Positions 1 through 64,000 of a DNA stretch of 64,000 nucleotides are shown one piece after another. This stretch comes from Escherichia coli (GTDB taxonomy: Bacteria > Pseudomonadota > Gammaproteobacteria > Enterobacterales > Enterobacteriaceae): assembly GCF_013315695.1 (NCBI RefSeq), contig NZ_CP054353.1. One strand, given 5' to 3'. Position 1 is the stretch's first letter. The number at the start of each line of letters is the position of its first letter. The notes below the pieces were generated by a model, which saw only the letters and a list, made by a program, of their open reading frames with translations, did not search any database and had not been told where the DNA came from. Made by a program: the position numbers and the translations under genes.

Positions 1-869
1 TAGTGGGTCAGCGGCGGCTCTTTTGCTGACTTGCGGCCTAAACGCTCCATGCTGCGGGCGATCATATCCAGCATCGGGTAAGGAACCGAACGAATACGAC
101 AGTCAATATTCAACTCGTCGATCAGCTTCTGCACGATGCTGCGCAGTGTGCGATGCTCGCCGTTGGTGATGTTGTACACACGCCCGGAAGGTAGCTTATC
201 GCAGGCTTCCTGGCTTGCCAGCCACATGGCGTGCACGGCATTTTCATAGTAGGTCATATCGACCAGCGCACTGCCGCCGTGCGGTAACAGAATGCTGCCG
301 TAGTGGTGCATCATATGCGCCAGACGGGGGATAAAGACTTTATCGTGCGGTCCGAACAGACTTTGTGGGCGCAGAATAGTAAAGCGCGTTTGTGGATTTG
401 CCTGCGAAAGCATATTGATCACTTCTTCGCTGGCTGCTTTGCTACGGGCAAACTCGTTAGCGAAGCGGTGAGGGCGAAAATCTTCTTTAATATCGCGATG
501 GTGGTGATAATCGAAGTACAGGGAGGGGGAAGAGATATGAATAAAGTTACGCACACCCCAGGCGACAGCCCATTCACCCAGGCGGCGAGTGGCGCGAACG
601 TTAGCCAGATCGAAAGCCTGTTGTGTCCCCCAGGGCGAGGTAAAGCTGGAGCAGTGCCACAGCGTATCAATGCCCGCGAGCATCACTTTAGCTTGTGATG
701 AGACCAGCTCGGTCAGATCCGCCGGAACAAACTCTGCGCCCATTTTTTCCAGCAATTTACCCATTGCCTCGTTGCGACCGGTCGCTCGCACGCTGATGCC
801 TTTCTGGCATAAAAACTCTACCGCGTTTCGACCTAAGCCGCTGGTGGCGCCGGTAACCAGTACCTTCAT
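1..869 (-). CDS. ybjS: NAD-dependent epimerase/dehydratase family protein YbjS (C-terminus beyond window edge)
   Basis: Minus-strand ORF from ATG at 869 ([19 protein letters not shown]..., Rossmann G-x-x-G motif) stays open to position 1; lies upstream of ybjT as in E. coli. Confidence 0.75.
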
Positions 870-967
870 ATCAATCCACTGTTGTTGAGAAAATAACGTG
901 CGCATTCTTCCGTGATTTCCTCCATGATGCAATGGGAAACATGAAAGAATAACGCAGGTTTTGTCGA

Positions 968-2398
968 TTAATCTGTGCTTTGTTCTGCCAGTCTGGCGAT
1001 TCGTTTTGCCATTCCGCGAAAAATAAACAGATGCGCGGGGATCATCAATAACCAGTAAAACAACCCTGGCATACCGTGCGGATGCCAGAATGCGCGAACA
1101 TCGATAGTACGATAGTCACCTTTATCTTCCAGGGTAAAACACAGTCGTCCCAGCCCCGGCGCTTTCATGCCAAATAACAGCGTAAGTTGTTTTTGCGGTT
1201 CAACGACAATCACTTTCCAGCTATCCACCGCATCTCCGGTCTGCAAATATTCACGCTCCGGGCGGCCTTTTGCCAGCTTATGACCGATCGCGCGGTCCAT
1301 CAGCGCCCGGGTCTGCCACAAAATATTACCAAAGAAATAACGCTCTCTACCGCCGATTTGATTCACCACCTGCCATAAAGCCGCAAGGCTGGCGGACGTT
1401 TTAACGGTAAACCCCGCCTGTTTGGCGAAATAACCGTACTCCGGTCGCCAGCGGGCAAAGGCCTGAGCGTCGTATCCCCAGTCGCTGGAGTTGACCAGCT
1501 TTTCTTCCTCTTTCAGGGTGCGACGTACCGCGTCATCGAAAGCAATCAGCCGTTGTGGGATGAGTGCACGTAACGCGGTGTCATCTGCCAGCAGATCGTG
1601 TTTCAGCCCCTGAATCAACGCTTTGGCGGTGGTGGGCGGTACGGAAGTAATCACATTGAGAAACCACACCGAAATCCAGCGGGTCGGAAAGGGGATGGGG
1701 ATCAACCAGCGGCGCTTACCGCTCACCGCCATAAAATGTTCAAACTGTTGCTGATAACTGAGTACTTCTGGCCCAGCGGCTTCGAAGATGCGATGTTCGC
1801 AGGCCGGATGATCTAACAGCGCCACCAGATAGTGCAGCAGGTTTTCCAGCGCAATGGGCGTGGTGCGTGAACGGACCCAGCGTGGCGGCGTTAACACGGG
1901 CAAGTTGTAAACCATATCGCGCATGACTTCGAACGCCGCTGAACCTGCACCAACGATTATTCCGGCACGCAATTCGGTCACCGGGACACCCGCTTCACGA
2001 AGAATATCCGCCGTAGCCTGACGGGCGCGCAGATGGTCCGACTGCTCATGTGGCGGGGCCTGCAACGAACTGAGAAAGATTAATTGCTTAACTGGGACTT
2101 CACGTAGCGCATCGCGGACGTTGAGGGCCACCTGGCGCTCCTGAGCGATAAAATCGCCGCCTTCGCCCATGCTGTGCACCAGAAAATAGACCGTATCGAT
2201 ATCCTGCAACAGGGCCGGAAGGTTATCCGGCCAGCTGAGATCGACTTTATGGCAACTGACATTTGCCAGTTGCAGCTTTGCAAGCCTGTCGACATGACGT
2301 GCCGCCGCCAGGATCTGATGCCCCTGCTGGCTGAGTGTTCGCACCAGATGCTGACCAATGTAGCCACTGGCACCGAGAACTAAAATGCGTTGCGGCAC
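968..2398 (-). CDS. ybjT: DUF2867/NAD(P)-binding domain protein YbjT
   Basis: ORF 968..2473; likely GTG start at 2398 giving ...[18 protein letters not shown] (Rossmann motif); recognised as E. coli YbjT from memory. Confidence 0.8.
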
Positions 2399-2408
2399 GT
2401 CTCCCTCC

Positions 2409-3410
2409 TTAACGCGCCAGGAATGCGCGCCAGTGGGCGGCGACTTCCGCCAGCTGAGCGCGCGAGACGTCAAGATGCGTCACCAGGCGGACAATCGGCG
2501 AGGCGTTAATCAGCACGTTTCTCGCTTTCATGTATTCGCCTAACGCGGCAGCATTTTCTTCCCCGACGCGAACAAACAGCATATTGGTGTCCTGACGCAT
2601 CACATCCGCGCCTGCTTCACGCAGCTGCTCCGCCATCCAGGCAGCGTTGTCGTGGTCTTCCTGCAAGCGCGCAACGTTATTTTTCAGGGCATATATTCCG
2701 GTGGCAGCCAGAATGCCGGACTGGCGCATCCCGCCACCTGTCATTTTCCGCCAGCGAATGGCACGTTTAATGTAATCACGATTACCGACGAGTAATGAAC
2801 CGACTGGCGTCCCAAGACCTTTCGACAGGCAAATGGTGAACGAATCACAATATTGTGTGATCTCTTTCAGTTCGCAGCCGTAAGCCACCACAGCATTAAA
2901 GATGCGCGCACCGTCCACATGCAGCGCCAGATTGCGCTCGCGGGTAAATTCCCATGCTTCTTTGAGGTATTCACGCGGCAGCACTTTGCCGTTGTGAGTG
3001 TTTTCCAGACTGAGTAATTTGGTGCGGGCGAAATGGATATCGTCGGGTTTGATTTTCATCGCCACTTTATCCAGCGGTAGCGTGCCGTCGGCAGCCGCGT
3101 CGATGGGTTGCGGTTGAATACTGCCCAGCACCGCCGCGCCACCGGCTTCAAACAGATAGTTATGCGCGGCCTGACCGACAATATACTCTTCGCCGCGTTC
3201 ACAGTGACTGAGCAGAGCGACCAGGTTGGCCTGAGTGCCGGTAGGCAGAAAAATGGCGGCTTCTTTACCGGAAAGCTCTGCTGCATAGTCCTGCAGAGCA
3301 TTAACGGTAGGGTCGTCTCCGTAAACGTCGTCCCCAACCGGGGCGGCCATCATCGCTTCGAGCATGGCGCGGCTCGGTCGGGTAACGGTATCACTGCGTA
3401 AATCAATCAT
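2409..3410 (-). CDS. ltaE: low-specificity L-threonine aldolase
   Basis: 333-aa [16 protein letters not shown]..., PLP-dependent aldolase signature; synteny ybjT-ltaE-poxB. Confidence 0.9.
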
Positions 3411-3446
3411 GGCATGTCCTTATTATGACGGGAAATGCCACCCTTT

Positions 3447-5165
3447 TTACCTTAGCCAGTTCGTTTTCGCCAGTTCGATCACTTCATCACCGCGTCCGCT
3501 GATGATTGCGCGCAACATATACAAGCTGAAACCTTTGGCCTGTTCGAGTTTGATCTGCGGTGGAATGGCTAATTCTTCTTTGGCTACTACCACATCCACC
3601 AACACCGGACCGTCGATGGAAAAGGCGCGTTGCAGGGCTTCATCGACTTCAGAGGCTTTTTCCACGCGAATACCCGTAATTCCGCACGCTTCGGCAATGC
3701 GGGCAAAGTTGGTGTCGTGCAGCTCAGTACCGTCTGTCAGGTAGCCTCCGGCTTTCATCTCCATCGCCACAAAGCCCAGCACGCTGTTATTAAAGACGAT
3801 AATTTTCACTGGCAATTTCATCTGCATTACTGAGAGGAAATCGCCCATCAACATACTGAAACCGCCATCGCCGCACATGGCGACCACCTGACGTTCCGGC
3901 TCGGTTGCCTGCGCACCCAGCGCCTGCGGCATGGCGTTAGCCATCGAACCGTGGTTAAACGAACCTAACAGACGACGCTTGCCGTTCATTTTCAGATAAC
4001 GTGCCGCCCACACCGTTGGCGTACCAACGTCACAGGTAAAGATGGCGTCATCGGCGGCAAAATGACTAATTTGCTGCGCCAGATATTGCGGGTGAATGGC
4101 TTTCTCGCTCGGTTTAGCTAAATCATCCAGCCCTTTGCGGGCGTCGCGGTAATCTTCCAGCGCTTTATCCAGAAACTTGCGATCGGTTTTTTCTTCCACC
4201 AGTGGCAGCAATGCCCGCAGGGTTGATTTGATATCGCCGACCAGTGCCATATCTACCTTGCTATGCGCGCCGATGCTGGCTGGGTTGATATCAATCTGAA
4301 TAATTTTGGCATCGGTCGGGTAGAACGCGCGGTAGGGAAATTGCGTGCCGAGCAGCACTAACGTATCGGCATTCATCATGGTATGGAAACCTGACGAGAA
4401 GCCGATTAATCCCGTCATTCCGACATCATACGGATTATCGTATTCGACATGCTCTTTACCGCGCAGGGCATGAACAATAGGCGCTTTAATTTTCCCGGCA
4501 AACTCAACTAACTCTTTATGCGCCCCCGCGCAGCCGCTGCCACACATCAGGGCGATATTGCTGGAATAACGCAGCAGTTGCGCCAGTTTGCGTAACTCTT
4601 CTTCTTCCGGCGTCACGACTGGTTGTGGCGCATTATACCAGTGGGTAGTTGCCCCTTCTGGTGCAGGTTTTAACGCCACGTCGCCCGGTAACACGACAAC
4701 GGAAACGCCACGGTTTAGCACTGCTTTGCGCATAGCAATTGCCAGCACTTGTGGGATCTGCTCTGGGCTGGAAACCAGCTCGCAATAGTGACTACATTCG
4801 CGGAATAGCTCTTGTGGGTGGGTTTCCTGGAAATAGCCGCTGCCAATTTCGCTGGAGGGAATATGAGCGGCAATCGCCAGTACCGGAACGTGATTGCGGT
4901 GGCAATCGAACAGGCCGTTGATTAAGTGCAGGTTGCCGGGGCCGCACGATCCGGCACAGACCGCCAGTTCTCCGCTAAGTTGTGCTTCAGCGCCAGCGGC
5001 AAACGCCGCCACTTCTTCATGCCGGGTGGACATCCACTCGATGGTGCCCATGCGATTAAGACTGTCACTAAGACCGTTCAGAGAGTCGCCCGTGACTCCC
5101 CAGATGCGTTTCACTCCTGCCGATTCGAGTGTTTTGGCGATATAAGCTGCAACCGTTTGTTTCAT
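3447..5165 (-). CDS. poxB: pyruvate oxidase (ubiquinone-dependent pyruvate dehydrogenase), TPP/FAD enzyme
   Basis: 572-aa [34 protein letters not shown]..., TPP-binding GDGG motif. Confidence 0.9.
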
Positions 5166-5297
5166 GGTTCTCCATCTCCTGAATGTGATAACGGTAACAA
5201 GTTTAGTTCATCTGACGGAGGGGGAAGGGATGGGAGAAAAAGGAGGCACTAACGGTTAAATAGCCCGATGAAAGGAATATCATCGGGCATAAGGCGA

Positions 5298-6266
5298 TTA
5301 TGCGAGAACCAAATCCCCCTGCGGATGGCAGGAGCAGGCCAGTACGTAACCTTCAGCGATTTCGGCGTCGGTCAGCGTCATTGTGCTGCTCACCGTATAT
5401 TCACCGGAAACCACTTTCGTCTTACAGCAGCCGCAAACACCTGCGCGGCAGGCGGCGACAACCGGAACGTTATTGCTTTCCAGCGCCTCCAGTAGCGTGG
5501 TGCCAACCGGGGCGTAAAATTCTCGTGCCGGTTGCAGTTTGGTGAATTTCAGACCGCTGATCGCCGCTTCCGCTACTGGGGTGAAGAATTTCTCTTTAAA
5601 GAAACGCGTCACGCCGAGCGCTTTCACTTCCTGCTCTACCCAATCCATATATGGAGCAGGGCCACAGGTCATCACGGTACGTGAGGCTAAATCAGGGACA
5701 CCTGCCAGCAGTTCGCGAGTGAGACGACCAGCGATAAAGCCTTCGGTAACGTTATTTTCCGCCACCAGCGTTACCGGATAGTTACGCCACTCATCGGCGA
5801 AAATCACATCCTGCGGCGTACGCACGTTGTAGATCACCTGCACATCGGCCTGTGGACGGTTCTTCGCCAGCCAGCGACGCATCGACATAATCGGCGTAAC
5901 GCCGCAGCCTGCCGCCAGCAACAGGAATTTATCTTCTGCTTTATCGTCGCAGGTAAATTCCCCCATCGCGTCCGAAAGCCAGAGATAATCACCGCGTTTT
6001 ACATCGCGCGTCAGCCACTGGGAGCCGACACCGTCATCAATCCGCCGCACAGTCAGGGTGATGTATTCACTCACGCCTGGCGTGGAGGAAATGGTGTAAG
6101 CACGCAGCGTTTCCGCTGAGTTACGCACGCTGACCAGTGCATATTGCCCGGCGCGATATGGGTAGTAATCGTGGCAAATCAGGGAAATCGTCCACACATC
6201 CGGCGTTTCTTGCGTAATGTGATGAACCTGCATCCGCCACGGGCATTGATTCGTTGGCATCGTCAT
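5298..6266 (-). CDS. hcr: NADH oxidoreductase for hybrid-cluster protein (FAD/NAD and 2Fe-2S ferredoxin domains)
   Basis: ORF 5298..6272; likely start MTMPTNQCPW at 6266; C-terminal CxxGxCGxC...C 2Fe-2S motif; immediately downstream of hcp. Confidence 0.9.
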   Translation of the reverse strand: MTMPTNQCPWRMQVHHITQETPDVWTISLICHDYYPYRAGQYALVSVRNSAETLRAYTISSTPGVSEYITLTVRRIDDGVGSQWLTRDVKRGDYLWLSDAMGEFTCDDKAEDKFLLLAAGCGVTPIMSMRRWLAKNRPQADVQVIYNVRTPQDVIFADEWRNYPVTLVAENNVTEGFIAGRLTRELLAGVPDLASRTVMTCGPAPYMDWVEQEVKALGVTRFFKEKFFTPVAEAAISGLKFTKLQPAREFYAPVGTTLLEALESNNVPVVAACRAGVCGCCKTKVVSGEYTVSSTMTLTDAEIAEGYVLACSCHPQGDLVLA

Positions 6267-6277
6267 CGACAAACTCC

Positions 6278-7930
6278 TTACGCGCTCAACAGTTGCTTCA
6301 TGTCTTCTTCAACAGTGGTGATAGAACGCAGGCCGAATTTCTCGTTCAGCACCGCCAGCAGGTCTGGTGTCAGGAAACCAGGTGCAGTCGGGCCGGTGAC
6401 GATATTTTTCACACCCAGAGAAAGCAGCGTCAGCAGAATGACAATCGCTTTCTGTTCAAACCAGGAGAGCACCAGCGACAGCGGCAGATCGTTGACTCCG
6501 CAGCCCAGTTTCTCTGCCAGCGTTACCGCCAGAATAATTGCTGAGTAAGCATCGTTACACTGACCAGCATCTACCAGACGCGGCAGACCTTCGATATCGC
6601 CAAACTCAAGTTTATTAAAGCGATATTTACCGCAAGCGAGGGTCAGGATCAGGCAGTCATCCGGCACGCTGGTGGCGAAATCGGTGAAGTAGTGACGCTC
6701 GCCGCGTGCGCCGTCACAGCCGCCAAGCAGGAAGATATGACGCAGTTTTTCACGGCTCACCAGATCAATCAGCGTATCGGCTGCGCCAAGCAGTGTCTGG
6801 CGACCAAAGCCCACGGTGATCAGGTGCGGAATTTCGCTGTACGGGAAGCCCGCCATCTGTTGCGCCTGGGCAATGACCGCAGAGAAATCTTCGCCATCCA
6901 GATGACGCACACCCGGCCAGCCAACGATGCTGCGGGTCCAGATACGATCGTCATAAGCGCCTACGGTTGGGTCGATGATGCAGTTTGAGGTCATCACGAT
7001 GGGGCCAGGGAAACGAGCGAACTCCACTTGCTGATTCTGCCAGCCGCTGCCGTAGTTACCGACCAGATGCTTGAATTTACGCAGCTCCGGGTAACCATGC
7101 GCAGGCAGCATTTCGCCGTGGGTGTAGACATTAACGCCCGTGCCTTCTGTCTGTTCCAGCAGGTTGTAGAGATCTTTGAGATCGTGACCGGAAATCAGAA
7201 TGCATTTACCCGCCGTCGCTTTGACGTTGACCTGGGTTGGCGTCGGGTGACCGTATTTACTGGTTTCGCCTGCATCCAGAATGCTCATCACTTTGAAGTT
7301 CATCTGGCCGATTTCCATTGAACACTCAAGAAGCGCGTTCATATCGGCAGGCCAGGTCCCCAGCCACGCCATGATTTTATGGTACTGGGCATAAATATCA
7401 TTGTCGTATTGACCGAGAACGTGTGCGTGTTCCATATAGGCCGCCGCACCTTTCAGGCCATACAGGCACAGCAGACGCAGGCCGAGAATGTTTTCGCCAA
7501 TCGCCGCTTTATCTTTGTTAGGGGTAAATTCTGCTGCCTGACGTTGCAGCTCGCCGAGATCGTCGCTCACCAGTTGCAGGTCAGCCATCGGGTTATCGAC
7601 GCGGGCGTTGGCATCTACAGCCAGGCAGTGTGCTTTCAGCGCCTCGCGCAGGGCAATCGCTTCACGAGCGTAGCCGACAATACGCGGAGAATCGAAGTTA
7701 ACGTTGGTCAGGGTTGAGAAAAAGGCACGTGGCGCAAAGCTGTCTACATCGTGGTTGATGATGCCGTATTCACGCGCTTTTACCGCCCAGGCCGAAAGCC
7801 CTTGCAGCGCCGCGATGAGTAAATCCTGAAGGTCAGAGGTTTCCGCCGTTTTACCACACATCCCCTGCGCGTATGAGCAGCCGTTTCCTGCCGGAGTACG
7901 GATAGTTTGTTCACATTGCACACAAAACAT
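6278..7930 (-). CDS. hcp: hybrid-cluster protein (hydroxylamine reductase)
   Basis: ORF 6278..7936; N-terminal MFCVQCEQT cysteine motif; ~550 aa. Confidence 0.9.
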
Positions 7931-8073
7931 GATCACACCTTTTAAAGTTATATTTAATATACATGTTTAAGGTTAAGACGCTTAACGCGGGGATAAAAGG
8001 GATTTTTCATGCAACTTTAAGGGAGATTGATTTAGCGCAATTTTGGCGGCAGGGATCTACCGCCAGAGAGGTA

Positions 8074-8973
8074 TTACGCGGAAAAAAAGGCGATGAGGAT
8101 CGGCACTAACAGGCTGAGAATAAAACCGTGAACAATCGCCGCCGGGACCATATCCAGCCCGCCAGTACGTTGAAGAACGGGCAGGGTGAAATCCATCGAC
8201 GTCGCACCGCATAAGCCCAGTGCAGTAGAGCGGCTACGGCGAATCAGCCCAGGGATTAACATAATAGCAATCAGCTCACGGGCCAGATCATTAAAAAACG
8301 CCGCGCTCCCGATTACTGGACCAAAAGATTCGGTCAATAAAATACCGGAAAGAGAATACCAGCCGAAACCGGAGGCCATTGCCAGCGCGGTATTGATGGG
8401 AAGATCAAGAATAAAGGCGTTAATTAAACCACCAATTAATGAACTGGCAACCACCACCACGGCGACAATCATTCCCCGGCGATTAAGGACAATCTGCTTT
8501 AAGGTCATGCCATTATTGCGCAACTGAATACCGACGAGGAAAAGTAGCAGAATTAAGGTGTATTCACTGGCTTTGGTCGCGTGTTGTAAGAAAGCCAGTC
8601 CACTCAGACCAATGGCAAAACCAATCACTACTACGCCGCACAGTTTTAGCGACTCCAGTGCCATCGCAATACGCGACGGGAGTTTTTCTTGATGATGGTG
8701 GTTGCGCCATGGCAGGCCGCGCTCCAGCCACAACAACGCAATAATATTGCAGAGTAAAATAATGGTAATGCTGACGGAGGAATAATGCAGAATCGCCAAC
8801 AGGTTACTGGCGAGGTTATCGAGAAACGCCAGACTGATACCCATAAAAAAGAGAATGAGGTAAACCATCCAACTTAATAGCTGATTAATAACTCTTAATG
8901 CAGCTTTTTGGCGAAGCGGAATGAGGTAACCCACAATCAGGGGAACCAGAATGATTAACAGCCCAGAAAACAT
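8074..8973 (-). CDS. ybjE: lysine exporter LysO (YbjE), inner-membrane protein
   Basis: ORF 8074..9021, highly hydrophobic; likely start MFSGLLIILVPL at 8973. Confidence 0.85.
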   Translation of the reverse strand: MFSGLLIILVPLIVGYLIPLRQKAALRVINQLLSWMVYLILFFMGISLAFLDNLASNLLAILHYSSVSITIILLCNIIALLWLERGLPWRNHHHQEKLPSRIAMALESLKLCGVVVIGFAIGLSGLAFLQHATKASEYTLILLLFLVGIQLRNNGMTLKQIVLNRRGMIVAVVVVASSLIGGLINAFILDLPINTALAMASGFGWYSLSGILLTESFGPVIGSAAFFNDLARELIAIMLIPGLIRRSRSTALGLCGATSMDFTLPVLQRTGGLDMVPAAIVHGFILSLLVPILIAFFSA

Positions 8974-9312
8974 GAAAACCCAGTCCTTGCAAAGATGAAG
9001 TCGAAATGCGCGATGACACACTACTGAAAGCGGAAGGACGAGTAAAGTTGCAATTAAAAGGAAATGTTATGCAAAAGGAGCAGTAGAGTATTCGTTTTCA
9101 TTTAAAGATGTTCTTGCGCTTTAATTACAAACCGCACCGGTGTTGGTGGCGTCAAAATCGCTGAAGCGTTCCCCGAAGGCCGGGGCAGCCCACATGGATG
9201 TGGGCTGAGGGCGCGTCTTACAAGGATAATGAGATGGACGCTCCAGATTTTACGGTATCAAAGTACCAGACTGGATCGTTGCAATACGTCCTGAAAAATT
9301 AGGGGCGTCCAC

Positions 9313-10338
9313 ATGAAAGTATCAACTCTTGGTATCGACCTGGCAAAGAACGTTTTTCAGCTTCATGGTGTCGATCATGAAGGCCATACTATTTTGCGTA
9401 AAAAGCTCACCCGGGCTAAGTTTGTTCAGTTTGTGATTCAACTGGAACCTTGTCTGATTGGCATGGAAGCCTGCTCATCCAGTCATTATTTTGCGCGATT
9501 ATTCACCCGCTATGGTCATGAGGTAAAACTCATACCTCCGCAGTATGTGAAGCCTTATGTGAAAACGAACAAGACGGATGCAGCAGATGCTGAAGCAATC
9601 TGCGAAGCGGTAACCCGTCCGAATATGCGTTTTGTTCAGATAAAAACCGAAGAGCAGCAGGCCGTTTTAGCGTTACACACTGAACGGGGAATACTTATCC
9701 GTGAGCGGATTGCCTGTGCCAATAGTTTAAGAGCCACACTTGCTGAGTTTGGTATTACGATTGCGGCCGGACAAAGCCATTTAACACGTGAGCTGCCAGC
9801 CATTCTGGAGGATGGCGAAAATGGTTTATCTCCCTTTGTCAGAACCAGCATCTACAGACAGTCTAAACATATCCGGGAACTTGAAGAACAAGTTAAACAG
9901 GTAGAAGAAGCTCTGGCCTCCTGGTATAGAACGCAGGAAGCCTGCCAGAGAATGGCCAAGATCCCGGGGGTTGGCATGCTAACGGCCACTTATGTGGTAG
10001 CAGCAGTGGGTAATGCCCGACAATTCAGTACCGCAAAGCAGTTCGCTTCATGGCTGGGGCTGACACCAAAGGAACATTCCAGCGGCGGGAAACAGCAACT
10101 GGGAGGGATCAGCAAACGTGGAGATGGATATTTCCGATACCTGCTGGTTCACGGCGCACGCGCACTTACCGCCTGGGTCAACCGAAACGGCGCGGTTGAG
10201 GAGAATTCCTGGCTTCAGGGACTCCTTGAGCGGAAGCACTACAATGTAGCTGTTGTCGCCATGGCGGCAAAAACAGCGAGGATCATGTGGTCAATGTTGT
10301 CACACAATACTGAATATCAACCTCGGCAGCTCGCCTGA
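9313..10338 (+). CDS. IS110-family (IS1111-subgroup-like) transposase
   Basis: 341-aa ORF MKVSTLGIDLAKNVFQLHG...EACSSSHYFAR...VKSNKTDAADAEAICEA; matches the N-terminal RuvC-like DEDD architecture of IS5075/IS1111-type transposases as I recall them. Confidence 0.85.
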   Translation: MKVSTLGIDLAKNVFQLHGVDHEGHTILRKKLTRAKFVQFVIQLEPCLIGMEACSSSHYFARLFTRYGHEVKLIPPQYVKPYVKTNKTDAADAEAICEAVTRPNMRFVQIKTEEQQAVLALHTERGILIRERIACANSLRATLAEFGITIAAGQSHLTRELPAILEDGENGLSPFVRTSIYRQSKHIRELEEQVKQVEEALASWYRTQEACQRMAKIPGVGMLTATYVVAAVGNARQFSTAKQFASWLGLTPKEHSSGGKQQLGGISKRGDGYFRYLLVHGARALTAWVNRNGAVEENSWLQGLLERKHYNVAVVAMAAKTARIMWSMLSHNTEYQPRQLA

Positions 10339-10800
10339 CACAAGGTCAGTCAATCTGACGAGGTGCTGAAAAAAAGTTAACGTCCTGGTAGGTGCAGGTG
10401 ACTTCAGAAGATGGCAAAACAGGTAAGACCGCAGGCAGGATACACCGAGAGGTAACAAGGGCAAGTTAGCCCGTAGAGGATGATTGGTACCTGCCTGGCG
10501 GATTTCATCATGGTTCGGGATAAAAATCCCATCAGAAACCGGATATATGGCTGCACCTACCCGTTTTATTACATAACTGAAGAAAGCATTGCATTCCGGG
10601 AGCGTCCATATATGTTACCTCGCGCCCGACCCGGTAGCCGTAAGGGATAAGCCGAGGGCACCGCGCAGCGGCGATTTTGTTCGCCAGAGCCCGGGGGTGC
10701 AGGGGGCGGCGGCGATTGGCCGCCCCCTGCGCGCTCCTTGCGCCAGTGATTATATGAAGCAATGCACATGACAGGAGCGCAACAGGATGAGAGACTGAAC
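10339..10800 (+). ncRNA. candidate IS-encoded guide (seekRNA/bridge-RNA-like) structured region at the 3' end of the transposase
   Basis: No credible ORF; GC-rich with strong hairpins, e.g. gcagggggcggc-ggcgattg-gccgccccctgc near 10700; IS1111-subgroup elements carry their guide RNA downstream of tnp. Confidence 0.3.
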
Positions 10801-10840
10801 TATTCTCGTTATTTTCGGACCTGATGACATTAATTAATTT

Positions 10841-10924
10841 TAAAATATCATCTTAAATACGCCAGTCACCACCAGTAGCCCAATCAGGAAAATAATCAAT
10901 ACAGCCCAGAGTATAATTTTCATT
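10841..10924 (-). CDS. yohP: small membrane protein YohP (27 aa)
   Basis: Minus-strand ORF translating to MKIILWAVLIIFLIGLLVVTGVFKMIF; too short for the ORF track. Confidence 0.85.
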
Positions 10925-11146
10925 GGCGTTCCTTTATTTGTGAGTGCTGAATAAGTATAGGAAAAAACGAAGCCCTTTGCCGCTATTCATAAACGATTAA
11001 GATAAATCGGAAGATATCATTCGCTTAGTGTATATTTTTCTGGATATGTCGTTTTATTGCCACTGATGTATTGCCACGCGAAACTAAAAAATATATCGCA
11101 ACACACGGTAATCTCCGCGCACCTTTTCTTACCTGATTATTCCCCC

Positions 11147-12583
11147 ATGAATCGTGATTCTTTTTATCCAGCCATCGCCTGTTTTCCGCTGTTACTGATG
11201 CTAGCCGGGTGTGCGCCTATGCATGAAACCCGCCAGGCGTTAAGCCAGCAAACACCCGCGGCACAAGTTGACACCGCATTACCCACGGCGCTGAAAAATG
11301 GTTGGCCAGACAGCCAATGGTGGCTGGAGTATCACGATAATCAACTCACCTCATTAATTAATAACGCACTACAGAACGCACCGGATATGCAGGTGGCTGA
11401 ACAGCGCATTCAGCTGGCTGAAGCCCAGGCGAAGGCAGTTGCCACTCAGGATGGTCCACAGCTCGACTTTTCTGCGGATATGGAGCGGCAAAAAATGTCG
11501 GCAGAAGGGTTAATGGGGCCGTTTGCTTTGAACGATCCTGCCGCAGGTACGACCGGTCCGTGGTACACCAACGATACTTTTGGCTTAACGGCGGGCTGGC
11601 ATCTCGATATCTGGGGAAAGACTCGGGCGGAGGTTACTGCTCGCCTCGGTACGGTTAAAGCACGGGCGGCGGAACGCGAGCAAACCCGCCAATTGCTGGC
11701 TGGCAGCGTAGCCCGCCTGTACTGGGAGTGGCAAACCCAGGCGGCGTTAAACACGGTCTTACAGCAAATCGAAAAAGAGCAGAACACCATTATCGCCACC
11801 GATCGCCAGCTATATCAGAACGGGATTACTTCTGCAGTTGAAGGTGTGGAAACCGATATTAATGCCAGCAAAACCCGGCAGCAGCTCAACGATGTCGCGG
11901 GGAAAATGAAAATTATTGAGGCACGGTTAAGTGCGCTCACCAACCACCAGACAAAGTCATTGAAGCTTAAACCGGTCGCGTTGCCGAAAGTGGCAAGTCA
12001 GCTTCCTGATGAACTCGGGTACTCCTTACTGGCCCGGCGGGCAGATTTGCAGGCGGCGCACTGGTACGTTGAGTCATCGTTAAGCACTATTGATGCGGCA
12101 AAAGCGGCATTTTATCCTGACATCAACCTGATGGCCTTTCTGCAACAGGATGCGTTGCACTTAAGCGATCTGTTCCGTCATTCCGCGCAGCAAATGGGCG
12201 TTACGGCAGGCCTGACGCTACCCATTTTCGATAGTGGTCGTCTTAACGCCAATCTCGATATCGCAAAAGCCGAAAGCAACTTGTCTATCGCCAGCTACAA
12301 CAAAGCGGTGGTTGAAGCGGTAAATGACGTGGCGCGGGCGGCCAGCCAGGTTCAGACACTGGCGGAGAAAAACCAGCATCAGGCGCAAATTGAGCACGAT
12401 GCCTTGCGTGTGGTAGGTCTTGCGCAGGCGCGCTTTAACGCGGGCATCATTGCTGGTTCCCGCGTCAGCGAAGCCAGAATCCCCGCGCTGCGTGAGCGGG
12501 CCAATGGCCTGTTATTGCAAGGGCAGTGGCTGGATGCCTCCATTCAACTCACCGGTGCGCTGGGCGGGGGTTACAAACGCTGA
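11147..12583 (+). CDS. mdtQ: multidrug efflux outer-membrane factor lipoprotein (OprM/NodT family), apparently intact
   Basis: ORF 11057..12583; likely start MNRDSFYPAIACFPLLLMLAGC (lipobox) at 11147; OMF family features. Confidence 0.8.
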   Translation: MNRDSFYPAIACFPLLLMLAGCAPMHETRQALSQQTPAAQVDTALPTALKNGWPDSQWWLEYHDNQLTSLINNALQNAPDMQVAEQRIQLAEAQAKAVATQDGPQLDFSADMERQKMSAEGLMGPFALNDPAAGTTGPWYTNDTFGLTAGWHLDIWGKTRAEVTARLGTVKARAAEREQTRQLLAGSVARLYWEWQTQAALNTVLQQIEKEQNTIIATDRQLYQNGITSAVEGVETDINASKTRQQLNDVAGKMKIIEARLSALTNHQTKSLKLKPVALPKVASQLPDELGYSLLARRADLQAAHWYVESSLSTIDAAKAAFYPDINLMAFLQQDALHLSDLFRHSAQQMGVTAGLTLPIFDSGRLNANLDIAKAESNLSIASYNKAVVEAVNDVARAASQVQTLAEKNQHQAQIEHDALRVVGLAQARFNAGIIAGSRVSEARIPALRERANGLLLQGQWLDASIQLTGALGGGYKR

Positions 12584-12635
12584 TGATATGCGCCTTCTAT
12601 ACTTAACATTTATTCAGCGTTAAGTGGAGAACTCG

Positions 12636-13397
12636 ATGGCACAGGTCGCGATAATTACCGCCTCCGATTCGGGGATCGGCAAAGAGTGCGCGTTATTACT
12701 GGCGCAGCAGGGGTTTGATATTGGCATTACCTGGCACTCAGATGAAGAAGGGGCAAAAGATACCGCGCGTGAGGTAGTTAGCCACGGCGTACGTGCGGAG
12801 ATCGTGCAACTGGATCTCGGCAATCTACCAGAAGGGGCACTGGCGCTGGAGAAACTTATTCATCGGCTGGGGCGTATTGATGTGCTGGTGAATAATGCGG
12901 GCGCAATGACCAAAGCGCCGTTTCTTGATATGGCTTTCGATGAGTGGCGCAAGATTTTTACCGTTGATGTCGATGGTGCATTTTTATGCTCGCAAATTGC
13001 TGCCCGCCAGATGGTGAAGCAAGGGCAGGGCGGTCGCATCATCAACATTACATCGGTACATGAACATACGCCGCTGCCGGATGCCAGCGCCTACACAGCC
13101 GCTAAACATGCGCTCGGCGGGTTAACCAAAGCAATGGCGTTGGAGTTGGTCAGGCATAAAATTTTGGTGAACGCAGTCGCACCTGGGGCGATCGCCACGC
13201 CAATGAACGGCATGGATGACGGCGATGTGAAGCCCGACGCGGAGCCTTCGATTCCCTTGCGACGTTTTGGCACAACGCATGAGATTGCCAGTCTGGTGGT
13301 ATGGCTTTGTTCGGAGGGCGCAAATTACACCACCGGGCGGTCGTTGATAGTGGATGGCGGCTTTATGTTGGCGAATCCGCAGTTCAACCCAGAATAG
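12636..13397 (+). CDS. yohF: short-chain dehydrogenase/reductase YohF
   Basis: ORF 12624..13397; start MAQVAIITASDSGIGKE (SDR TGxxxGxG motif), YxxxK catalytic motif. Confidence 0.85.
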   Translation: MAQVAIITASDSGIGKECALLLAQQGFDIGITWHSDEEGAKDTAREVVSHGVRAEIVQLDLGNLPEGALALEKLIHRLGRIDVLVNNAGAMTKAPFLDMAFDEWRKIFTVDVDGAFLCSQIAARQMVKQGQGGRIINITSVHEHTPLPDASAYTAAKHALGGLTKAMALELVRHKILVNAVAPGAIATPMNGMDDGDVKPDAEPSIPLRRFGTTHEIASLVVWLCSEGANYTTGRSLIVDGGFMLANPQFNPE

Positions 13398-13516
13398 CGC
13401 AGTGAGGTGCGTGGTTATTTCATTGGGTTAGGCCAGATAAGACACGCCAGCGTCGCATCAGGCATGGTGCACCGGATGTCGGATGCGGCGCGAACACCTT
13501 ATCCAGGGCAATAGTT
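13398..13516. repeat. REP/BIME-like palindromic units in the yohF-yohD intergenic region
   Basis: gccagataagacacgccagcgtcgcatcaggca and ccggatgtcggatgcggcgcgaacaccttatccagg resemble E. coli REP consensus. Confidence 0.55.
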
Positions 13517-14095
13517 TTACGCCTGATGATCCGGCTTTTTCTTCCCGCGCCGTTTCAGCCACCAGCGCACGCCTACCACCAGAACCACGACCAGAATCAA
13601 CCAGACCCAGTGCTTCAAATGCTGGTCGAGATTGTGCAACCACGGCGCAATCACCTGCCCACCAGCGTAACCGATAGTGGTAAAAATCAGCGACCAGGCA
13701 AATGCGCCGAGAATATTCAGCGGCAGAAAGATTTTCGGCGGCAGCTGGCTGGCACCAATCAGCGTCGGGCCAATGACCCGAAAGCCATACATAAAACGCG
13801 TACCAATGACAAACAGATACGGATGGCGTTGGATAAGTTTCTGCGCCCGCTCAATTTTATCCTGATGTTTCGAGAAACGGCGTAACAGCTTGCCGCCAAA
13901 CCGCCGCCCGCACAGATAAAGCACCTGGTCGCCAATCATGCCGCCAAGCGCCACAGAAAGTACCACCAGCGGGAACTTTAATAGCCCCTGATGTGCCGCA
14001 ACGCCTCCCAGCAAAGTCACGGTTTCACCTTCCGCCAGGCTACCGATCACCAGCGCGGCATAACCATATTGTGAGATGAGTGTATTGAGATCCAT
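13517..14095 (-). CDS. yohD: DedA-family inner-membrane protein YohD
   Basis: ORF 13517..14131; likely start MDLNTLISQYGYAALVIGSLAEGE at 14095. Confidence 0.85.
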   Translation of the reverse strand: MDLNTLISQYGYAALVIGSLAEGETVTLLGGVAAHQGLLKFPLVVLSVALGGMIGDQVLYLCGRRFGGKLLRRFSKHQDKIERAQKLIQRHPYLFVIGTRFMYGFRVIGPTLIGASQLPPKIFLPLNILGAFAWSLIFTTIGYAGGQVIAPWLHNLDQHLKHWVWLILVVVLVVGVRWWLKRRGKKKPDHQA

Positions 14096-14264
14096 AGGAC
14101 AGTCTGTCTCCCTTTGCTTGCCTGTAAGCATACACCCTGTGAATCATTCACGCTGAAAAAGGACGTACATCAGACGGTGCAAATTACATGAGCGAACAAA
14201 AAATAATCACAAGCTGACTTATACTTGAACTGTCAGGTTCATGAACTCACAACAAGGGGGCGGT

Positions 14265-14852
14265 ATGAGCCATGTCTGGGGACTGTTTTCCCATCCCGAT
14301 CGTGAAATGCAGGTGATTAATCGCGAAAACGAAACGATTTCTCACCATTACACCCACCACGTTTTGCTGATGGCGGCGATTCCGGTGATTTGCGCCTTCA
14401 TTGGCACTACACAGATTGGCTGGAATTTTGGCGATGGCACTATCCTGAAGTTATCCTGGTTTACCGGACTGGCGCTGGCTGTCTTGTTTTACGGCGTTAT
14501 GCTGGCTGGGGTTGCGGTGATGGGGCGGGTCATCTGGTGGATGGCGCGTAATTATCCGCAGCGTCCGTCACTTGCGCACTGCATGGTCTTCGCGGGCTAC
14601 GTTGCAACTCCGCTGTTTTTAAGCGGTCTGGTGGCGCTTTACCCGCTGGTCTGGTTGTGTGCGCTGGTCGGCACGGTGGCGCTGTTTTACACCGGCTACC
14701 TGCTGTATCTCGGTATTCCGAGCTTCCTGAATATCAACAAAGAGGAAGGACTTAGCTTCTCCAGTTCGACACTGGCGATAGGCGTGCTGGTGCTGGAAGT
14801 GCTGCTCGCCCTTACCGTTATACTATGGGGCTACGGTTATCGTTTGTTCTAG
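14265..14852 (+). CDS. yohC: Yip1-family inner-membrane protein YohC
   Basis: ORF 14241..14852; likely start MSHVWGLFSHPDRE at 14265; multi-pass membrane. Confidence 0.85.
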   Translation: MSHVWGLFSHPDREMQVINRENETISHHYTHHVLLMAAIPVICAFIGTTQIGWNFGDGTILKLSWFTGLALAVLFYGVMLAGVAVMGRVIWWMARNYPQRPSLAHCMVFAGYVATPLFLSGLVALYPLVWLCALVGTVALFYTGYLLYLGIPSFLNINKEEGLSFSSSTLAIGVLVLEVLLALTVILWGYGYRLF

Positions 14853-15025
14853 AAAGTTCTTTTGCGCTGCATTGCTGGCGTAAATGTCAGCAATGCAGCA
14901 TTTCCTCACGATTCTTCTTTGACGATCGCACTTTTTGCTCGTTATGATGGCGTCGCTAGCCTCAGTAAATCCTTACTCCGGCGGTGCGCAACCCGTGCGC
15001 GTGAACCACTATCTGAATGCTCATC

Positions 15026-15958
15026 ATGCCGAAATTTCGAGTTTCTTTATTTAGCCTGGCCCTGATGCTGGCTGTGCCTTTTGCACCGCAGGCCGTTGCG
15101 AAAACGGCAGCCGCTACCACCGCGTCACAACCGGAAATTGCCTCCGGTAGCGCGATGATTGTTGATCTGAATACCAACAAAGTGATCTATTCGAACCACC
15201 CGGATCTGGTGCGTCCGATTGCGTCTATCAGCAAATTAATGACCGCGATGGTTGTGCTGGATGCACGACTGCCGCTGGATGAAAAACTAAAAGTGGATAT
15301 CAGCCAGACGCCGGAGATGAAAGGGGTCTATTCGCGCGTACGACTGAACAGCGAAATCAGCCGTAAAGATATGCTGTTGCTGGCGCTGATGTCTTCAGAA
15401 AACCGCGCGGCGGCAAGCCTTGCGCACCATTATCCCGGTGGTTACAAAGCCTTTATTAAGGCGATGAACGCGAAAGCGAAATCGCTCGGAATGAACAACA
15501 CGCGCTTTGTTGAACCAACCGGATTGTCGGTGCATAACGTTTCAACCGCCCGTGACTTAACCAAACTGCTCATTGCCAGCAAACAATATCCGCTGATCGG
15601 GCAGTTAAGTACCACCCGGGAAGATATGGCAACCTTCTCTAACCCGACGTATACGCTGCCGTTCCGCAATACTAACCATCTGGTGTATCGCGATAACTGG
15701 AATATTCAGTTAACTAAAACCGGCTTTACCAATGCGGCGGGCCATTGTCTGGTGATGCGTACGGTTATCAATAATAAACCGGTGGCGCTGGTAGTGATGG
15801 ACGCGTTTGGCAAATATACCCATTTTGCCGATGCCAGCCGCCTGCGTACCTGGATTGAGACCGGTAAAGTGATGCCTGTTCCGGCAGCAGCGTTGAGCTA
15901 TAAAAAACAAAAAGCCGCCCAGATGGCGGCGGCGGGGCAGACGGCACAGAACGATTAA
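15026..15958 (+). CDS. pbpG: D-alanyl-D-alanine endopeptidase PBP7
   Basis: ORF 15017..15958; start [15 protein letters not shown] signal peptide; SxxK (ASISK), SxN and KTG motifs. Confidence 0.9.
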
Positions 15959-15996
15959 ATGAATGACGGATGGCGATACTCTGCCATCCGTAATTT

Positions 15997-17712
15997 TTAC
16001 TCCACTTCCTGCCAGTTTTTCCGCTTACTGGTTTTACCGATCCCCGGATTCATACTGTTGGTCGGATCGTTCTCGCGATAGAACTTCTGCAACGTCTCCG
16101 GTGCTTTATACAAATGACCGACGTTATGCTCGGCAGGGTATTGCGCGCCGCGCTGCTGCAGCAGTTCCAGCATCTGTTCTTTCAACGCATGCACATCCAC
16201 GCCTTTTTTCACGATGTAATCCTGATGGAAGACATAGCACATAAAATGGCCGTAATAGAGCTTGTGCACCAGCTGGCTGTCGATCTCCGGCGGTAAATGC
16301 TCATACCATTCGGTGTCGTTACGCCGCAGAGCGATATCCAGCGCCAGAATGTCTTCGACTTCATCGGAATGCACAGCCTGATAACGAATTGCTGCGCCCG
16401 CAGCGGCGAAACGGTGTAAAAACGCTTTGCTGCCTTCCTCCGGCGTACAGACAAAGAAATCGCCCTCGGCCTGTTTGAAATAATCCACCAGCCACGATTT
16501 GGCTTCACCGACGCCATCGCCCGCCATTTTTAACAGCAGATGATGCTCGTATTTATCGCGCCAGTTTTTCATGCGTGGCGGTAAATGGCTGGGGAACAGG
16601 TGACCGAATTTTTGCATTGCACGGTCGGTAAAATGCGGACGGAAGAATTTCACTTTCTCCAGCATCGCATCGGTGCGTCCCTTGAGATTAAAGAAGAACG
16701 GCATCTTGTCGGTGCCTAACTTATCAATCATCAGGAAGGTGTCTTTGCCGTATTTTTCCGCAATATCGTAGATATCCCGGTGCATATATTCCCCGGCAAC
16801 CGGCAAATTTTCGAAATTAGCCAGAATATGACGGCGGATTTCGGTCAGCACTTCCGGCTGGTTGGTGCCGATATAAAACACCTGCTGATTTTTTTCCGCT
16901 TCGAAGGTATCAAGACGTACCGCAAAGACGGCCAGCTTACCTGCGCAACCAGAAGATTCAAATAACCGATCCGGATCAGCGTTATAACGTGCGGGCGTGT
17001 CGGCTTCAATATCACGAACGCGGTGGACATAGTCATAATCGTGGGCGTGACGACCATCGTGGCGCACATCGTCATCTTTGATGCGATCGTCATCCAGCTT
17101 GCTAAGGATCTGCTCCGGCGTTTCGCCCAGATCAATCCCCAGATGGTTAACCAGCGTCAGCTTGCCATCTTCATTTATACGCGCGAATAACGACATTTCG
17201 GTATACGCCGGGCCACGTTGCACCAGCGAACCACCAGAGTTATTACAGATACCGCCGATGACCGATGCGCCTATACACGATGATCCAATCACCGAGTGCG
17301 GTTCGCGTCCCAGCGGTTTGAGGGCTTTTTCCAGTGAATAGAGCGTGGTGCCCGGATAGGCCAGCACCTGTTCGCCCTTGCCGAGAACGTGTAGCTTGTC
17401 GAGACGCAGGGTGCTGATGATCACGATATCGCGATCATAGTCGTTACCGTTTGGCGTAGATCCTTCGGTCAGACCTGTATTGGCGGCCTGCATGAGAATA
17501 ATTTTGTCGGCGGTGACGCAGGCTTTCAGCACCCGCCACAATTCCAGTAGTGAGCCAGGGAAAACGACAGCCAGCGCGTCGCCCTGACCAGAACGGAAGC
17601 CCTTGCGATAGCGGGCCGTTTTTGCGGGATCGGTGAGCAGGTGTGAATGACCGACCAGACGGGCAAGTTCATTCAAAAAGGCTTTATTATCAGTTGTTGT
17701 CATGGAAGACAT
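15997..17712 (-). CDS. dld: FAD-dependent D-lactate dehydrogenase
   Basis: ORF 15997..17745; likely start MSSMTTTDNKAFLNELARLVG at 17712. Confidence 0.9.
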   Translation of the reverse strand: MSSMTTTDNKAFLNELARLVGHSHLLTDPAKTARYRKGFRSGQGDALAVVFPGSLLELWRVLKACVTADKIILMQAANTGLTEGSTPNGNDYDRDIVIISTLRLDKLHVLGKGEQVLAYPGTTLYSLEKALKPLGREPHSVIGSSCIGASVIGGICNNSGGSLVQRGPAYTEMSLFARINEDGKLTLVNHLGIDLGETPEQILSKLDDDRIKDDDVRHDGRHAHDYDYVHRVRDIEADTPARYNADPDRLFESSGCAGKLAVFAVRLDTFEAEKNQQVFYIGTNQPEVLTEIRRHILANFENLPVAGEYMHRDIYDIAEKYGKDTFLMIDKLGTDKMPFFFNLKGRTDAMLEKVKFFRPHFTDRAMQKFGHLFPSHLPPRMKNWRDKYEHHLLLKMAGDGVGEAKSWLVDYFKQAEGDFFVCTPEEGSKAFLHRFAAAGAAIRYQAVHSDEVEDILALDIALRRNDTEWYEHLPPEIDSQLVHKLYYGHFMCYVFHQDYIVKKGVDVHALKEQMLELLQQRGAQYPAEHNVGHLYKAPETLQKFYRENDPTNSMNPGIGKTSKRKNWQEVE

Positions 17713-17907
17713 TTTCCACTCCTTGTGGTGGCGAAAAAATATCACAAACTAGAATAGCGCCTTGTATGACAATTCAGCGAGTGAATATTTTGAAAATTCA
17801 GACAATAAACTGAGCATTCTTTTTCTCTCTCTATCATGCTTATGGCAAACTACGGTTTTTGCACCATTTTCGCTGCCTCGTCGGGCAACAGAGGAAGAAA
17901 AATCCAT

Positions 17908-20205
17908 ATGAAATGGCTATGTTCAGTAGGAATCGCGGTGAGTCTGGCCCTGCAGCCAGCACTGGCGGATGATTTATTCGGCAACCATCCATTAACGCCC
18001 GAAGCGCGGGATGCGTTCGTCACCGAACTGCTTAAGAAAATGACAGTTGATGAGAAAATTGGTCAGCTGCGTTTAATCAGCGTCGGCCCGGATAATCCGA
18101 AAGAGGCGATCCGCGAGATGATCAAAGACGGGCAGGTTGGGGCGATTTTCAACACCGTAACCCGTCAGGATATCCGCGCCATGCAGGATCAGGTGATGGA
18201 ATTAAGCCGCCTGAAAATTCCTCTTTTCTTTGCTTACGACGTGCTGCACGGTCAGCGCACGGTGTTCCCGATTAGCCTCGGTCTGGCCTCGTCTTTTAAC
18301 CTCGATGCGGTGAAAACAGTCGGGCGTGTCTCTGCTTATGAAGCGGCAGATGATGGCCTGAATATGACCTGGGCACCGATGGTCGATGTTTCGCGCGATC
18401 CGCGCTGGGGACGTGCTTCCGAAGGTTTTGGCGAAGATACGTATCTCACCTCAATAATGGGTAAAACCATGGTGCAAGCGATGCAGGGTAAAAGTCCGGC
18501 AGATCGCTACTCGGTGATGACCAGCGTCAAACACTTTGCCGCTTACGGCGCGGTAGAAGGCGGTAAAGAGTACAACACCGTCGATATGAGTCCGCAGCGC
18601 CTGTTTAATGATTATATGCCGCCGTACAAAGCGGGGCTGGACGCAGGCAGCGGCGCGGTGATGGTGGCGCTGAACTCGCTGAACGGCACGCCAGCCACCT
18701 CCGACTCCTGGCTGCTGAAAGATGTTCTGCGCGACCAGTGGGGCTTTAAAGGCATCACCGTTTCCGATCACGGCGCAATCAAAGAGCTGATTAAACATGG
18801 CACAGCGGCAGACCCGGAAGATGCGGTGCGCGTGGCGCTGAAATCCGGCATCAACATGAGTATGAGCGACGAGTATTACTCGAAGTATCTGCCTGGGTTG
18901 ATCAAATCCGGCAAAGTGACGATGGAAGAGCTGGATGACGCTGCCCGTCATGTACTGAACGTTAAATATGATATGGGGTTGTTTAACGACCCGTACAGCC
19001 ATCTCGGTCCGAAAGAGTCTGACCCGGTGGATACCAATGCCGAAAGCCGCCTGCACCGCAAAGAAGCGCGTGAAGTGGCACGCGAAAGCCTGGTGTTGCT
19101 GAAAAACCGTCTCGAAACGTTACCGCTGAAAAAATCAGCCACCATTGCGGTGGTTGGGCCATTGGCGGACAGCAAACGTGACGTGATGGGCAGCTGGTCC
19201 GCAGCCGGTGTTGCCGATCAATCTGTTACTGTGCTAACAGGGATTAAAAACGCCGTCGGTGAAAACGGTAAAGTGCTGTACGCCAAAGGGGCGAACGTCA
19301 CCAGTGACAAAGGCATTATCGATTTCCTGAATCAGTATGAAGAGGCGGTCAAAGTCGACCCGCGCTCGCCGCAAGAGATGATTGATGAAGCGGTGCAAAC
19401 CGCGAAGCAATCTGATGTGGTGGTGGCTGTGGTCGGTGAAGCTCAGGGGATGGCGCACGAGGCCTCCAGCCGTACCGATATCACTATTCCGCAAAGCCAA
19501 CGTGACTTGATTGCGGCGCTGAAAGCCACCGGTAAACCACTGGTGCTGGTGCTGATGAACGGACGTCCGCTGGCGCTGGTGAAAGAAGATCAGCAGGCTG
19601 ATGCGATTCTGGAAACCTGGTTTGCGGGGACTGAAGGCGGTAATGCAATTGCCGATGTATTGTTTGGCGATTATAACCCGTCCGGCAAGCTGCCGATGTC
19701 CTTCCCGCGTTCTGTCGGGCAGATCCCGGTGTACTACAGCCATCTGAATACCGGTCGCCCGTATAATGCCGACAAGCCGAACAAATACACTTCGCGTTAT
19801 TTTGATGAAGCTAACGGGGCGCTTTATCCGTTCGGCTATGGTCTGAGCTATACCACTTTCACCGTCTCTGATGTGAAACTTTCTGCGCCGACCATGAAGC
19901 GTGACGGCAAAGTGACCGCCAGCGTGCAGGTGACGAACACCGGTAAGCGCGAAGGGGTGACGGTAGTTCAGATGTACCTGCAGGATGTGACGGCTTCCAT
20001 GAGTCGCCCGGTAAAACAGCTGAAAGGCTTTGAGAAAATCACCCTGAAACCGGGCGAAACCCAGACTGTCAGCTTCCCGATTGATATCGAGGCGCTGAAG
20101 TTCTGGAATCAACAGATGAAATATGACGCCGAGCCTGGCAAGTTCAATGTCTTTATCGGCACTGATTCCGCACGCGTTAAGAAAGGCGAGTTTGAGTTGC
20201 TGTAA
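17908..20205 (+). CDS. bglX: periplasmic beta-glucosidase (glycoside hydrolase family 3)
   Basis: ORF 17836..20205; likely start MKWLCSVGIAVSLALQPALA signal peptide at 17908; GH3 motifs. Confidence 0.9.
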   Translation: MKWLCSVGIAVSLALQPALADDLFGNHPLTPEARDAFVTELLKKMTVDEKIGQLRLISVGPDNPKEAIREMIKDGQVGAIFNTVTRQDIRAMQDQVMELSRLKIPLFFAYDVLHGQRTVFPISLGLASSFNLDAVKTVGRVSAYEAADDGLNMTWAPMVDVSRDPRWGRASEGFGEDTYLTSIMGKTMVQAMQGKSPADRYSVMTSVKHFAAYGAVEGGKEYNTVDMSPQRLFNDYMPPYKAGLDAGSGAVMVALNSLNGTPATSDSWLLKDVLRDQWGFKGITVSDHGAIKELIKHGTAADPEDAVRVALKSGINMSMSDEYYSKYLPGLIKSGKVTMEELDDAARHVLNVKYDMGLFNDPYSHLGPKESDPVDTNAESRLHRKEAREVARESLVLLKNRLETLPLKKSATIAVVGPLADSKRDVMGSWSAAGVADQSVTVLTGIKNAVGENGKVLYAKGANVTSDKGIIDFLNQYEEAVKVDPRSPQEMIDEAVQTAKQSDVVVAVVGEAQGMAHEASSRTDITIPQSQRDLIAALKATGKPLVLVLMNGRPLALVKEDQQADAILETWFAGTEGGNAIADVLFGDYNPSGKLPMSFPRSVGQIPVYYSHLNTGRPYNADKPNKYTSRYFDEANGALYPFGYGLSYTTFTVSDVKLSAPTMKRDGKVTASVQVTNTGKREGVTVVQMYLQDVTASMSRPVKQLKGFEKITLKPGETQTVSFPIDIEALKFWNQQMKYDAEPGKFNVFIGTDSARVKKGEFELL

Positions 20206-20212
20206 TGCTTTA

Positions 20213-20240
20213 GCAAGGGCGCGACGTTTGCGCCCTTTGC
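20213..20240 (+). terminator. stem-loop downstream of bglX (possible terminator)
   Basis: Inverted repeat caagggcgc-gacgtt-gcgccctttg directly after the bglX stop; no strong T-run. Confidence 0.45.
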
Positions 20241-20278
20241 CTGATGTTCATATCTTAACTTGCTGAATTTTCGCCCTT

Positions 20279-20315
20279 TGTAGGCCGGATAAGGCGCTCG
20301 CGCCGCATCCGGCAG
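20279..20315. repeat. REP element
   Basis: gtaggccggataaggcgctcgcgccgcatccggca matches the E. coli REP palindromic-unit consensus. Confidence 0.7.
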
Positions 20316-20456
20316 GAAACGCCGGACCGAATATGCCTCTTAAGTATTTATCTGATTCTGTAACTGAATCCGTCCGCTCAGGCTAACCCTGTCATTATCA
20401 ACTATGCTTTTCTCTTAATTCGCTGAAAACAACAGTAAAAGAATGAGGAAAGCATC

Positions 20457-21374
20457 ATGCCACTCTCAAAGGTCTGGGCAGGTTCACTGGTTTTGTTGGC
20501 AGCCGTGAGCCTGCCGCTGCACGCGGCTTCCCCAGTTAAAGTCGGTTCAAAAATCGATACCGAAGGCGCGCTGCTCGGCAATATCATTTTGCAGGTGCTG
20601 GAAAGCCACGGCGTACCAACGGTCAATAAAGTGCAACTTGGAACGACTCCTGTGGTGCGCGGGGCGATTACTTCCGGTGAACTGGATATCTATCCGGAAT
20701 ATACCGGCAATGGCGCGTTTTTCTTTAAAGATGAAAACGATGCGGCATGGAAAAATGCCGGGCAGGGCTACGAGAAAGTCAAAAAGCTCGATGCAGAGCA
20801 AAACAAGTTAATCTGGCTGACGCCCGCACCTGCGAATAACACCTGGACCATCGCCGTGCGTCAGGATGTGGCAGAGAAAAATAAACTCACTTCGCTTGCT
20901 GACCTGAGTCGTTACCTGAAAGAGGGCGGCACCTTCAAACTGGCTGCCTCAGCAGAGTTTATCGAACGCGCCGATGCGTTACCCGCGTTTGAAAAAGCCT
21001 ATGGCTTTAAGCTCGGTCAGGATCAGTTGCTGTCACTGGCTGGTGGCGATACGGCAGTGACGATCAAAGCCGCTGCTCAGCAAACCTCTGGCGTTAATGC
21101 CGCAATGGCTTACGGTACCGACGGTCCGGTCGCGGCGCTGGGGCTGCAAACCTTAAGCGATCCGCAAGGCGTGCAACCTATCTACGCACCTGCACCAGTG
21201 GTGCGTGAATCGGTGTTGAAGGAGTATCCGCAAATGGCACAGTGGCTACAGCCAGTCTTCGCCAGCCTCGATGCAAAAACATTGCAGCAACTGAATGCCA
21301 GCATTGCTGTGGAAGGACTGGATGCCAAAAAAGTGGCTGCCGACTACCTGAAACAAAAAGGGTGGACGAAGTAA
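20457..21374 (+). CDS. osmF: glycine-betaine-type ABC transporter periplasmic substrate-binding protein
   Basis: 305-aa ORF with signal peptide MPLSKVWAGSLVLLAAVSLPLHA; first gene of yehZYXW. Confidence 0.85.
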   Translation: MPLSKVWAGSLVLLAAVSLPLHAASPVKVGSKIDTEGALLGNIILQVLESHGVPTVNKVQLGTTPVVRGAITSGELDIYPEYTGNGAFFFKDENDAAWKNAGQGYEKVKKLDAEQNKLIWLTPAPANNTWTIAVRQDVAEKNKLTSLADLSRYLKEGGTFKLAASAEFIERADALPAFEKAYGFKLGQDQLLSLAGGDTAVTIKAAAQQTSGVNAAMAYGTDGPVAALGLQTLSDPQGVQPIYAPAPVVRESVLKEYPQMAQWLQPVFASLDAKTLQQLNASIAVEGLDAKKVAADYLKQKGWTK

Positions 21375-21380
21375 TTTCCC

Positions 21381-22538
21381 GTGACTTATCTACGTATTAA
21401 TCCTGTTCTGGCGCTGTTGCTGTTGCTGACGGCAATCGCAGCGGCGCTGCCGTTTATCAGTTACGCGCCTAATCGTTTAGTTTCGGGTGAGGGGCGTCAT
21501 CTCTGGCAGCTGTGGCCGCAAACGATCTGGATGCTGGTGGGCGTTGGTTGCGCCTGGATGACAGCCTGTTTTATTCCCGCTAAAAAAGGCAGCATTTTTG
21601 CACTCATTCTGGCGCAATTCGTCTTCGTATTGCTGGTGTGGGGAGCAGGAAAGGCGGCGACACAACTGGCACAAAATGGCAGTGCGCTGGCGCGTACCAG
21701 CCTCGGCAGTGGTTTCTGGCTGGCTGCGGCGCTGGCATTGCTGGCCTGTAGCGATGCCATCCGCCGAATCTCCACGCATCCGCTGTGGCGCTGGTTGTTG
21801 CATATGCAGATTGCCATTATTCCGCTGTGGTTGCTGTACTCCGGCACGCTTAACGATCTCTCGCTAATGAAAGAATACGCCAACCGTCAGGATGTGTTTG
21901 ACGACGCGCTGGCACAACATCTGACGTTGCTGTTTGGTGCGGTGCTGCCTGCGTTAGTGATTGGTGTGCCGTTGGGCGTCTGGTGCTACTTTTCCACTGC
22001 GCGGCAGGGGGCGATTTTTTCGCTACTCAATGTCATTCAGACCGTGCCTTCGGTGGCGCTCTTTGGCCTGTTGATTGCGCCGCTTGCCGCGCTGGTTACG
22101 GCCTTTCCGTGGCTGGGTAAGCTCGGCATAGCAGGAACCGGAATGACACCCGCACTGATTGCGCTGGTGCTCTATGCCTTGCTGCCGCTGGTGCGCGGCG
22201 TGGTAGTCGGCTTGAACCAGATCCCGCGCGATGTGCTGGAGAGCGCCAGAGCGATGGGCATGAGCGGGGCGCAGCGATTCCTGCATGTTCAGTTACCGCT
22301 GGCGTTACCGGTATTTCTGCGTAGCCTGCGGGTGGTGATGGTGCAAACCGTCGGCATGGCGGTGATTGCGGCGTTAATCGGCGCAGGCGGTTTTGGTGCG
22401 CTGGTTTTCCAGGGGCTGCTAAGCAGTGCCATTGATTTAGTGTTGCTGGGGGTGATCCCGGTAATTGTTCTGGCGGTGCTGATCGATGCGCTGTTCGATT
22501 TGCTTATCGCACTGCTGAAGGTGAAACGTAATGATTGA
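21381..22538 (+). CDS. yehY: ABC transporter permease YehY
   Basis: 385-aa hydrophobic ORF (GTG start), overlaps yehX start. Confidence 0.85.
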
Positions 22539-23457
22539 ATTTAGCCATGTCAGCAAACTGTTCGGCGCACAAAAAGCCGTTAACGATCTCAATCTCAATT
22601 TTCAGGAAGGGAGTTTTTCGGTGCTGATTGGCACTTCTGGCTCCGGCAAATCCACCACCCTGAAAATGATTAACCGCCTGGTGGAGCATGACAGCGGCGT
22701 GATCCGCTTTGCCGGAGAAGAAATTCGCTCGCTGCGAGTACTGGAGTTGCGCCGCCGGATGGGCTATGCCATTCAATCTATTGGCCTGTTTCCCCACTGG
22801 AGCGTGGCGCAAAATATTGCCACCGTGCCGCAATTACAAAAATGGTCACGGGCGCGGATCGACGATCGTATCGACGAATTAATGGCGCTACTGGGGCTGG
22901 AGCCAAATTTGCGTGAGCGTTATCCGCATCAGCTTTCCGGTGGTCAGCAGCAACGTGTGGGAGTGGCGCGCGCACTGGCTGCCGATCCGCAAGTCTTACT
23001 GATGGATGAACCTTTTGGCGCGCTGGACCCGGTAACGCGCGGCGCGTTGCAACAAGAGATGACGCGCATACACCGTTTGCTGGGGCGTACCATTGTGCTG
23101 GTCACTCATGATATTGATGAGGCGCTACGGCTGGCAGAACATCTGGTATTGATGGATCACGGTGAAGTGGTGCAGCAGGGCAATCCGCTGACGATGCTGA
23201 CTCGTCCGGCGAATGATTTTGTTCGCCAGTTTTTTGGACGTAGTGAACTGGGTGTGCGCCTGCTTTCGTTACGTAGTGTGGCGGATTACGTGCGTCGCGA
23301 AGAACGTGCAGAAGGTGAGGCACTGGCAGAAGAGATGACGCTACGCGATGCGCTCTCCCTGTTTGTCGCGCGGGGATGCGAGGTGCTGCCGGTGATGAAC
23401 ACGCAGGGCCAGCCTTGCGGCACGCTGCATTTTCAGGATCTGCTGGTGGAGGCGTAA
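22531..23457 (+). CDS. yehX: ABC transporter ATP-binding protein YehX
   Basis: Walker [13 protein letters not shown] signature LSGGQQQRV, Walker B LLMDEP. Confidence 0.9.
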
Positions 23458-23461
23458 ACGT

Positions 23462-24193
23462 ATGAAGATGTTGCGCGATCCGCTGTTCTGGCTCATTGCT
23501 CTGTTTGTGGCACTGATTTTCTGGCTGCCTTACAGCCAGCCGCTGTTTGCTGCCTTGTTCCCACAACTGCCACGCCCCGTTTATCAGCAAGAGAGTTTTG
23601 CAGCTCTGGCACTGGCTCATTTCTGGCTGGTGGGAATTTCGAGTTTGTTTGCGGTGATCATTGGTACTGGTGCCGGAATTGCTGTCACTCGCCCTTGGGG
23701 CGCGGAATTTCGTCCACTGGTGGAAACTATTGCCGCCGTTGGACAGACTTTTCCGCCCGTTGCAGTGCTGGCGATTGCCGTTCCGGTGATCGGCTTTGGC
23801 CTGCAACCGGCGATTATCGCCTTGATCCTTTACGGTGTGCTACCCGTCCTGCAGGCGACACTTGCCGGGCTGGGATCGATTGATGCCAGCGTGACCGAAG
23901 TTGCCAAAGGCATGGGAATGAGTCGTGGTCAGCGACTGCGTAAGGTCGAGCTACCGCTGGCGGCTCCGGTGATTCTGGCGGGCGTGCGAACTTCGGTGAT
24001 TATCAACATTGGTACGGCGACGATCGCCTCAACGGTAGGGGCCAGCACGCTGGGTACGCCCATCATCATCGGGCTTAGCGGATTTAATACCGCGTATGTG
24101 ATCCAGGGGGCGTTACTGGTGGCACTGGCGGCGATCATCGCAGACCGCCTGTTTGAAAGGCTGGTGCAGGCGTTCAGCCAGCACGCAAAATAA
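23462..24193 (+). CDS. yehW: ABC transporter permease YehW
   Basis: 243-aa hydrophobic ORF completing the yehZYXW operon. Confidence 0.85.
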
Positions 24194-24281
24194 AGGTATA
24201 ACCTGCGAGCATGACGCCACCAATTCCGCCTAACGCCATAAACAGGAACAGGGCGATGACTCCAATTTTAGCTATGCGCAT
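24174..24281 (-). CDS. yohO: small membrane protein YohO (35 aa)
   Basis: Minus-strand [38 protein letters not shown]; overlaps the yehW 3' end convergently. Confidence 0.7.
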
Positions 24282-24340
24282 AATGCACTCCTTATGTTAA
24301 CGAAAGGATTGTACAGTAAAGCGCATTTGTTAACGAATCA

Positions 24341-25027
24341 TTAAATGCCGAGTGGGAAAATATCATGGCCTTGTTCCTGCCAACTGGTGAGTTGCTGCTG
24401 TTGGGCGGAGGTTCGATTTTCACCGCACCACACCAGCAATGTACGGCCTTCGAACAGTTCAGGGCGTAGTTGATTGAGCGAGTGGGCGAGGACATCAATG
24501 CGCCATCCTTGTTGACTGGCAATCCAGCCCTCCAGCCACAGACGGGTGGTATCCTGAATATTCCAGCCAACCACCAGCGCATCTTTACCCTGTTTTTTAC
24601 GTGCCGAAGCCAGACAAATGGCAATGTAGTTGATCAGTACGCCGTCGAGGATCGCCAGCAGCGCCTGGAGAGTCGGTTGTTGGCACTGAAGCCGTCGGCG
24701 CAGTGGAATGAACAGATGTGTGGTGAGTGTCTGGGCGGGGTAATCCTGACCGCGCTCTTTGATCCACGTTCGCAGGCTATGCAGATTGCCGCTTTGCAGG
24801 TAAGTCAGTAATGTTTCTTGCTGATCGCGCCAGCCGTTCTGCACATCAACATTTTCATTACTGAGCAGCATTTTTACTTTGCTGACCTGCACGCCATTGT
24901 CGATCCAGCGTTTGATCTCGCGGATCCGGTCAATATCGGCATCGTTGAACAGCCGATGACCGCCGTCTGTCCGTTGCGGTTTCAGCAATCCGTAACGCCT
25001 CTGCCACGCGCGTAACGTGACAGGGAT
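24341..25027 (-). pseudogene. mlrA: MerR-family curli regulator MlrA (YehV), 5' end replaced by prophage DNA
   Basis: Reading frame matches MlrA from ...PVTLRAWQRRYGLLKPQRTDGGHRLF onward; upstream codons diverge and hit an in-frame stop, with no ATG for the native N-terminus (MALYTIGEVALLCDIN missing); first in-frame ATG gives the 215-aa ORF 24341..24988. Confidence 0.7.
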
Positions 25028-25062
25028 TAAGGGTAAACTAACTGATTTTACAAGTTTTTATT

Positions 25063-26349
25063 TTACCCCACTTTCTTATGGGGCATACATGGGACACTTT
25101 CAGATAGTCTTTTGTTAAGGAGTTCTATCTGTTCGTGATTGTTGTCTTTCATCCATGCTCCGTAAACATTGAATACCATTTGTGCGTTTGTGTGGCCCAT
25201 CTGGCTTGCGATAAAACTAGGATTAGCTCCAGCGGCAAGTGACCAGCATGCATAAGTATGCCTGGATTGGTACGATTTTCTGTGTCTCAGACCTGCGTGT
25301 TTTAAGATACTTGTCCATGACTCCCTGATGGAGTCAACCTTATAGTGCGGTCCGGAAAACTGCCGCTGTTTTATTACCTGAGGACTAAAAACAAAAGTGC
25401 ATTTATGCACAGTACTTCTCCCATATTCCCTCTGCTTTACCTCTACAGAATGTTGCTTTCCAAGCATGGTCATTTCCGCCTGACTTTTAAGAGCATCAAT
25501 AGCTGGTTGAACCAGATGAATTGTCCTTCCGGTGCCAGCATCGGTTTTTGGTGGAGTGAATTCGCCAAGTTTTGTATAATTCCTACGGATGGTTATAGTC
25601 CTTGCTTTAAGATCTATATCTTCCCATGCCAGCGATACCAGCTCCCCGTGACGAATACCCGTGTATACAGCGAGAATCCACAGGTTTTTTGTTTGTTGAT
25701 GACGGCAAGCCTCAATAAAACGAATAAATTCGTCACGGGTGAGAGGATCTGGTTTTACCTTGGACTTTTTTAAGGGAGCCAGACCGTTAAATGGGTTTCC
25801 TGAGGTATAACCATTATCTGTTGCAAATTGAAACATTCCAGCTATGGTTGTCATATAGTAGTTTACCGTGACCACTGAGCGCCCTTTTATGGAAGAAGTC
25901 TTTCCATTAGAAAGTTTTTGGTAACCGGTCAACAAATCTCTCCTTACGAAAAGTAAATCCTCTTTTGTTATGGATGAAACCAGTTTTTTTTCACCTAACA
26001 TTGGTAACATGTTTTTAATTACTGACTGGTAACGGTTAAGTGCATTCGCACAAATCTCAATTTTCTTAAGGTCCAACCATTTTTCCGAAAGTGCCTTAAC
26101 GGTTATCTCTCTTTTTCCCAGACCAAAGTGTTTCAGGTTAGGGGAATTAGGGAACTGCGCGGAGTAGTCGAAACTCCCCATTCTGATTGCAAAACAAACG
26201 GAAGTGCGAAGTTCACCAGCGATCTTCCGGTTTTTGGCTGTGTCAGGAACACCGAGGTTTTCTCTGACACGTTTGCCATTATAGTGAAACCATATACGGA
26301 GTGATCCTCCATGGTTTTCAACGCCTGTCGGGTATGATGCGTTACTCAT
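25063..26349 (-). CDS. int: tyrosine-type site-specific integrase
   Basis: 428-aa ORF with R (GIRHGEL), HxxR (SRHTYA) and catalytic Y (VFNVYGAW) motifs; adjacent to the attL junction. Confidence 0.9.
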   Translation of the reverse strand: MSNASYPTGVENHGGSLRIWFHYNGKRVRENLGVPDTAKNRKIAGELRTSVCFAIRMGSFDYSAQFPNSPNLKHFGLGKREITVKALSEKWLDLKKIEICANALNRYQSVIKNMLPMLGEKKLVSSITKEDLLFVRRDLLTGYQKLSNGKTSSIKGRSVVTVNYYMTTIAGMFQFATDNGYTSGNPFNGLAPLKKSKVKPDPLTRDEFIRFIEACRHQQTKNLWILAVYTGIRHGELVSLAWEDIDLKARTITIRRNYTKLGEFTPPKTDAGTGRTIHLVQPAIDALKSQAEMTMLGKQHSVEVKQREYGRSTVHKCTFVFSPQVIKQRQFSGPHYKVDSIRESWTSILKHAGLRHRKSYQSRHTYACWSLAAGANPSFIASQMGHTNAQMVFNVYGAWMKDNNHEQIELLNKRLSESVPCMPHKKVG

Positions 26350-26382
26350 TAAACCTCCCAGACGTCCAGGAGCATTAACAGG

Positions 26383-26637
26383 TTAACCGGAACTTGCATT
26401 TTTGGCACCTGGTTGTTTCTGGTTTTCGATCCATCGCATAATTTCTTCGATGTTGTACAGGCATTCACTGTAGTGCCTCGGATCACCTTCTACAGCGTAA
26501 TGGCGGTATTCTTTTCCCTGCATCCATGACTTTCTTCTTGCCCGCTCAATGGTGCCAGGCTTTAGCCCTGTTGATGCAATGAGGACTCTCTCCGTACACC
26601 ATTTGCTGGGGGTTATCTGATAGATGATTGTCTGCAT
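26383..26637 (-). CDS. xis: excisionase-like protein
   Basis: 84-aa basic ORF immediately upstream of int; typical xis position. Confidence 0.6.
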   Translation of the reverse strand: MQTIIYQITPSKWCTERVLIASTGLKPGTIERARRKSWMQGKEYRHYAVEGDPRHYSECLYNIEEIMRWIENQKQPGAKNASSG

Positions 26638-26654
26638 GCCAACCTCATAAAATT

Positions 26655-26790
26655 TTCATCCACGGCAGTGGCACCACACGTCAAACATTCGCTTCACAAC
26701 TTCACGACAGTAGAAGCCGTCAACATCTCGCGTCAGGTCATAGCGATTGCCGTAACGCTGGTGGACCCATCGTTCAAATGCTTTATTCAT
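26655..26790 (-). CDS. small phage protein (44 aa)
   Basis: ORF MNKAFERWVHQRYGNRYDLTRDVDGFY...; below the ORF-track size cutoff. Confidence 0.4.
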
Positions 26791-26793
26791 TCT

Positions 26794-27072
26794 TTACTTC
26801 CTTTTTATGGCTCGTAATTTTTTCAGGTGCTTTTCCTGCTCAGTGTCCGCGAGAATTTTGCGGTACTCCTGGTGGTCAATATGTTCGAACAGGCAGTTTA
26901 ACTCACCAATGCGTACCCGCCCGGATCGTCCGTCCATCCGTCGAAAGAACACTGAGTGCTCAGTGATGCGAGTAATCACCACGGGGTATCCGGCTCTGTC
27001 CGTGTATATCTGACCGCGTTGAATCAAAGCGAACATGTGGTTATCCCCATCGACAAATCGAGAACACAACAA
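26794..27072 (-). CDS. hypothetical early-left protein
   Basis: 92-aa ORF; true start may be the internal Met (MFALIQRGQIYTD...). Confidence 0.4.
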   Translation of the reverse strand: MLCSRFVDGDNHMFALIQRGQIYTDRAGYPVVITRITEHSVFFRRMDGRSGRVRIGELNCLFEHIDHQEYRKILADTEQEKHLKKLRAIKRK

Positions 27073-27120
27073 ACGCTGCTGCGAATACCACCCCCAGAGT
27101 TACGATTGCATCAGGCCAGC

Positions 27121-27639
27121 TCATTGATTCACCTCCTGCCTGTCGTCCGGCATTCGCTCACTACAGCTTATCCAACCATCCGGAGTTACCGGAGAGCTGG
27201 TTGACGCTTCCGGGATTTTCCGAAAATTATTGGTTGACGAATCTTTATTTTCCCGAAAGTTTCCGGACTGAAGCATGGCTTCGCGGCAATCGTTCCAGCC
27301 TGTAGCGTATGCAGCCGCTTTGCTGCTGCCTTCAACTGGCGCATCCTGCCAATACATTTCTTCCGGCACTACCGGCGCTGGAGGGGCGGCGTAAATGCCC
27401 TCTATCACTAAATGTTTGCGCTCAAAATCATCTGGCTCTCGATGATATACGTAACTCCAATCACCAAGGTTATCATTGCGCCTGCAACGGAAACCTATCG
27501 GCTCTGCTTCCAGCGATGCCAGAGCAATTCGTGCCAGTTCTTCCGCTTCTTCTGCTGGCAGTACAACGTTGCTACCCGGTCCGTATGTTTCGCGCCACTG
27601 CTTGATTGTCAGCAGTCGCTCTTTGGTAATAGTGATCAT
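27121..27639 (-). CDS. hypothetical early-left protein
   Basis: 172-aa ORF, 4-bp overlap (translational coupling) with the upstream gene. Confidence 0.5.
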   Translation of the reverse strand: MITITKERLLTIKQWRETYGPGSNVVLPAEEAEELARIALASLEAEPIGFRCRRNDNLGDWSYVYHREPDDFERKHLVIEGIYAAPPAPVVPEEMYWQDAPVEGSSKAAAYATGWNDCREAMLQSGNFRENKDSSTNNFRKIPEASTSSPVTPDGWISCSERMPDDRQEVNQ

Positions 27640-28151
27640 GCCGCGTTTCCTTCTTTCTTATTAACAATTACACCGTCATATATTTCATTAAGGTGCCCTC
27701 TCAACTCCATGCGCCTTAATGCAGATAACATGTAATCGCATTCAACCTGCTTATTCCCGGTAAATGGCTTATCGTCAGGATTACCCCAACAGCAATTACC
27801 CCTGGGCCATCCATGTACTTTCCGTACTCTTCCGTTAACAACGTGAAGTAATCCCCAGCCGGGAGGTAAATCCTCAACTGAAATAATTTCCGGCTCACTA
27901 ATAAAGAATCGCCAGTCGCCCATGCCAAGTGAGGGATTTTTACGGAAACGCTTTTTTCTATCTGCCAACAAGTCAGCACGAGAACACTTCGCCTCTATCA
28001 GGCATGATGCTGAATTTCTGAATCCCATAGCATCTGGCTGTTCTCCGGTACTGGTTACAGCAACAAAGCGGTCATGAAAGCAAACCTTGAACCCGTTGCG
28101 CTTAAGGAACTTGTACGCAATCTGACAGAGTTCGTGGTGTGTTAACGCCAT
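27636..28151 (-). CDS. PD-(D/E)xK-type nuclease-like protein
   Basis: 171-aa ORF with an E-x-PD...IEAK arrangement (GEQPDAMGF ... CLIEAKCS) typical of restriction-endonuclease-fold nucleases. Confidence 0.5.
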   Translation of the reverse strand: MALTHHELCQIAYKFLKRNGFKVCFHDRFVAVTSTGEQPDAMGFRNSASCLIEAKCSRADLLADRKKRFRKNPSLGMGDWRFFISEPEIISVEDLPPGWGLLHVVNGRVRKVHGWPRGNCCWGNPDDKPFTGNKQVECDYMLSALRRMELRGHLNEIYDGVIVNKKEGNAA

Positions 28152-28152
28152 A

Positions 28153-28752
28153 TCACTCTCCTTTGATGCGAATGTCAGCGACGCGTAATGCGTGTTCTAG
28201 GTCAATCAGGTAAAGCCAACTGCCATTTTCTTTAGGTATCATGACTTGTCGCTCATCTGCATTTATGGGGTGTCCATATCGAAGGTCGTAGCGAGTCGGT
28301 AATTGAACTTCCCGCGCTTCCAGTTCAGCAATACGCTTGCACCCATCAGAGATAACTCCCTCATAATACTCGCGCTGCTCGTTGAGTTTTGATTTTGTCT
28401 CCTCAAGCTCAACGCGCAGCTTCCCTACCGTTAGCGCAATATCCTCGTTCTCCTGGTCGCGGCGTTTGATGTATTGCTGGTTTCTTTCCTGTTCATCCAG
28501 CAGTGCCAGCACGGTAGCCGGGTTAGCCTCTGCTATGAATTCAGCGTTTGCATAAGCCTGAGCATCTGTTTCAACCAGGCAGTTAACGTGACATTCTGCA
28601 ATTACGCCACCGGGTTCTCCTTTCCATTTTTGACAAACAAAAACTCCTGTTAAATTGCCGTGTTGGTTAACAGATGTATGCCCTACGATGTAGCTTCCTT
28701 TAGTTGCTTTCTCTGCCTTTTCACGCAGTACCTGATAGTTAATGTTGCTCAC
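28153..28752 (-). CDS. Ead/Ea22-like protein
   Basis: 199-aa ORF with NPATVLALLDE motif and coiled-coil region, as in lambdoid ea22-like genes. Confidence 0.55.
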   Translation of the reverse strand: MSNINYQVLREKAEKATKGSYIVGHTSVNQHGNLTGVFVCQKWKGEPGGVIAECHVNCLVETDAQAYANAEFIAEANPATVLALLDEQERNQQYIKRRDQENEDIALTVGKLRVELEETKSKLNEQREYYEGVISDGCKRIAELEAREVQLPTRYDLRYGHPINADERQVMIPKENGSWLYLIDLEHALRVADIRIKGE

Positions 28753-28988
28753 TGGTTGCCTCCTTTACGGATCTGCGCTGCGATGCACGAAAAAAAAGAC
28801 TTTCGCGTATGACTGTTAAGAGCTGGCGCGAACGCCGCGTTAAGAACGGCGGCATCACAGCCGTCATCGATATAGAGCGCAATTTTTTTCTCCAGGCGTG
28901 CTTTGGCTTCCTGCAACTGCATATCCCGGCACGCACGCGGGATATACTCAGCAATTTGAGCGATAGATTTTTCGTTCTGTTTAAACAT
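28749..28988 (-). CDS. hypothetical small protein
   Basis: 79-aa ORF in a run of overlapping early-left genes. Confidence 0.4.
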   Translation of the reverse strand: MFKQNEKSIAQIAEYIPRACRDMQLQEAKARLEKKIALYIDDGCDAAVLNAAFAPALNSHTRKSFFSCIAAQIRKGGNQ

Positions 28989-29184
28989 GCTTCACCTCGA
29001 TAGGCTTGATGGTATCGATCAGCAGTCGGCGGCGAGTATTTTCTGCAAAGTGGCGGCGTCCGGTTTCTTTGTGGTAAAACTCGTTTTTTCCGACGACCCA
29101 CATCCGCTTTGTCTGGTGCAGTTTTTTTACCTGCGGACCGTCTCGGGTGATAACAATTCCTGTATGAGTTTTTATCACGCTCAT
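28981..29184 (-). CDS. hypothetical small basic protein
   Basis: 67-aa ORF overlapping its neighbours. Confidence 0.4.
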   Translation of the reverse strand: MSVIKTHTGIVITRDGPQVKKLHQTKRMWVVGKNEFYHKETGRRHFAENTRRRLLIDTIKPIEVKHV

Positions 29185-29543
29185 TTTTTATTCTTCGGTG
29201 CTTTCGGCATTACTGCCCAGTGAGTGATATTGACGTTTTCAAGGTCCCCGACCTGAAATGTCCACAGCCATTCTCCGGTTTCTTTTTGTCCCCAGGTGTA
29301 CCAGAGAGAACGCCAGCCAATTAGCCAGCCTTCTCCGTTAGCATCAAATAACAGAACACTTTCATTTGCTGGTGGCAGTTCAGCTGACACTGGTATTATT
29401 TTGTTTTCCAGTGCCGCACATTTAGCTTCAAGCGCGTCGAATTTACGTAACAGGTACTCAGCATTTGTTTCATTCACTTTCAGATCTCGCGGTACACATT
29501 TCCCGCGAAGAAACCCTTCCATTTCGAAAACATTCATGCGCAT
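29181..29543 (-). CDS. DUF551-like phage protein
   Basis: 120-aa ORF with GEGWLIGWRSLWYTWGQ tryptophan-rich motif. Confidence 0.45.
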   Translation of the reverse strand: MRMNVFEMEGFLRGKCVPRDLKVNETNAEYLLRKFDALEAKCAALENKIIPVSAELPPANESVLLFDANGEGWLIGWRSLWYTWGQKETGEWLWTFQVGDLENVNITHWAVMPKAPKNKK

Positions 29544-30139
29544 TTGCGTAACTCCGATAAATCGTTAAAACGTTCCATAAACATCCCGTAGGCATGACCC
29601 GGTGCCAGTGGAATCACGTTGAACATCTCTGTTGCCGGGATGCCTTCCAGTACTGGCCAGAAAGAGCCATCATCAAGCCCGAGATCGCGGCGTTCGGTTG
29701 CCAGCATGATGAGATCGGCATATTTCACAGGCGTGCGCATAACCGGGGGTAACCCGTATTTCTCACGGATTACGGCGTCTATTTTTTCTTCCATCCGTTT
29801 ATAGTCAGGAAGAAGGCGTTTCAGTGGAGCGGGAATATCCTGGCAATACGCTTCTGTTGCATCATGCATTAACGCTTCAAAAGCAAATTCCTGCGGCACC
29901 AGCTGGCTGCAAAGCACCGCATGCTGGGCGACACTGTAGAAGTGTGAAAGATGTCCTGCAAAGCGACAGATATTTGAAAGGGAAACCGCGATATCGTTAA
30001 TCACGATGTCGTCTTTATTTATCTTGTCATAATAAAAATGCTTCCCGGAAAAAGTTTTAATAAATGACATTTCGTTCTCCACTTTATATGCGCTGCACCG
30101 CTCTGAATTTTGATTGCAGCAATCCAGCCCATTTGACAT
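29534..30139 (-). CDS. HD-domain metal-dependent phosphohydrolase (5'-nucleotidase-like)
   Basis: 201-aa ORF with H...HD motif (SVAQHAVLCS ... ALMHDATEAY). Confidence 0.55.
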   Translation of the reverse strand: MSNGLDCCNQNSERCSAYKVENEMSFIKTFSGKHFYYDKINKDDIVINDIAVSLSNICRFAGHLSHFYSVAQHAVLCSQLVPQEFAFEALMHDATEAYCQDIPAPLKRLLPDYKRMEEKIDAVIREKYGLPPVMRTPVKYADLIMLATERRDLGLDDGSFWPVLEGIPATEMFNVIPLAPGHAYGMFMERFNDLSELRKCA

Positions 30140-30160
30140 GGGATGATTGCTGCAATTTTT

Positions 30161-31078
30161 TTAAGTTGTTGGATTTTGGCTTTTATCTTCTTTGTAAGAA
30201 AGAAGGTCACACATCAAATTAACTACCTTGCTGAATTGGAAAAGGTCAGCGCCAGTCTGATGACGCCACTGGAATGCTTTATCATCTTCATCATTAAATG
30301 TCTGAGATTGAGTATTGATGCGCGAAAAATGGAAATTTTCGGTAAGAATGAAGGTCACACCGCAACCGGATAACTCCATTTTATCAGCAGTGAAACTACT
30401 ACTAAGGCTATCGGCCAGTTCGCTTTGAATTGACTCATGCTCAGCTGAGTAGCGAATAATTTCCTTTTGATCTGCGTAGCGTGATAGCTGAATATAATTT
30501 CCGACAGTGAATCCTTCAAATGCATTGGCTGCACCATTGATGTAGTTATTCAGGCGTGTAGTCAGTCCATTCTTGATATCACTGATGTTGATTGTTTCTG
30601 TTTTCACTGAACCGACAACCTTAATCAGCATTGCGCATACCATACCGGCTATTATTTTATTGGTTGTGTTGATTACCAATAATTTCTCATCAGTGCTGTA
30701 CAATGCAAGAATCAGAGTAGACTTAACAAATGCCTGTTTGCATAGATCTACTCGTACGTTATCAATAATGGCCAGTCGTTCGGCACGCTTTAATTTATTC
30801 CCGGACATATTTTCGGTTGTTTGGATTCGAGAATTAGCTTCTTTCATGACGACATGTCGGGGAATTATTTTCTGATCATGACGGATTACCATTGCGTACC
30901 CACCAGATATCGGAGTTACCAGTTCACCAGTGACAGGATTCTCTACAAAAGAGGACCGTGAAAATTCTGTTTCCCCGATTTCAGAATAAGGGAGTTCGAG
31001 AAGATGACCTTCAATAGCCTGTATACTAGGTAATGTTGCTCGGTACACAATTGCGTTACGAAATTTTGGTAATTTCAT
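30161..31078 (-). CDS. RdgC-like recombination-associated protein
   Basis: Long ORF 30161..31279; likely start MKLPKFRNAIVYRATLP at 31078 with a GAGGAAAA RBS; RdgC-like N-terminus; AT-rich. Confidence 0.5.
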   Translation of the reverse strand: MKLPKFRNAIVYRATLPSIQAIEGHLLELPYSEIGETEFSRSSFVENPVTGELVTPISGGYAMVIRHDQKIIPRHVVMKEANSRIQTTENMSGNKLKRAERLAIIDNVRVDLCKQAFVKSTLILALYSTDEKLLVINTTNKIIAGMVCAMLIKVVGSVKTETINISDIKNGLTTRLNNYINGAANAFEGFTVGNYIQLSRYADQKEIIRYSAEHESIQSELADSLSSSFTADKMELSGCGVTFILTENFHFSRINTQSQTFNDEDDKAFQWRHQTGADLFQFSKVVNLMCDLLSYKEDKSQNPTT

Positions 31079-31692
31079 TCTATTTTCCTCTGCACAATGT
31101 ATTAGTTTCTCCACAAAACAGAGAAGAACACCTGCGGTGGCAGCCGCCCGGATGGATTGGGTTATGAGCCCGTCGTCCGGTGATGCTCTTCTCTGTTTTG
31201 TAAAAAGAGCGGTACCAGCCGGAAGCAAGTGTACAAACTGGTACCGCCAAAGCAGTGGCTGTTGTGGTGGGGTTGTCACTCAGGCGTATGGTCAACCTGA
31301 CAACCCGGTGTCCTCAACGGGGAAAGAGTAACCCCGCCATACTTACCGCCGCGCCATTTCGCGGATTACCACAACGCTGAGAGCACTTAGCCAGTTACGG
31401 CACCACACTTTGTCGCGGTTCCATAAATGCCCTCATCGTTGCACCCTGGTCTCTTCCCAGGCGTCAAACCGAATCGCCACGCTGGTTAGGCGTCTTATCA
31501 GCATCCTCATTGACTTGCACATTCCGGCTATCTGGTTTGTTTGCCCGAGCAAGGAGTGGATTGTCCCCTTTAACGTCCCCAGACCGCTAACGACGCATGT
31601 GCCATACGCCGTGTTACAACCAAATTTTGTTAGTACCTTGTTTGTAGGTCTGGAGAGAAAGATAAAATGAAGTTGCGCATTATGCAAGTGTT

Positions 31693-31710
31693 TTATTGCG
31701 AGATAAGCAA
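31693..31710. promoter_or_regulatory. candidate OL operator
   Basis: ttattgcgagataagcaa is a near-copy of ttattgcgcgttaagcaa in the cI-cro intergenic region. Confidence 0.5.
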
Positions 31711-31719
31711 TTTGGTGGG

Positions 31720-31745
31720 TAATGAAAAGCCACCTTCTGGTGGCT
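31720..31745 (-). terminator. intrinsic terminator downstream of cI
   Basis: agccacc-ttct-ggtggct hairpin followed (minus strand) by a U-rich tract, about 25 bp past the cI stop. Confidence 0.55.
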
Positions 31746-31766
31746 AATTGATGTTGAGGTAGGGGG

Positions 31767-32459
31767 TTAATTGTGTCGCTTAAGGGTCTGTGACTGACTG
31801 ATTAAGACCTTTCCAAAGACCATAAACCGGTGTTCGTTTTCGCTGGTAATTCCCCATTCGCGGTAAATCTGATTATCAGAAATTACCAGCAGTTTATCAG
31901 GTATCATTTGCAGTCGTTTGACGTAAATTTTATCATCAAAACCAAATACATATATACCATCCCCATCAAACTGATTGATACTGATATCAACGAAGATGAG
32001 ATCTCCTGGCTCAATGGTTGGACACATACTGTCCCCACGAACGTTGATAACTTTAATGTGATTTGCTGGTCGTCCACCAAACATCGATACAGCATTATCA
32101 GTTCTGTATTCAATGGCATGAATCACATCAATGACATCACCGCCCTGGATAAGGCCATTTCCCGCACTGGCACTGACATCCAGCATTTCAATACGGAATA
32201 CATCCTTCACCTGCGTAACATCCTCACTAATACTGTTTTTACATACAGTATTACTTTTGAGGTCTGAGGTAAAGAGATCAGCAATATCAACACCTAAGCT
32301 CCTGGCAATATTACTCAGGGCTTGTTCAGTGAATTGTTTCTGCTTACCTGTTTCGAGGCGCGAGATATTCGCCGCATCCACTCCTATTGCTTCAGCGAGA
32401 TCGGCGATTTTCATGTTCTTCGCCTGGCGAAGTTGTCTGACTCGATTTCCTATGTTCAT
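31767..32459 (-). CDS. cI: CI-like phage repressor (HTH plus S24 LexA-like peptidase domain)
   Basis: 230-aa ORF with N-terminal HTH (IADLAEAIGVDAANISRLETGK) and C-terminal S24 motifs (GDSMCPTI ... KRL); divergent from cro. Confidence 0.85.
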   Translation of the reverse strand: MNIGNRVRQLRQAKNMKIADLAEAIGVDAANISRLETGKQKQFTEQALSNIARSLGVDIADLFTSDLKSNTVCKNSISEDVTQVKDVFRIEMLDVSASAGNGLIQGGDVIDVIHAIEYRTDNAVSMFGGRPANHIKVINVRGDSMCPTIEPGDLIFVDISINQFDGDGIYVFGFDDKIYVKRLQMIPDKLLVISDNQIYREWGITSENEHRFMVFGKVLISQSQTLKRHN

Positions 32460-32556
32460 GCGTTTATTACATTTCTTTATTGCGCGTTAAGCAAATCAAC
32501 TTGCGCAAAATATTTGCGTGAAATAATATGCTCATCACGCAATATGTGGAGGTTAT
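32460..32556. promoter_or_regulatory. OR/PR/PRM-like switch region
   Basis: 97-bp AT-rich divergent intergenic region with repeated TTGCGC-containing operator-like half-sites. Confidence 0.6.
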
Positions 32557-32817
32557 ATGCAATCACCATTACGGAATGTGCGTAAGGCGCACGGATTTAC
32601 TTTGCAGCATGTTGCTGCGGGCGTTCAGGTCAATCCAGCGACGCTGAGTCGTATTGAAAGACTGGAACAAATTCCATCTATCGATCTTGCAGAACGTCTG
32701 GCCAATTTTTTTAAGGGTGAAATCAGCGAAATGCAGATTCTTTATCCGGCACGTTTTCAATCTAGCCAAAACCAGAATGGGTTTAAACCACAGGAACAGG
32801 AGGTAAGCCGTGGGTAA
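32557..32817 (+). CDS. cro: Cro-like HTH (XRE-family) regulator
   Basis: 86-aa ORF with HTH LQHVAAGVQVNPATLSRIE; first gene rightward of the switch. Confidence 0.75.
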   Translation: MQSPLRNVRKAHGFTLQHVAAGVQVNPATLSRIERLEQIPSIDLAERLANFFKGEISEMQILYPARFQSSQNQNGFKPQEQEVSRG

Positions 32818-33367
32818 GCATCATTGGAAAGTGGAAAAACAGCCTGAGTGGTACGTGAAAGCTGTCAGAAAAACTATCGCGGCGTTGCCGGGGGGTTACG
32901 CTGAAGCTGCTGAGTGGCTGGATGTAACAGAGAACGCATTATTCAACCGCCTTCGTGCAGATGGCGATCAGATTTTCCCGCTGGGATGGGCAATGGTTTT
33001 ACAGCGTGCGGCTGGCACTCACTACATTGCGGATGCTGTCGCACAGTCTGCTGGTGGGGTGTTCGTATCGCTTCCTGAAATTGAGGCAGTAGAGAACGCC
33101 GATATAAACCAGCGCCTGCTGGAAGTCATTGAACAGATCGGCAGTTATTCCAGACAGATTCGTTCAGCAATCGAAGACGGTGTAGTGGAACCGCATGAGA
33201 AGACAGCAATTAACGACGAACTGTATCTTTCAATTTCGAAGCTCCAGGAGCATGCAGCACTGGTCTACAAAATCTTCTGCGCTCCAGAAAAGAGTAACGC
33301 CCGCGAGTGTGCAGCTCCGGGCGTCGTGGCGTCGATTGCTTCTGGTTGTGGAGAAACTAACGCATGA
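32810..33367 (+). CDS. hypothetical regulator in the cII position (possibly YmfL-like)
   Basis: 185-aa ORF overlapping the cro stop and the next start. Confidence 0.4.
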   Translation: MGKHHWKVEKQPEWYVKAVRKTIAALPGGYAEAAEWLDVTENALFNRLRADGDQIFPLGWAMVLQRAAGTHYIADAVAQSAGGVFVSLPEIEAVENADINQRLLEVIEQIGSYSRQIRSAIEDGVVEPHEKTAINDELYLSISKLQEHAALVYKIFCAPEKSNARECAAPGVVASIASGCGETNA

Positions 33368-34509
33368 ATAGTTTAACGGCAAATAACCGTTTGTCGCAAC
33401 AGCTGGTGGTCAGCGTCGCTGAACACCTGTTGTTACGGCATGAATGCAGATTACCAAATCACCTGGCTGTAAGTAACCACAGAGAACTTTACCTGACTGT
33501 GGGGGGCGAGTTGTGCAGGAACTTAACCGCTGGTTTCGTGACGGAAGAGGGCTTTATGTCCATGTTATTCGTTGGGAGCCAGAAACACAGCGCGTTATCT
33601 ATCTTCGCAAAGACTACCCGCATGAGTGCTTTAGTCCTTTGTGGAAATTCAGGCGTGATTTTGTTGAGTGTGAAGGACCACCAGCATATTGATTCTGCAA
33701 TTCCGGGACGTTACACTGTTCAGGCACCTTATAAAGCGGGTGCCGGGATTGGCGTCCTGAAATTCGCACATGCGCATAACCGCGCTTCAGCGGTTTTTTT
33801 GCGCACGTTTCCTCACATCCAAATTATGGTGGGGCGTGCAGGGGCATCGAAAGATGCGCCGGGGTCATGTGCGACCGGTTACGCCAACCCTGTACGTCTC
33901 ACCACCTCTGTGATTGGCGTCCCATGTGGTGAGTTTTCAAAATTCGCACATGAGGATGTCACTATGGCAACCACCCCTACCCAAACTCACCCTAAAATTG
34001 ATGTTATCCATGGGAAGGCTGTTACCTCTTCTTTGGCCGTTGCCGAATATTTCTGCAAGCAGCACAAAAACGTTATTCAAAAAATCCAGACGCTTGAGTG
34101 CTCTGTTGAATTCACTGAGCTGAATTTTCAGCCCAGTGATTACACCGATTGCACAGGCCGCAAACTCCCTTGTTACCAAATCACCCGCGACGGTTTTGCG
34201 TTTCTTGCCATGGGCTTCACGGGGAAACGTGCTGCCCGGTTCAAAGAGGCATACATCAATGCCTTTAACCAGATGGAGAAACAGCTTTCAAATCCCTCTG
34301 TACTGAGCGACGTTGCACATAACGCCAGCGTTCTCTATTCCTACATTTCATCAATTCATCAGGTCTGGCTGCAGCAGCTTTATCCTATGTTGGCAAAAGC
34401 CGAATCTCCGCTGGCTGTTAGCTTGTATGACTATATTAATGATGCTTCGGCGCTGGCCTGCCTCATAAATTTGTCGCTGAATCCTTCAGAGGTAAGGGGG
34501 CGTAAATGA
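33364..34509 (+). CDS. Rha-family phage regulatory protein, copy 1 (variable N-terminal region plus Rha domain)
   Basis: C-terminal ITRDGFAFLAMGFTGKRAARFKEAYINAFNQME matches the Rha-domain signature as I recall it; possible internal start near 33965 (MATTPTQ...). Confidence 0.65.
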   Translation: MNSLTANNRLSQQLVVSVAEHLLLRHECRLPNHLAVSNHRELYLTVGGELCRNLTAGFVTEEGFMSMLFVGSQKHSALSIFAKTTRMSALVLCGNSGVILLSVKDHQHIDSAIPGRYTVQAPYKAGAGIGVLKFAHAHNRASAVFLRTFPHIQIMVGRAGASKDAPGSCATGYANPVRLTTSVIGVPCGEFSKFAHEDVTMATTPTQTHPKIDVIHGKAVTSSLAVAEYFCKQHKNVIQKIQTLECSVEFTELNFQPSDYTDCTGRKLPCYQITRDGFAFLAMGFTGKRAARFKEAYINAFNQMEKQLSNPSVLSDVAHNASVLYSYISSIHQVWLQQLYPMLAKAESPLAVSLYDYINDASALACLINLSLNPSEVRGRK

Positions 34510-35387
34510 TCCGGAATATTTTCAAACTGTTTACCAATCGCCACCAGCATATTGATTCTGCAATTCCGGGACGTTACACTGTTCAGGCACCTTATAAAGC
34601 GGGTGCCGGGATTGGCGTCCTGAAATTGTCAACGGCGATGTATGACGCGCCAGCGTCTTTTTTATCGTCCGCATTTGCTCACATCCAGATTATGGTGGGC
34701 TGGGCGGGGGCACCGAAAGGTGCGCCGGTCTCCGTTGACGCCGGTTACGCCAACCCCGTCCAGTTCACCACCAGTGAAATTGGCGTTTCCGGTGGTGGAA
34801 GTTTTTCACTGTCAACGGAGGCTGCCATCATGGCTACGATCCCAGCCCTCACTCAACCTGAAATCACCATTGACAACGGCCAGGCCGTTACCACTTCTTT
34901 GGCTGTTGCCAACTTCTTCTCCAAGCGTCACGACGATGTGCTGAAAAAGATCCGCACTCTGGATTGTTCCCCTGAGTTTTGTGCCCGCAATTTTGCGGAG
35001 ACATCGATTTCGGTAAATCAACCGAACGGTGGTACACGCAAGCTCCTTTGCTATCAAATCACACGAGACGGTTTTGCGTTTCTTGCTATGGGTTTCACGG
35101 GTAAACGTGCTGCCCGGTTCAAAGAGGCATACATCAATGCCTTTAACCAGATGGAAAAACTGCTTTCAAAGCCATCCACGCTGAGCGATGCCGCAGATAA
35201 CGCCAGCGTGCTTTACTCCCACCTGTCGGTAATCCACAAGGTCTGGCTGCAGCAGCTTTATCCCATGTTGGCAAAAGCCGAATCCCCGCTGGCTGTAAGT
35301 CTGTATGACCGCATCAACGACGCGGCGCTACTGGCCAGTCTCATAAATTTGTCGCTGAACCCTTCAGAGGTAAGGGGGCGTAAATGA
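34506..35387 (+). CDS. Rha-family phage regulatory protein, copy 2 (tandem paralogue)
   Basis: 293-aa ORF; same Rha C-terminal motif; N-terminus MIRNIFKLFTNRHQHIDSAIPGRY repeats a segment inside copy 1. Confidence 0.65.
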   Translation: MIRNIFKLFTNRHQHIDSAIPGRYTVQAPYKAGAGIGVLKLSTAMYDAPASFLSSAFAHIQIMVGWAGAPKGAPVSVDAGYANPVQFTTSEIGVSGGGSFSLSTEAAIMATIPALTQPEITIDNGQAVTTSLAVANFFSKRHDDVLKKIRTLDCSPEFCARNFAETSISVNQPNGGTRKLLCYQITRDGFAFLAMGFTGKRAARFKEAYINAFNQMEKLLSKPSTLSDAADNASVLYSHLSVIHKVWLQQLYPMLAKAESPLAVSLYDRINDAALLASLINLSLNPSEVRGRK

Positions 35388-35608
35388 TCCGGAATATTTT
35401 CAAACGGTTTACCAATCATACTTTCCGTTGTCCTCGTCCGGGTCAGTGGTACACCACGCCTGCAGGGCATGTTCTACGTGTTAGCCTGGTTGACCGTGAA
35501 TGTCAGAAGGTGATTTGTGAACCGCTGGGCCGTAATTACCGCGTCAGTATGCCGCTTATAGCCTTTCGCTCCGGAAAAAACATGAAGCATCTCGGAGGTG
35601 CTGCATGA
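35384..35608 (+). CDS. small protein sharing the repeat-derived N-terminus
   Basis: 74-aa ORF starting MIRNIFKRFTN, the same N-terminal motif as Rha copy 2. Confidence 0.35.
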   Translation: MIRNIFKRFTNHTFRCPRPGQWYTTPAGHVLRVSLVDRECQKVICEPLGRNYRVSMPLIAFRSGKNMKHLGGAA

Positions 35609-36423
35609 GTATGGAGTTGATGGTTAAAGCGATGAAAATTCGAGTGGGAAATCCATTGCGAAAACTGGTTCTGATTAAGCTGGCTGATAATGCCAGCGAT
35701 CAGGGTGAGTGCTGGCCCAGCTACCAGCATATTGCTGACCAGTGCGAGATTAGCAAACGTTCTGTGATGAATCATATTGCGGCCCTTTGTGAGTCCGGGC
35801 TGGTAAAAAAAGTCACCCGGAAAGGTGAAAAAGGTAACTCAAGTAATATCTATCTCCTTCATCTTGATGGTGCAGGAGATTCACTAGGGGGTAGTGCAAA
35901 TAATTCACTATCTGGTGCAGCAAATTCACCAGGTAGTGCAGGAGTTGCACCAGGGGGTAGTGCAGGAGATTCACCCAGAACCAGTCACTCTTTTGAACCA
36001 GTCAAAGAACCAGTCAATGAACCAATAGCTGTTGGTGCATCTGCTGATGAGTCTGTGCGAGTTCGTTCAAACCGACCGGAATACTCTCCGGAGTTTGAGC
36101 AGGCATGGCTGGCCTATCCAAAACGTGCTGGTGGCAATTCAAAATCTGCAGCCTTCAAAGCCTGGAAAGCCCGTTTGAATGAGGGGGTAAACCCCGAAAC
36201 CATGCTGGAAGGTGTGAAACGCTACGCGGGCTGGGTATCTGCGATGGGTAACAGCGGCACACAATTTGTGAAACAGGCTGTCACGTTCTTTGGCCCGGAT
36301 CGTCATTTCGAAGAATCCTGGGAAGTTCCTGCGGTATCTGCAGTCAGACGCGAGGACCCGTACTTCAAAGCCAGTTACGACAACGTGGACTACAGCCAGA
36401 TCCCGGAAGGATTCAGGGGGTGA
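35605..36423 (+). CDS. replication initiation protein (O-like, N-terminal HTH)
   Basis: 272-aa ORF in the O position; N-terminal HTH-like segment; internal DNA iterons at 35868-35976. Confidence 0.6.
   Translation: MSMELMVKAMKIRVGNPLRKLVLIKLADNASDQGECWPSYQHIADQCEISKRSVMNHIAALCESGLVKKVTRKGEKGNSSNIYLLHLDGAGDSLGGSANNSLSGAANSPGSAGVAPGGSAGDSPRTSHSFEPVKEPVNEPIAVGASADESVRVRSNRPEYSPEFEQAWLAYPKRAGGNSKSAAFKAWKARLNEGVNPETMLEGVKRYAGWVSAMGNSGTQFVKQAVTFFGPDRHFEESWEVPAVSAVRREDPYFKASYDNVDYSQIPEGFRG
35868..35976. repeat. iteron-like direct repeats (candidate replication origin) inside the O-like gene
   Basis: About five imperfect ~20-bp repeats of the form GGTAGTGCA(GGAG/AAAT)..TTCAC encoding a low-complexity G/S/A linker. 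Confidence 0.5.
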
Positions 36424-36914
36424 TCATGAGTCTTTTGAATGAAGTTCAGAAATTCATTGAAGCCCATCCGGGCTGTACTTCCGGAGACATTGCGGATGCT
36501 TTTGCTGGTTACTCACGGCAGCGCGTTCTGCAGTCAGCAAGCAAGTTACGTCAGAGTGGGCGTGTGGCTCACCGTTGTGAAGGAGATACACGCAGACATT
36601 TCCCACGCCTGACTGAGAGAGCGCAGGATCCGGAACCACAACCAGTTCGTGAAACCAGACCTGTGCGCAATTTCTATGTCGGCACTAACGATCCCCGTGT
36701 GATTTTGTGCCTGACCCGCCAGGCTGAAGAACTGGAGTCCAGGGGCTTATACCGTCGTGCTGCAACGGTGTGGATGGCGGCATTCCGTGAAAGCCACTCC
36801 CAGCCAGAACGAAACAATTTTCTGGCACGTCGTGAGCGGTGCTTACGGAAAAGCAGCAAGCGCGCTGCATCGGGTGAAGAGTGGTATCTGTCAGGGAATT
36901 TCGTGGGGGCTTAA
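36420..36914 (+). CDS. hypothetical protein (replication-module position)
   Basis: 164-aa basic ORF translationally coupled to both neighbours. Confidence 0.4.
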   Translation: MIMSLLNEVQKFIEAHPGCTSGDIADAFAGYSRQRVLQSASKLRQSGRVAHRCEGDTRRHFPRLTERAQDPEPQPVRETRPVRNFYVGTNDPRVILCLTRQAEELESRGLYRRAATVWMAAFRESHSQPERNNFLARRERCLRKSSKRAASGEEWYLSGNFVGA

Positions 36915-37567
36915 TGAGTAATAAATATTGCCAGGCGCTGGTGGAACTGCGGAACAAACCAGCCCATGAACTGAAGGAAGTGGGCGATCAGTGGCGCACG
37001 CCGGACAACATTTTCTGGGGAATTAACACCCTGTTTGGCCCGTTTGTTCTGGATCTGTTCACTGACGGTGATAACGCCAAATGTGCTGCGTATTACACTG
37101 CGGAAGACAACGCGCTGGCGCATGACTGGTCTGAACGTCTTGCGGAGCTTAAAGGTGCTGCCTTTGGTAATCCCCCGTACAGCCGCGCCAGTCAGCATGA
37201 GGGGCAATACATCACCGGCATGCGTTACATCATGAAACATGCCAGTGCCATGCGTGATAAAGGCGGGCGCTATGTTTTCCTGATCAAAGCTGCCACCAGC
37301 GAAGTGTGGTGGCCGGAAGATGCAGATCATATTGCTTTTATTCGCGGGCGTATTGGTTTTGAACTGCCTGCCTGGTTTATCCCGAAAGACGAAAAGCAGG
37401 TGCCAACAGGTGCTTTCTTCGCTGGTGCTATTGCTGTTTTCGACAAGACCTGGAAGGGACCGGCAATCAGCTACATAGGGCGCGATGAACTTGAGGCATG
37501 TGGTGAGGCGTTTCTGGCGCAGGTTCGCCAGCAGGCGGAAAAACTGGTCAGGGAGATGGCGGCATGA
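36914..37567 (+). CDS. phage DNA N6-adenine methyltransferase (Dam-like)
   Basis: ORF 36881..37567; likely start MSNKYCQ at 36914; NPPY catalytic motif (AFGNPPYS). Confidence 0.7.
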   Translation: MSNKYCQALVELRNKPAHELKEVGDQWRTPDNIFWGINTLFGPFVLDLFTDGDNAKCAAYYTAEDNALAHDWSERLAELKGAAFGNPPYSRASQHEGQYITGMRYIMKHASAMRDKGGRYVFLIKAATSEVWWPEDADHIAFIRGRIGFELPAWFIPKDEKQVPTGAFFAGAIAVFDKTWKGPAISYIGRDELEACGEAFLAQVRQQAEKLVREMAA

Positions 37568-37890
37568 CGACGTTAACTCAATGCCAGCAGCAGGTGCTGG
37601 ATATGCTGATTTCTTATCAGAAAGAACGTGGCTTCCCGCCAACCAATCAGGAGGTGGCAACCATGCTGGGATACCGTTCGGTGAATGCAGCGGTGGAGCA
37701 TCTTCGCGCACTGGAGAAAAAAGGCGTCATCACGATAAAGCGTGGCGTGGCCCGGGGGATAACGCTTCATACTGCGATGAAGGACGACGACAGCGAGGCG
37801 GTCGGGATTATCCGCGCACTGCTTGCCGGTGAGGAAAACGCAAGGCTGCGTGCAACCCACTGGTTACATGAGAGGGGCCTGAAAGTATGA
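37564..37890 (+). CDS. LexA N-terminal DNA-binding-domain-like protein
   Basis: 108-aa ORF, winged-HTH segment LTQCQQQVLDMLISYQKERGFPPTNQEVATMLGYRSVNAAVEHLRALEKKGVI resembling the LexA DNA-binding domain; no peptidase domain. Confidence 0.55.
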   Translation: MTTLTQCQQQVLDMLISYQKERGFPPTNQEVATMLGYRSVNAAVEHLRALEKKGVITIKRGVARGITLHTAMKDDDSEAVGIIRALLAGEENARLRATHWLHERGLKV

Positions 37891-38282
37891 AGCTAATACT
37901 GCCTTTTCCGCCCAGCGTGAACACGTACTGGCGACACCCCAACAAAGGGGCGTTTGCTGGTAAGAGCCTGATAAGCGCGGCGGGGCGAAAATTCCAGAGC
38001 GCGGCGTGTGCAGCAATAGTTGAGCAGTTACGTCGTCTGCCGAAACCAACGTCGGCACCTGCTTCAGTGGAGATCGTGTTGTTTCCTCCGGATAACCGGA
38101 TCCGCGATCTGGACAACTATAACAAGGCGCTGTTTGACGCCCTGACCCACGCGGGTGTGTGGGAAGACGACAGTCAGGTGAAAAGAATGCTGGTGGAGTG
38201 GGGACCGGTTATCCCGGAGGGGAAGGTCGAGATCACTATCAGTAAGTACGAAAAAGCGAGTTGCAAATTAGCAACTCGGTAA
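37887..38282 (+). CDS. rusA: RusA-family Holliday-junction resolvase
   Basis: 131-aa ORF MKLILPFPPSVNTYW...DLDNYNKALFDALTHAGVWEDDSQV, conserved RusA motifs. Confidence 0.8.
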   Translation: MKLILPFPPSVNTYWRHPNKGAFAGKSLISAAGRKFQSAACAAIVEQLRRLPKPTSAPASVEIVLFPPDNRIRDLDNYNKALFDALTHAGVWEDDSQVKRMLVEWGPVIPEGKVEITISKYEKASCKLATR

Positions 38283-38432
38283 CGGAATTGAGCAACACCC
38301 TAAATTTGGGTATTACCTCGTTAAAGATACTGTATTTATGAACAGTGTATCCTTGATAACTATTAAAAATCGCAGTAAGTTCATCCTGCATCAACGAAAA
38401 GGGAGTGCAGTCCCGCTCGTGGATAAAAATTT

Positions 38433-39260
38433 GTGGAGAAACCAATGAATCAGTTGCTTGTAATTGATGGCGTTTCTGTGCGCCAGTACTTCGAATCTAA
38501 CTACTGTCTTAACGACCTTCAGAAAGCTGCTCTTCTTGCCGCTGGTGAGAATCGCTCCTCCCGTTCGCTGGAAGTTCACGAGTTTATGCGTCGTCCTGAA
38601 ACGAAGGCTCTTGTGGAATTATTGGAAGAAGAAACTACGGGAGATTCCCGTAGTATTCCTGTCATCACCATTCAGGGGCGCAATGGTGGGACGTATGTCT
38701 GTAAAGAGCTGGTCTATGCATATGCAATGTGGATCAGCCCGGCATTCAGCTTAAAAGTGATACGTACTTTTGATGCGCTTCATAATTCATCACCAGAAGA
38801 AACCACATCCGACAAAATTAAATCCGGGGTCATTCTGCTTGAATCAGCAGCAAAGACTCTAAATCTGTCAAACTCCTCGAAACTTGGTGCATACCAGAAA
38901 TTATCAAAGGTAGCTGGTCTTCCTGAACTTATGCCGATCTATGCCATTGATGCACCTGCTGATGCGCCAGATGGTTCAAGCCGCCCTACGCTGTCGCTGA
39001 GTGCACTGCTGAAGCAGTATGGTATCCGCCTGACGGCTAATCAGGCATATCACCAGATGGCGAAGCTGGGGATCGTTGAACAACGCGAACGATACAGCCG
39101 TACCGCGATTAACAACATCAAAAAATTCTGGTCGCTGACCGCGAAAGGCTGCATGTTCGGCAAGAACATCACCAGTCCTGCAAATCCGCGCGAGACGCAG
39201 CCGCATTTCTTCGAATCCCGATTTCCTGAGCTGTTAAAGCTGCTCGATACCGTTCATTGA
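38433..39260 (+). CDS. KilA-N domain protein
   Basis: 275-aa ORF; N-terminal region resembles the KilA-N domain. Confidence 0.5.
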   Translation: MEKPMNQLLVIDGVSVRQYFESNYCLNDLQKAALLAAGENRSSRSLEVHEFMRRPETKALVELLEEETTGDSRSIPVITIQGRNGGTYVCKELVYAYAMWISPAFSLKVIRTFDALHNSSPEETTSDKIKSGVILLESAAKTLNLSNSSKLGAYQKLSKVAGLPELMPIYAIDAPADAPDGSSRPTLSLSALLKQYGIRLTANQAYHQMAKLGIVEQRERYSRTAINNIKKFWSLTAKGCMFGKNITSPANPRETQPHFFESRFPELLKLLDTVH

Positions 39261-39261
39261 G

Positions 39262-40257
39262 GTGACTGTGAGAGCACTACTGACCCCTGAAATTGCCCCG
39301 CGTATGGGGATCGTATTGTTCAGGCCAGGTTCAGAGCTGATGCCCCTGTTTATGCAGGGGCGTGTCCTGCTGGAGCCTGAGCCGGAGCGTTATTCATCTT
39401 TCGCCAGTGGTGCCGTTCCGGCGGCATCACAACCGCTGGCGGATGATCCTGCCGTTCGGGCCGTGTTCCGCCATGAGGCAGTGATCCGTCGTGCTGGTGG
39501 CGTGGAATGTCTTGAAAGCTGGTTACTTCGTGAAAAAGGCTGCCAGTGGCCTCATTCCGGATGGCACAGCGAGAACATGACCACAATGCGACACGCTCCG
39601 GGTGCAATCCGTCTGTGCTGGCACTGCGATAACCAGCTGCGCGATCAGTTCACGGAACGGCTGGAATCAATGGCAACGGATAACTGTGCCCGCTGGGTGT
39701 TGTCTGTTGTGCGTCGGGATCTCGGTTTTGATGACAGTCACGTTGTGACAATGCCGGAACTGTGCTGGTGGCTGATTCGTAATGACCTGGCGGATGCCTT
39801 ACCGGAAAGTGCAGCCCGTAAGGCACTGAGATTACCGAAGCCTGTTGTGCCGTCTGTCACCCGGGAAAGTGACCTTGTGCCTTCGGTTCCTGCCACCAGC
39901 ATCATCCAGGATAAAGCGAAAAAGGTGCTGGCGCTGAAAGTGGATCCGGAGTCGCCGGAGTCTTTTATGTTACGCCCCAAACGTCGCCGCTGGGTTAATG
40001 AAAAGTACACGCGCTGGGTTAAGACGCAGCCGTGTGCATGTTGTGGAAAGCCTGCTGATGATCCCCACCACCTGATAGGCCACGGTCAGGGGGGAATGGG
40101 TACAAAAGCGCATGACCTCTTCGTGCTGCCTTTGTGCAGAAAGCATCACGACGAGCTGCATGCGGATACCGTGGCATTTGAAGAGAAGTATGGCTCCCAG
40201 CTGGAGCTGATATTTCGTTTTATCGATCGTGCGCTGGCAATAGGCGTGCTGGCCTGA
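39262..40257 (+). CDS. DUF968-like protein (YdfU-like)
   Basis: 331-aa ORF (GTG start) with C-terminal cysteine/histidine cluster CACCGKPADDPHHLIGH...CRKHHDELH. Confidence 0.5.
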   Translation: MTVRALLTPEIAPRMGIVLFRPGSELMPLFMQGRVLLEPEPERYSSFASGAVPAASQPLADDPAVRAVFRHEAVIRRAGGVECLESWLLREKGCQWPHSGWHSENMTTMRHAPGAIRLCWHCDNQLRDQFTERLESMATDNCARWVLSVVRRDLGFDDSHVVTMPELCWWLIRNDLADALPESAARKALRLPKPVVPSVTRESDLVPSVPATSIIQDKAKKVLALKVDPESPESFMLRPKRRRWVNEKYTRWVKTQPCACCGKPADDPHHLIGHGQGGMGTKAHDLFVLPLCRKHHDELHADTVAFEEKYGSQLELIFRFIDRALAIGVLA

Positions 40258-40259
40258 TT

Positions 40260-40646
40260 TTGTGGAGAAAGTTGATGCGTGATATTCAAATGGTTCTTGA
40301 ACGTTGGGGGGCATGGGTGGCAAATAATCACGAGGATGTGGAATGGTCATCTGTTGCTGCAGGTTTTAAGGGATTAATTCCTTCGAAAGTAAAATCCCGC
40401 CCGCAATGTAGCGATGACGATGGCCTGATCATTAGCTCTGCGATGACAGTTCTTAAGAAAAAGGAACCGTATCAATACGAATTACTGGAAATGTATTATG
40501 TGTATGGGGTTACATTACGGGTGTTGGGGGTAAAACTGGGGATATCACTTAATCAGGTTGTTATCAGACTGCAGAAAGCTGAAGGGTTTATTGACGGTTG
40601 TCTGGCAATGTTGGGGGTATCTTTAGAAATTGATTGTTACATATAG
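40260..40646 (+). CDS. late-gene antiterminator Q
   Basis: 128-aa ORF resembling the short Q proteins of E. coli cryptic prophages (QuuD-like); true start may be MRDIQMVLERW at 40275; sits directly upstream of the late region. Confidence 0.7.
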   Translation: MWRKLMRDIQMVLERWGAWVANNHEDVEWSSVAAGFKGLIPSKVKSRPQCSDDDGLIISSAMTVLKKKEPYQYELLEMYYVYGVTLRVLGVKLGISLNQVVIRLQKAEGFIDGCLAMLGVSLEIDCYI

Positions 40647-40685
40647 TAATAAATTCAATCAAAGTAAATAATCATATTTTATTAT

Positions 40686-40718
40686 AACCTCCTGATGATA
40701 CCTGTTCATTGGGAGGTT
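40686..40718 (+). promoter_or_regulatory. RBS-sequestering hairpin upstream of the 214-aa cargo gene
   Basis: aacctcc(40686-40692) pairs with ggaggtt(40712-40718), which contains the GGAGG RBS for the ATG at 40722. Confidence 0.45.
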
Positions 40719-41339
40719 ATTATGGATAAAAATGTAGAGCATGTATTAGTTGATGCAATTGAAAATAAGCAATCTTTAACAGTCGTTTACTTAGGAGGGA
40801 GCCAGCCCGGAACATTAAGGAATATTTCTCCGATTAGTATAAATGGGGATAAATTGCGGGCAAGATGCCATAGTTCTGGAGCAGTAAAGGTTTTCAATCT
40901 TGGGAAAATACAGTTACCCAGTGACTCCTGCGCGGTATCTATGCACTATGGAGATTTAGAAGTTAAAGCTTATGAGACGATGCAGAGCGTAAATGACAAC
41001 TTTCATGCCCTTTATCCTGAAGGACGATGGGGTGTTGATTTTAATGAGCATCGCTTTGCTTTATTTGATTTTTTTAAAAACGGGAAACGAAAAAAAACGG
41101 CATTTATGGCAATTGAGTTCAGGGAAAGAGATGAAGAGAAAATAATAACAGGTGTAACAATTGATATTGGTATATCTGGAACAGTGATTTCTGAGAAGTC
41201 CCGAATCCCAAAAAGACGACCATGGGTAGTGGTTGGTCCCGAACACGGAGAATACAGTACTTATTCAACTTTGGACAAGGCTGCTACAGCGTTTTTTGAG
41301 AGGCTTTCGTTGATAGCATCCGGCCTGGAAGATAATTGA
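40695..41339 (+). CDS. hypothetical cargo protein downstream of Q, family not recognised
   Basis: 214-aa ORF, AT-rich; probable start MDKNVEH at 40722 preceded by a GGAGG RBS; segment YLGGSQPGTLRNISPISINGDKLRARC...FNLGKI could be a small beta-barrel ligand-binding domain. Confidence 0.5.
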   Translation: MIPVHWEVIMDKNVEHVLVDAIENKQSLTVVYLGGSQPGTLRNISPISINGDKLRARCHSSGAVKVFNLGKIQLPSDSCAVSMHYGDLEVKAYETMQSVNDNFHALYPEGRWGVDFNEHRFALFDFFKNGKRKKTAFMAIEFRERDEEKIITGVTIDIGISGTVISEKSRIPKRRPWVVVGPEHGEYSTYSTLDKAATAFFERLSLIASGLEDN

Positions 41340-41468
41340 TTTTATGTTTGGTATTCAGAGTTCGCCGTGCTTAAGAAAGTCAAGATTCTAAAAATACTGA
41401 ATGAGCTACTTGTGTTATAACAAAAATGCTATTAGTGTGTTAAGAGTGGTTACTTCGCCACACAACTT

Positions 41469-41494
41469 AAACCCGCCACTGAGCGGGTTTTTTG
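41469..41494 (+). terminator. rho-independent terminator
   Basis: acccgc-cactga-gcgggt stem-loop followed by TTTTTT. Confidence 0.75.
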
Positions 41495-41617
41495 TACCTG
41501 TAAACTTGGTGCAGTACAGTAAACACGCTGGTGGTCGTGAATACTGGCTTTTTATCTTGCTGGCTTTTTAGACAAGAGTTATTGGTATGTCACGTTAACC
41601 GGAAAGGGTAAAAAGAC

Positions 41618-41815
41618 ATGCTGAAACAGCAGGATATGACAGAAACCGCCAGAGTTGTGTTTGATGAATTAAGCGTTACCGAACCGGCGACAGTCGGGGA
41701 GATTGCGCAGAATACTTACCTTTCACGCGAACGCTGCCAGTTAATACTGACCCAGCTTGTTATGGCGGGTCTGGCAGACTATCAGTGCGGTTGTTACAGA
41801 CGCCTTCAGTCCTGA
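41618..41815 (+). CDS. small winged-HTH-like regulator
   Basis: 65-aa ORF; PATVGEIAQNTYLSRERCQLILTQLVMAGL resembles a PapI/FaeA-like winged helix. Confidence 0.4.
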   Translation: MLKQQDMTETARVVFDELSVTEPATVGEIAQNTYLSRERCQLILTQLVMAGLADYQCGCYRRLQS

Positions 41816-41949
41816 AGGCTTTTTATTTGTGGTGAATGGGCGGCTGGTGGGGGGGCGACACCTGTCAGTCCTTTGCTTATGTGTTGATGATAATTTACCT
41901 TTTGGGGCTATAATTGAGCTAACCAATTGCTAATGAAAGTAAAATTATA

Positions 41950-42663
41950 ATGGCTGTTGTCTGTTCAGTTATCATGGTTTGCTCCCCAATTAATATTTTT
42001 CTTGAAAAGGATACGTTGTCACTTAAGCCAGGCTCAGTTGTTCTGGCCACCAAATGCATCAGGGAGCTTTTCCTTATGCATTATGGCAAAGTTAAAATTG
42101 TCGATATAAGCGAATCCGTCGTAAGTCAATATCTGGAAAGTCAGCATAAGCTGACGAGGACTCGTCTGACTGACATTCCGCTTTACCTGTTGCTGGAACC
42201 CAACAATCCTGCGTTGGCTGCGGCTTTAATTACCAGCCAGGGATTTTCCGGAGAGGCCACGGATATGTTTCTTATGATGGCCTGCCTGTCTCTGTTTGAA
42301 ACAGATGAACGGATGTCATTGTTTTTAAGTGGATGTTTATCCAGCATAAGTGCCAAAGTCAGGGCGATAATTCAGACAGATATATCAGCAAGCTGGACGC
42401 TTGGTGCGATTGCTCTACAGTTGCATATGAGTGAGAGTTTGTTAAAGACAAAACTGAAAAATGAAGGGGGCATGTTCAGTCGCTTGTTGCTGGAAGAGCG
42501 GATGCGTGTTGCTGTAAATATGTTATGTTCCCGGCATGGATATGGACAGGCTATAGCAGAAAAATGCGGTTATTCAAGCAGGTCCTACTTTATTTCTGTA
42601 TTTCACCGCTATTATGGCTTCCCGCCAGACAGATATGTATCCAGGCAAGGGCTTGATTATTGA
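41950..42663 (+). CDS. AraC-family transcriptional regulator
   Basis: 237-aa ORF with C-terminal AraC-type dual HTH (WTLGAIALQLHMSESLLKTKLK ... IAEKCGYSSRSYFISVFHRYYGFPP); AT-rich. Confidence 0.7.
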   Translation: MAVVCSVIMVCSPINIFLEKDTLSLKPGSVVLATKCIRELFLMHYGKVKIVDISESVVSQYLESQHKLTRTRLTDIPLYLLLEPNNPALAAALITSQGFSGEATDMFLMMACLSLFETDERMSLFLSGCLSSISAKVRAIIQTDISASWTLGAIALQLHMSESLLKTKLKNEGGMFSRLLLEERMRVAVNMLCSRHGYGQAIAEKCGYSSRSYFISVFHRYYGFPPDRYVSRQGLDY

Positions 42664-42691
42664 TTTTCATCTGATTATTATTTTTTGGCTC

Positions 42692-42767
42692 GGCCCTTTA
42701 GCTCAGTGGTGAGAGCGAGCGATTCATAATCGCCAGGTCGCTGGTTCAAATCCAGCAAGGGCCACCA
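42692..42767 (+). tRNA. tRNA with CAU anticodon (Ile2/Met-type; ileZ-like)
   Basis: Cloverleaf GGCCCTT-TA-GCTCAGTGGTGAGAGC..anticodon loop TTCATAA..GGTTCAAATCC..AAGGGCC-A-CCA. Confidence 0.85.
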
Positions 42768-42774
42768 TCACATA

Positions 42775-42851
42775 CCGCCATTAGCTCATCAGGATAGAGC
42801 GCCAGCCTTCGAAGCTGGTTGCGCGGGGTTCGAGTCCTCGATGGCGGTCCA
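42775..42851 (+). tRNA. tRNA-Arg (anticodon UCG; argN-like)
   Basis: Acceptor CCGCCAT/ATGGCGG, anticodon loop CTTCGAA, T-loop GGTTCGAGTCC, encoded CCA. Confidence 0.8.
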
Positions 42852-42864
42852 TTATCTGTACCCT

Positions 42865-42941
42865 GCGTTATTAGCTCAGCCGGACAGAGCAATTGCCTTC
42901 TAAGCAATCGGTCACTGGTTCGAATCCAGTACAACGCGCCA
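42865..42941 (+). tRNA. tRNA-Arg (anticodon UCU; argO/argU-like)
   Basis: GCGTTATTAGCTCAGCCGGACAGAGC..anticodon loop CTTCTAA..GGTTCGAATCC..CGCCA, close to host argU. Confidence 0.8.
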
Positions 42942-42954
42942 GACTTATTTTTCC

Positions 42955-42980
42955 CGGCTCGCTTTTGCGGGCTTTTTTTT
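42955..42980 (+). terminator. rho-independent terminator after the tRNA cluster
   Basis: gctcgc-tttt-gcgggc hairpin followed by eight T. Confidence 0.7.
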
Positions 42981-43433
42981 AAATGTCTCACAATTCAGAC
43001 GGTTGACAGTTGTCTGTTTTGCGGGGAGTTTGTTAAAAGAAACTGGCATGGTGAATCCCCCTGTGCGGAGGGGCAATCAGCAACTGGTGTTTTGTCACCG
43101 ACCCTTATCCTTTCTGTGCGGGTTCAGGTGCTGATACTGAACTCACCGGGAGGCACCCGGCATCATGTGCATGATGATACAGATACGCGGCTTTAGCCCC
43201 TCTCCGGAGGGGCTTTCTTGTGGGCAAAAAAAAGCCCGAGTGGGTTCGGGCAACAGCATGAGATATACATTTTTATAATCGAATGGATTTTAACCAGAAT
43301 TCATAAGGCTGCGCAACTGCGCGGTCTTTTTCGAATTGCGGGCTGTCGTCTCTCTTCTGCCATTGTCCTGTAACTTCCGGACTTCAGCCCGCTCCTTATT
43401 TTACTCACAATATTATCCCGGCCGGGAGGATTC

Positions 43434-45395
43434 ATGGCATTTAAACACTATGACGTGGTCAGGGCGGCATCGCCGTCAGACCTTGCGAAACGACTGACAC
43501 AAAAACTGAAGGAGGGGTGGCAGCCATTTGGCAGTCCGGTGGCCATCACGCCTTATACCCTGATGCAGGCCATTGCGGCGGAAGGTGATGTCACCACACC
43601 TGTGGTGGTGAAGCCGTCGGATGGAGAAGGCGCAGTTATCAGCAACACCAGCAACCCGGAGTATTACTTTGTTGTTGCCCTGGCCGGGCAGTCAAACGGT
43701 ATGGCGTATGGTGAAGGGCTTCCGCTGCCGGAGACATATGACCGTCCGGACCCGCGTATTAAACAGCTGGCGCGTCGCAGCACTGTCACGCCGGGTGGTG
43801 CGTCCTGTAACTACAATGACATTATTCCTGCGGACCACTGCCTGCATGATGTTCAGGATTTGAGTAAGTTTTCACACCCGAAAGCCAGCGCAGCTCAGTA
43901 TGGATGCGTGGGGCAGGGATTACATATCGCGAAGAAATTGTTGCCGTTTATTCCGGCGAATGCCGGTATTCTTCTGGTTCCGTGCTGCCGTGGTGGTTCT
44001 GCATTTTTGGCGGGCGATGAAGGTACCTTCAGCGAATCCACCGGCGCAAGCGAGACCTCGGCACGCTGGGGTGTAGATAAGCCACTGTACAAGGACCTGC
44101 TTACCCGTACTCAGGCCGCACTGAAGGCCAACCCTAAAAATATTCTGCTTGCAGTGGTCTGGATGCAGGGCGAGTTTGATTTGAAACAGGGTGCATACGC
44201 CACTCAGCCGGGGCTGTTTGATTCCATGGTGGAAAAATATCGTTCTGACCTGTCGGAATTCGGAGGTCAGTGTCTCGGGGGCTCTCCGTCATCAGTTCCC
44301 TGGATTTGTGGCGACACGACCTACTACTGGAAGCAGACTTATTCTTCGCAATACGATGCGGTGTATGGTGCATATAAGACGAAATCCGCAAAAAAAATCT
44401 TCTTTGTGCCGTTTATGACGGATGAAAACGGGCGAAATGTGGGTACCAACGAGCCGTCAGAAGATCCGGATGTTGCGGATATTGGGTATTACGGAGCCGG
44501 TGGTCGAACGGACGCCAAAACCTGGACGACGGCTGACCGTAAAACGCATTTTGGATCATGGGCACGTCGTGGGATTATTTCCGACCGTCTGGCAACGGCG
44601 ATTCTTGTGCATGCCGGGAGAACCGCTGAATTCATTACCGGAAAACAGCCTGATACGGTGAAGCCCACCGGACCTTCCGGTGAAGGTACGGAGAGAGAGC
44701 CGGAAGGTCCGGTCAGTAACCGAACCCTGATGAGTCTGCTGGCGTCCGGCGAAGACCTGGCATCACAGGGCTGGCGCTATTATCACAAACCGGCGAGCGG
44801 AGACAATGTTAACAAAAACATTGCTGAAGCGGTGGTCAGTGATGCGGGGGCTACGGGAGGTAAGGCCCTGCAACTGAATAAACCGGAAAACCACATCTGG
44901 TTTCTGGAGCATGATGCAGCCGGGCAGGGGGCAGAGTTGCTGAAGAAAGGAGGACGTGTGAGCGTACGGTTTAAGTTGCCGGGTTCACTGGTGCCGAATC
45001 AGTTTGCCCTGGGCATTTACTGGCAGTTGTCGTCCCTGCCGGAGGGAGTGACGCTGGCAGAGGAAGGCAACGACATGCTGATGTCCTTCTTTCTGCAGAC
45101 GGATGCGACGAACCTGAACGCGATGCACCACAAGAAGCCGAATGCGAAGCTGGAAACGTTCGGGGTCTTTGATAACGGATGGCACACACTGGCTTTTGAG
45201 TTTGCCGGAAACAACAGCATTCAGGTGACGCCGGTACTGGATGAGAAACGGGGGACGCCGTTCACACTGGTGAAATCTCCGGCATCAGGGGCGGCGGACA
45301 AACTGCAACTGACAGGCATATCAAAGGCGGCGACATATACGCTGCTGATTGACAGTGTGAAGGTGGAAGTGAACAACGCGGATGCCGCGGCATGA
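43434..45395 (+). CDS. nanS-p: prophage sialate O-acetylesterase (NanS-p-like)
   Basis: 653-aa ORF; position and sequence recalled as the esterase found downstream of stx in Stx phages. Confidence 0.65.
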   Translation: MAFKHYDVVRAASPSDLAKRLTQKLKEGWQPFGSPVAITPYTLMQAIAAEGDVTTPVVVKPSDGEGAVISNTSNPEYYFVVALAGQSNGMAYGEGLPLPETYDRPDPRIKQLARRSTVTPGGASCNYNDIIPADHCLHDVQDLSKFSHPKASAAQYGCVGQGLHIAKKLLPFIPANAGILLVPCCRGGSAFLAGDEGTFSESTGASETSARWGVDKPLYKDLLTRTQAALKANPKNILLAVVWMQGEFDLKQGAYATQPGLFDSMVEKYRSDLSEFGGQCLGGSPSSVPWICGDTTYYWKQTYSSQYDAVYGAYKTKSAKKIFFVPFMTDENGRNVGTNEPSEDPDVADIGYYGAGGRTDAKTWTTADRKTHFGSWARRGIISDRLATAILVHAGRTAEFITGKQPDTVKPTGPSGEGTEREPEGPVSNRTLMSLLASGEDLASQGWRYYHKPASGDNVNKNIAEAVVSDAGATGGKALQLNKPENHIWFLEHDAAGQGAELLKKGGRVSVRFKLPGSLVPNQFALGIYWQLSSLPEGVTLAEEGNDMLMSFFLQTDATNLNAMHHKKPNAKLETFGVFDNGWHTLAFEFAGNNSIQVTPVLDEKRGTPFTLVKSPASGAADKLQLTGISKAATYTLLIDSVKVEVNNADAAA

Positions 45396-45546
45396 TAAAA
45401 AAAGGCCGCCAGCAATGAAGGAAAGGGATGAACTGTGTCCACTACATGAATGCTGGCGGCTGGTAAAACGACCACGATGACACCGAAGTTTGCGATATTT
45501 TTCTACAAAAATAAGTAAATCATGTCAACTATCACGGTGAGAAACC

Positions 45547-45729
45547 ATGACATTTCTGAACCAGTTAATGCTGTACTTCTGTACGGCAGTCTGTGTTATG
45601 TATCTTCTTTCGGGTGGGTACAGGGCAGTGCGCGATTTCTGGCGCAGGCAGATTGATAAAAGGGCCGCTGAGAGAATCAGCGCCAGTCAGTCAGCCGGAA
45701 GCAAACCCGAAGATCCGCTCATTCCGTAG
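45547..45729 (+). CDS. small hydrophobic protein
   Basis: 60-aa ORF with one predicted TM segment, upstream of the lysis cassette. Confidence 0.35.
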   Translation: MTFLNQLMLYFCTAVCVMYLLSGGYRAVRDFWRRQIDKRAAERISASQSAGSKPEDPLIP

Positions 45730-45766
45730 TCACTTTCTTGACAACACCTTTCAACGAGAAAATCCC

Positions 45767-46036
45767 ATGTCAGAAATCACATCCCTGGTCACTGCTGAGG
45801 CAGTGAAGGAAGTCCTGCGCTCTGAAGAAGTCCTGAGCGCACTGAAACAGAAACTCCGCCAGAACCTTGAGGCGCGTCTTGATGCAGAAGTGGATGCCAT
45901 TCTGGATGAGCTGCTGGGCGTACCAGCGGTTCCGGAGCCGGAAGGCATTGCGGATGACAGTACTGTTTCAGATGGCGTCGGGTCTCAGCCTGACGGTAGT
46001 GAAGAGCCTCAGCCTGACGGCGAAATGATGATGTAA
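45767..46036 (+). CDS. acidic hypothetical protein
   Basis: Internal start MSEITSLVTAE of ORF 45593..46036; highly acidic C-terminus. Confidence 0.4.
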   Translation: MSEITSLVTAEAVKEVLRSEEVLSALKQKLRQNLEARLDAEVDAILDELLGVPAVPEPEGIADDSTVSDGVGSQPDGSEEPQPDGEMMM

Positions 46037-46111
46037 CCATGCGCAGGGGGTGTCGGTGTGAGCTGATGCCCCACTTGTTGTTGTGAGCTTCCGGATTGCG
46101 GGAGACGGGGT

Positions 46112-46327
46112 ATGTACCAGATGGAAAAAATCACAACAGGTGTGTCATACACCACGTCAGCGGTGGGAACGGGCTACTGGTTCCTGCAGTTGCTGGACAG
46201 GGTTTCCCCGTCTCAGTGGGCGGCAATAGGCGTGCTGGGGAGTCTGCTGTTTGGGCTGCTGACATATCTGACTAACCTGTATTTCAAAATCAGAGAGGAC
46301 CGGCGTAAGGCGGCGCGGGGAGAGTAA
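46112..46327 (+). CDS. holin (phage-21 S-type pinholin)
   Basis: 71-aa [46 protein letters not shown]..., two TM segments, charged C-terminus; recalled as S21 family. Confidence 0.85.
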
Positions 46328-46328
46328 A

Positions 46329-46682
46329 GTGATGAATAAAAAATATGAACTGGTTGTTAAGGGGATAAATAATTACGGGGATAAGGTTACTGTTACTGTG
46401 AAGCCGGAAGGTGACGGGCAAGCGTCGCTGTTGTTGCCAGATGTGGCGATTAGTCTTGACCGTACTGAAGGTGCCACGCTGGAGTTTTACGAAGCTGAGG
46501 CGAAAAAGCAGGCGAAGCAGTTTTTCATGGATGTTGCTGCCGGGTTATGTGAAGGGGATGGTCCGTTGCCGGAAAAGCGCCCCGTAATTTTAGAGGCGCA
46601 GGATGTGTTGATAACCTACAAAGGAAAGCTACCGGGAAGAATTACTGGTTCTCTGAAGACTCCACCGGAATCACAACCTTAA
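46329..46682 (+). CDS. hypothetical protein inserted between holin and endolysin
   Basis: 117-aa hydrophilic ORF starting 1 bp after the holin stop. Confidence 0.5.
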   Translation: MMNKKYELVVKGINNYGDKVTVTVKPEGDGQASLLLPDVAISLDRTEGATLEFYEAEAKKQAKQFFMDVAAGLCEGDGPLPEKRPVILEAQDVLITYKGKLPGRITGSLKTPPESQP

Positions 46683-46745
46683 TTCACTGACCGGAACAGA
46701 TAAACCTGTCCGTGGGCAGAAACCGATAAATCCTGATAAATATCC

Positions 46746-47279
46746 ATGAACGCAAAAATCAGATACGGCCTGTCGGCTGCCGTTCTGGCGCTGATTGCCG
46801 CAGGTGCGCCTGCGCCTGACATTCTCGACCAGTTTCTGGATGAAAAGGAAGGTAACCACACCACGGCATACCGTGATGGTGCGGGTATCTGGACTATCTG
46901 CCGCGGTGCCATCCTGGTGGATGGCAAACCTGTCGTTCCGGGCATGAAGTTGTCGAAGGAAAAATGCGACCAGGTTAACGCCATTGAGCGTGATAAAGCG
47001 CTGGCGTGGGTGGAGAAAAACATCAGAGTGCCGCTGACCGAACCCCAGAAAGCGGGGATCGCGTCATTCTGTCCGTACAACATTGGTCCCGGTAAGTGTT
47101 TCCCGTCGACGTTTTATAAACGAATTAATGCAGGTGATCGCAGGGGAGCGTGTGAGGCGATTCGCTGGTGGATTAAGGACGGTGGCAGAGACTGCCGTAT
47201 CCGCTCAAACAACTGTTATGGTCAGGTATCCCGTCGTGACCAGGAGAGCGCGCTGGCGTGCTGGGGAATCGACAGATAA
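46746..47279 (+). CDS. SAR endolysin (lysozyme, GH24; phage-21 R-type)
   Basis: N-terminal signal-anchor-release segment (LSAAVLALIAAGAPA) and E-D-T catalytic triad spacing (EGNHTTAYRDGAGIWTICRG). Confidence 0.85.
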   Translation: MNAKIRYGLSAAVLALIAAGAPAPDILDQFLDEKEGNHTTAYRDGAGIWTICRGAILVDGKPVVPGMKLSKEKCDQVNAIERDKALAWVEKNIRVPLTEPQKAGIASFCPYNIGPGKCFPSTFYKRINAGDRRGACEAIRWWIKDGGRDCRIRSNNCYGQVSRRDQESALACWGIDR

Positions 47280-47370
47280 GCAGAATATTTTGCTGAAAAA
47301 TAAGGCATGGCCACGCGGGCGGATAACACGAAATCCTGCGAACTGGCGAAACGTAAGTGAATAAAAGTAA

Positions 47371-47410
47371 AAACCCCGTTTGTTGGCACCAAGCGGGGTT
47401 TTGTGTTTCC
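47371..47410 (+). terminator. strong stem-loop with U-tract inside the lysis cassette
   Basis: aaaccccgtttg-ttggcac-caagcggggttt followed by tgtgttt. Confidence 0.5.
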
Positions 47411-47438
47411 TGACTCCGGAAAAGTCAAAGGAGAAAGT

Positions 47439-47576
47439 GTGTTTGATTTTAGCAAACTGATTCGGGAGATTCGAGTGATGGCTGAAAAATTATCCACCTG
47501 GAAGTTCATTCTTATCTGGCTGGTGTTTGTGATTATGGCCTCCGGTTATTTCATCGGTCAGATACGCTGGTGGTGA
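47439..47576 (+). CDS. small membrane protein (45 aa from GTG, or 32 aa from ATG at 47478)
   Basis: AGGAG RBS 9 nt upstream of GTG; product ...MAEKLSTWKFILIWLVFVIMASGYFIGQIRWW; stop overlaps the Rz start. Confidence 0.4.
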   Translation: MFDFSKLIREIRVMAEKLSTWKFILIWLVFVIMASGYFIGQIRWW

Positions 47577-47577
47577 A

Positions 47578-48015
47578 ATGAACCGCGTACTGTGCGTGGT
47601 CATCATTGCCCTGCTGGTGGCCTGTGGTGCGCTTAGTCTGGGGCTGAATCATTACCGTGATAACGCCATGACCTACAAAGAGCAGCGCGATAAAGCCACA
47701 TCCATCATCGCTGATATGCAGAAGCGTCAACGTGATGTAGCAGAACTCGACGCCAGATACACAAAGGAGCTTGCTGATGCTAACGCGACTATCGAAAGTC
47801 TCCGTGCTGATGTTTCTGCTGGTCGTAAGCGCCTGCAAGTCGCCGCCACCTGTGCAAAGTCAACGACCGGAGCCAGCAGCATGGGCGATGGAGAAAGCCC
47901 AAGACTTACAGCAGATGCTGAACTCAATTATTACCGTCTCCGAAGTGGAATCGACAAGATAACCGCGCAGGTTAACTACCTGCAGGAATACATCAGGACG
48001 CAATGCCTGAAATAA
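47578..48015 (+). CDS. i-spanin Rz
   Basis: 145-aa ORF with N-terminal TM and coiled-coil periplasmic domain; Rz1 embedded. Confidence 0.8.
   Translation: MNRVLCVVIIALLVACGALSLGLNHYRDNAMTYKEQRDKATSIIADMQKRQRDVAELDARYTKELADANATIESLRADVSAGRKRLQVAATCAKSTTGASSMGDGESPRLTADAELNYYRLRSGIDKITAQVNYLQEYIRTQCLK
47771..47962 (+). CDS. o-spanin Rz1 (lipoprotein) embedded in Rz in the +1 frame
   Basis: Lipobox LVVSAC followed by a proline-rich segment; fully inside Rz. Confidence 0.7.
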   Translation: MLMLTRLSKVSVLMFLLVVSACKSPPPVQSQRPEPAAWAMEKAQDLQQMLNSIITVSEVESTR

Positions 48016-48216
48016 TTTTTTTGCAAATCACAAAGTCAATTTAATGAGCCTCGCGATGCGGGGCTTTTTGCAATAAATGCGTACCGCAACGCATGTTTTT
48101 TACACCGAACCTGCCCCTTTGGAATGGGCCTTTGAGGATACCAGTTAGTGCTGGCGAGCCTCGGTGGGCTGGTTTCCTATGCGGCAAAGGTTCATTTCAA
48201 ATGGTAGGTAAACGTT

Positions 48217-48738
48217 ATGAATATCGTGCCACTTAATTACAAAGGTGAAATTGTCAGTTTCAACACTGATGGTTGGATCAACGTCACAGGTGTTGCTGAG
48301 AGATTTGGAAAACGCATTGATAACTGGATGCGTTTGGCAGAAACGCTTGAATACGTTCGTGCTTTAGACGAAGCGTTGACCGGGAAAGAATCTCAAATTT
48401 TACATCCCTCACAATCGAGGTATGTAAAAACCAGCAAGGCACGAAAGGACAGGGGTGGTGGTACGTGGCTACATCCAAAACTTTCAGTTGCATTTGCCCG
48501 TTGGTGTGATGCTCGTTTTGCTGTGTGGTGCGACCTGCACATTGATAGTCTGCTTCGCGGTGAACTGACTGAGCAGCAGAAATATGAGCAAGCATGTCGC
48601 ATTCGCGATGACCGGAAATCAAAAGCCAGCAATGGGGCAAGAGAGATGGCTCGCTGGCGATGGGATAAGCCGGTTATTGAAGCAAATGTTGAGTACTGGC
48701 GCGAGCAACTGCAGTTGACTCTCGATATCGCGTGCTGA
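48217..48738 (+). CDS. KilA-N-like domain protein
   Basis: 173-aa ORF with WLHPKLSVAFARWCDARFAVW motif. Confidence 0.45.
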   Translation: MNIVPLNYKGEIVSFNTDGWINVTGVAERFGKRIDNWMRLAETLEYVRALDEALTGKESQILHPSQSRYVKTSKARKDRGGGTWLHPKLSVAFARWCDARFAVWCDLHIDSLLRGELTEQQKYEQACRIRDDRKSKASNGAREMARWRWDKPVIEANVEYWREQLQLTLDIAC

Positions 48739-49719
48739 TGGCAAACGCAAAACTGCGTTATCGGAAAAATCAAAGCATTACGAGAACTGAGCAACGGCTA
48801 TCCATTACAAAGCCCATCTACGGGTGGGCTTGATAATGAAACCGGAATTTATTCTTGGCAACCAGTTACGGCAGTACCACGAAACAACCCAAGCCAGTAA
48901 GTGGGGAAATAACACTGGCAGCCACTGAAAGATGAAGCTCCTGCCTTAAGGCAAAAAAGATTCTTTGTGGTGGCGGACTGATGGAAAGACATCGGTTATT
49001 GCAGAGGCCATTCAATGAGTGGTCTCGACAATGGCTTATACCCTACACGGGATAACTTAACTGATATCCCTTTTAAAGGATAAAGGTATTCAAGCCTGAC
49101 ACATCATGCGCTGTATCGTCGCCGTATTCCTGCATTAACAGAGACCGCAGCCCGACAGGGAGACTCCTCTGCGCGAGTGTGCGGGGATAATCAAAAACGA
49201 TACACACCGGGGTTTACCGCGTTAACGGAGCGCGGCGTTGTCCCCTCATAGTCGCCTGTCCGGTGCGATGGTGGAAGAAACCGGATGTTTATCACTATTA
49301 ATTGATGACACAGAAATGGATTCATTGAATTTCAGCACGTTTTTGTATTCGTGTTATTGAACATCTGTTTATTTTACTTTTAACATATTGATAATAAAAA
49401 GAGCTGTAAATCTTTAGATGAGTCGATTTTGTCCGGGGAAGTTCAAATGGATTTTATGCTGACGGTTTCTGGTGTGGTTATCCTGTCCATTGCTTATACT
49501 GCAGATAAATATGGCTGCCATTTGTTATCACGTATTGGCGCTTATTGTTCGTTGATGCTGATTTTCTCGTCGCTTTTTTTTGAGTAAGTTATATTAATTA
49601 TAACAAATAATTTTCTGTGTTATTTTTTCAGGCTATCCCGTCAGAGGGGAAGCCTGTACTGCCGGGGAGCGAATGGAAAACTGATGTGTCCGGTAACTGC
49701 GTGTTCTGTGAACACCATG

Positions 49720-49905
49720 TTACTTAATTATGTAATTCATACCCGAACTCTCTGTTGACAGCCTTCTTCTGCAGGCTTCAATAACCCACGCTGAAAAGTT
49801 TCCTGAACCTTTCAGATCAAGAGCGATGTTAATTTGTTCAATCATCTGGTTTGGAAATCGGATGTTGCGGGTTGTTGTTCTGCGGGTTCTGTTCTTTGAT
49901 GACAT
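49720..49905 (-). CDS. small ribbon-helix-helix-like DNA-binding protein (YlcI/DUF3950-like)
   Basis: 61-aa ORF MSSKNRTRRTTTRNIRFPNQMIEQINIALDLKGSGNFSAWVIEACRRRL. Confidence 0.45.
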   Translation of the reverse strand: MSSKNRTRRTTTRNIRFPNQMIEQINIALDLKGSGNFSAWVIEACRRRLSTESSGMNYIIK

Positions 49906-50112
49906 AATGTTTCCCCATATTCAGTGTTGCTGATTTGTATTATCTGAAGTTGCTTTTACGTTAATTTGATGCAGATCAATTAATACGATACCTGCGTCAT
50001 AATTGATTATTTCTCGTGGTTTGATGGCGTACACACATGTTGTGATAAACCTTATATAGATGATAATCATTATCATTTTCGTGGGTCCTTTCCGGCGATC
50101 CGACCGGTTACG

Positions 50113-50124
50113 GGGCGGCGACCT
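50113..50124 (+). other. cosN cohesive-end site
   Basis: gggcggcgacct followed by cgcggattttcactatttatgaaaattttccgg, matching the lambda left cohesive end GGGCGGCGACCT as recalled. Confidence 0.8.
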
Positions 50125-50308
50125 CGCGGATTTTCACTATTTATGAAAATTTTCCGGGATCCATGTCCGGTTTCTCTGCAAGTTAACCATATGAAAAATA
50201 TAAAAACATGCTTTCCATGAACCGGGCATGCGCAAAAAATAGACACTAAAACCGGACATGACCGGTTTTGTTGTGATTGTGAGGTGAGAGTTTTTTGCGA
50301 GGTGAGGA

Positions 50309-50818
50309 GTGGCTACGCAGACTGAAGTTGCCAGGCATTTAAGTCTGACCGATCGCCAGCTTCGCAGATTGCAGAAATTGCCGGGTGCCCCGATATCGAA
50401 TAAGCGAGGGCAACTGGATCTGGATGCCTGGCGCGATTTTTACATATCGTATCTGAGAAGAAGTAAAAACGATGTGCCTGATGGCGATAGCGAAGACGAC
50501 TATGAGGAGAAATTGCTTATTGCCAGATGGGAACTGACAGCAGAACAGGCTGTTACACAGCAGTTAAAAAATGAGGTGTCAAAAGGAAAACTTATTGACA
50601 CCGGGTTCTGTATTTTTGCCCTCAGCAAGCTGGCAATGGCGTTATCCAGTACGCTTGATTCCATCCCTTTATCCATGCAGCGACAGTTTCCTGATTTAAC
50701 ACCGCGCCATCTTGACCATCTGAAAACCCTTATTGCGAAGGGGGCAAATCAGTGTGCGCGGGCGGGGGATAAATTACCGGATTTACTCGATGAATATATC
50801 AGAGCAACAACTGAATAA
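50309..50818 (+). CDS. terminase small subunit (Nu1-like)
   Basis: 169-aa ORF (GTG start); C-terminal similarity to lambda Nu1. Confidence 0.8.
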   Translation: MATQTEVARHLSLTDRQLRRLQKLPGAPISNKRGQLDLDAWRDFYISYLRRSKNDVPDGDSEDDYEEKLLIARWELTAEQAVTQQLKNEVSKGKLIDTGFCIFALSKLAMALSSTLDSIPLSMQRQFPDLTPRHLDHLKTLIAKGANQCARAGDKLPDLLDEYIRATTE

Positions 50819-52707
50819 TATGATGAGTGCTGTCACAACAGCATTACAGCCCCTGATAAGGGCATTGCCGGTGACGCCAGTTGAATGGGCTGATCAAAAT
50901 TATTATCTGCCTAAAGAATCTTCATATGGTGAGGGAGAATGGAAAACGCTGCCGTTCCAGATCGCCATCATGAACAGCATGGGGAATGATCAGATCCGGA
51001 CTGTTAATCTGATTAAATCTGCCCGTGTTGGCTATACAAAGATGTTGCTGGGGGTGGTCGGGTATTTTATTGAGCATAAATCCCGAAACAGTCTGCTTTT
51101 TCAGCCCACGGATTCTGCCGCTGAAGATTTTATGAAGTCTCACGTGGAGGCGACGATTCGGGATGTGCCATGTCTGAAAGACCTTTCTCCATGGCTGGGG
51201 CGTAAACATCGTGACAATACTCTCACGCTGAAACGCTTTTCATCGGGTGTGGGCTTCTGGTGCCTGGGCGGCGCTGCCGCCAAAAACTACCGTGAAAAAT
51301 CCGTGGACGTGGTCTGCTATGACGAACTTTCCTCGTTCGAACCGGATGTCGAAAAAGAGGGTTCGCCAACCCTGCTTGGGGATAAACGTATTGAGGGCTC
51401 TGTATGGCCCAAATCCATTCGCGGCTCGACGCCTAAAATCAAAGGCACCTGCCAGATCGAAAAAGCGGCCAACGAGTCGGCGCATTTCATGCGTTTTTAT
51501 GTGCCCTGCCCGCACTGTGGGGAGGCGCAGTATCTGAAATTTGGCGATGAGTCCACGCCTTTTGGCCTTAAATGGGAGAAGGACAGCCCCGAAAGCGTTT
51601 TCTACCTCTGTGAACATCATGGCTGCGTGATCCATCAGTCTGAGCTTGACCAGAGCAACGGGCGGTGGATCTGTGAAAACACGGGGATGTGGACCCGCGA
51701 CGGTCTGACGTTTTTCAGCGCTGCGGATAATGAAATTCCGCCGCCGCGCTCCATCACATTCCATATCTGGACGGCGTACAGTCCGTTCACCACCTGGGTA
51801 CAGATTGTCTATGACTGGCTGGATGCACTGAAAGATCCCAACGGCCTGAAAACCTTTGTGAACACCACGCTGGGCGAGACCTGGGAAGAGGCCGTGGGCG
51901 AAAAACTCGATCACCAGGTGCTGATGGATAAGGTTGTGCGTTACACGGCTGCGGTGCCTTCCCGGGTGGTTTATCTGACGGCGGGCATTGACTCGCAGCG
52001 AAACCGTTTTGAGATGTATGTCTGGGGATGGGCTCCGGGAGAGGAAGCCTTTCTGGTGGATAAAATCATCATTATGGGGCGTCCCGATGAGGAAGAGACG
52101 CTGTTACGTGTGGATGTGGCGATCAACAAAAAATACCGCCATGCAGACGGAACCGAAATGACCATTTCCCGTGTCTGCTGGGACACCGGGGGGAATTGTC
52201 TATCAGAGGTCAAAAAAACACGGTGTTTTCCGGGTGCTGCCGGTAAAAGGTGCATCTGTTTATGGCAAGCCGGTGATCACCATGCCAAAAACCCGCAATC
52301 AGCGGGGCGTGTATCTGTGCGAAGTGGGGACGGACACCGCAAAAGAAATTCTCTATGCCCGTATGAAAGCCGATCCCACGCCTGCGGATGAAGCCACGTC
52401 GTATGCCATCCGTTTTCCTGATGATCCGGAGATTTTTTCGCAGACAGAGGCGCAGCAACTGGTGGCGGAAGAGCTTGTGGAGAAGTGGGAAAAAGGAAAG
52501 ATGCGTCTGCTGTGGGATAACAAAAAGCGGCGTAACGAAGCGCTGGACTGCCTGGTGTATGCCTACGCGGCATTACGTGTGTCCGTGCAACGCTGGCAGC
52601 TTGATCTGGCTGTACTGGCAAAATCCCGGGAAGAAGAGACGACCCGGCCAACCCTTAAAGAACTGGCAGCGAAGCTGTCCGGAGGAGTGAATGGTTACAG
52701 TCGCTGA
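50790..52707 (+). pseudogene. terminase large subunit (lambda A-like) with a frameshift at 52188-52193
   Basis: N-terminal frame (MNISEQQLNN...RVCWDTGG) and C-terminal frame (GIVYQRSKKHGVFRVLPVKGASVYGKPV...) both match lambda gpA as recalled, but are offset by one base at a run of six G. Confidence 0.8.
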
Positions 52708-52897
52708 ACTGCAGGCGCTGCGTCAGGCGCGCCTTGATTTATTAACCGGTAAACGGGTGGTGTCTGTCCAGAAAGATGGTCGCAGAATTGAATATACGGC
52801 AGCTTCTCTGGATGAGCTTAACCGGGCGATCAATGATGCGGAGTCGGTACTGGGGACAACCCGCCGTCGCCGTCGTCCGCTGGGAGTGAGGTTATGA
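52691..52897 (+). CDS. head-tail joining protein W
   Basis: 68-aa ORF ...LTGKRVVSVQKDGRRIEYTAASL... close to lambda gpW. Confidence 0.85.
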   Translation: MVTVAELQALRQARLDLLTGKRVVSVQKDGRRIEYTAASLDELNRAINDAESVLGTTRRRRRPLGVRL

Positions 52898-54486
52898 AAC
52901 GAACGCCTGTCCTGATTGATGTGAACGGCGTTCCGCTTCGGGAGAGCCTCAGCTACAACGGTGGCGGTGCAGGATTTGGCGGGCAAATGGCAGAGTGGTT
53001 GCCACCCTCGCAGAGTGCCGATGCGGCCCTGCTGCCCGCGTTGCGTCTGGGGAATGCCCGTGCAGATGATCTGGTGCGCAATAACGGAATAGCGGCCAAT
53101 GCGGTGGCCCTGCATAAGGATCACATTGTCGGGCATATGTTTCTGATCAGTTACCGTCCGAACTGGCGCTGGCTGGGGATGCGGGAGACCGCGGCAAAAA
53201 GTTTTGTCGATGAGGTGGAGGCGGCCTGGTCAGAATACGCAGAAGGGATGTTTGGTGAGATCGACATGGAAGGGAAACGCACGTTCACGGAATTTATCCG
53301 TGAAGGTGTGGGCGTTCATGCGTTTAACGGCGAAATCTTTGTGCAGCCGGTCTGGGATACGGAGAGCACGCAACTGTTTCGTACGCGTTTTAAAGCCGTG
53401 AGTCCGAAACGGGTGGACACGCCAGGACACGGTATGGGGAACCGTTTTCTGCGGGCCGGTGTGGAGGTCGATCGATATGGTCGTGCCGTTGCGTACCATA
53501 TCTGTGAGGATGATTTTCCTCGCTCCGGGAGTGGACGATGGGAACGGATCCCGCGTGAACTTCCCACCGGGCGTCCGGCCATGCTGCATATTTTCGAGCC
53601 GGTGGAGGACGGGCAGACCCGTGGGGCCAATCAGTTTTACAGCGTAATGGAACGGCTGAAGATGCTCGATTCCCTGCAGGCAACACAGCTTCAGTCGGCC
53701 ATAGTGAAGGCGATGTATGCAGCGACGATTGAAAGTGAACTTGATACCGAAAAGGCCTTTGAATATATCGCCGGTGCGCCGCAGGGGCAGAAGGATAATC
53801 CGCTTATTAATATTCTGGAGAAGTTCTCCACCTGGTATGACACGAATAGCGTGACGCTGGGCGGTGTCAAAATTCCGCACCTTTTCCCCGGTGATGATCT
53901 GAAACTTCAGACCGCGCAGGATTCAGACAATGGATTTTCGGCGCTTGAACAGGCGCTGCTGCGGTATATCGCCGCCGGTCTTGGCGTTTCCTACGAACAG
54001 TTGTCCCGTGATTACTCGAAGGTCAGTTATTCAAGTGCCCGCGCATCCGCCAATGAGTCGTGGCGCTATTTTATGGGGCGGCGAAAATTTATTGCGTCCC
54101 GGCTGGCCACGCAGATGTTTTCCTGCTGGCTGGAAGAGGCACTTCTTCGGGGGATTATTCGTCCGCCACGGGCGCGTTTTGATTTTTATCAGGCGCGATC
54201 AGCCTGGTCACGGGCTGAGTGGATTGGAGCCGGAAGAATGGCCATTGACGGGCTCAAGGAGGTTCAGGAATCAGTGATGCGCATTGAGGCCGGACTGAGC
54301 ACGTATGAGAAAGAGCTGGCGCTGATGGGCGAGGATTATCAGGACATTTTCCGCCAGCAGGTCAGGGAATCTGCAGAGCGGGAAAAAGCCGGACTCTCAC
54401 GTCCGGTGTGGATAGCGCAGGCGTATCAGCAGCAGATAGCGGAGAGTCGCAGGCCGGAAGAGGAGACAACACCACGTGAGACGTAA
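52894..54486 (+). CDS. portal protein (lambda B-like)
   Basis: 530-aa ORF with long near-identical stretches to lambda gpB (VEDGQTRGAN.FYSVME..KMLD.LQ.TQLQSAIVKAMYAATIESELDT). Confidence 0.9.
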   Translation: MKRTPVLIDVNGVPLRESLSYNGGGAGFGGQMAEWLPPSQSADAALLPALRLGNARADDLVRNNGIAANAVALHKDHIVGHMFLISYRPNWRWLGMRETAAKSFVDEVEAAWSEYAEGMFGEIDMEGKRTFTEFIREGVGVHAFNGEIFVQPVWDTESTQLFRTRFKAVSPKRVDTPGHGMGNRFLRAGVEVDRYGRAVAYHICEDDFPRSGSGRWERIPRELPTGRPAMLHIFEPVEDGQTRGANQFYSVMERLKMLDSLQATQLQSAIVKAMYAATIESELDTEKAFEYIAGAPQGQKDNPLINILEKFSTWYDTNSVTLGGVKIPHLFPGDDLKLQTAQDSDNGFSALEQALLRYIAAGLGVSYEQLSRDYSKVSYSSARASANESWRYFMGRRKFIASRLATQMFSCWLEEALLRGIIRPPRARFDFYQARSAWSRAEWIGAGRMAIDGLKEVQESVMRIEAGLSTYEKELALMGEDYQDIFRQQVRESAEREKAGLSRPVWIAQAYQQQIAESRRPEEETTPRET

Positions 54487-55981
54487 TCTTTCACACATTA
54501 TTGCCGCAGCATTCAATGAACCGCTGCTTCTGGAGCCCGCCTATGCGCGGGTTTTCTTTTGCGCGCTCGGGCGCGAGATGGGGGCAGCAAGTCTTTCGGT
54601 ACCGCAACAGCAGGTACAGCTTGATGCTCCCGGGATGCTGGCTGAAACGGACGAGTACATGGCCGGAGGTAAACGACCGGCCCGTGTTTACCGGGTGGTG
54701 AACGGTATTGCGGTACTGCCGGTGACCGGCACGCTGGTGCACCGGCTGGGGGGGATGCGGCCATTTTCCGGAATGACTGGCTATGACGGCATTGTCGCCT
54801 GTCTTCAGCAGGCAATGGCAGATAGCCAGGTGCGGGGCATACTGCTGGACATTGACAGTCCGGGCGGGCAGGCCGCCGGCGCGTTTGACTGCGCTGACAT
54901 GATTTACCGCCTCCGGCAGCAGAAGCCGGTCTGGGCACTGTGTAATGACACGGCCTGTTCTGCAGCCATGCTGCTGGCGTCGGCCTGCTCCCGACGGCTG
55001 GTTACCCAGACATCCCGTATCGGCTCCATTGGCGTGATGATGAGCCATGTCAGCTATGCCGGTCATCTGGCGCAGGCCGGTGTGGATATCACGCTGATTT
55101 ACTCAGGAGCGCACAAGGTGGATGGCAATCAGTTTGAAGCGTTGCCGGCAGAGGTTCGCCAGGACATGCAGCAGCGGATTGATGCGGCGCGCCGGATGTT
55201 TGCCGAAAAAGTGGCGATGTATACCGGTCTGTCTGTTGATGCGGTCACGGGAACAGAGGCTGCCGTTTTTGAAGGTCAGTCCGGCATTGAGGCCGGGCTG
55301 GCGGATGAATTAATCAATGCGTCGGATGCCATCAGTGTGATGGCCACGGCGCTGAACAGTAATGTCAGAGGAGGCACTATGCCGCAATTAACTGCAACGG
55401 AAGCCGCCGTGCAGGAGAACCAGCGAGTGATGGGGATCCTGACATGCCAGGAAGCGAAAGGACGTGAACAGCTTGCCACGATGCTGGCAGGGCAACAGGG
55501 CATGAGCGTTGAACAGGCCCGGGCGATTCTGGCCGCGGCGGCACCGCAGCAGCCGGTGGCATCCGCACAGAGTGAAGCCGATCGCATTATGGCGTGTGAA
55601 GAAGCGAACGGTCGTGAACAACTGGCGGCAACGCTGGCGGCGATGCCGGAGATGACGGTGGAAAAAGCCCGCCCGATCCTGGCTGCTTCACCGCAGGCGA
55701 ATGCCGGACCATCACTCCGTGATCAGATCATGGCACTGGATGAGGCAAAAGGGGCTGAGGCGCAGGCTGAACAGCTGGCTGCCTGCCCGGGAATGACTGT
55801 GGAGAGCGCCCGGGCTGTGCTGGCTGCGGGATCAGGTAAGGCAGAACCGGTCTCTGCATCCACAACCGCCCTGTTTGAACATTTCATGGCGAACCATTCA
55901 CCGGCTGCGGTCCAGGGGGGCGTGTCACAGGCGTCAGAAGACGGTGATGCGGACGTGAAAATGCTCATGGCCATGCCATGA
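54476..55981 (+). CDS. head protease/scaffold (lambda C/Nu3-like, S49 peptidase family)
   Basis: 501-aa ORF; C-terminal half carries three tandem ~35-aa repeats. Confidence 0.8.
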   Translation: MRRNLSHIIAAAFNEPLLLEPAYARVFFCALGREMGAASLSVPQQQVQLDAPGMLAETDEYMAGGKRPARVYRVVNGIAVLPVTGTLVHRLGGMRPFSGMTGYDGIVACLQQAMADSQVRGILLDIDSPGGQAAGAFDCADMIYRLRQQKPVWALCNDTACSAAMLLASACSRRLVTQTSRIGSIGVMMSHVSYAGHLAQAGVDITLIYSGAHKVDGNQFEALPAEVRQDMQQRIDAARRMFAEKVAMYTGLSVDAVTGTEAAVFEGQSGIEAGLADELINASDAISVMATALNSNVRGGTMPQLTATEAAVQENQRVMGILTCQEAKGREQLATMLAGQQGMSVEQARAILAAAAPQQPVASAQSEADRIMACEEANGREQLAATLAAMPEMTVEKARPILAASPQANAGPSLRDQIMALDEAKGAEAQAEQLAACPGMTVESARAVLAAGSGKAEPVSASTTALFEHFMANHSPAAVQGGVSQASEDGDADVKMLMAMP

Positions 55982-56017
55982 AGTCAGTGCTGAACATCAA
56001 TACGAGGTTTTTACAAT

Positions 56018-56368
56018 ATGGTGACGAAAACCATCACTGAACAGCGTGCGGAAGTACGTATTTTTGCCGGTAATGATCCGGCTCACACCGCCACAGGCAG
56101 CAGCGGGATTTCCTCGGCAACACCGGCACTGACACCCCTGATGCTGGATGGGGCCACCGGGAAACTGGTGGTCTGGGACGGACAGAAAGCCGGTAGTGCG
56201 GTTGGCATACTGGTACTGCCGCTTGAAGGCACAGAGGAGGTGCTGACCTATTACAAGTCGGGGACCTTTGCGACGGAGGCAATCCGCTGGCCTGAAAGTG
56301 TGGATGAACACAAAAAGGCCAACGCCTTTACCGGCAGTGCCCTGAGTCACGCGGCGCTGCCGTAACAC
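56018..56368 (+). CDS. head decoration protein D
   Basis: 115-aa ORF ...DPAHTAT...TPLMLD...YYKSGTF... lambda gpD-like. Confidence 0.85.
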
Positions 56369-56422
56369 GTTATCAGGCCACCGCGTTGGCCTGACTGATT
56401 TCTTAATGAAAGGAACTGATTT

Positions 56423-57451
56423 ATGGGATTGTTTACGACCCGCCAGTTACTCGGTTATACCGAACAAAAAGTTAAATTCCGTGCGCTGTTTCTGGAGCTG
56501 TTTTTCCGCCGTACGGTGAATTTCCACACCGAAGAGGTGATGCTGGACAAAATTACCGGAAAAACGCCGGTGGCGGCCTATGTCTCCCCGATCGTTGAAG
56601 GAAAAGTGCTTCGCCATCGCGGTGGTGAAACCCGCGTGTTACGTCCGGGCTACGTCAAGCCCAAACACGAATTTAATTACCAGCAGGCGGTTGAGCGCCT
56701 TCCTGGTGAAGATCCGGCTCAGCTGAACGACCCGGCCTACCGTCGTCTGCGTATCATTACCGATAACCTCAAACAGGAAGAGCACGCCATTGTCCAGGTG
56801 GAAGAAATGCAGGCGGTGAATGCCGTGCTGTATGGCAAATACACCATGGAAGGGGATCAGTTTGATACTGTCGAGGTGGATTTCGGGCGCTCTGAAGGAA
56901 ATAACATTGAGCAGGCTGACGGTAAAAAATGGTCTGAGCAGGACCGTGATACGTTTGATCCGACGCATGATATTGACCTCTACTGCGATCAGGCCAGCGG
57001 CCTTGTGAATATCGCCATTATGGACGGTACGGTCTGGCGTCTGCTGAATGGCTTTAAGCTGTTCCGCGAAAAACTGGATACCCGTCGCGGCTCAAATTCA
57101 CAACTCGAAACGGCAGTGAAAGATCTGGGGGCGGTGGTGTCCTTCAAGGGGTATTACGGCGATCTGGCCATTGTGGTGGCGAAAACGTCTTATGTGGCAG
57201 AGGACGGTACCGAAAAACGTTATCTGCCGGAGGGCATGCTGGTGCTGGGGAATACGGCAGCAGAGGGCATTCGTTGCTATGGTGCCATTCAGGATGCGCA
57301 GGCGTTGTCCGAAGGTGTGGTGGCCTCTTCCCGTTACCCGAAACACTGGCTGACCGTGGGCGATCCGGCCCGTGAATTCACCATGACGCAGTCCGCACCG
57401 CTGATGGTGCTGCCGGATCCGGATGAGTTTGTGGTGGTACAGGTGAAATAA
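56423..57451 (+). CDS. major capsid protein E
   Basis: 342-aa ORF with extended identity to lambda gpE (GYVKPKHE ... TRRGSNS.LETAVKDLG ... GDPAREFTM.QSAPLM). Confidence 0.9.
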   Translation: MGLFTTRQLLGYTEQKVKFRALFLELFFRRTVNFHTEEVMLDKITGKTPVAAYVSPIVEGKVLRHRGGETRVLRPGYVKPKHEFNYQQAVERLPGEDPAQLNDPAYRRLRIITDNLKQEEHAIVQVEEMQAVNAVLYGKYTMEGDQFDTVEVDFGRSEGNNIEQADGKKWSEQDRDTFDPTHDIDLYCDQASGLVNIAIMDGTVWRLLNGFKLFREKLDTRRGSNSQLETAVKDLGAVVSFKGYYGDLAIVVAKTSYVAEDGTEKRYLPEGMLVLGNTAAEGIRCYGAIQDAQALSEGVVASSRYPKHWLTVGDPAREFTMTQSAPLMVLPDPDEFVVVQVK

Positions 57452-57502
57452 TCCGTGAGCGGGGGCGAAATGCCCCCGTGTCTTTTTTCACAGGAGGCTG
57501 AG

Positions 57503-57886
57503 ATGGCAACAAAAGAAGAAAATCTGAATCGTCTTCGTCAACTGGCTGGCCTGCTGGGGCGCGAGGCGGATATGTCGGGGAGTGCTGCGGATATTGCTCA
57601 ACGTGTGTCTGAGTGGGAAGAGGAGCTTGCTGTTTCCCCGGAGGGCATTATGCACTCTGATGAGAGCGGGGCTGATCAAAATCACACAGACGATGGTGAG
57701 CAGTTGCACAACACTGATGCTCCGGATGATGTTAAAGCGGTCCGTGTGCGGAAATGCCTGCATGTGATGGGGTATTGCCCGGAGACAGGCCGTCCCGTTG
57801 AACTGACGTACCGGGGCATGCGTGTTATGGTGCCATCACCACTGGCGACAGCCATGATACAGCACGGAACGGCTGAGCATGCGTGA
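57503..57886 (+). CDS. DNA-packaging protein FI
   Basis: ORF 57455..57886; AGGAGG RBS before MATKEENLNRLRQLAG at 57503. Confidence 0.65.
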   Translation: MATKEENLNRLRQLAGLLGREADMSGSAADIAQRVSEWEEELAVSPEGIMHSDESGADQNHTDDGEQLHNTDAPDDVKAVRVRKCLHVMGYCPETGRPVELTYRGMRVMVPSPLATAMIQHGTAEHA

Positions 57887-58232
57887 TTTTCAGAATGCCT
57901 TTGATGCTGCCCTCGCCGGGGTGGACAGTACGATCGTTGAAGTGATGGGGATCCGTGCGCAGTTCACCTCCGGAGCACAACGTGGCGGCGAAGTTCAGGG
58001 GGTTTTTGACGATCCGGAGTCGCTGGGTTTTGCCGGTGGCGGGGTCCGTATTGAAGGAAGCAGCCCGTCATTATTTGTGCGGACGGATACGGTGCGTGCC
58101 GTGCGGCGTGGTGACACGCTGACCATTAACGGCGAGATGTTCTGGGTGGATCGTGTTTCTCCGGATGACGGGGGAAGCTGTTATCTCTGGCTCAACCGTG
58201 GGCAACCACCCGCTGTTAACCGGCGACGATAA
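57879..58232 (+). CDS. head-tail joining protein FII
   Basis: 117-aa ORF ending ...FWVDRVSPDDGGSCYLWLNRGQPPAVNRRR, near-identical to lambda gpFII. Confidence 0.85.
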   Translation: MRDFQNAFDAALAGVDSTIVEVMGIRAQFTSGAQRGGEVQGVFDDPESLGFAGGGVRIEGSSPSLFVRTDTVRAVRRGDTLTINGEMFWVDRVSPDDGGSCYLWLNRGQPPAVNRRR

Positions 58233-58247
58233 ACGCAGGGTGAAATT

Positions 58248-58823
58248 ATGGCGATAAAAGGGCTTGATCAGGCGATTGATAATCTGAGCCGGGTTCGTAA
58301 AAACGCCATTCCGGCGGCTTCAGCAATGACGATTAACCGCGTGGCCACAACGGCGATTAATCAGTCTTCATCACAGGTTGCCCGGGAGACAAAGGTACGC
58401 CGGAAACTGGTTAAGGAACGGTCCAGACTGAAACGGGCCACGGTCAGAAATCCGAATGCAAAAATTATCGTTAACCGCGGTGATCTCCCTGTGATTAAGC
58501 TGGGGATCAGAATGCTGGGGCGTCGTCCGGACAGCATACTCAAAGCCGGTCAGCATCGTTATCAGCGGGCATTTATCCAGCGATTAAATAATGGGCGCTG
58601 GCATGTTATGCAACGTCTTCCCCAGGCCAGATATGAGGAGGGCAATGACGACAAGGGAAGGAAAAAGCGTAATCGCCTTCCCATTCAGGTGGTGAAAATC
58701 CCGATGGCGGCCCCACTGAAACAGGCATTTGATGAGAATGTTGACCGTATCCGGCGTGAACGCCTGCCTAAAGAACTGGCATACGCGCTGAAACAACAAC
58801 TGAGGATTGCGATAAAACGATGA
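58248..58823 (+). CDS. minor tail protein Z
   Basis: 191-aa ORF MAIKGLDQAIDNLSR...ARETKVRRKLVKER.RLKRATV, lambda gpZ-like. Confidence 0.85.
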   Translation: MAIKGLDQAIDNLSRVRKNAIPAASAMTINRVATTAINQSSSQVARETKVRRKLVKERSRLKRATVRNPNAKIIVNRGDLPVIKLGIRMLGRRPDSILKAGQHRYQRAFIQRLNNGRWHVMQRLPQARYEEGNDDKGRKKRNRLPIQVVKIPMAAPLKQAFDENVDRIRRERLPKELAYALKQQLRIAIKR

Positions 58824-59215
58824 AACACACTGACATTCGTGCCGCAGTGCTGGATGCACTCGAGCAGCATGAACACGGGGCGACGCTGTTTGATGGTCGC
58901 CCCGTTGTTTTTGACGAAGAGGATTTTCCTGCGATCGCGGTTTATCTGACGGATGCAGAGTATACCGGTGAAGAGCTGGATGCAGATACCTGGCGGGCCA
59001 CGCTGCATATTGAGGTGTTTTTACCGGCACAGGTACCGGATTCAGAGCTTGATCAGTGGATGGAAAGCCGGATTTACCCGGCGATGACTGCGATCCCGGC
59101 ACTGGCAGGACTGATTACCACGATGGTTACGCAGGGCTATGAGTATCGTCGTGATGACGATATGGCGTTATGGAGCTCTGCGGATCTGACTTATTCCATT
59201 ACATACGAGATGTGA
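58820..59215 (+). CDS. tail terminator protein U
   Basis: 131-aa [36 protein letters not shown]..., lambda gpU-like. Confidence 0.85.
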
Positions 59216-59222
59216 GGACGAT

Positions 59223-59969
59223 ATGGCAACACCAAATCCCCTGGAGCCGGTAAAAGGTGCCGGTACCACTCTGTGGGTTTACAACGGCAAGGCTGATGCT
59301 TATGCAAACCCGTTGTCAGACGATGACTGGCAGCGACTGGCTAAGGTGAAGGATCTGACGCCGGGCGAGATGACGGCTGAATCCTACGATGATAACTACC
59401 TGGATGATGAAGACGCGGACTGGAGCGCGACCGGGCAGGGGCAGAAATCTGCAGGTGATACCAGTTTTACGCTGGCCTGGAAACCGGGAGAGGAAGGTCA
59501 GAAAGGGCTTATAGGCTGGTTTGAAAGCGGCGATGTCCGGGCCTATAAAATCCGTTTTCCGAATGGCACGGTGGATGTGTTTCGTGGCTGGGTCAGCAGT
59601 ATCGGTAAGGCCGTGACGGCGAAAGAAGTGATCACCCGCACGGTGAAAGTCACTAACGTGGGTAAACCTTCTGTAGCGGAAGAACGCAGCAAAATTACGC
59701 CGGTCACTGCGATTAAGGTAACGCCGACAGGTACGGTTGAAAAAGGGAAAACAACCACCCTGACCGTTACTGTGGAACCGGAAAATGCAACGGATAAGAC
59801 ATTCAGGGCGATTTCCGCCGATCCATCAAAAGCCACCATTAGCGTGAAAGATATGACGATTACTGTGACGGGGGTTAAGGATGGAAAAGTCAGCATCCCT
59901 GTGATTTCCGGTAATGGTCAGTTTGCTGCGGTGGCTGAAATTACCGTTAATAATGTGCCGGGTGGCTAA
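59223..59969 (+). CDS. major tail tube protein V (C-terminal Ig-like domain)
   Basis: 248-aa ORF ...[11 protein letters not shown]...[40 protein letters not shown], lambda gpV-like. Confidence 0.9.
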
Positions 59970-59987
59970 AGAGCTGAGAGATAAGCG

Positions 59988-60419
59988 ATGTTCCTGAAAA
60001 CAGAACAATTTGAATATAACGGTGTATCCGTCACGCTTTCTGAGCTGTCTGCGCTGCAGCGTATTGAGCATCTTGCCCTCCTGAAACGGCGGGCAGAAGA
60101 GGCTGAAGCCAGCGGCAACCTGCAGGTGAGTGTGGAAGATCTTGTCAGAACCGGCGCGTTTCTGGTGGCGATGTCCCTGTGGCATAACCATCCACAGAAA
60201 ACGCAGTCACCGTCAATGAATGAGGCCGTGATGAAGATAGAGCAGGAAGTGCTCACCACCTGGCCTGCCGATGCCATTGCCCGGGCGGAAGACGTGGTGT
60301 TGTGCCTGTCCGGGATGATCGAAGCTGTTCGTCCGGATACTGATATTACTGAAGTGGCGAAAAATAACACGCTGACTGATGATGATTTTTCTGCGGGAAA
60401 GTCTTCGACGGCGAGCTGA
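59988..60419 (+). CDS. tail assembly chaperone G
   Basis: 143-aa ORF followed by an overlapping -1 frame ORF (T). Confidence 0.8.
   Translation: MFLKTEQFEYNGVSVTLSELSALQRIEHLALLKRRAEEAEASGNLQVSVEDLVRTGAFLVAMSLWHNHPQKTQSPSMNEAVMKIEQEVLTTWPADAIARAEDVVLCLSGMIEAVRPDTDITEVAKNNTLTDDDFSAGKSSTAS
60395..60401 (+). promoter_or_regulatory. programmed -1 ribosomal frameshift slippery site (G to G-T fusion)
   Basis: Heptamer GGGAAAG at the 3' end of G, as in lambda G/GT; -1 frame continues as ORF 60446..60859. Confidence 0.75.
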
Positions 60420-60445
60420 ACTTTGCCCTCAGACTGGCGCGTGAG

Positions 60446-60859
60446 ATGGGGAGACCCGACTGGCGCGCCATGCTTGCCGGGATGACATCCACCGAATATG
60501 CCGACTGGCACCGTTTTTACCGCACGCATTATTTTCAGGATACCCAGCTGGATATGCATTTTTCCGGGCTGACGTACGCTGTACTCAGCCTGTTTTTTTG
60601 CGATCCGGATATGCATCCCTCTGATTTCAGTCTGCTTGTCCCCCGGCATGAGGAAGAGCAGGTGGAGAGGCCGGATGAGGACAAAATGCTGATGCAGAAA
60701 GCGGCAGGACTTGCCGGAGGCGTCCGGTTCGGTGGGGACGGAGGGCGCGATATTTTATCGTCTGCGGATGTGGCGGATGTCATGGTGGATGATGCCGCAT
60801 TAATGATGGCTTCAGCGGGGATTCCGGGAGGTGTGAGATATGTCCCAGCCGGTTGGTGA
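60446..60859 (+). CDS. T-frame portion of the G-T tail assembly protein
   Basis: 137-aa ORF in the -1 frame relative to G, ends overlapping the H start. Confidence 0.7.
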   Translation: MGRPDWRAMLAGMTSTEYADWHRFYRTHYFQDTQLDMHFSGLTYAVLSLFFCDPDMHPSDFSLLVPRHEEEQVERPDEDKMLMQKAAGLAGGVRFGGDGGRDILSSADVADVMVDDAALMMASAGIPGGVRYVPAGW

Positions 60860-63401
60860 TCTTGTTATTGACCTTAGTCTGGATGCTGTCCGTTTCGATG
60901 AGCAGATGAGCCGGGTAAGGCGTCATTTTTCAGGTCTGGATACCGACGCCAGAAAAACCGCCAGTGCTGTTGAACAGGGCCTGAGCCGCCAGGCGCTGGC
61001 TGCACAAAAAGCAGGGATTTCCGTCGGGCAGTATAAAGCGGCCATGCGAACCCTGCCCGCACAGTTTACGGATATCGCCACGCAGCTTGCCGGTGGTCAG
61101 AATCCCTGGCTGATCCTGCTGCAACAGGGCGGTCAGGTGAAGGACTCCTTCGGCGGGATGATCCCCATGTTCAGGGGGCTTGCCGGTGCGATCACCCTGC
61201 CGATGGTCGGGGTCACCTCGCTGGCGGTGGCGACAGGTGCGCTGGTGTACGCCTGGTACCAGGGAGATTCCACGCTTTCAGCGTTTAATAAAACCCTGGT
61301 TCTTTCCGGTAATCAGTCCGGACTGACTGCCGATCGCATGCTGACGCTCTCCAGAGCCGGACAGGCCGCAGGGCTGACGTTTAACCAGGCGAGTGAGTCA
61401 CTGGCAGCCATGGTGAATGCCGGTGTGCGTGGTGGTGAACAGTTTGATGCCATCAACCAGAGTGTCGCGCGTTTTGCGTCTGCATCCGGTGTGGAGGTGG
61501 ACAAGGTTGCAGAGGCTTTCGGAAAACTGACCACTGACCCGACGTCGGGGCTGATTGCGATGGCGAAGCAGTTCCATAACGTGACGGCGGAGCAGATTGC
61601 GTATGTTGCTCAGTTGCAGCGTTCCGGCGATGAAACCGGGGCATTGCAGGCGGCGAACGAGGCCGCAACGAAAGGGTTTGATGACCAGACCCGCCGCCTG
61701 AAAGAGAACATGGGCACGCTGGAGACCTGGGCAGACAGGACAGCGCGGGCATTCAAATCCATGTGGGATGCGGTGCTGGATATTGGTCGTCCTGATACCG
61801 CGCAGGAGATGCTGATTAAGGCAGAGGCTGCGTTTAAGAAAGCAGACGACATCTGGAATCTGCGCAAGGATGATTATTTTGTTAACGATGAAGCGCGGGC
61901 GCGTTACTGGGATGATCGTGAAAAGGCCCGTCTTGCGCTTGAAGCCGCCCGAAAGAAGGCTGAGCAGCAGACTCAACAGGACAAAAATGCGCAGCAGCAG
62001 AGCGATACCGAAGCGTCACGGCTGAAATATACCGAAGAGGCGCAGAAGGCTTACGAACGGCTGCAGACGCCGCTGGAGAAATATACCGCCCGTCAGGAAG
62101 AACTGAACAAGGCACTGAAAGACGGGAAAATCCTGCAGGCGGATTACAACACGCTGATGGCGGCGGCGAAAAAGGATTATGAAGCGACGCTGAAAAAGCC
62201 GAAACAGTCCGGCGTGAAGGTGTCTGCGGGCGATCGTCAGGAAGACAGTGCTCATGCTGCCCTGCTGACGCTTCAGGCAGAACTCCGGACGCTGGAGAAG
62301 CATGCCGGAGCAAATGAGAAAATCAGCCAGCAGCGCCGGGATTTGTGGAAGGCGGAGAGTCAGTTCGCGGTACTGGAGGAGGCGGCGCAACGTCGCCAGC
62401 TGTCTGCACAGGAGAAATCCCTGCTGGCGCATAAAGATGAGACGCTGGAGTACAAACGCCAGCTGGCTGCACTTGGCGACAAGGTTACGTATCAGGAGCG
62501 CCTGAACGCGCTGGCGCAGCAGGCGGATAAATTCGCACAGCAGCAACGGGCAAAACGGGCCGCCATTGATGCGAAAAGCCGGGGGCTGACTGACCGGCAG
62601 GCAGAACGGGAAGCCACGGAACAGCGCCTGAAGGAACAGTATGGCGATAATCCGCTGGCGCTGAATAACGTCATGTCAGAGCAGAAAAAGACCTGGGCGG
62701 CTGAAGACCTGCTTCGCGGGAACTGGATGGCAGGCCTCAGGTCCGGCTGGAGTGAGTGGGAAGAGAGTGCCACGGACAGTATGTCGCAGGTAAAAAGTGC
62801 TGCCACGCAGACCTTTGACGGTATTGCACAGAATATGGCAGCGATGCTGACCGGCAGCGAACAGAACTGGCGTGGTTTCACCCGTTCTGTGCTGTCCATG
62901 CTGACAGAGATTTTTCTGAAGCAGGCGATGGTGGGGATAGTCGGGAGTATCGGCAGCGCCATTGGCGGTGCTTTCGGTGGTGGTGCGTCTGCCTCCACGG
63001 GGACGGCCATTCAGGCTGCGGCGGCGAACTTCCATTTCGCGACCGGGGGATTTACGGGGACGGGGGGTAAATATGAACCTGCGGGGATTGTTCATCGCGG
63101 GGAGTTTGTCTTCACGAAGGAGGCGACCAGCCGGATTGGTGTCGGCAATCTGTACCGCCTGATGCGGGGCTATGCGGAAGGTGGTTATGTCGGCGGTGCC
63201 GGAAGTCCGGCGCAGATGCGGCGGGCGGAAGGCATTAATTTTAATCAGAACAATCACGTGGTGATTCAGAACGACGGCCCCAACGGGCGGGCAGGGCCGC
63301 AGCTGATGAAAGCGGTGTATGAGATGGCCCGCAAGGGGGCACAGGATGAACTCCGGCTGCAGTTGCGTGATGGCGGTATGTTATCAGGGAGCGGTGGATG
63401 A
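60840..63401 (+). CDS. tail tape-measure protein H
   Basis: 853-aa ORF, same length as lambda gpH, with coiled-coil-rich centre. Confidence 0.9.
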   Translation: MSQPVGDLVIDLSLDAVRFDEQMSRVRRHFSGLDTDARKTASAVEQGLSRQALAAQKAGISVGQYKAAMRTLPAQFTDIATQLAGGQNPWLILLQQGGQVKDSFGGMIPMFRGLAGAITLPMVGVTSLAVATGALVYAWYQGDSTLSAFNKTLVLSGNQSGLTADRMLTLSRAGQAAGLTFNQASESLAAMVNAGVRGGEQFDAINQSVARFASASGVEVDKVAEAFGKLTTDPTSGLIAMAKQFHNVTAEQIAYVAQLQRSGDETGALQAANEAATKGFDDQTRRLKENMGTLETWADRTARAFKSMWDAVLDIGRPDTAQEMLIKAEAAFKKADDIWNLRKDDYFVNDEARARYWDDREKARLALEAARKKAEQQTQQDKNAQQQSDTEASRLKYTEEAQKAYERLQTPLEKYTARQEELNKALKDGKILQADYNTLMAAAKKDYEATLKKPKQSGVKVSAGDRQEDSAHAALLTLQAELRTLEKHAGANEKISQQRRDLWKAESQFAVLEEAAQRRQLSAQEKSLLAHKDETLEYKRQLAALGDKVTYQERLNALAQQADKFAQQQRAKRAAIDAKSRGLTDRQAEREATEQRLKEQYGDNPLALNNVMSEQKKTWAAEDLLRGNWMAGLRSGWSEWEESATDSMSQVKSAATQTFDGIAQNMAAMLTGSEQNWRGFTRSVLSMLTEIFLKQAMVGIVGSIGSAIGGAFGGGASASTGTAIQAAAANFHFATGGFTGTGGKYEPAGIVHRGEFVFTKEATSRIGVGNLYRLMRGYAEGGYVGGAGSPAQMRRAEGINFNQNNHVVIQNDGPNGRAGPQLMKAVYEMARKGAQDELRLQLRDGGMLSGSGG

Positions 63402-63727
63402 AAACCTTTCGCTGGAAAGTGAAGCCGGATATGGAGGTGAACTCGCAGCCATCGGTGCGTGAAGTGCGTTTTGGTGACGGGTACTCACAGCGTATGGCGG
63501 CAGGGCTGAATGCTGACCTGAAAACATACAGGGTGACGCTTTCCGTGACCCGGGAGGAGGCCCGGCATCTGGAAGCGTTCCTGGCAGAGCACGGTGGCTG
63601 GAAGGCATTTTTGTGGAAGCCACCCTATGCATACCGGCAGATAAAGGTGACCTGTGCCGGGTGGTCTGCGCGGGTCGGGATGTTGCGCGTTGAGTTCAGC
63701 GCGGAGTTTAAGCAGGTGGTGAACTGA
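63398..63727 (+). CDS. minor tail protein M
   Basis: 109-aa ORF MKTFRWKVKP...VRFGDGYSQR...VTCAGWSARVGMLRVEFSAEFKQVVN, lambda gpM-like. Confidence 0.9.
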   Translation: MKTFRWKVKPDMEVNSQPSVREVRFGDGYSQRMAAGLNADLKTYRVTLSVTREEARHLEAFLAEHGGWKAFLWKPPYAYRQIKVTCAGWSARVGMLRVEFSAEFKQVVN

Positions 63728-64000
63728 TGCAGGATATTCGCGAAGAAAGTCTGAACGAGTCGGTTAAGTCAGAGCAGTCACCGCGGGTGGTACTCTGGGA
63801 AATCGACCTGACGGTACAGGGTGGTGAGCGGTATTTTTTCTGTAATGAGCTGAATGAAAAAGGGGAGCCGGTCACCTGGCAGGGGCGTAAGTATGAGGCA
63901 TACCCGATTGACGGCAGCGGCTTTGAGATGAACGGCCGGGGCAGCAGTGCCAGACCGTCGCTGACGGTGTCCAATCTGTTCGGTCTGGTCACCGGGATGG
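63727..64000 (+). CDS. minor tail protein L (N-terminal part; continues beyond window)
   Basis: ORF from ATG at 63727: MQDIREESLNESVKSEQSPRVVLWEIDLTVQGGERYFFCNE..., lambda gpL-like. Confidence 0.85.
   Translation, partial: MQDIREESLNESVKSEQSPRVVLWEIDLTVQGGERYFFCNELNEKGEPVTWQGRKYEAYPIDGSGFEMNGRGSSARPSLTVSNLFGLVTGM

Follow-up and report, generated by a model that had tools for sequence, protein, structure and literature searches.

The three tandem protein repeats in the C-terminal scaffold region of the prohead protease gene analysed here, which lies in a prophage within a 64,000-nt window of the Escherichia coli contig NZ_CP054353.1, are the Tri boxes of the phage 21 head protease/scaffold gene, annotated in 1993 and already known. 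As repeats they add nothing new, the phage 21 annotation being three decades old and the window carrying a 98 % identical prophage copy. The repeat unit itself, found in hundreds of protein clusters, is a marker for the scaffold part of lambda-like head proteases, and it has neither a Pfam or NCBIfam model nor a solved structure. We regard the identity of the repeats, and the statements made below on the evolution of the units, as virtually certain. The account as a whole, in which that identity is joined to an old duplication and to an explanation of the units as anchors for the scaffold, leans only slightly to the probable side.

The gene (54476..55981, + strand; GTG start in the ORF list) corresponds to phage 21 gene 5 and is the analogue of lambda C, and its 501-aa product matches PHROG 53 'head maturation protease' (E-value, 8e-229). 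A Peptidase S49 domain (Pfam PF01343; aa 146-293, 54911..55354, + strand) scores above the curated threshold (E-value 3.8e-35, 121.6 bits; cutoff 24.9); it makes up the N-terminal two thirds of the protein, with the scaffold region on its C-terminal side. In a sequence alignment Ser162 of the window protein (ACSAA) falls opposite lambda C Ser166 (NCSAG), which we take to be the catalytic serine (Medina et al. 2010). A putative GGAGG ribosome-binding site read in the sequence at 55370..55374 (+ strand) lies 4 nt 5' of an internal ATG, and the putative nested in-frame scaffold gene that begins there (55379..55981, + strand), corresponding to phage 21 gene 6 and analogous to lambda Nu3, encodes 200 aa, the first of them being Met302 of the long ORF. 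The equivalent GGAGG is the putative ribosome-binding site of gene 6 in the annotation of both phage 21 records (M81255.1 and OL657228.1), in each of which a gene 6 CDS marked 'putative' lies at the matching offset. Upstream is a portal-like ORF (52894-54486, 530 aa), and downstream are ORFs of 115 aa (56018-56365) and 342 aa (56423-57451), standing where lambda has its D and E genes. The order of genes around 54476-55981 (portal, protease, decoration protein shp and major capsid) matches that of phage 21, and the lambda order of portal, C, D and E is alike.

The scaffold part of the protein has no match in NCBIfam. A helix-hairpin-helix match (PF00633) at aa 427-450 was dropped because it lies below the gathering threshold (13.1 bits against a cutoff of 24; E-value, 0.091). 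The C-terminal tail (aa 457-501, 55844..55978, + strand) contains one predicted helix (STTALFEHFMANHS) and ends in KMLMAMP (55958-55978), a hydrophobic-x-x-Pro type of ending that recurs across otherwise unrelated tails; the corresponding residues are DLLNTPV in lambda, and LLMSMP, MLARMP and DLDNIPV are found elsewhere.

An HMM built for the unit finds three copies on the + strand, namely unit 1 (aa 314-357, 55415-55546; 77.9 bits), which holds the Tri1 box (55446-55549), unit 2 (aa 367-409, 55574-55702; 84.2 bits), which holds the Tri box (55586-55696), and unit 3 (aa 414-456, 55715-55843; 77.6 bits), which holds the Tri3 box (55727-55840). The conserved core is 35-38 aa long, and the units are spaced by 53 and 47 aa. 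Three tandem repeats in a C/Nu3-like scaffold region were also what the original prediction had proposed, with a span of 55390-55790; three units do lie there, although the third (...PGMTVESARAVLAA) terminates at 55843, about 50 nt beyond the proposed end. Unit 3, the most deviant of the three, departs from the motif put forward at that time with L for C, GAE for GRE (thus carrying Ala where 97 % of units carry Arg) and VLAA for ILAA.

The repeats are real tandem protein repeats. A blastp comparison of the protein with itself gave the identity match alone, and the self-alignment that had been suggested as a check was therefore run as pairwise alignments of three overlapping C-terminal segments, scored against composition-preserving shuffles. 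The local BLOSUM62 scores were 101, 87 and 99, against shuffle means of 27-28 with an SD of 5 (z = 11-14). At the DNA level, Tandem Repeats Finder reports no array in the window gene, the aligned unit DNAs (that of the lambda unit included) have a mean column identity of 67 %, and exact words common to the units in register reach about 8 nt at most, so that the repeat is detectable at the protein level only.

Coliphage 21 gene 5 (M81255.1) and the window gene are 98.2 % identical over 1506 of 1506 nt, and the two proteins, both of 501 aa, differ at ten residues. The differences in genes 5 and 6 are point substitutions only, three of which lie in or adjoin the units (A364T, A373V and N409D), and the putative internal start with its GGAGG and the three repeat regions in frame are common to both. 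In M81255.1, entitled 'Bacteriophage 21 head gene operon', three repeat_region features are recorded within gene 6 under the names 'Tri1 box', 'Tri box' and 'Tri3 box', with the annotation 'function unknown; putative', and their translations, mapped to the window coordinates given above, are the cores of the three units. None of the papers returned by a literature search, which took in neither the phrase 'Tri box' nor the first publication of the phage 21 sequence, discusses the repeats. The other phage 21 record, OL657228.1, annotates two matches to TTGYN6TTGY on the minus strand as 'CII binding site', at positions equivalent to 55384-55397 and 55618-55631 of the window. The pattern occurs nine times in the window against 15.5 expected and is thus no commoner than chance; we rejected CII binding sites inside the gene on this ground, and the annotations look like unsupported pattern matches.

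Lambda C has exactly one unit, at aa 357-401 (ENSRIMGILNCEEAHGREEQARVLAETPGMTVKTARRILAAAP), and unit 1 of the window protein, which clusters with it and with all other first units, is its counterpart. The ORF had been expected to be about 60 aa longer than lambda C, and the difference is indeed 62 aa (501 against 439 aa). This excess is composed of about +99 aa for the two extra units and their linkers, +7 aa for the tail and -43 aa, the last term arising because the stretch that precedes the lambda unit is 43 aa longer. The two proteins are alike in their S49 domain, in the aligned serine and in a scaffold portion held in common by way of an in-frame internal start, putative in the window gene. 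They differ in the number of units and in the tail that follows them, that of lambda being unrelated save for its last residues, and also in the position of the internal start, since Nu3 begins at aa 239 inside the protease domain whereas gp6 begins at aa 302. We note that the nested scaffolds are nearly equal in length (gp6, 200 aa, window 55379-55981; lambda Nu3, 201 aa, L001 5132-5737) despite having three units and one, which may be a coincidence or may reflect a constraint on scaffold length.

A four-unit version of the gene belongs to a second type of E. coli prophage, exemplified by that of strain PSJ-22 (NZ_AP027634.1; L012 627-2243), whose protein (WP_064986934.1, 538 aa) is 61 % identical to that of the window. 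It is like the window in gene family, gene position and unit, but differs in having four units, evenly spaced with a period of 46 aa. In this protein units 2-4 are 80-90 % alike and Tandem Repeats Finder sees a DNA array (period 138, 3.6 copies), which indicates that the PSJ-22 duplication is more recent or has been homogenised. Of 5426 complete E. coli genomes 104 carry the type, whereas no record of the phage collection does. Short-read assemblies show it mostly as 'partial' proteins, on contigs a few hundred bases long, as is typical of repeats at which assembly breaks. Its length shows no obvious fit to a constraint on the scaffold, and in CP091026.1 (L010 2026-3623) the PSJ-22-type gene and its neighbours are frameshifted. 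A comparison of repeat number across related prophages, also suggested at the outset, thus gives one unit in lambda, three in the phage 21 type and four in the PSJ-22 type; the number is not equal in all relatives and in lambda, because lambda has one, and copy number is a lineage character.

When a profile built from four units was scored against 1.84 billion representative proteins, 593 were matched at E<=1e-3, and no Pfam or NCBIfam model covers the unit. Among the best 150 of these 593 matches, 134 have a single unit, so that one copy is the common state, and in proteins with an S49 domain, typically of about 440 aa, the distance from the unit to the C-terminus is usually about 50 aa. Over 91 non-redundant units L48 is conserved in 100 %, I17, G25, A30 and A44 in 99 %, A23 in 98-100 %, A34 in 98 %, R26 in 97 %, E22 in 93 % and L33 in 91 %. 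Positions K/R45 and P52 are each conserved in 85 %, and P52 sits directly after the third helix, behind the Ala-rich positions 49-51 and just ahead of the linker.

Three units are also present in relatives of low identity, P0122 (505 aa, 58 %), P0124 (195 aa, 52 %) and P0121. In a tree of the units all first units cluster with that of lambda, unit 2 of the window clusters with unit 2 of P0121, and unit 3 of the window with unit 3 of P0121 and P0124. This clustering by position points to an old triplication and not to a recent expansion, and units 2 and 3 were, on these sequence relationships, added by an old duplication predating relatives of 52-58 % identity. P0171 (38 % identity) is an independent two-unit case, which shows that the module has been duplicated more than once. 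In P0121, a 270-aa metagenome representative, an N-terminal fragment with the DPPY DNA-methyltransferase motif is fused directly to the three-unit scaffold region, and this protein reflects either chimeric assembly or an unusual fusion of genes.

Close relatives of the phage 21 type in the protein collection are 451, 452, 482, 501, 551 and 657 aa long, with 2, 2, about 2.5, 3, 4 and 6 units respectively, and for six of these proteins the DNA junctions were recovered. The frequency of the variants was determined in the 5426 complete E. coli genomes with 121-nt junction-specific queries and an E-value limit placed beyond the reach of half-matches. The gene tail (55200-55981) occurs at 2919 places in 1869 of these genomes; the boundary of units 1 and 2 is intact at 2905 places and unit 2 at 2849, so that about 97.6 % of the 2919 copies keep three full units. 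The same number of units is found in all 18 phage records that span the whole gene, which is 1500-1506 nt long in them.

Two of the shorter proteins, both of 451 aa, are in-register fusions of units 1 and 2: P0090, with the junction GAAGCGAA, which is absent from all 5426 complete E. coli genomes, and P0086, with the junction GCCCG, which is otherwise identical to the window allele. P0114 (452 aa) is a fusion within the linkers (junction CACCGCAG). Two-unit junctions are present in 2 of the complete genomes. P0045 (482 aa) has a 57-nt deletion in unit 2 between two runs of Leu-Ala-Ala codons (junction GC) and has lost the last helix of that unit; this junction is found in 56 complete E. coli genomes, all at least 99 % identical, and thus represents one clonal allele. 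The longest protein, P0001 (657 aa), results from a 468-nt in-frame tandem duplication that starts where the protease domain ends and reaches into unit 3 (junction TGAGGC), which occurs in only two of the genomes, those of the O145:H28 strains RM12581 and RM13514, whose chromosome records differ in length by 2 bp. In RM12581 (CP007136.1; L009 301-2274) the duplication yields six units, one of them partial, and a second internal start.

The 551-aa proteins with four apparent units, P0002 and P0003, were rejected as assembly artefacts, since an N stands at each end of the 150-nt insert in both contigs; the inserts lie at gene nt 1323 and 1473 (L004 and L014), and the two assemblies come from one project. 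A further short form, P0130 (382 aa), lacks 119 aa; its deletion starts at the protease domain's end, reaches into unit 2 and takes away the internal start of gp6, the whole of unit 1 and half of unit 2. The rare in-frame variants appear, from their junction sequences, to have arisen at microhomologies of 2-8 nt. The interpretation offered in the original prediction is partly supported. Its suggestion that the region is expansion-prone is only weakly supported: lineages do differ and rare in-frame deletion and duplication alleles exist, but about 97.6 % of the copies in complete genomes keep three units, and the term holds in a weak sense only. The units are old and diverged, and the array is neither slippage-prone nor unstable, while the region tolerates, and occasionally yields, in-frame changes of length by illegitimate recombination.

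The AlphaFold2 model of unit 1, made with the 91-unit alignment, has a pLDDT of 95.2 and a pTM of 0.79, and its helices span residues 3-19, 27-34 and 41-50. In the model of the whole 200-aa gp6 (pLDDT 82, pTM 0.41) the units are helical and the linkers are not, and there is an extra tail helix at residues 160-173; the pTM of 0.41 suggests folded beads without a fixed mutual arrangement. Each unit is thus predicted to be a small three-helix bundle, joined to the next by a Pro/Ala/Gln-rich linker, and the units are predicted not to pack together. A sequence search of the PDB with gp6 and the 91-unit profile returned nothing meaningful, the top match being a haemoglobin helix (E-value, 0.024), and no specific structural relative of the unit was found in the PDB. 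Against tandem binding modules of this fold, such as staphylococcal protein A domains, GA modules and UBA/CUE domains, the unit scores no higher than is usual for any three-helix bundle, at 6-18 % identity, and nothing indicates that it shares a ligand or an ancestor with them. The coat-binding helix-turn-helix of P22 gp8 matches the unit neither in sequence nor in structure, and differs from it in having two helices instead of three, in being present in a single copy and in lacking a fused protease. Like the unit, it is small, helical and located close to the C-terminal end of a scaffold protein, and it provides a model for how the unit might act. The P22 scaffold has a conserved basic residue in its last helix, and the counterpart in the unit is K/R45, present in 85 % of units.

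To our knowledge, the contact that lambda-type scaffolds make with the shell has not been worked out at the structural level. Yeast two-hybrid analysis of lambda has revealed Nu3-E, Nu3-Nu3 and Nu3-C contacts, and earlier work listed in the same paper found Nu3 to be needed for incorporation of the portal (PMC3224144). In P22, the C-terminal helix-turn-helix of the scaffold binds each coat subunit on the shell's inner face (PMC9965877). Each Tri unit may similarly be an independent protein-binding anchor, and by binding the major capsid protein or the portal the units would tether the scaffold, together with the protease, to the inside of the growing shell. A phage 21-type scaffold with its three units would then be trivalent and that of lambda monovalent; once the shell is assembled, the scaffold would be digested by the protease and its fragments would exit, and the copy number would shift occasionally by illegitimate recombination at microhomologies of 2-8 nt between or within units. 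This anchoring mechanism, which we infer for the unit, is a real possibility that falls somewhat short of an even prospect. Against it, the conserved positions are mostly core residues and the E-A-x-G-R turn, and their conservation may be structural; the extreme C-terminus is conserved too and could be a separate signal, the one that really does the targeting; and a single unit is enough for lambda, while unit 3 has lost the near-invariant Arg. The broader proposal, that the Tri unit is a widespread scaffold domain lying outside Pfam and NCBIfam which anchors lambda-type C/Nu3 proteins to the shell or the portal and whose copy number determines the valency of the scaffold contacts, is more doubtful still.

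Several of the same observations fit a redundant duplication, in which one functional unit suffices and units 2 and 3 are tolerated extras or spacers without effect on assembly. Lambda manages with one unit, unit 3 has Ala at the Arg conserved in 97 % of units, two-unit alleles exist, and the clonal allele that lacks the last helix of unit 2 is carried by 56 complete genomes. The near-equal lengths of gp6 (200 aa) and Nu3 (201 aa) are also in keeping with it, since the extra units may simply fill the length that lambda gains by starting Nu3, in the alignment of the proteins, 63 residues earlier and within the protease domain. Nevertheless, three units persist in relatives at 52-58 % identity, where units 2 and 3 keep the full motif, and they are kept in about 97.6 % of the copies and in 18 of 18 whole-gene phage records, while the prophage that carries the window gene has a broken terminase gene; we think redundancy unlikely. 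The unit might instead work in some capacity other than anchoring, either as a module for self-association of the scaffold, for which the Nu3-Nu3 interaction of lambda speaks (PMC3224144), or as a docking or cleavage cassette for the S49 protease, the number of units determining the number of cuts and the size of the fragments. A cassette would accord with the Pro found at position 52 in 85 % of units, after Ala-rich positions 49-51 and just before the linker, where cuts would be expected to free bundles of about 5 kDa, small enough to escape. No units are packed together in the single-chain AlphaFold2 model, which argues against self-association within a chain, although association between chains is beyond such a model. 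We consider these non-anchor functions together to be quite improbable. That the repeats are an accident of composition in an Ala/Gln/Glu-rich low-complexity region, or a repeated DNA element, is scarcely credible: the region is Ala-rich and one phage 21 record annotates a pair of minus-strand matches to the cII-box pattern, but the alignment scores lie 11-14 SD above those of shuffles and the unit is present in 593 representative proteins, while the copies are too diverged for a cis element, Tandem Repeats Finder finds nothing and the cII pattern occurs nine times against 15.5 expected. With the shuffles, the 593 proteins and the cII count we exclude an origin by chance or as a DNA element.

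Should the anchor reading be true, the alleles of E. coli prophages with one unit (as in lambda), two, about 2.5, three, four and six units would constitute a ready-made valency series, with which prohead nucleation, yield and size could be probed. The artefactual 551-aa variant and the four-unit lineage that breaks assemblies are cautions for automated surveys of repeat number.

Upstream in the same prophage, the gene for the terminase large subunit is 11 nt shorter than phage 21 gene 2 through a deletion at about 52194/52195 (GGGGGGA followed directly by ATTGTC, against GGGGGGATCGATGGCGAAATCGTT), which leaves two overlapping ORFs in different frames (50733-52391 and 52171-52707, overlapping at 52171-52391). 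Judged from this sequence, the prophage in the window is probably defective for packaging, and selection may thus have ceased to act on its intact gene 5. In its tail the window gene is 100 % identical to E. coli AR_0017 (NZ_CP024886.1).

Follow-up and report, generated by a model that had tools for sequence, protein, structure and literature searches.

The GGGAAAG heptamer at positions 60395-60401 (+ strand) of a 64,000-nucleotide stretch of Escherichia coli DNA, here called the window, is very probably the recoding site of the G/GT tail assembly chaperone genes of a lambda-like E. coli prophage, judging from sequence comparison. It is a textbook lambda-type G/GT -1 frameshift in a common E. 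coli prophage and is already known. Nothing reported here alters existing knowledge of G/GT frameshifting, and the wider interest of the site is limited to whether a candidate stem-loop immediately downstream tunes the slip rate. The features under discussion are collected in Table 1.

Slip site and overlapping reading frames

Inspection of the open reading frame at 59988-60419 revealed that the heptamer is phased in it as GC[G] GGA AAG, that is, as X_XXY_YYZ, the phasing required for tandem -1 slippage. The product of this frame is 143 amino acids long, its C-terminal end reads ...DDFSAGKSSTAS*, and its stop codon is the TGA at 60417-60419. A previous sequence-only reading had given the coordinates of the heptamer correctly and had placed it 19 nt before the G stop. 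The actual gap is 15 nt, or five codons (TCT TCG ACG GCG AGC), and 18 nt are counted from the last heptamer base to the last base of the stop. The -1 frame is closed by a TGA at 60383-60385 and is open from 60386 to a TGA at 60857-60859 (154 codons counted from the heptamer), as had been claimed when the T frame was described as open through 60859. A complete T-frame product can be reached only by a frame change in the 31-nt stretch 60386-60416. The heptamer, with its X_XXY_YYZ form and G-frame phase, lies inside this stretch, within the G/T overlap.

Table 1. Positions of the G/T region and its neighbours in the window
Feature	Position	Strand	Basis
V homologue (major tail tube protein), upstream neighbour	59223..59969	+	PF16461 Phage_TTP_12, E 1.1e-68, plus Big_2; 77% identity to lambda V, residues 1-243
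Gene G, tail assembly chaperone, zero-frame product, 143 aa	59988..60419	+	PF06894; TIGR01674; 67% identity to lambda gpG
G/T overlap, sole stretch where a -1 shift would yield the full T domain	60386..60419	+	Flanking stops TGA 60383-60385 (-1 frame) and TGA 60417-60419 (G)
Slippery heptamer G_GGA_AAG (Gly-Lys), putative site of -1 tandem slippage	60395..60401	+	Sequence; phasing; identity to lambda; 80/80 close IMG/VR relatives
T segment, -1 frame, base 60401 read twice	60401..60859	+	Identity to lambda gpT; PF06223; TIGR01715
Putative GT fusion, 290 aa	join(59988..60401, 60401..60859)	+	G and T segment joined at the slip site
Predicted 3' stem-loop, candidate frameshift stimulator	60409..60479	+	Fold energy and z-scores
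H homologue (tape measure protein, 853 aa), downstream neighbour	60840..63401	+	PF06791 TMP_2; PF09718 Tape_meas_lam_C; 91% identity to lambda H

Profile searches and alignments were carried out on the products of both frames. The zero-frame product matched Phage_TAC_2 (PF06894) with an E value of 3.5e-51 and 172.7 bits (cut-off, 27) and the NCBIfam equivalog phage_lambda_G (TIGR01674) with 166.3 bits (cut-off, 74.45), and it is 67% identical to lambda gpG. The upstream ORF, having passed both profile cut-offs, is a chaperone of the gpG family. The sequence-only reading had proposed that the -1 translation be aligned to lambda gpT as a check on its claim; when this was done, the two proved similar (73% identity; E value, 1e-75). 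The -1 product also matched Phage_tail_T (PF06223) with 51.6 bits (cut-off, 25.9) and the equivalog phage_lam_T (TIGR01715) with 212 bits (cut-off, 77.35). In tblastn, G was matched in frame 3 and T in frame 2, which places T in the -1 frame relative to G. The two overlapping ORFs lie between the tube and tape measure genes, and the gene order is V-G-T-H, as in lambda. The start of H overlaps the end of T by 20 nt in the window, compared with 8 nt in lambda.

The alignment of T proteins also showed that lambda-type C-termini, including that of the window (60690-60856), end in a second copy of the motif A-G-[LI]-x-G-G-V-R-[FY]. Lambda-type T domains are about 37 residues longer than those of the phi80, HK225 and Gifsy-2 types, which end after the first copy of the motif; the C-terminal repeat of approximately 37 residues is missing from T of the phi80/N15/HK225 and Gifsy-2 types.

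GGGAAAG is not enriched in the window, where it occurs 6 times compared with 8.3 +/- 2.9 times in shuffled sequences. Of the 169 open frames that span 100 codons or more, 3 have both an in-phase slippery heptamer within their last 30 codons and 100 or more codons of -1 extension. By a reading of the ORF list, the other two were rejected as shadow frames, one lying over the gene at 20457-21374 and one antisense to G/T. We calculated that roughly 0.2% of cases would be expected to show X_XXA_AAG in frame at any of some 10 codon positions. It is the frame, position and homology that make the slip site nonrandom; the motif count carries no weight.

Conservation of the site and the status of T

Comparison with lambda revealed that the slip site is the same in sequence (G_GGA_AAG), in phase and in its distance of five codons to the UGA stop of G. 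The 15 nt on each side of it are nearly identical in the two, and the block TTTCTGCGGGAAAGT is invariant. This block is preceded by a poorly conserved stretch of G, where indels of 6 and 3 nt keep the frame. The window proteins are longer than those of lambda, G by 3 residues and T by about 10, with the indels falling within T in its acidic linker and otherwise shortly before the slip site. Closer matches are provided by Escherichia phages PhiR12_1/2/4/5, which share 98.6% nucleotide identity with the window over G-T, and by the prophage of E. coli N1, which is 100% identical over 59000-64000. When the same interval, 59000-64000, served as the query, matches to at least 80% of it came from 3,681 of the 5,426 complete E. 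coli genomes.

GGGAAAG stands five codons before the G stop in all 80 close relatives from IMG/VR. Four of these 80 contigs (L004, L005, L006 and L070) keep the heptamer and have the G or T frame broken by indels or an internal deletion elsewhere; they are decayed prophage copies or draft-assembly errors. Two further IMG/VR scans, the second with phi80 GT as the query, found the slip site at the homologous codon in 75/80 and 76/80 loci, the rest being truncated or ambiguous. When the fused GT protein was used in a tblastn search of a phage collection, each of the matches listed came in two pieces, consistent with a frame change. In a panel of 13 members extending from lambda to Gifsy-2 (34 to 54% GT identity to the Gifsy-2 reference), Lys is invariant at the slip codon. 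The position of the slip site is therefore conserved in the 80 close loci, in the panel and in about 150 further loci.

The form of the heptamer differs among these relatives. The lambda group has G_GGA_AAG, Stx1 and Stx2_499 (L085/L086, 799-805) have A_AAA_AAG, and G_GAA_AAG is the form in phi80, HK225, mEp213, an Enterobacter phage, HannyBb, phi458, Gifsy-2 and most others. A subgroup has G_GCA_AAA_UAG, in which the Lys codon AAA abuts the G stop; this form suggests single-tRNA P-site slippage at the stop. Phages of the phi80/N15/HK225 and Gifsy-2 types are like the window in having homologous G and T genes, the same slip codon position and the invariant Lys. They differ from it in that the G stop is 1 or 5 codons past the site and in that the heptamer is G_GAA_AAG, so that P-site Glu would re-pair imperfectly on GGA. 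One subgroup of the phi80/Gifsy-2 type has A_AAA followed directly by UAG. In the phi80 record, the site bears the label 'slippery sequence for -1 translational frameshift', alongside a joined G-T CDS.

Formally, a frameshift mutation would leave the same picture of neighbouring ORFs, one in frame 0 and one in frame -1, that overlap briefly, and G-T might on that ground be taken for one ancestral gene that was split by a 1-nt frameshift and is now a pseudogene, with no recoding involved. However, the two-frame layout and the lysine slip site are found at the same codon from lambda to Gifsy-2 (34 to 40% protein identity) and in nearly all of about 240 IMG/VR loci. The layout is common to lambda, phi80 and HK225, which are functional phages, and the copies that are truly decayed differ in having their indels elsewhere. 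A split pseudogene is thus so improbable that we give it virtually no weight.

A second question concerns whether T is expressed on its own. The first ATG of the T frame is at 60446. The match to TIGR01715 begins at the seventh residue after the slip site (base 60413), inside the G frame and 11 codons before this ATG; family homology and lambda gpT identity begin 11 to 15 codons upstream of it, within the G ORF. The phi80, HK225, HannyBb and Gifsy-2 lineages have Phe in place of the Met encoded by this ATG and are left with no start codon there. In the 15-nt overlap, both differences between the window and lambda are synonymous in the T frame and nonsynonymous in the G frame. Between the heptamer and the first ATG, the ratio of synonymous to nonsynonymous substitutions relative to lambda is 4:2 for the T frame, as opposed to 0:6 and 2:4 for the remaining two; these numbers are small but agree in direction. 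No promoter-like or terminator-like sites were found on the + strand between 59200 and 61200. T is thus without an independent start, and coding in the T frame starts at the slip site. That homology to T starts upstream of the first ATG, inside the G frame, argues that T can be produced only as a G-T fusion.

The opposite interpretation, in which T is an independent gene translated from the ATG at 60446 and the heptamer is incidental, is the one that RefSeq/PGAP follows for the identical sequence in E. coli N1. There, 'phage tail assembly protein T' (WP_000533402.1) is a separate 137-aa CDS from that ATG, with no slippage join, and the ORF list for the window likewise includes 60446-60859. We consider an independent T very unlikely, given that homology to TIGR01715 and identity to lambda gpT extend upstream of this ATG into the G ORF, that Phe replaces its Met in four lineages, that the substitutions between heptamer and ATG fit coding in the -1 frame, and that no promoter-like site was found in the interval searched. 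In addition, T sequences in lambda are made solely as gpGT (PMC5009743, PMC3296357). As homology, Met loss and substitutions all fail to support an independent T, the separate call in N1 is best read as an annotation shortfall. If T is made only as the fusion, as we prefer, the pair is better annotated as gpG plus a 290-aa gpGT joined by ribosomal slippage, join(59988..60401, 60401..60859), than as the separate 137-aa T that RefSeq carries for the identical sequence. G and T are annotated as separate genes in the PhiR12 phages, in N1 and in the prophages of many other strains.

Proposed slippage mechanism and candidate stem-loop

A programmed -1 frameshift at lambda G/G-T has reportedly been described by Levin, Hendrix & Casjens (1993) and by Xu, Hendrix & Duda (2004, 2013 and 2014). 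Passages in PMC3296357 and PMC5009743 that cite Levin et al. 1993 present frameshifting at the lambda GGGAAAG as experimentally established. About 96% of ribosomes stay in the zero frame at this sequence and gpGT is made in about 4% of cases (PMC3296357, with the sequence in its Table 1). The tRNA-Lys(UUU) reads both AAG and AAA, and its thiolation alters the frameshift rate (PMC3296357). Tail assembly needs gpG and gpGT at about 30:1; the binding partner of the G portions is the tape measure and that of the T domain is the tube protein, and neither gpG nor gpGT is present in the virion (PMC5009743). The G/GT arrangement is widespread in long-tailed phages (PMC5009743), and production of the fusion at a few percent of gpG, together with its requirement for tail assembly, is known for lambda only (PMC3296357, PMC5009743).

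The analysis of the window shows the sequence itself, its frames, their homology, the order of the genes and a slip position that is conserved; that slippage takes place there, how often it does so, what the stem-loop contributes and what the proteins do are inferred. Most ribosomes translating G (59988-60419) would terminate at the UGA at 60417-60419 and release the 143-aa gpG. A small fraction would move back one base on G_GGA_AAG, with the P-site tRNA-Gly re-pairing from GGA to GGG and the A-site tRNA-Lys(mnm5s2UUU) from AAG to AAA, and would continue in the -1 frame to 60859 to yield the 290-aa G-T fusion. If lambda is a guide, the tape measure protein H would be coated by the G parts of the two products, recruitment of the tube protein V would fall to the T domain, and a gpG:gpGT ratio of roughly 30:1 would be set by the low rate of slipping. 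A stem-loop 7 nt downstream probably lifts slippage from the level of the bare heptamer to a few percent. Transcriptional slippage was rejected on general knowledge, the A run being just 3 nt long.

The 79 nt that follow the heptamer have a minimum free energy of -38.2 kcal/mol (z = -4.0 compared with dinucleotide shuffles). The predicted fold consists of an outer stem (60409-60416 paired with 60472-60479) and an inner hairpin (60435-60470), with the first pair 7 nt past the heptamer. This segment ranks third in stability among 1,932 segments of 79 nt from the late region. When the T peptide is recoded synonymously, 99.5% of the variants fold less stably than the window sequence (z = -2.8), and none of 110 control segments from the same late genes reaches so extreme a value (mean z, -0.2; standard deviation, 1.0; minimum, -2.6). 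Folding predictions give this architecture for lambda as well (z = -4.1), and also for HK225 (z = -3.4) and phi80 (z = -3.6). Gifsy-2 has a stable predicted fold (z = -2.7) of different structure, and the architecture is not predicted in HannyBb or in relatives of the A_AAA_UAG type.

Evidence for the pairing itself was sought in aligned sequences. One stem pair goes from G-C to G-U to A-U, and a few others change by wobble. Most stem pairs never vary; they are fixed by coding for the conserved LAREMGRPDWRAMLAG peptide, which confounds the pairing evidence. A consensus obtained from 14 sequences weakened on a set of 41, where the outer helix was paired in only 69% of cells, and no family-wide consensus fold was found in the 41 distinct sequences (-1.6 kcal/mol). 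Since the loci gathered with phi80 GT hardly diversified the stem arms, covariation remains underpowered. A search against Rfam returned no family near threshold. The original lambda study is said to have found no required downstream structure.

Frameshifting in the -1 direction at G_GGA_AAG amounts to 0.28% without stimulators, 3.8% with the moderate stimulators of IS911 and 43% with the IS3 pseudoknot (Sharma et al. 2014, PMC4066793, Tables S3/S4), and the same study assigned a computationally predicted downstream structure to its prophage gpG cluster. The window site is similar to those of E. coli dnaX and IS911/IS3 (PMC4066793) in having an A-site A_AAG read by a single tRNA-Lys(UUU) and a heptamer with a 3' structure at 5 to 9 nt, which in the window is a predicted one. 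It differs from them in that they have an upstream SD-like element and 15 to 80% frameshifting, whereas no upstream SD-like element is visible in the window and lambda frameshifts at about 4%. The stem-loop, which was previously predicted, is a reasonable candidate stimulator. A more specific proposal, which we regard as possible but somewhat doubtful, is that the signal of the lambda/phi80/HK225 clade consists of the heptamer plus a conserved two-level stem-loop (60409-60479) that would raise slippage from roughly 0.3% to roughly 4% and help to set the gpG:gpGT ratio, and that this element is apparently absent from Gifsy-2/HannyBb-type and A_AAA_UAG-type relatives.

Tail module and broken terminase

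The sequence-only reading had contrasted the tail module with a disrupted terminase, and the disruption is borne out. The gpA homologue (terminase large subunit) is split into frames at 50733-52391 and 52171-52707, each with half of the nuclease domain, and lambda A aligns to the window in two frames. Relative to E. coli N1, which has an intact terminase and reads ATCGATGGCGA at this point, the window lacks 11 bp at 52193/52194, and this loss causes a frameshift inside the nuclease domain (gene at 50778-52707). The deletion junction occurs in 0 of 5,426 complete E. coli genomes, so the deletion is either strain specific or an assembly error. A broken terminase distinguishes the prophage from lambda.

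Relative to lambda, all other head and tail genes in the window have their full length; they are W, B, C, D, E, FI, FII, Z, U, V, G, T, H and M. This check covered the window, the end of which cuts L; K, I, J and the fibre genes are outside. The slip signal had also been taken to argue for an intact tail module. Z, U, V, G, T, H and M are indeed full length, but the slip site on its own shows just that G/GT is intact. Outside the tail region, the prophage is about 99.4% identical to that of N1, with 9 gaps. As the tail region is 100% identical to that of a prophage with an intact terminase, its integrity mirrors recent ancestry and not selection in this host. The word 'conserved', as applied to the signal, likewise speaks for recent shared ancestry and not for selection in this strain.

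Because the terminase of the prophage is broken, the slip site may never act in the making of infectious particles. We see about an even chance that the signal is intact in sequence and biologically idle, in a prophage made defective by the terminase frameshift, the site being merely undecayed. The truncation of the gpA nuclease domain by a deletion whose junction is absent from the 5,426 complete genomes fits this picture, as do the identity of the tail region to that of a terminase-intact prophage, which would have left no time for decay, and the existence of decayed G-T copies elsewhere (L004, L005, L006 and L070). Against it, the remaining head and tail genes of the window are full length, and the deletion may be a sequencing or assembly error. 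After induction, the late genes would still be expressed to yield gpG and gpGT, and probably tails, and the genes could be rescued by recombination with other lambdoid phages. Idleness would restrict only the consequence of slippage and leaves the mechanism proposed above uncontradicted. The combination of undamaged tail genes in the window with a broken packaging enzyme bears on particle formation or on the donation of tail genes by recombination.

Two further observations were made elsewhere in the window. The early (left) part of the prophage, examined at 25000-31100 against L003, is rearranged or mosaic relative to the E. coli N1 prophage. A prophage tRNA cluster at 42692-42941, upstream of a SASA-family esterase gene, comprises a tRNA with anticodon CAT (annotated as Ile in N1), tRNA-Arg(TCG) and tRNA-Arg(TCT). 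Such an arrangement of tRNA cluster and esterase is typical of Stx-like lambdoid prophages.
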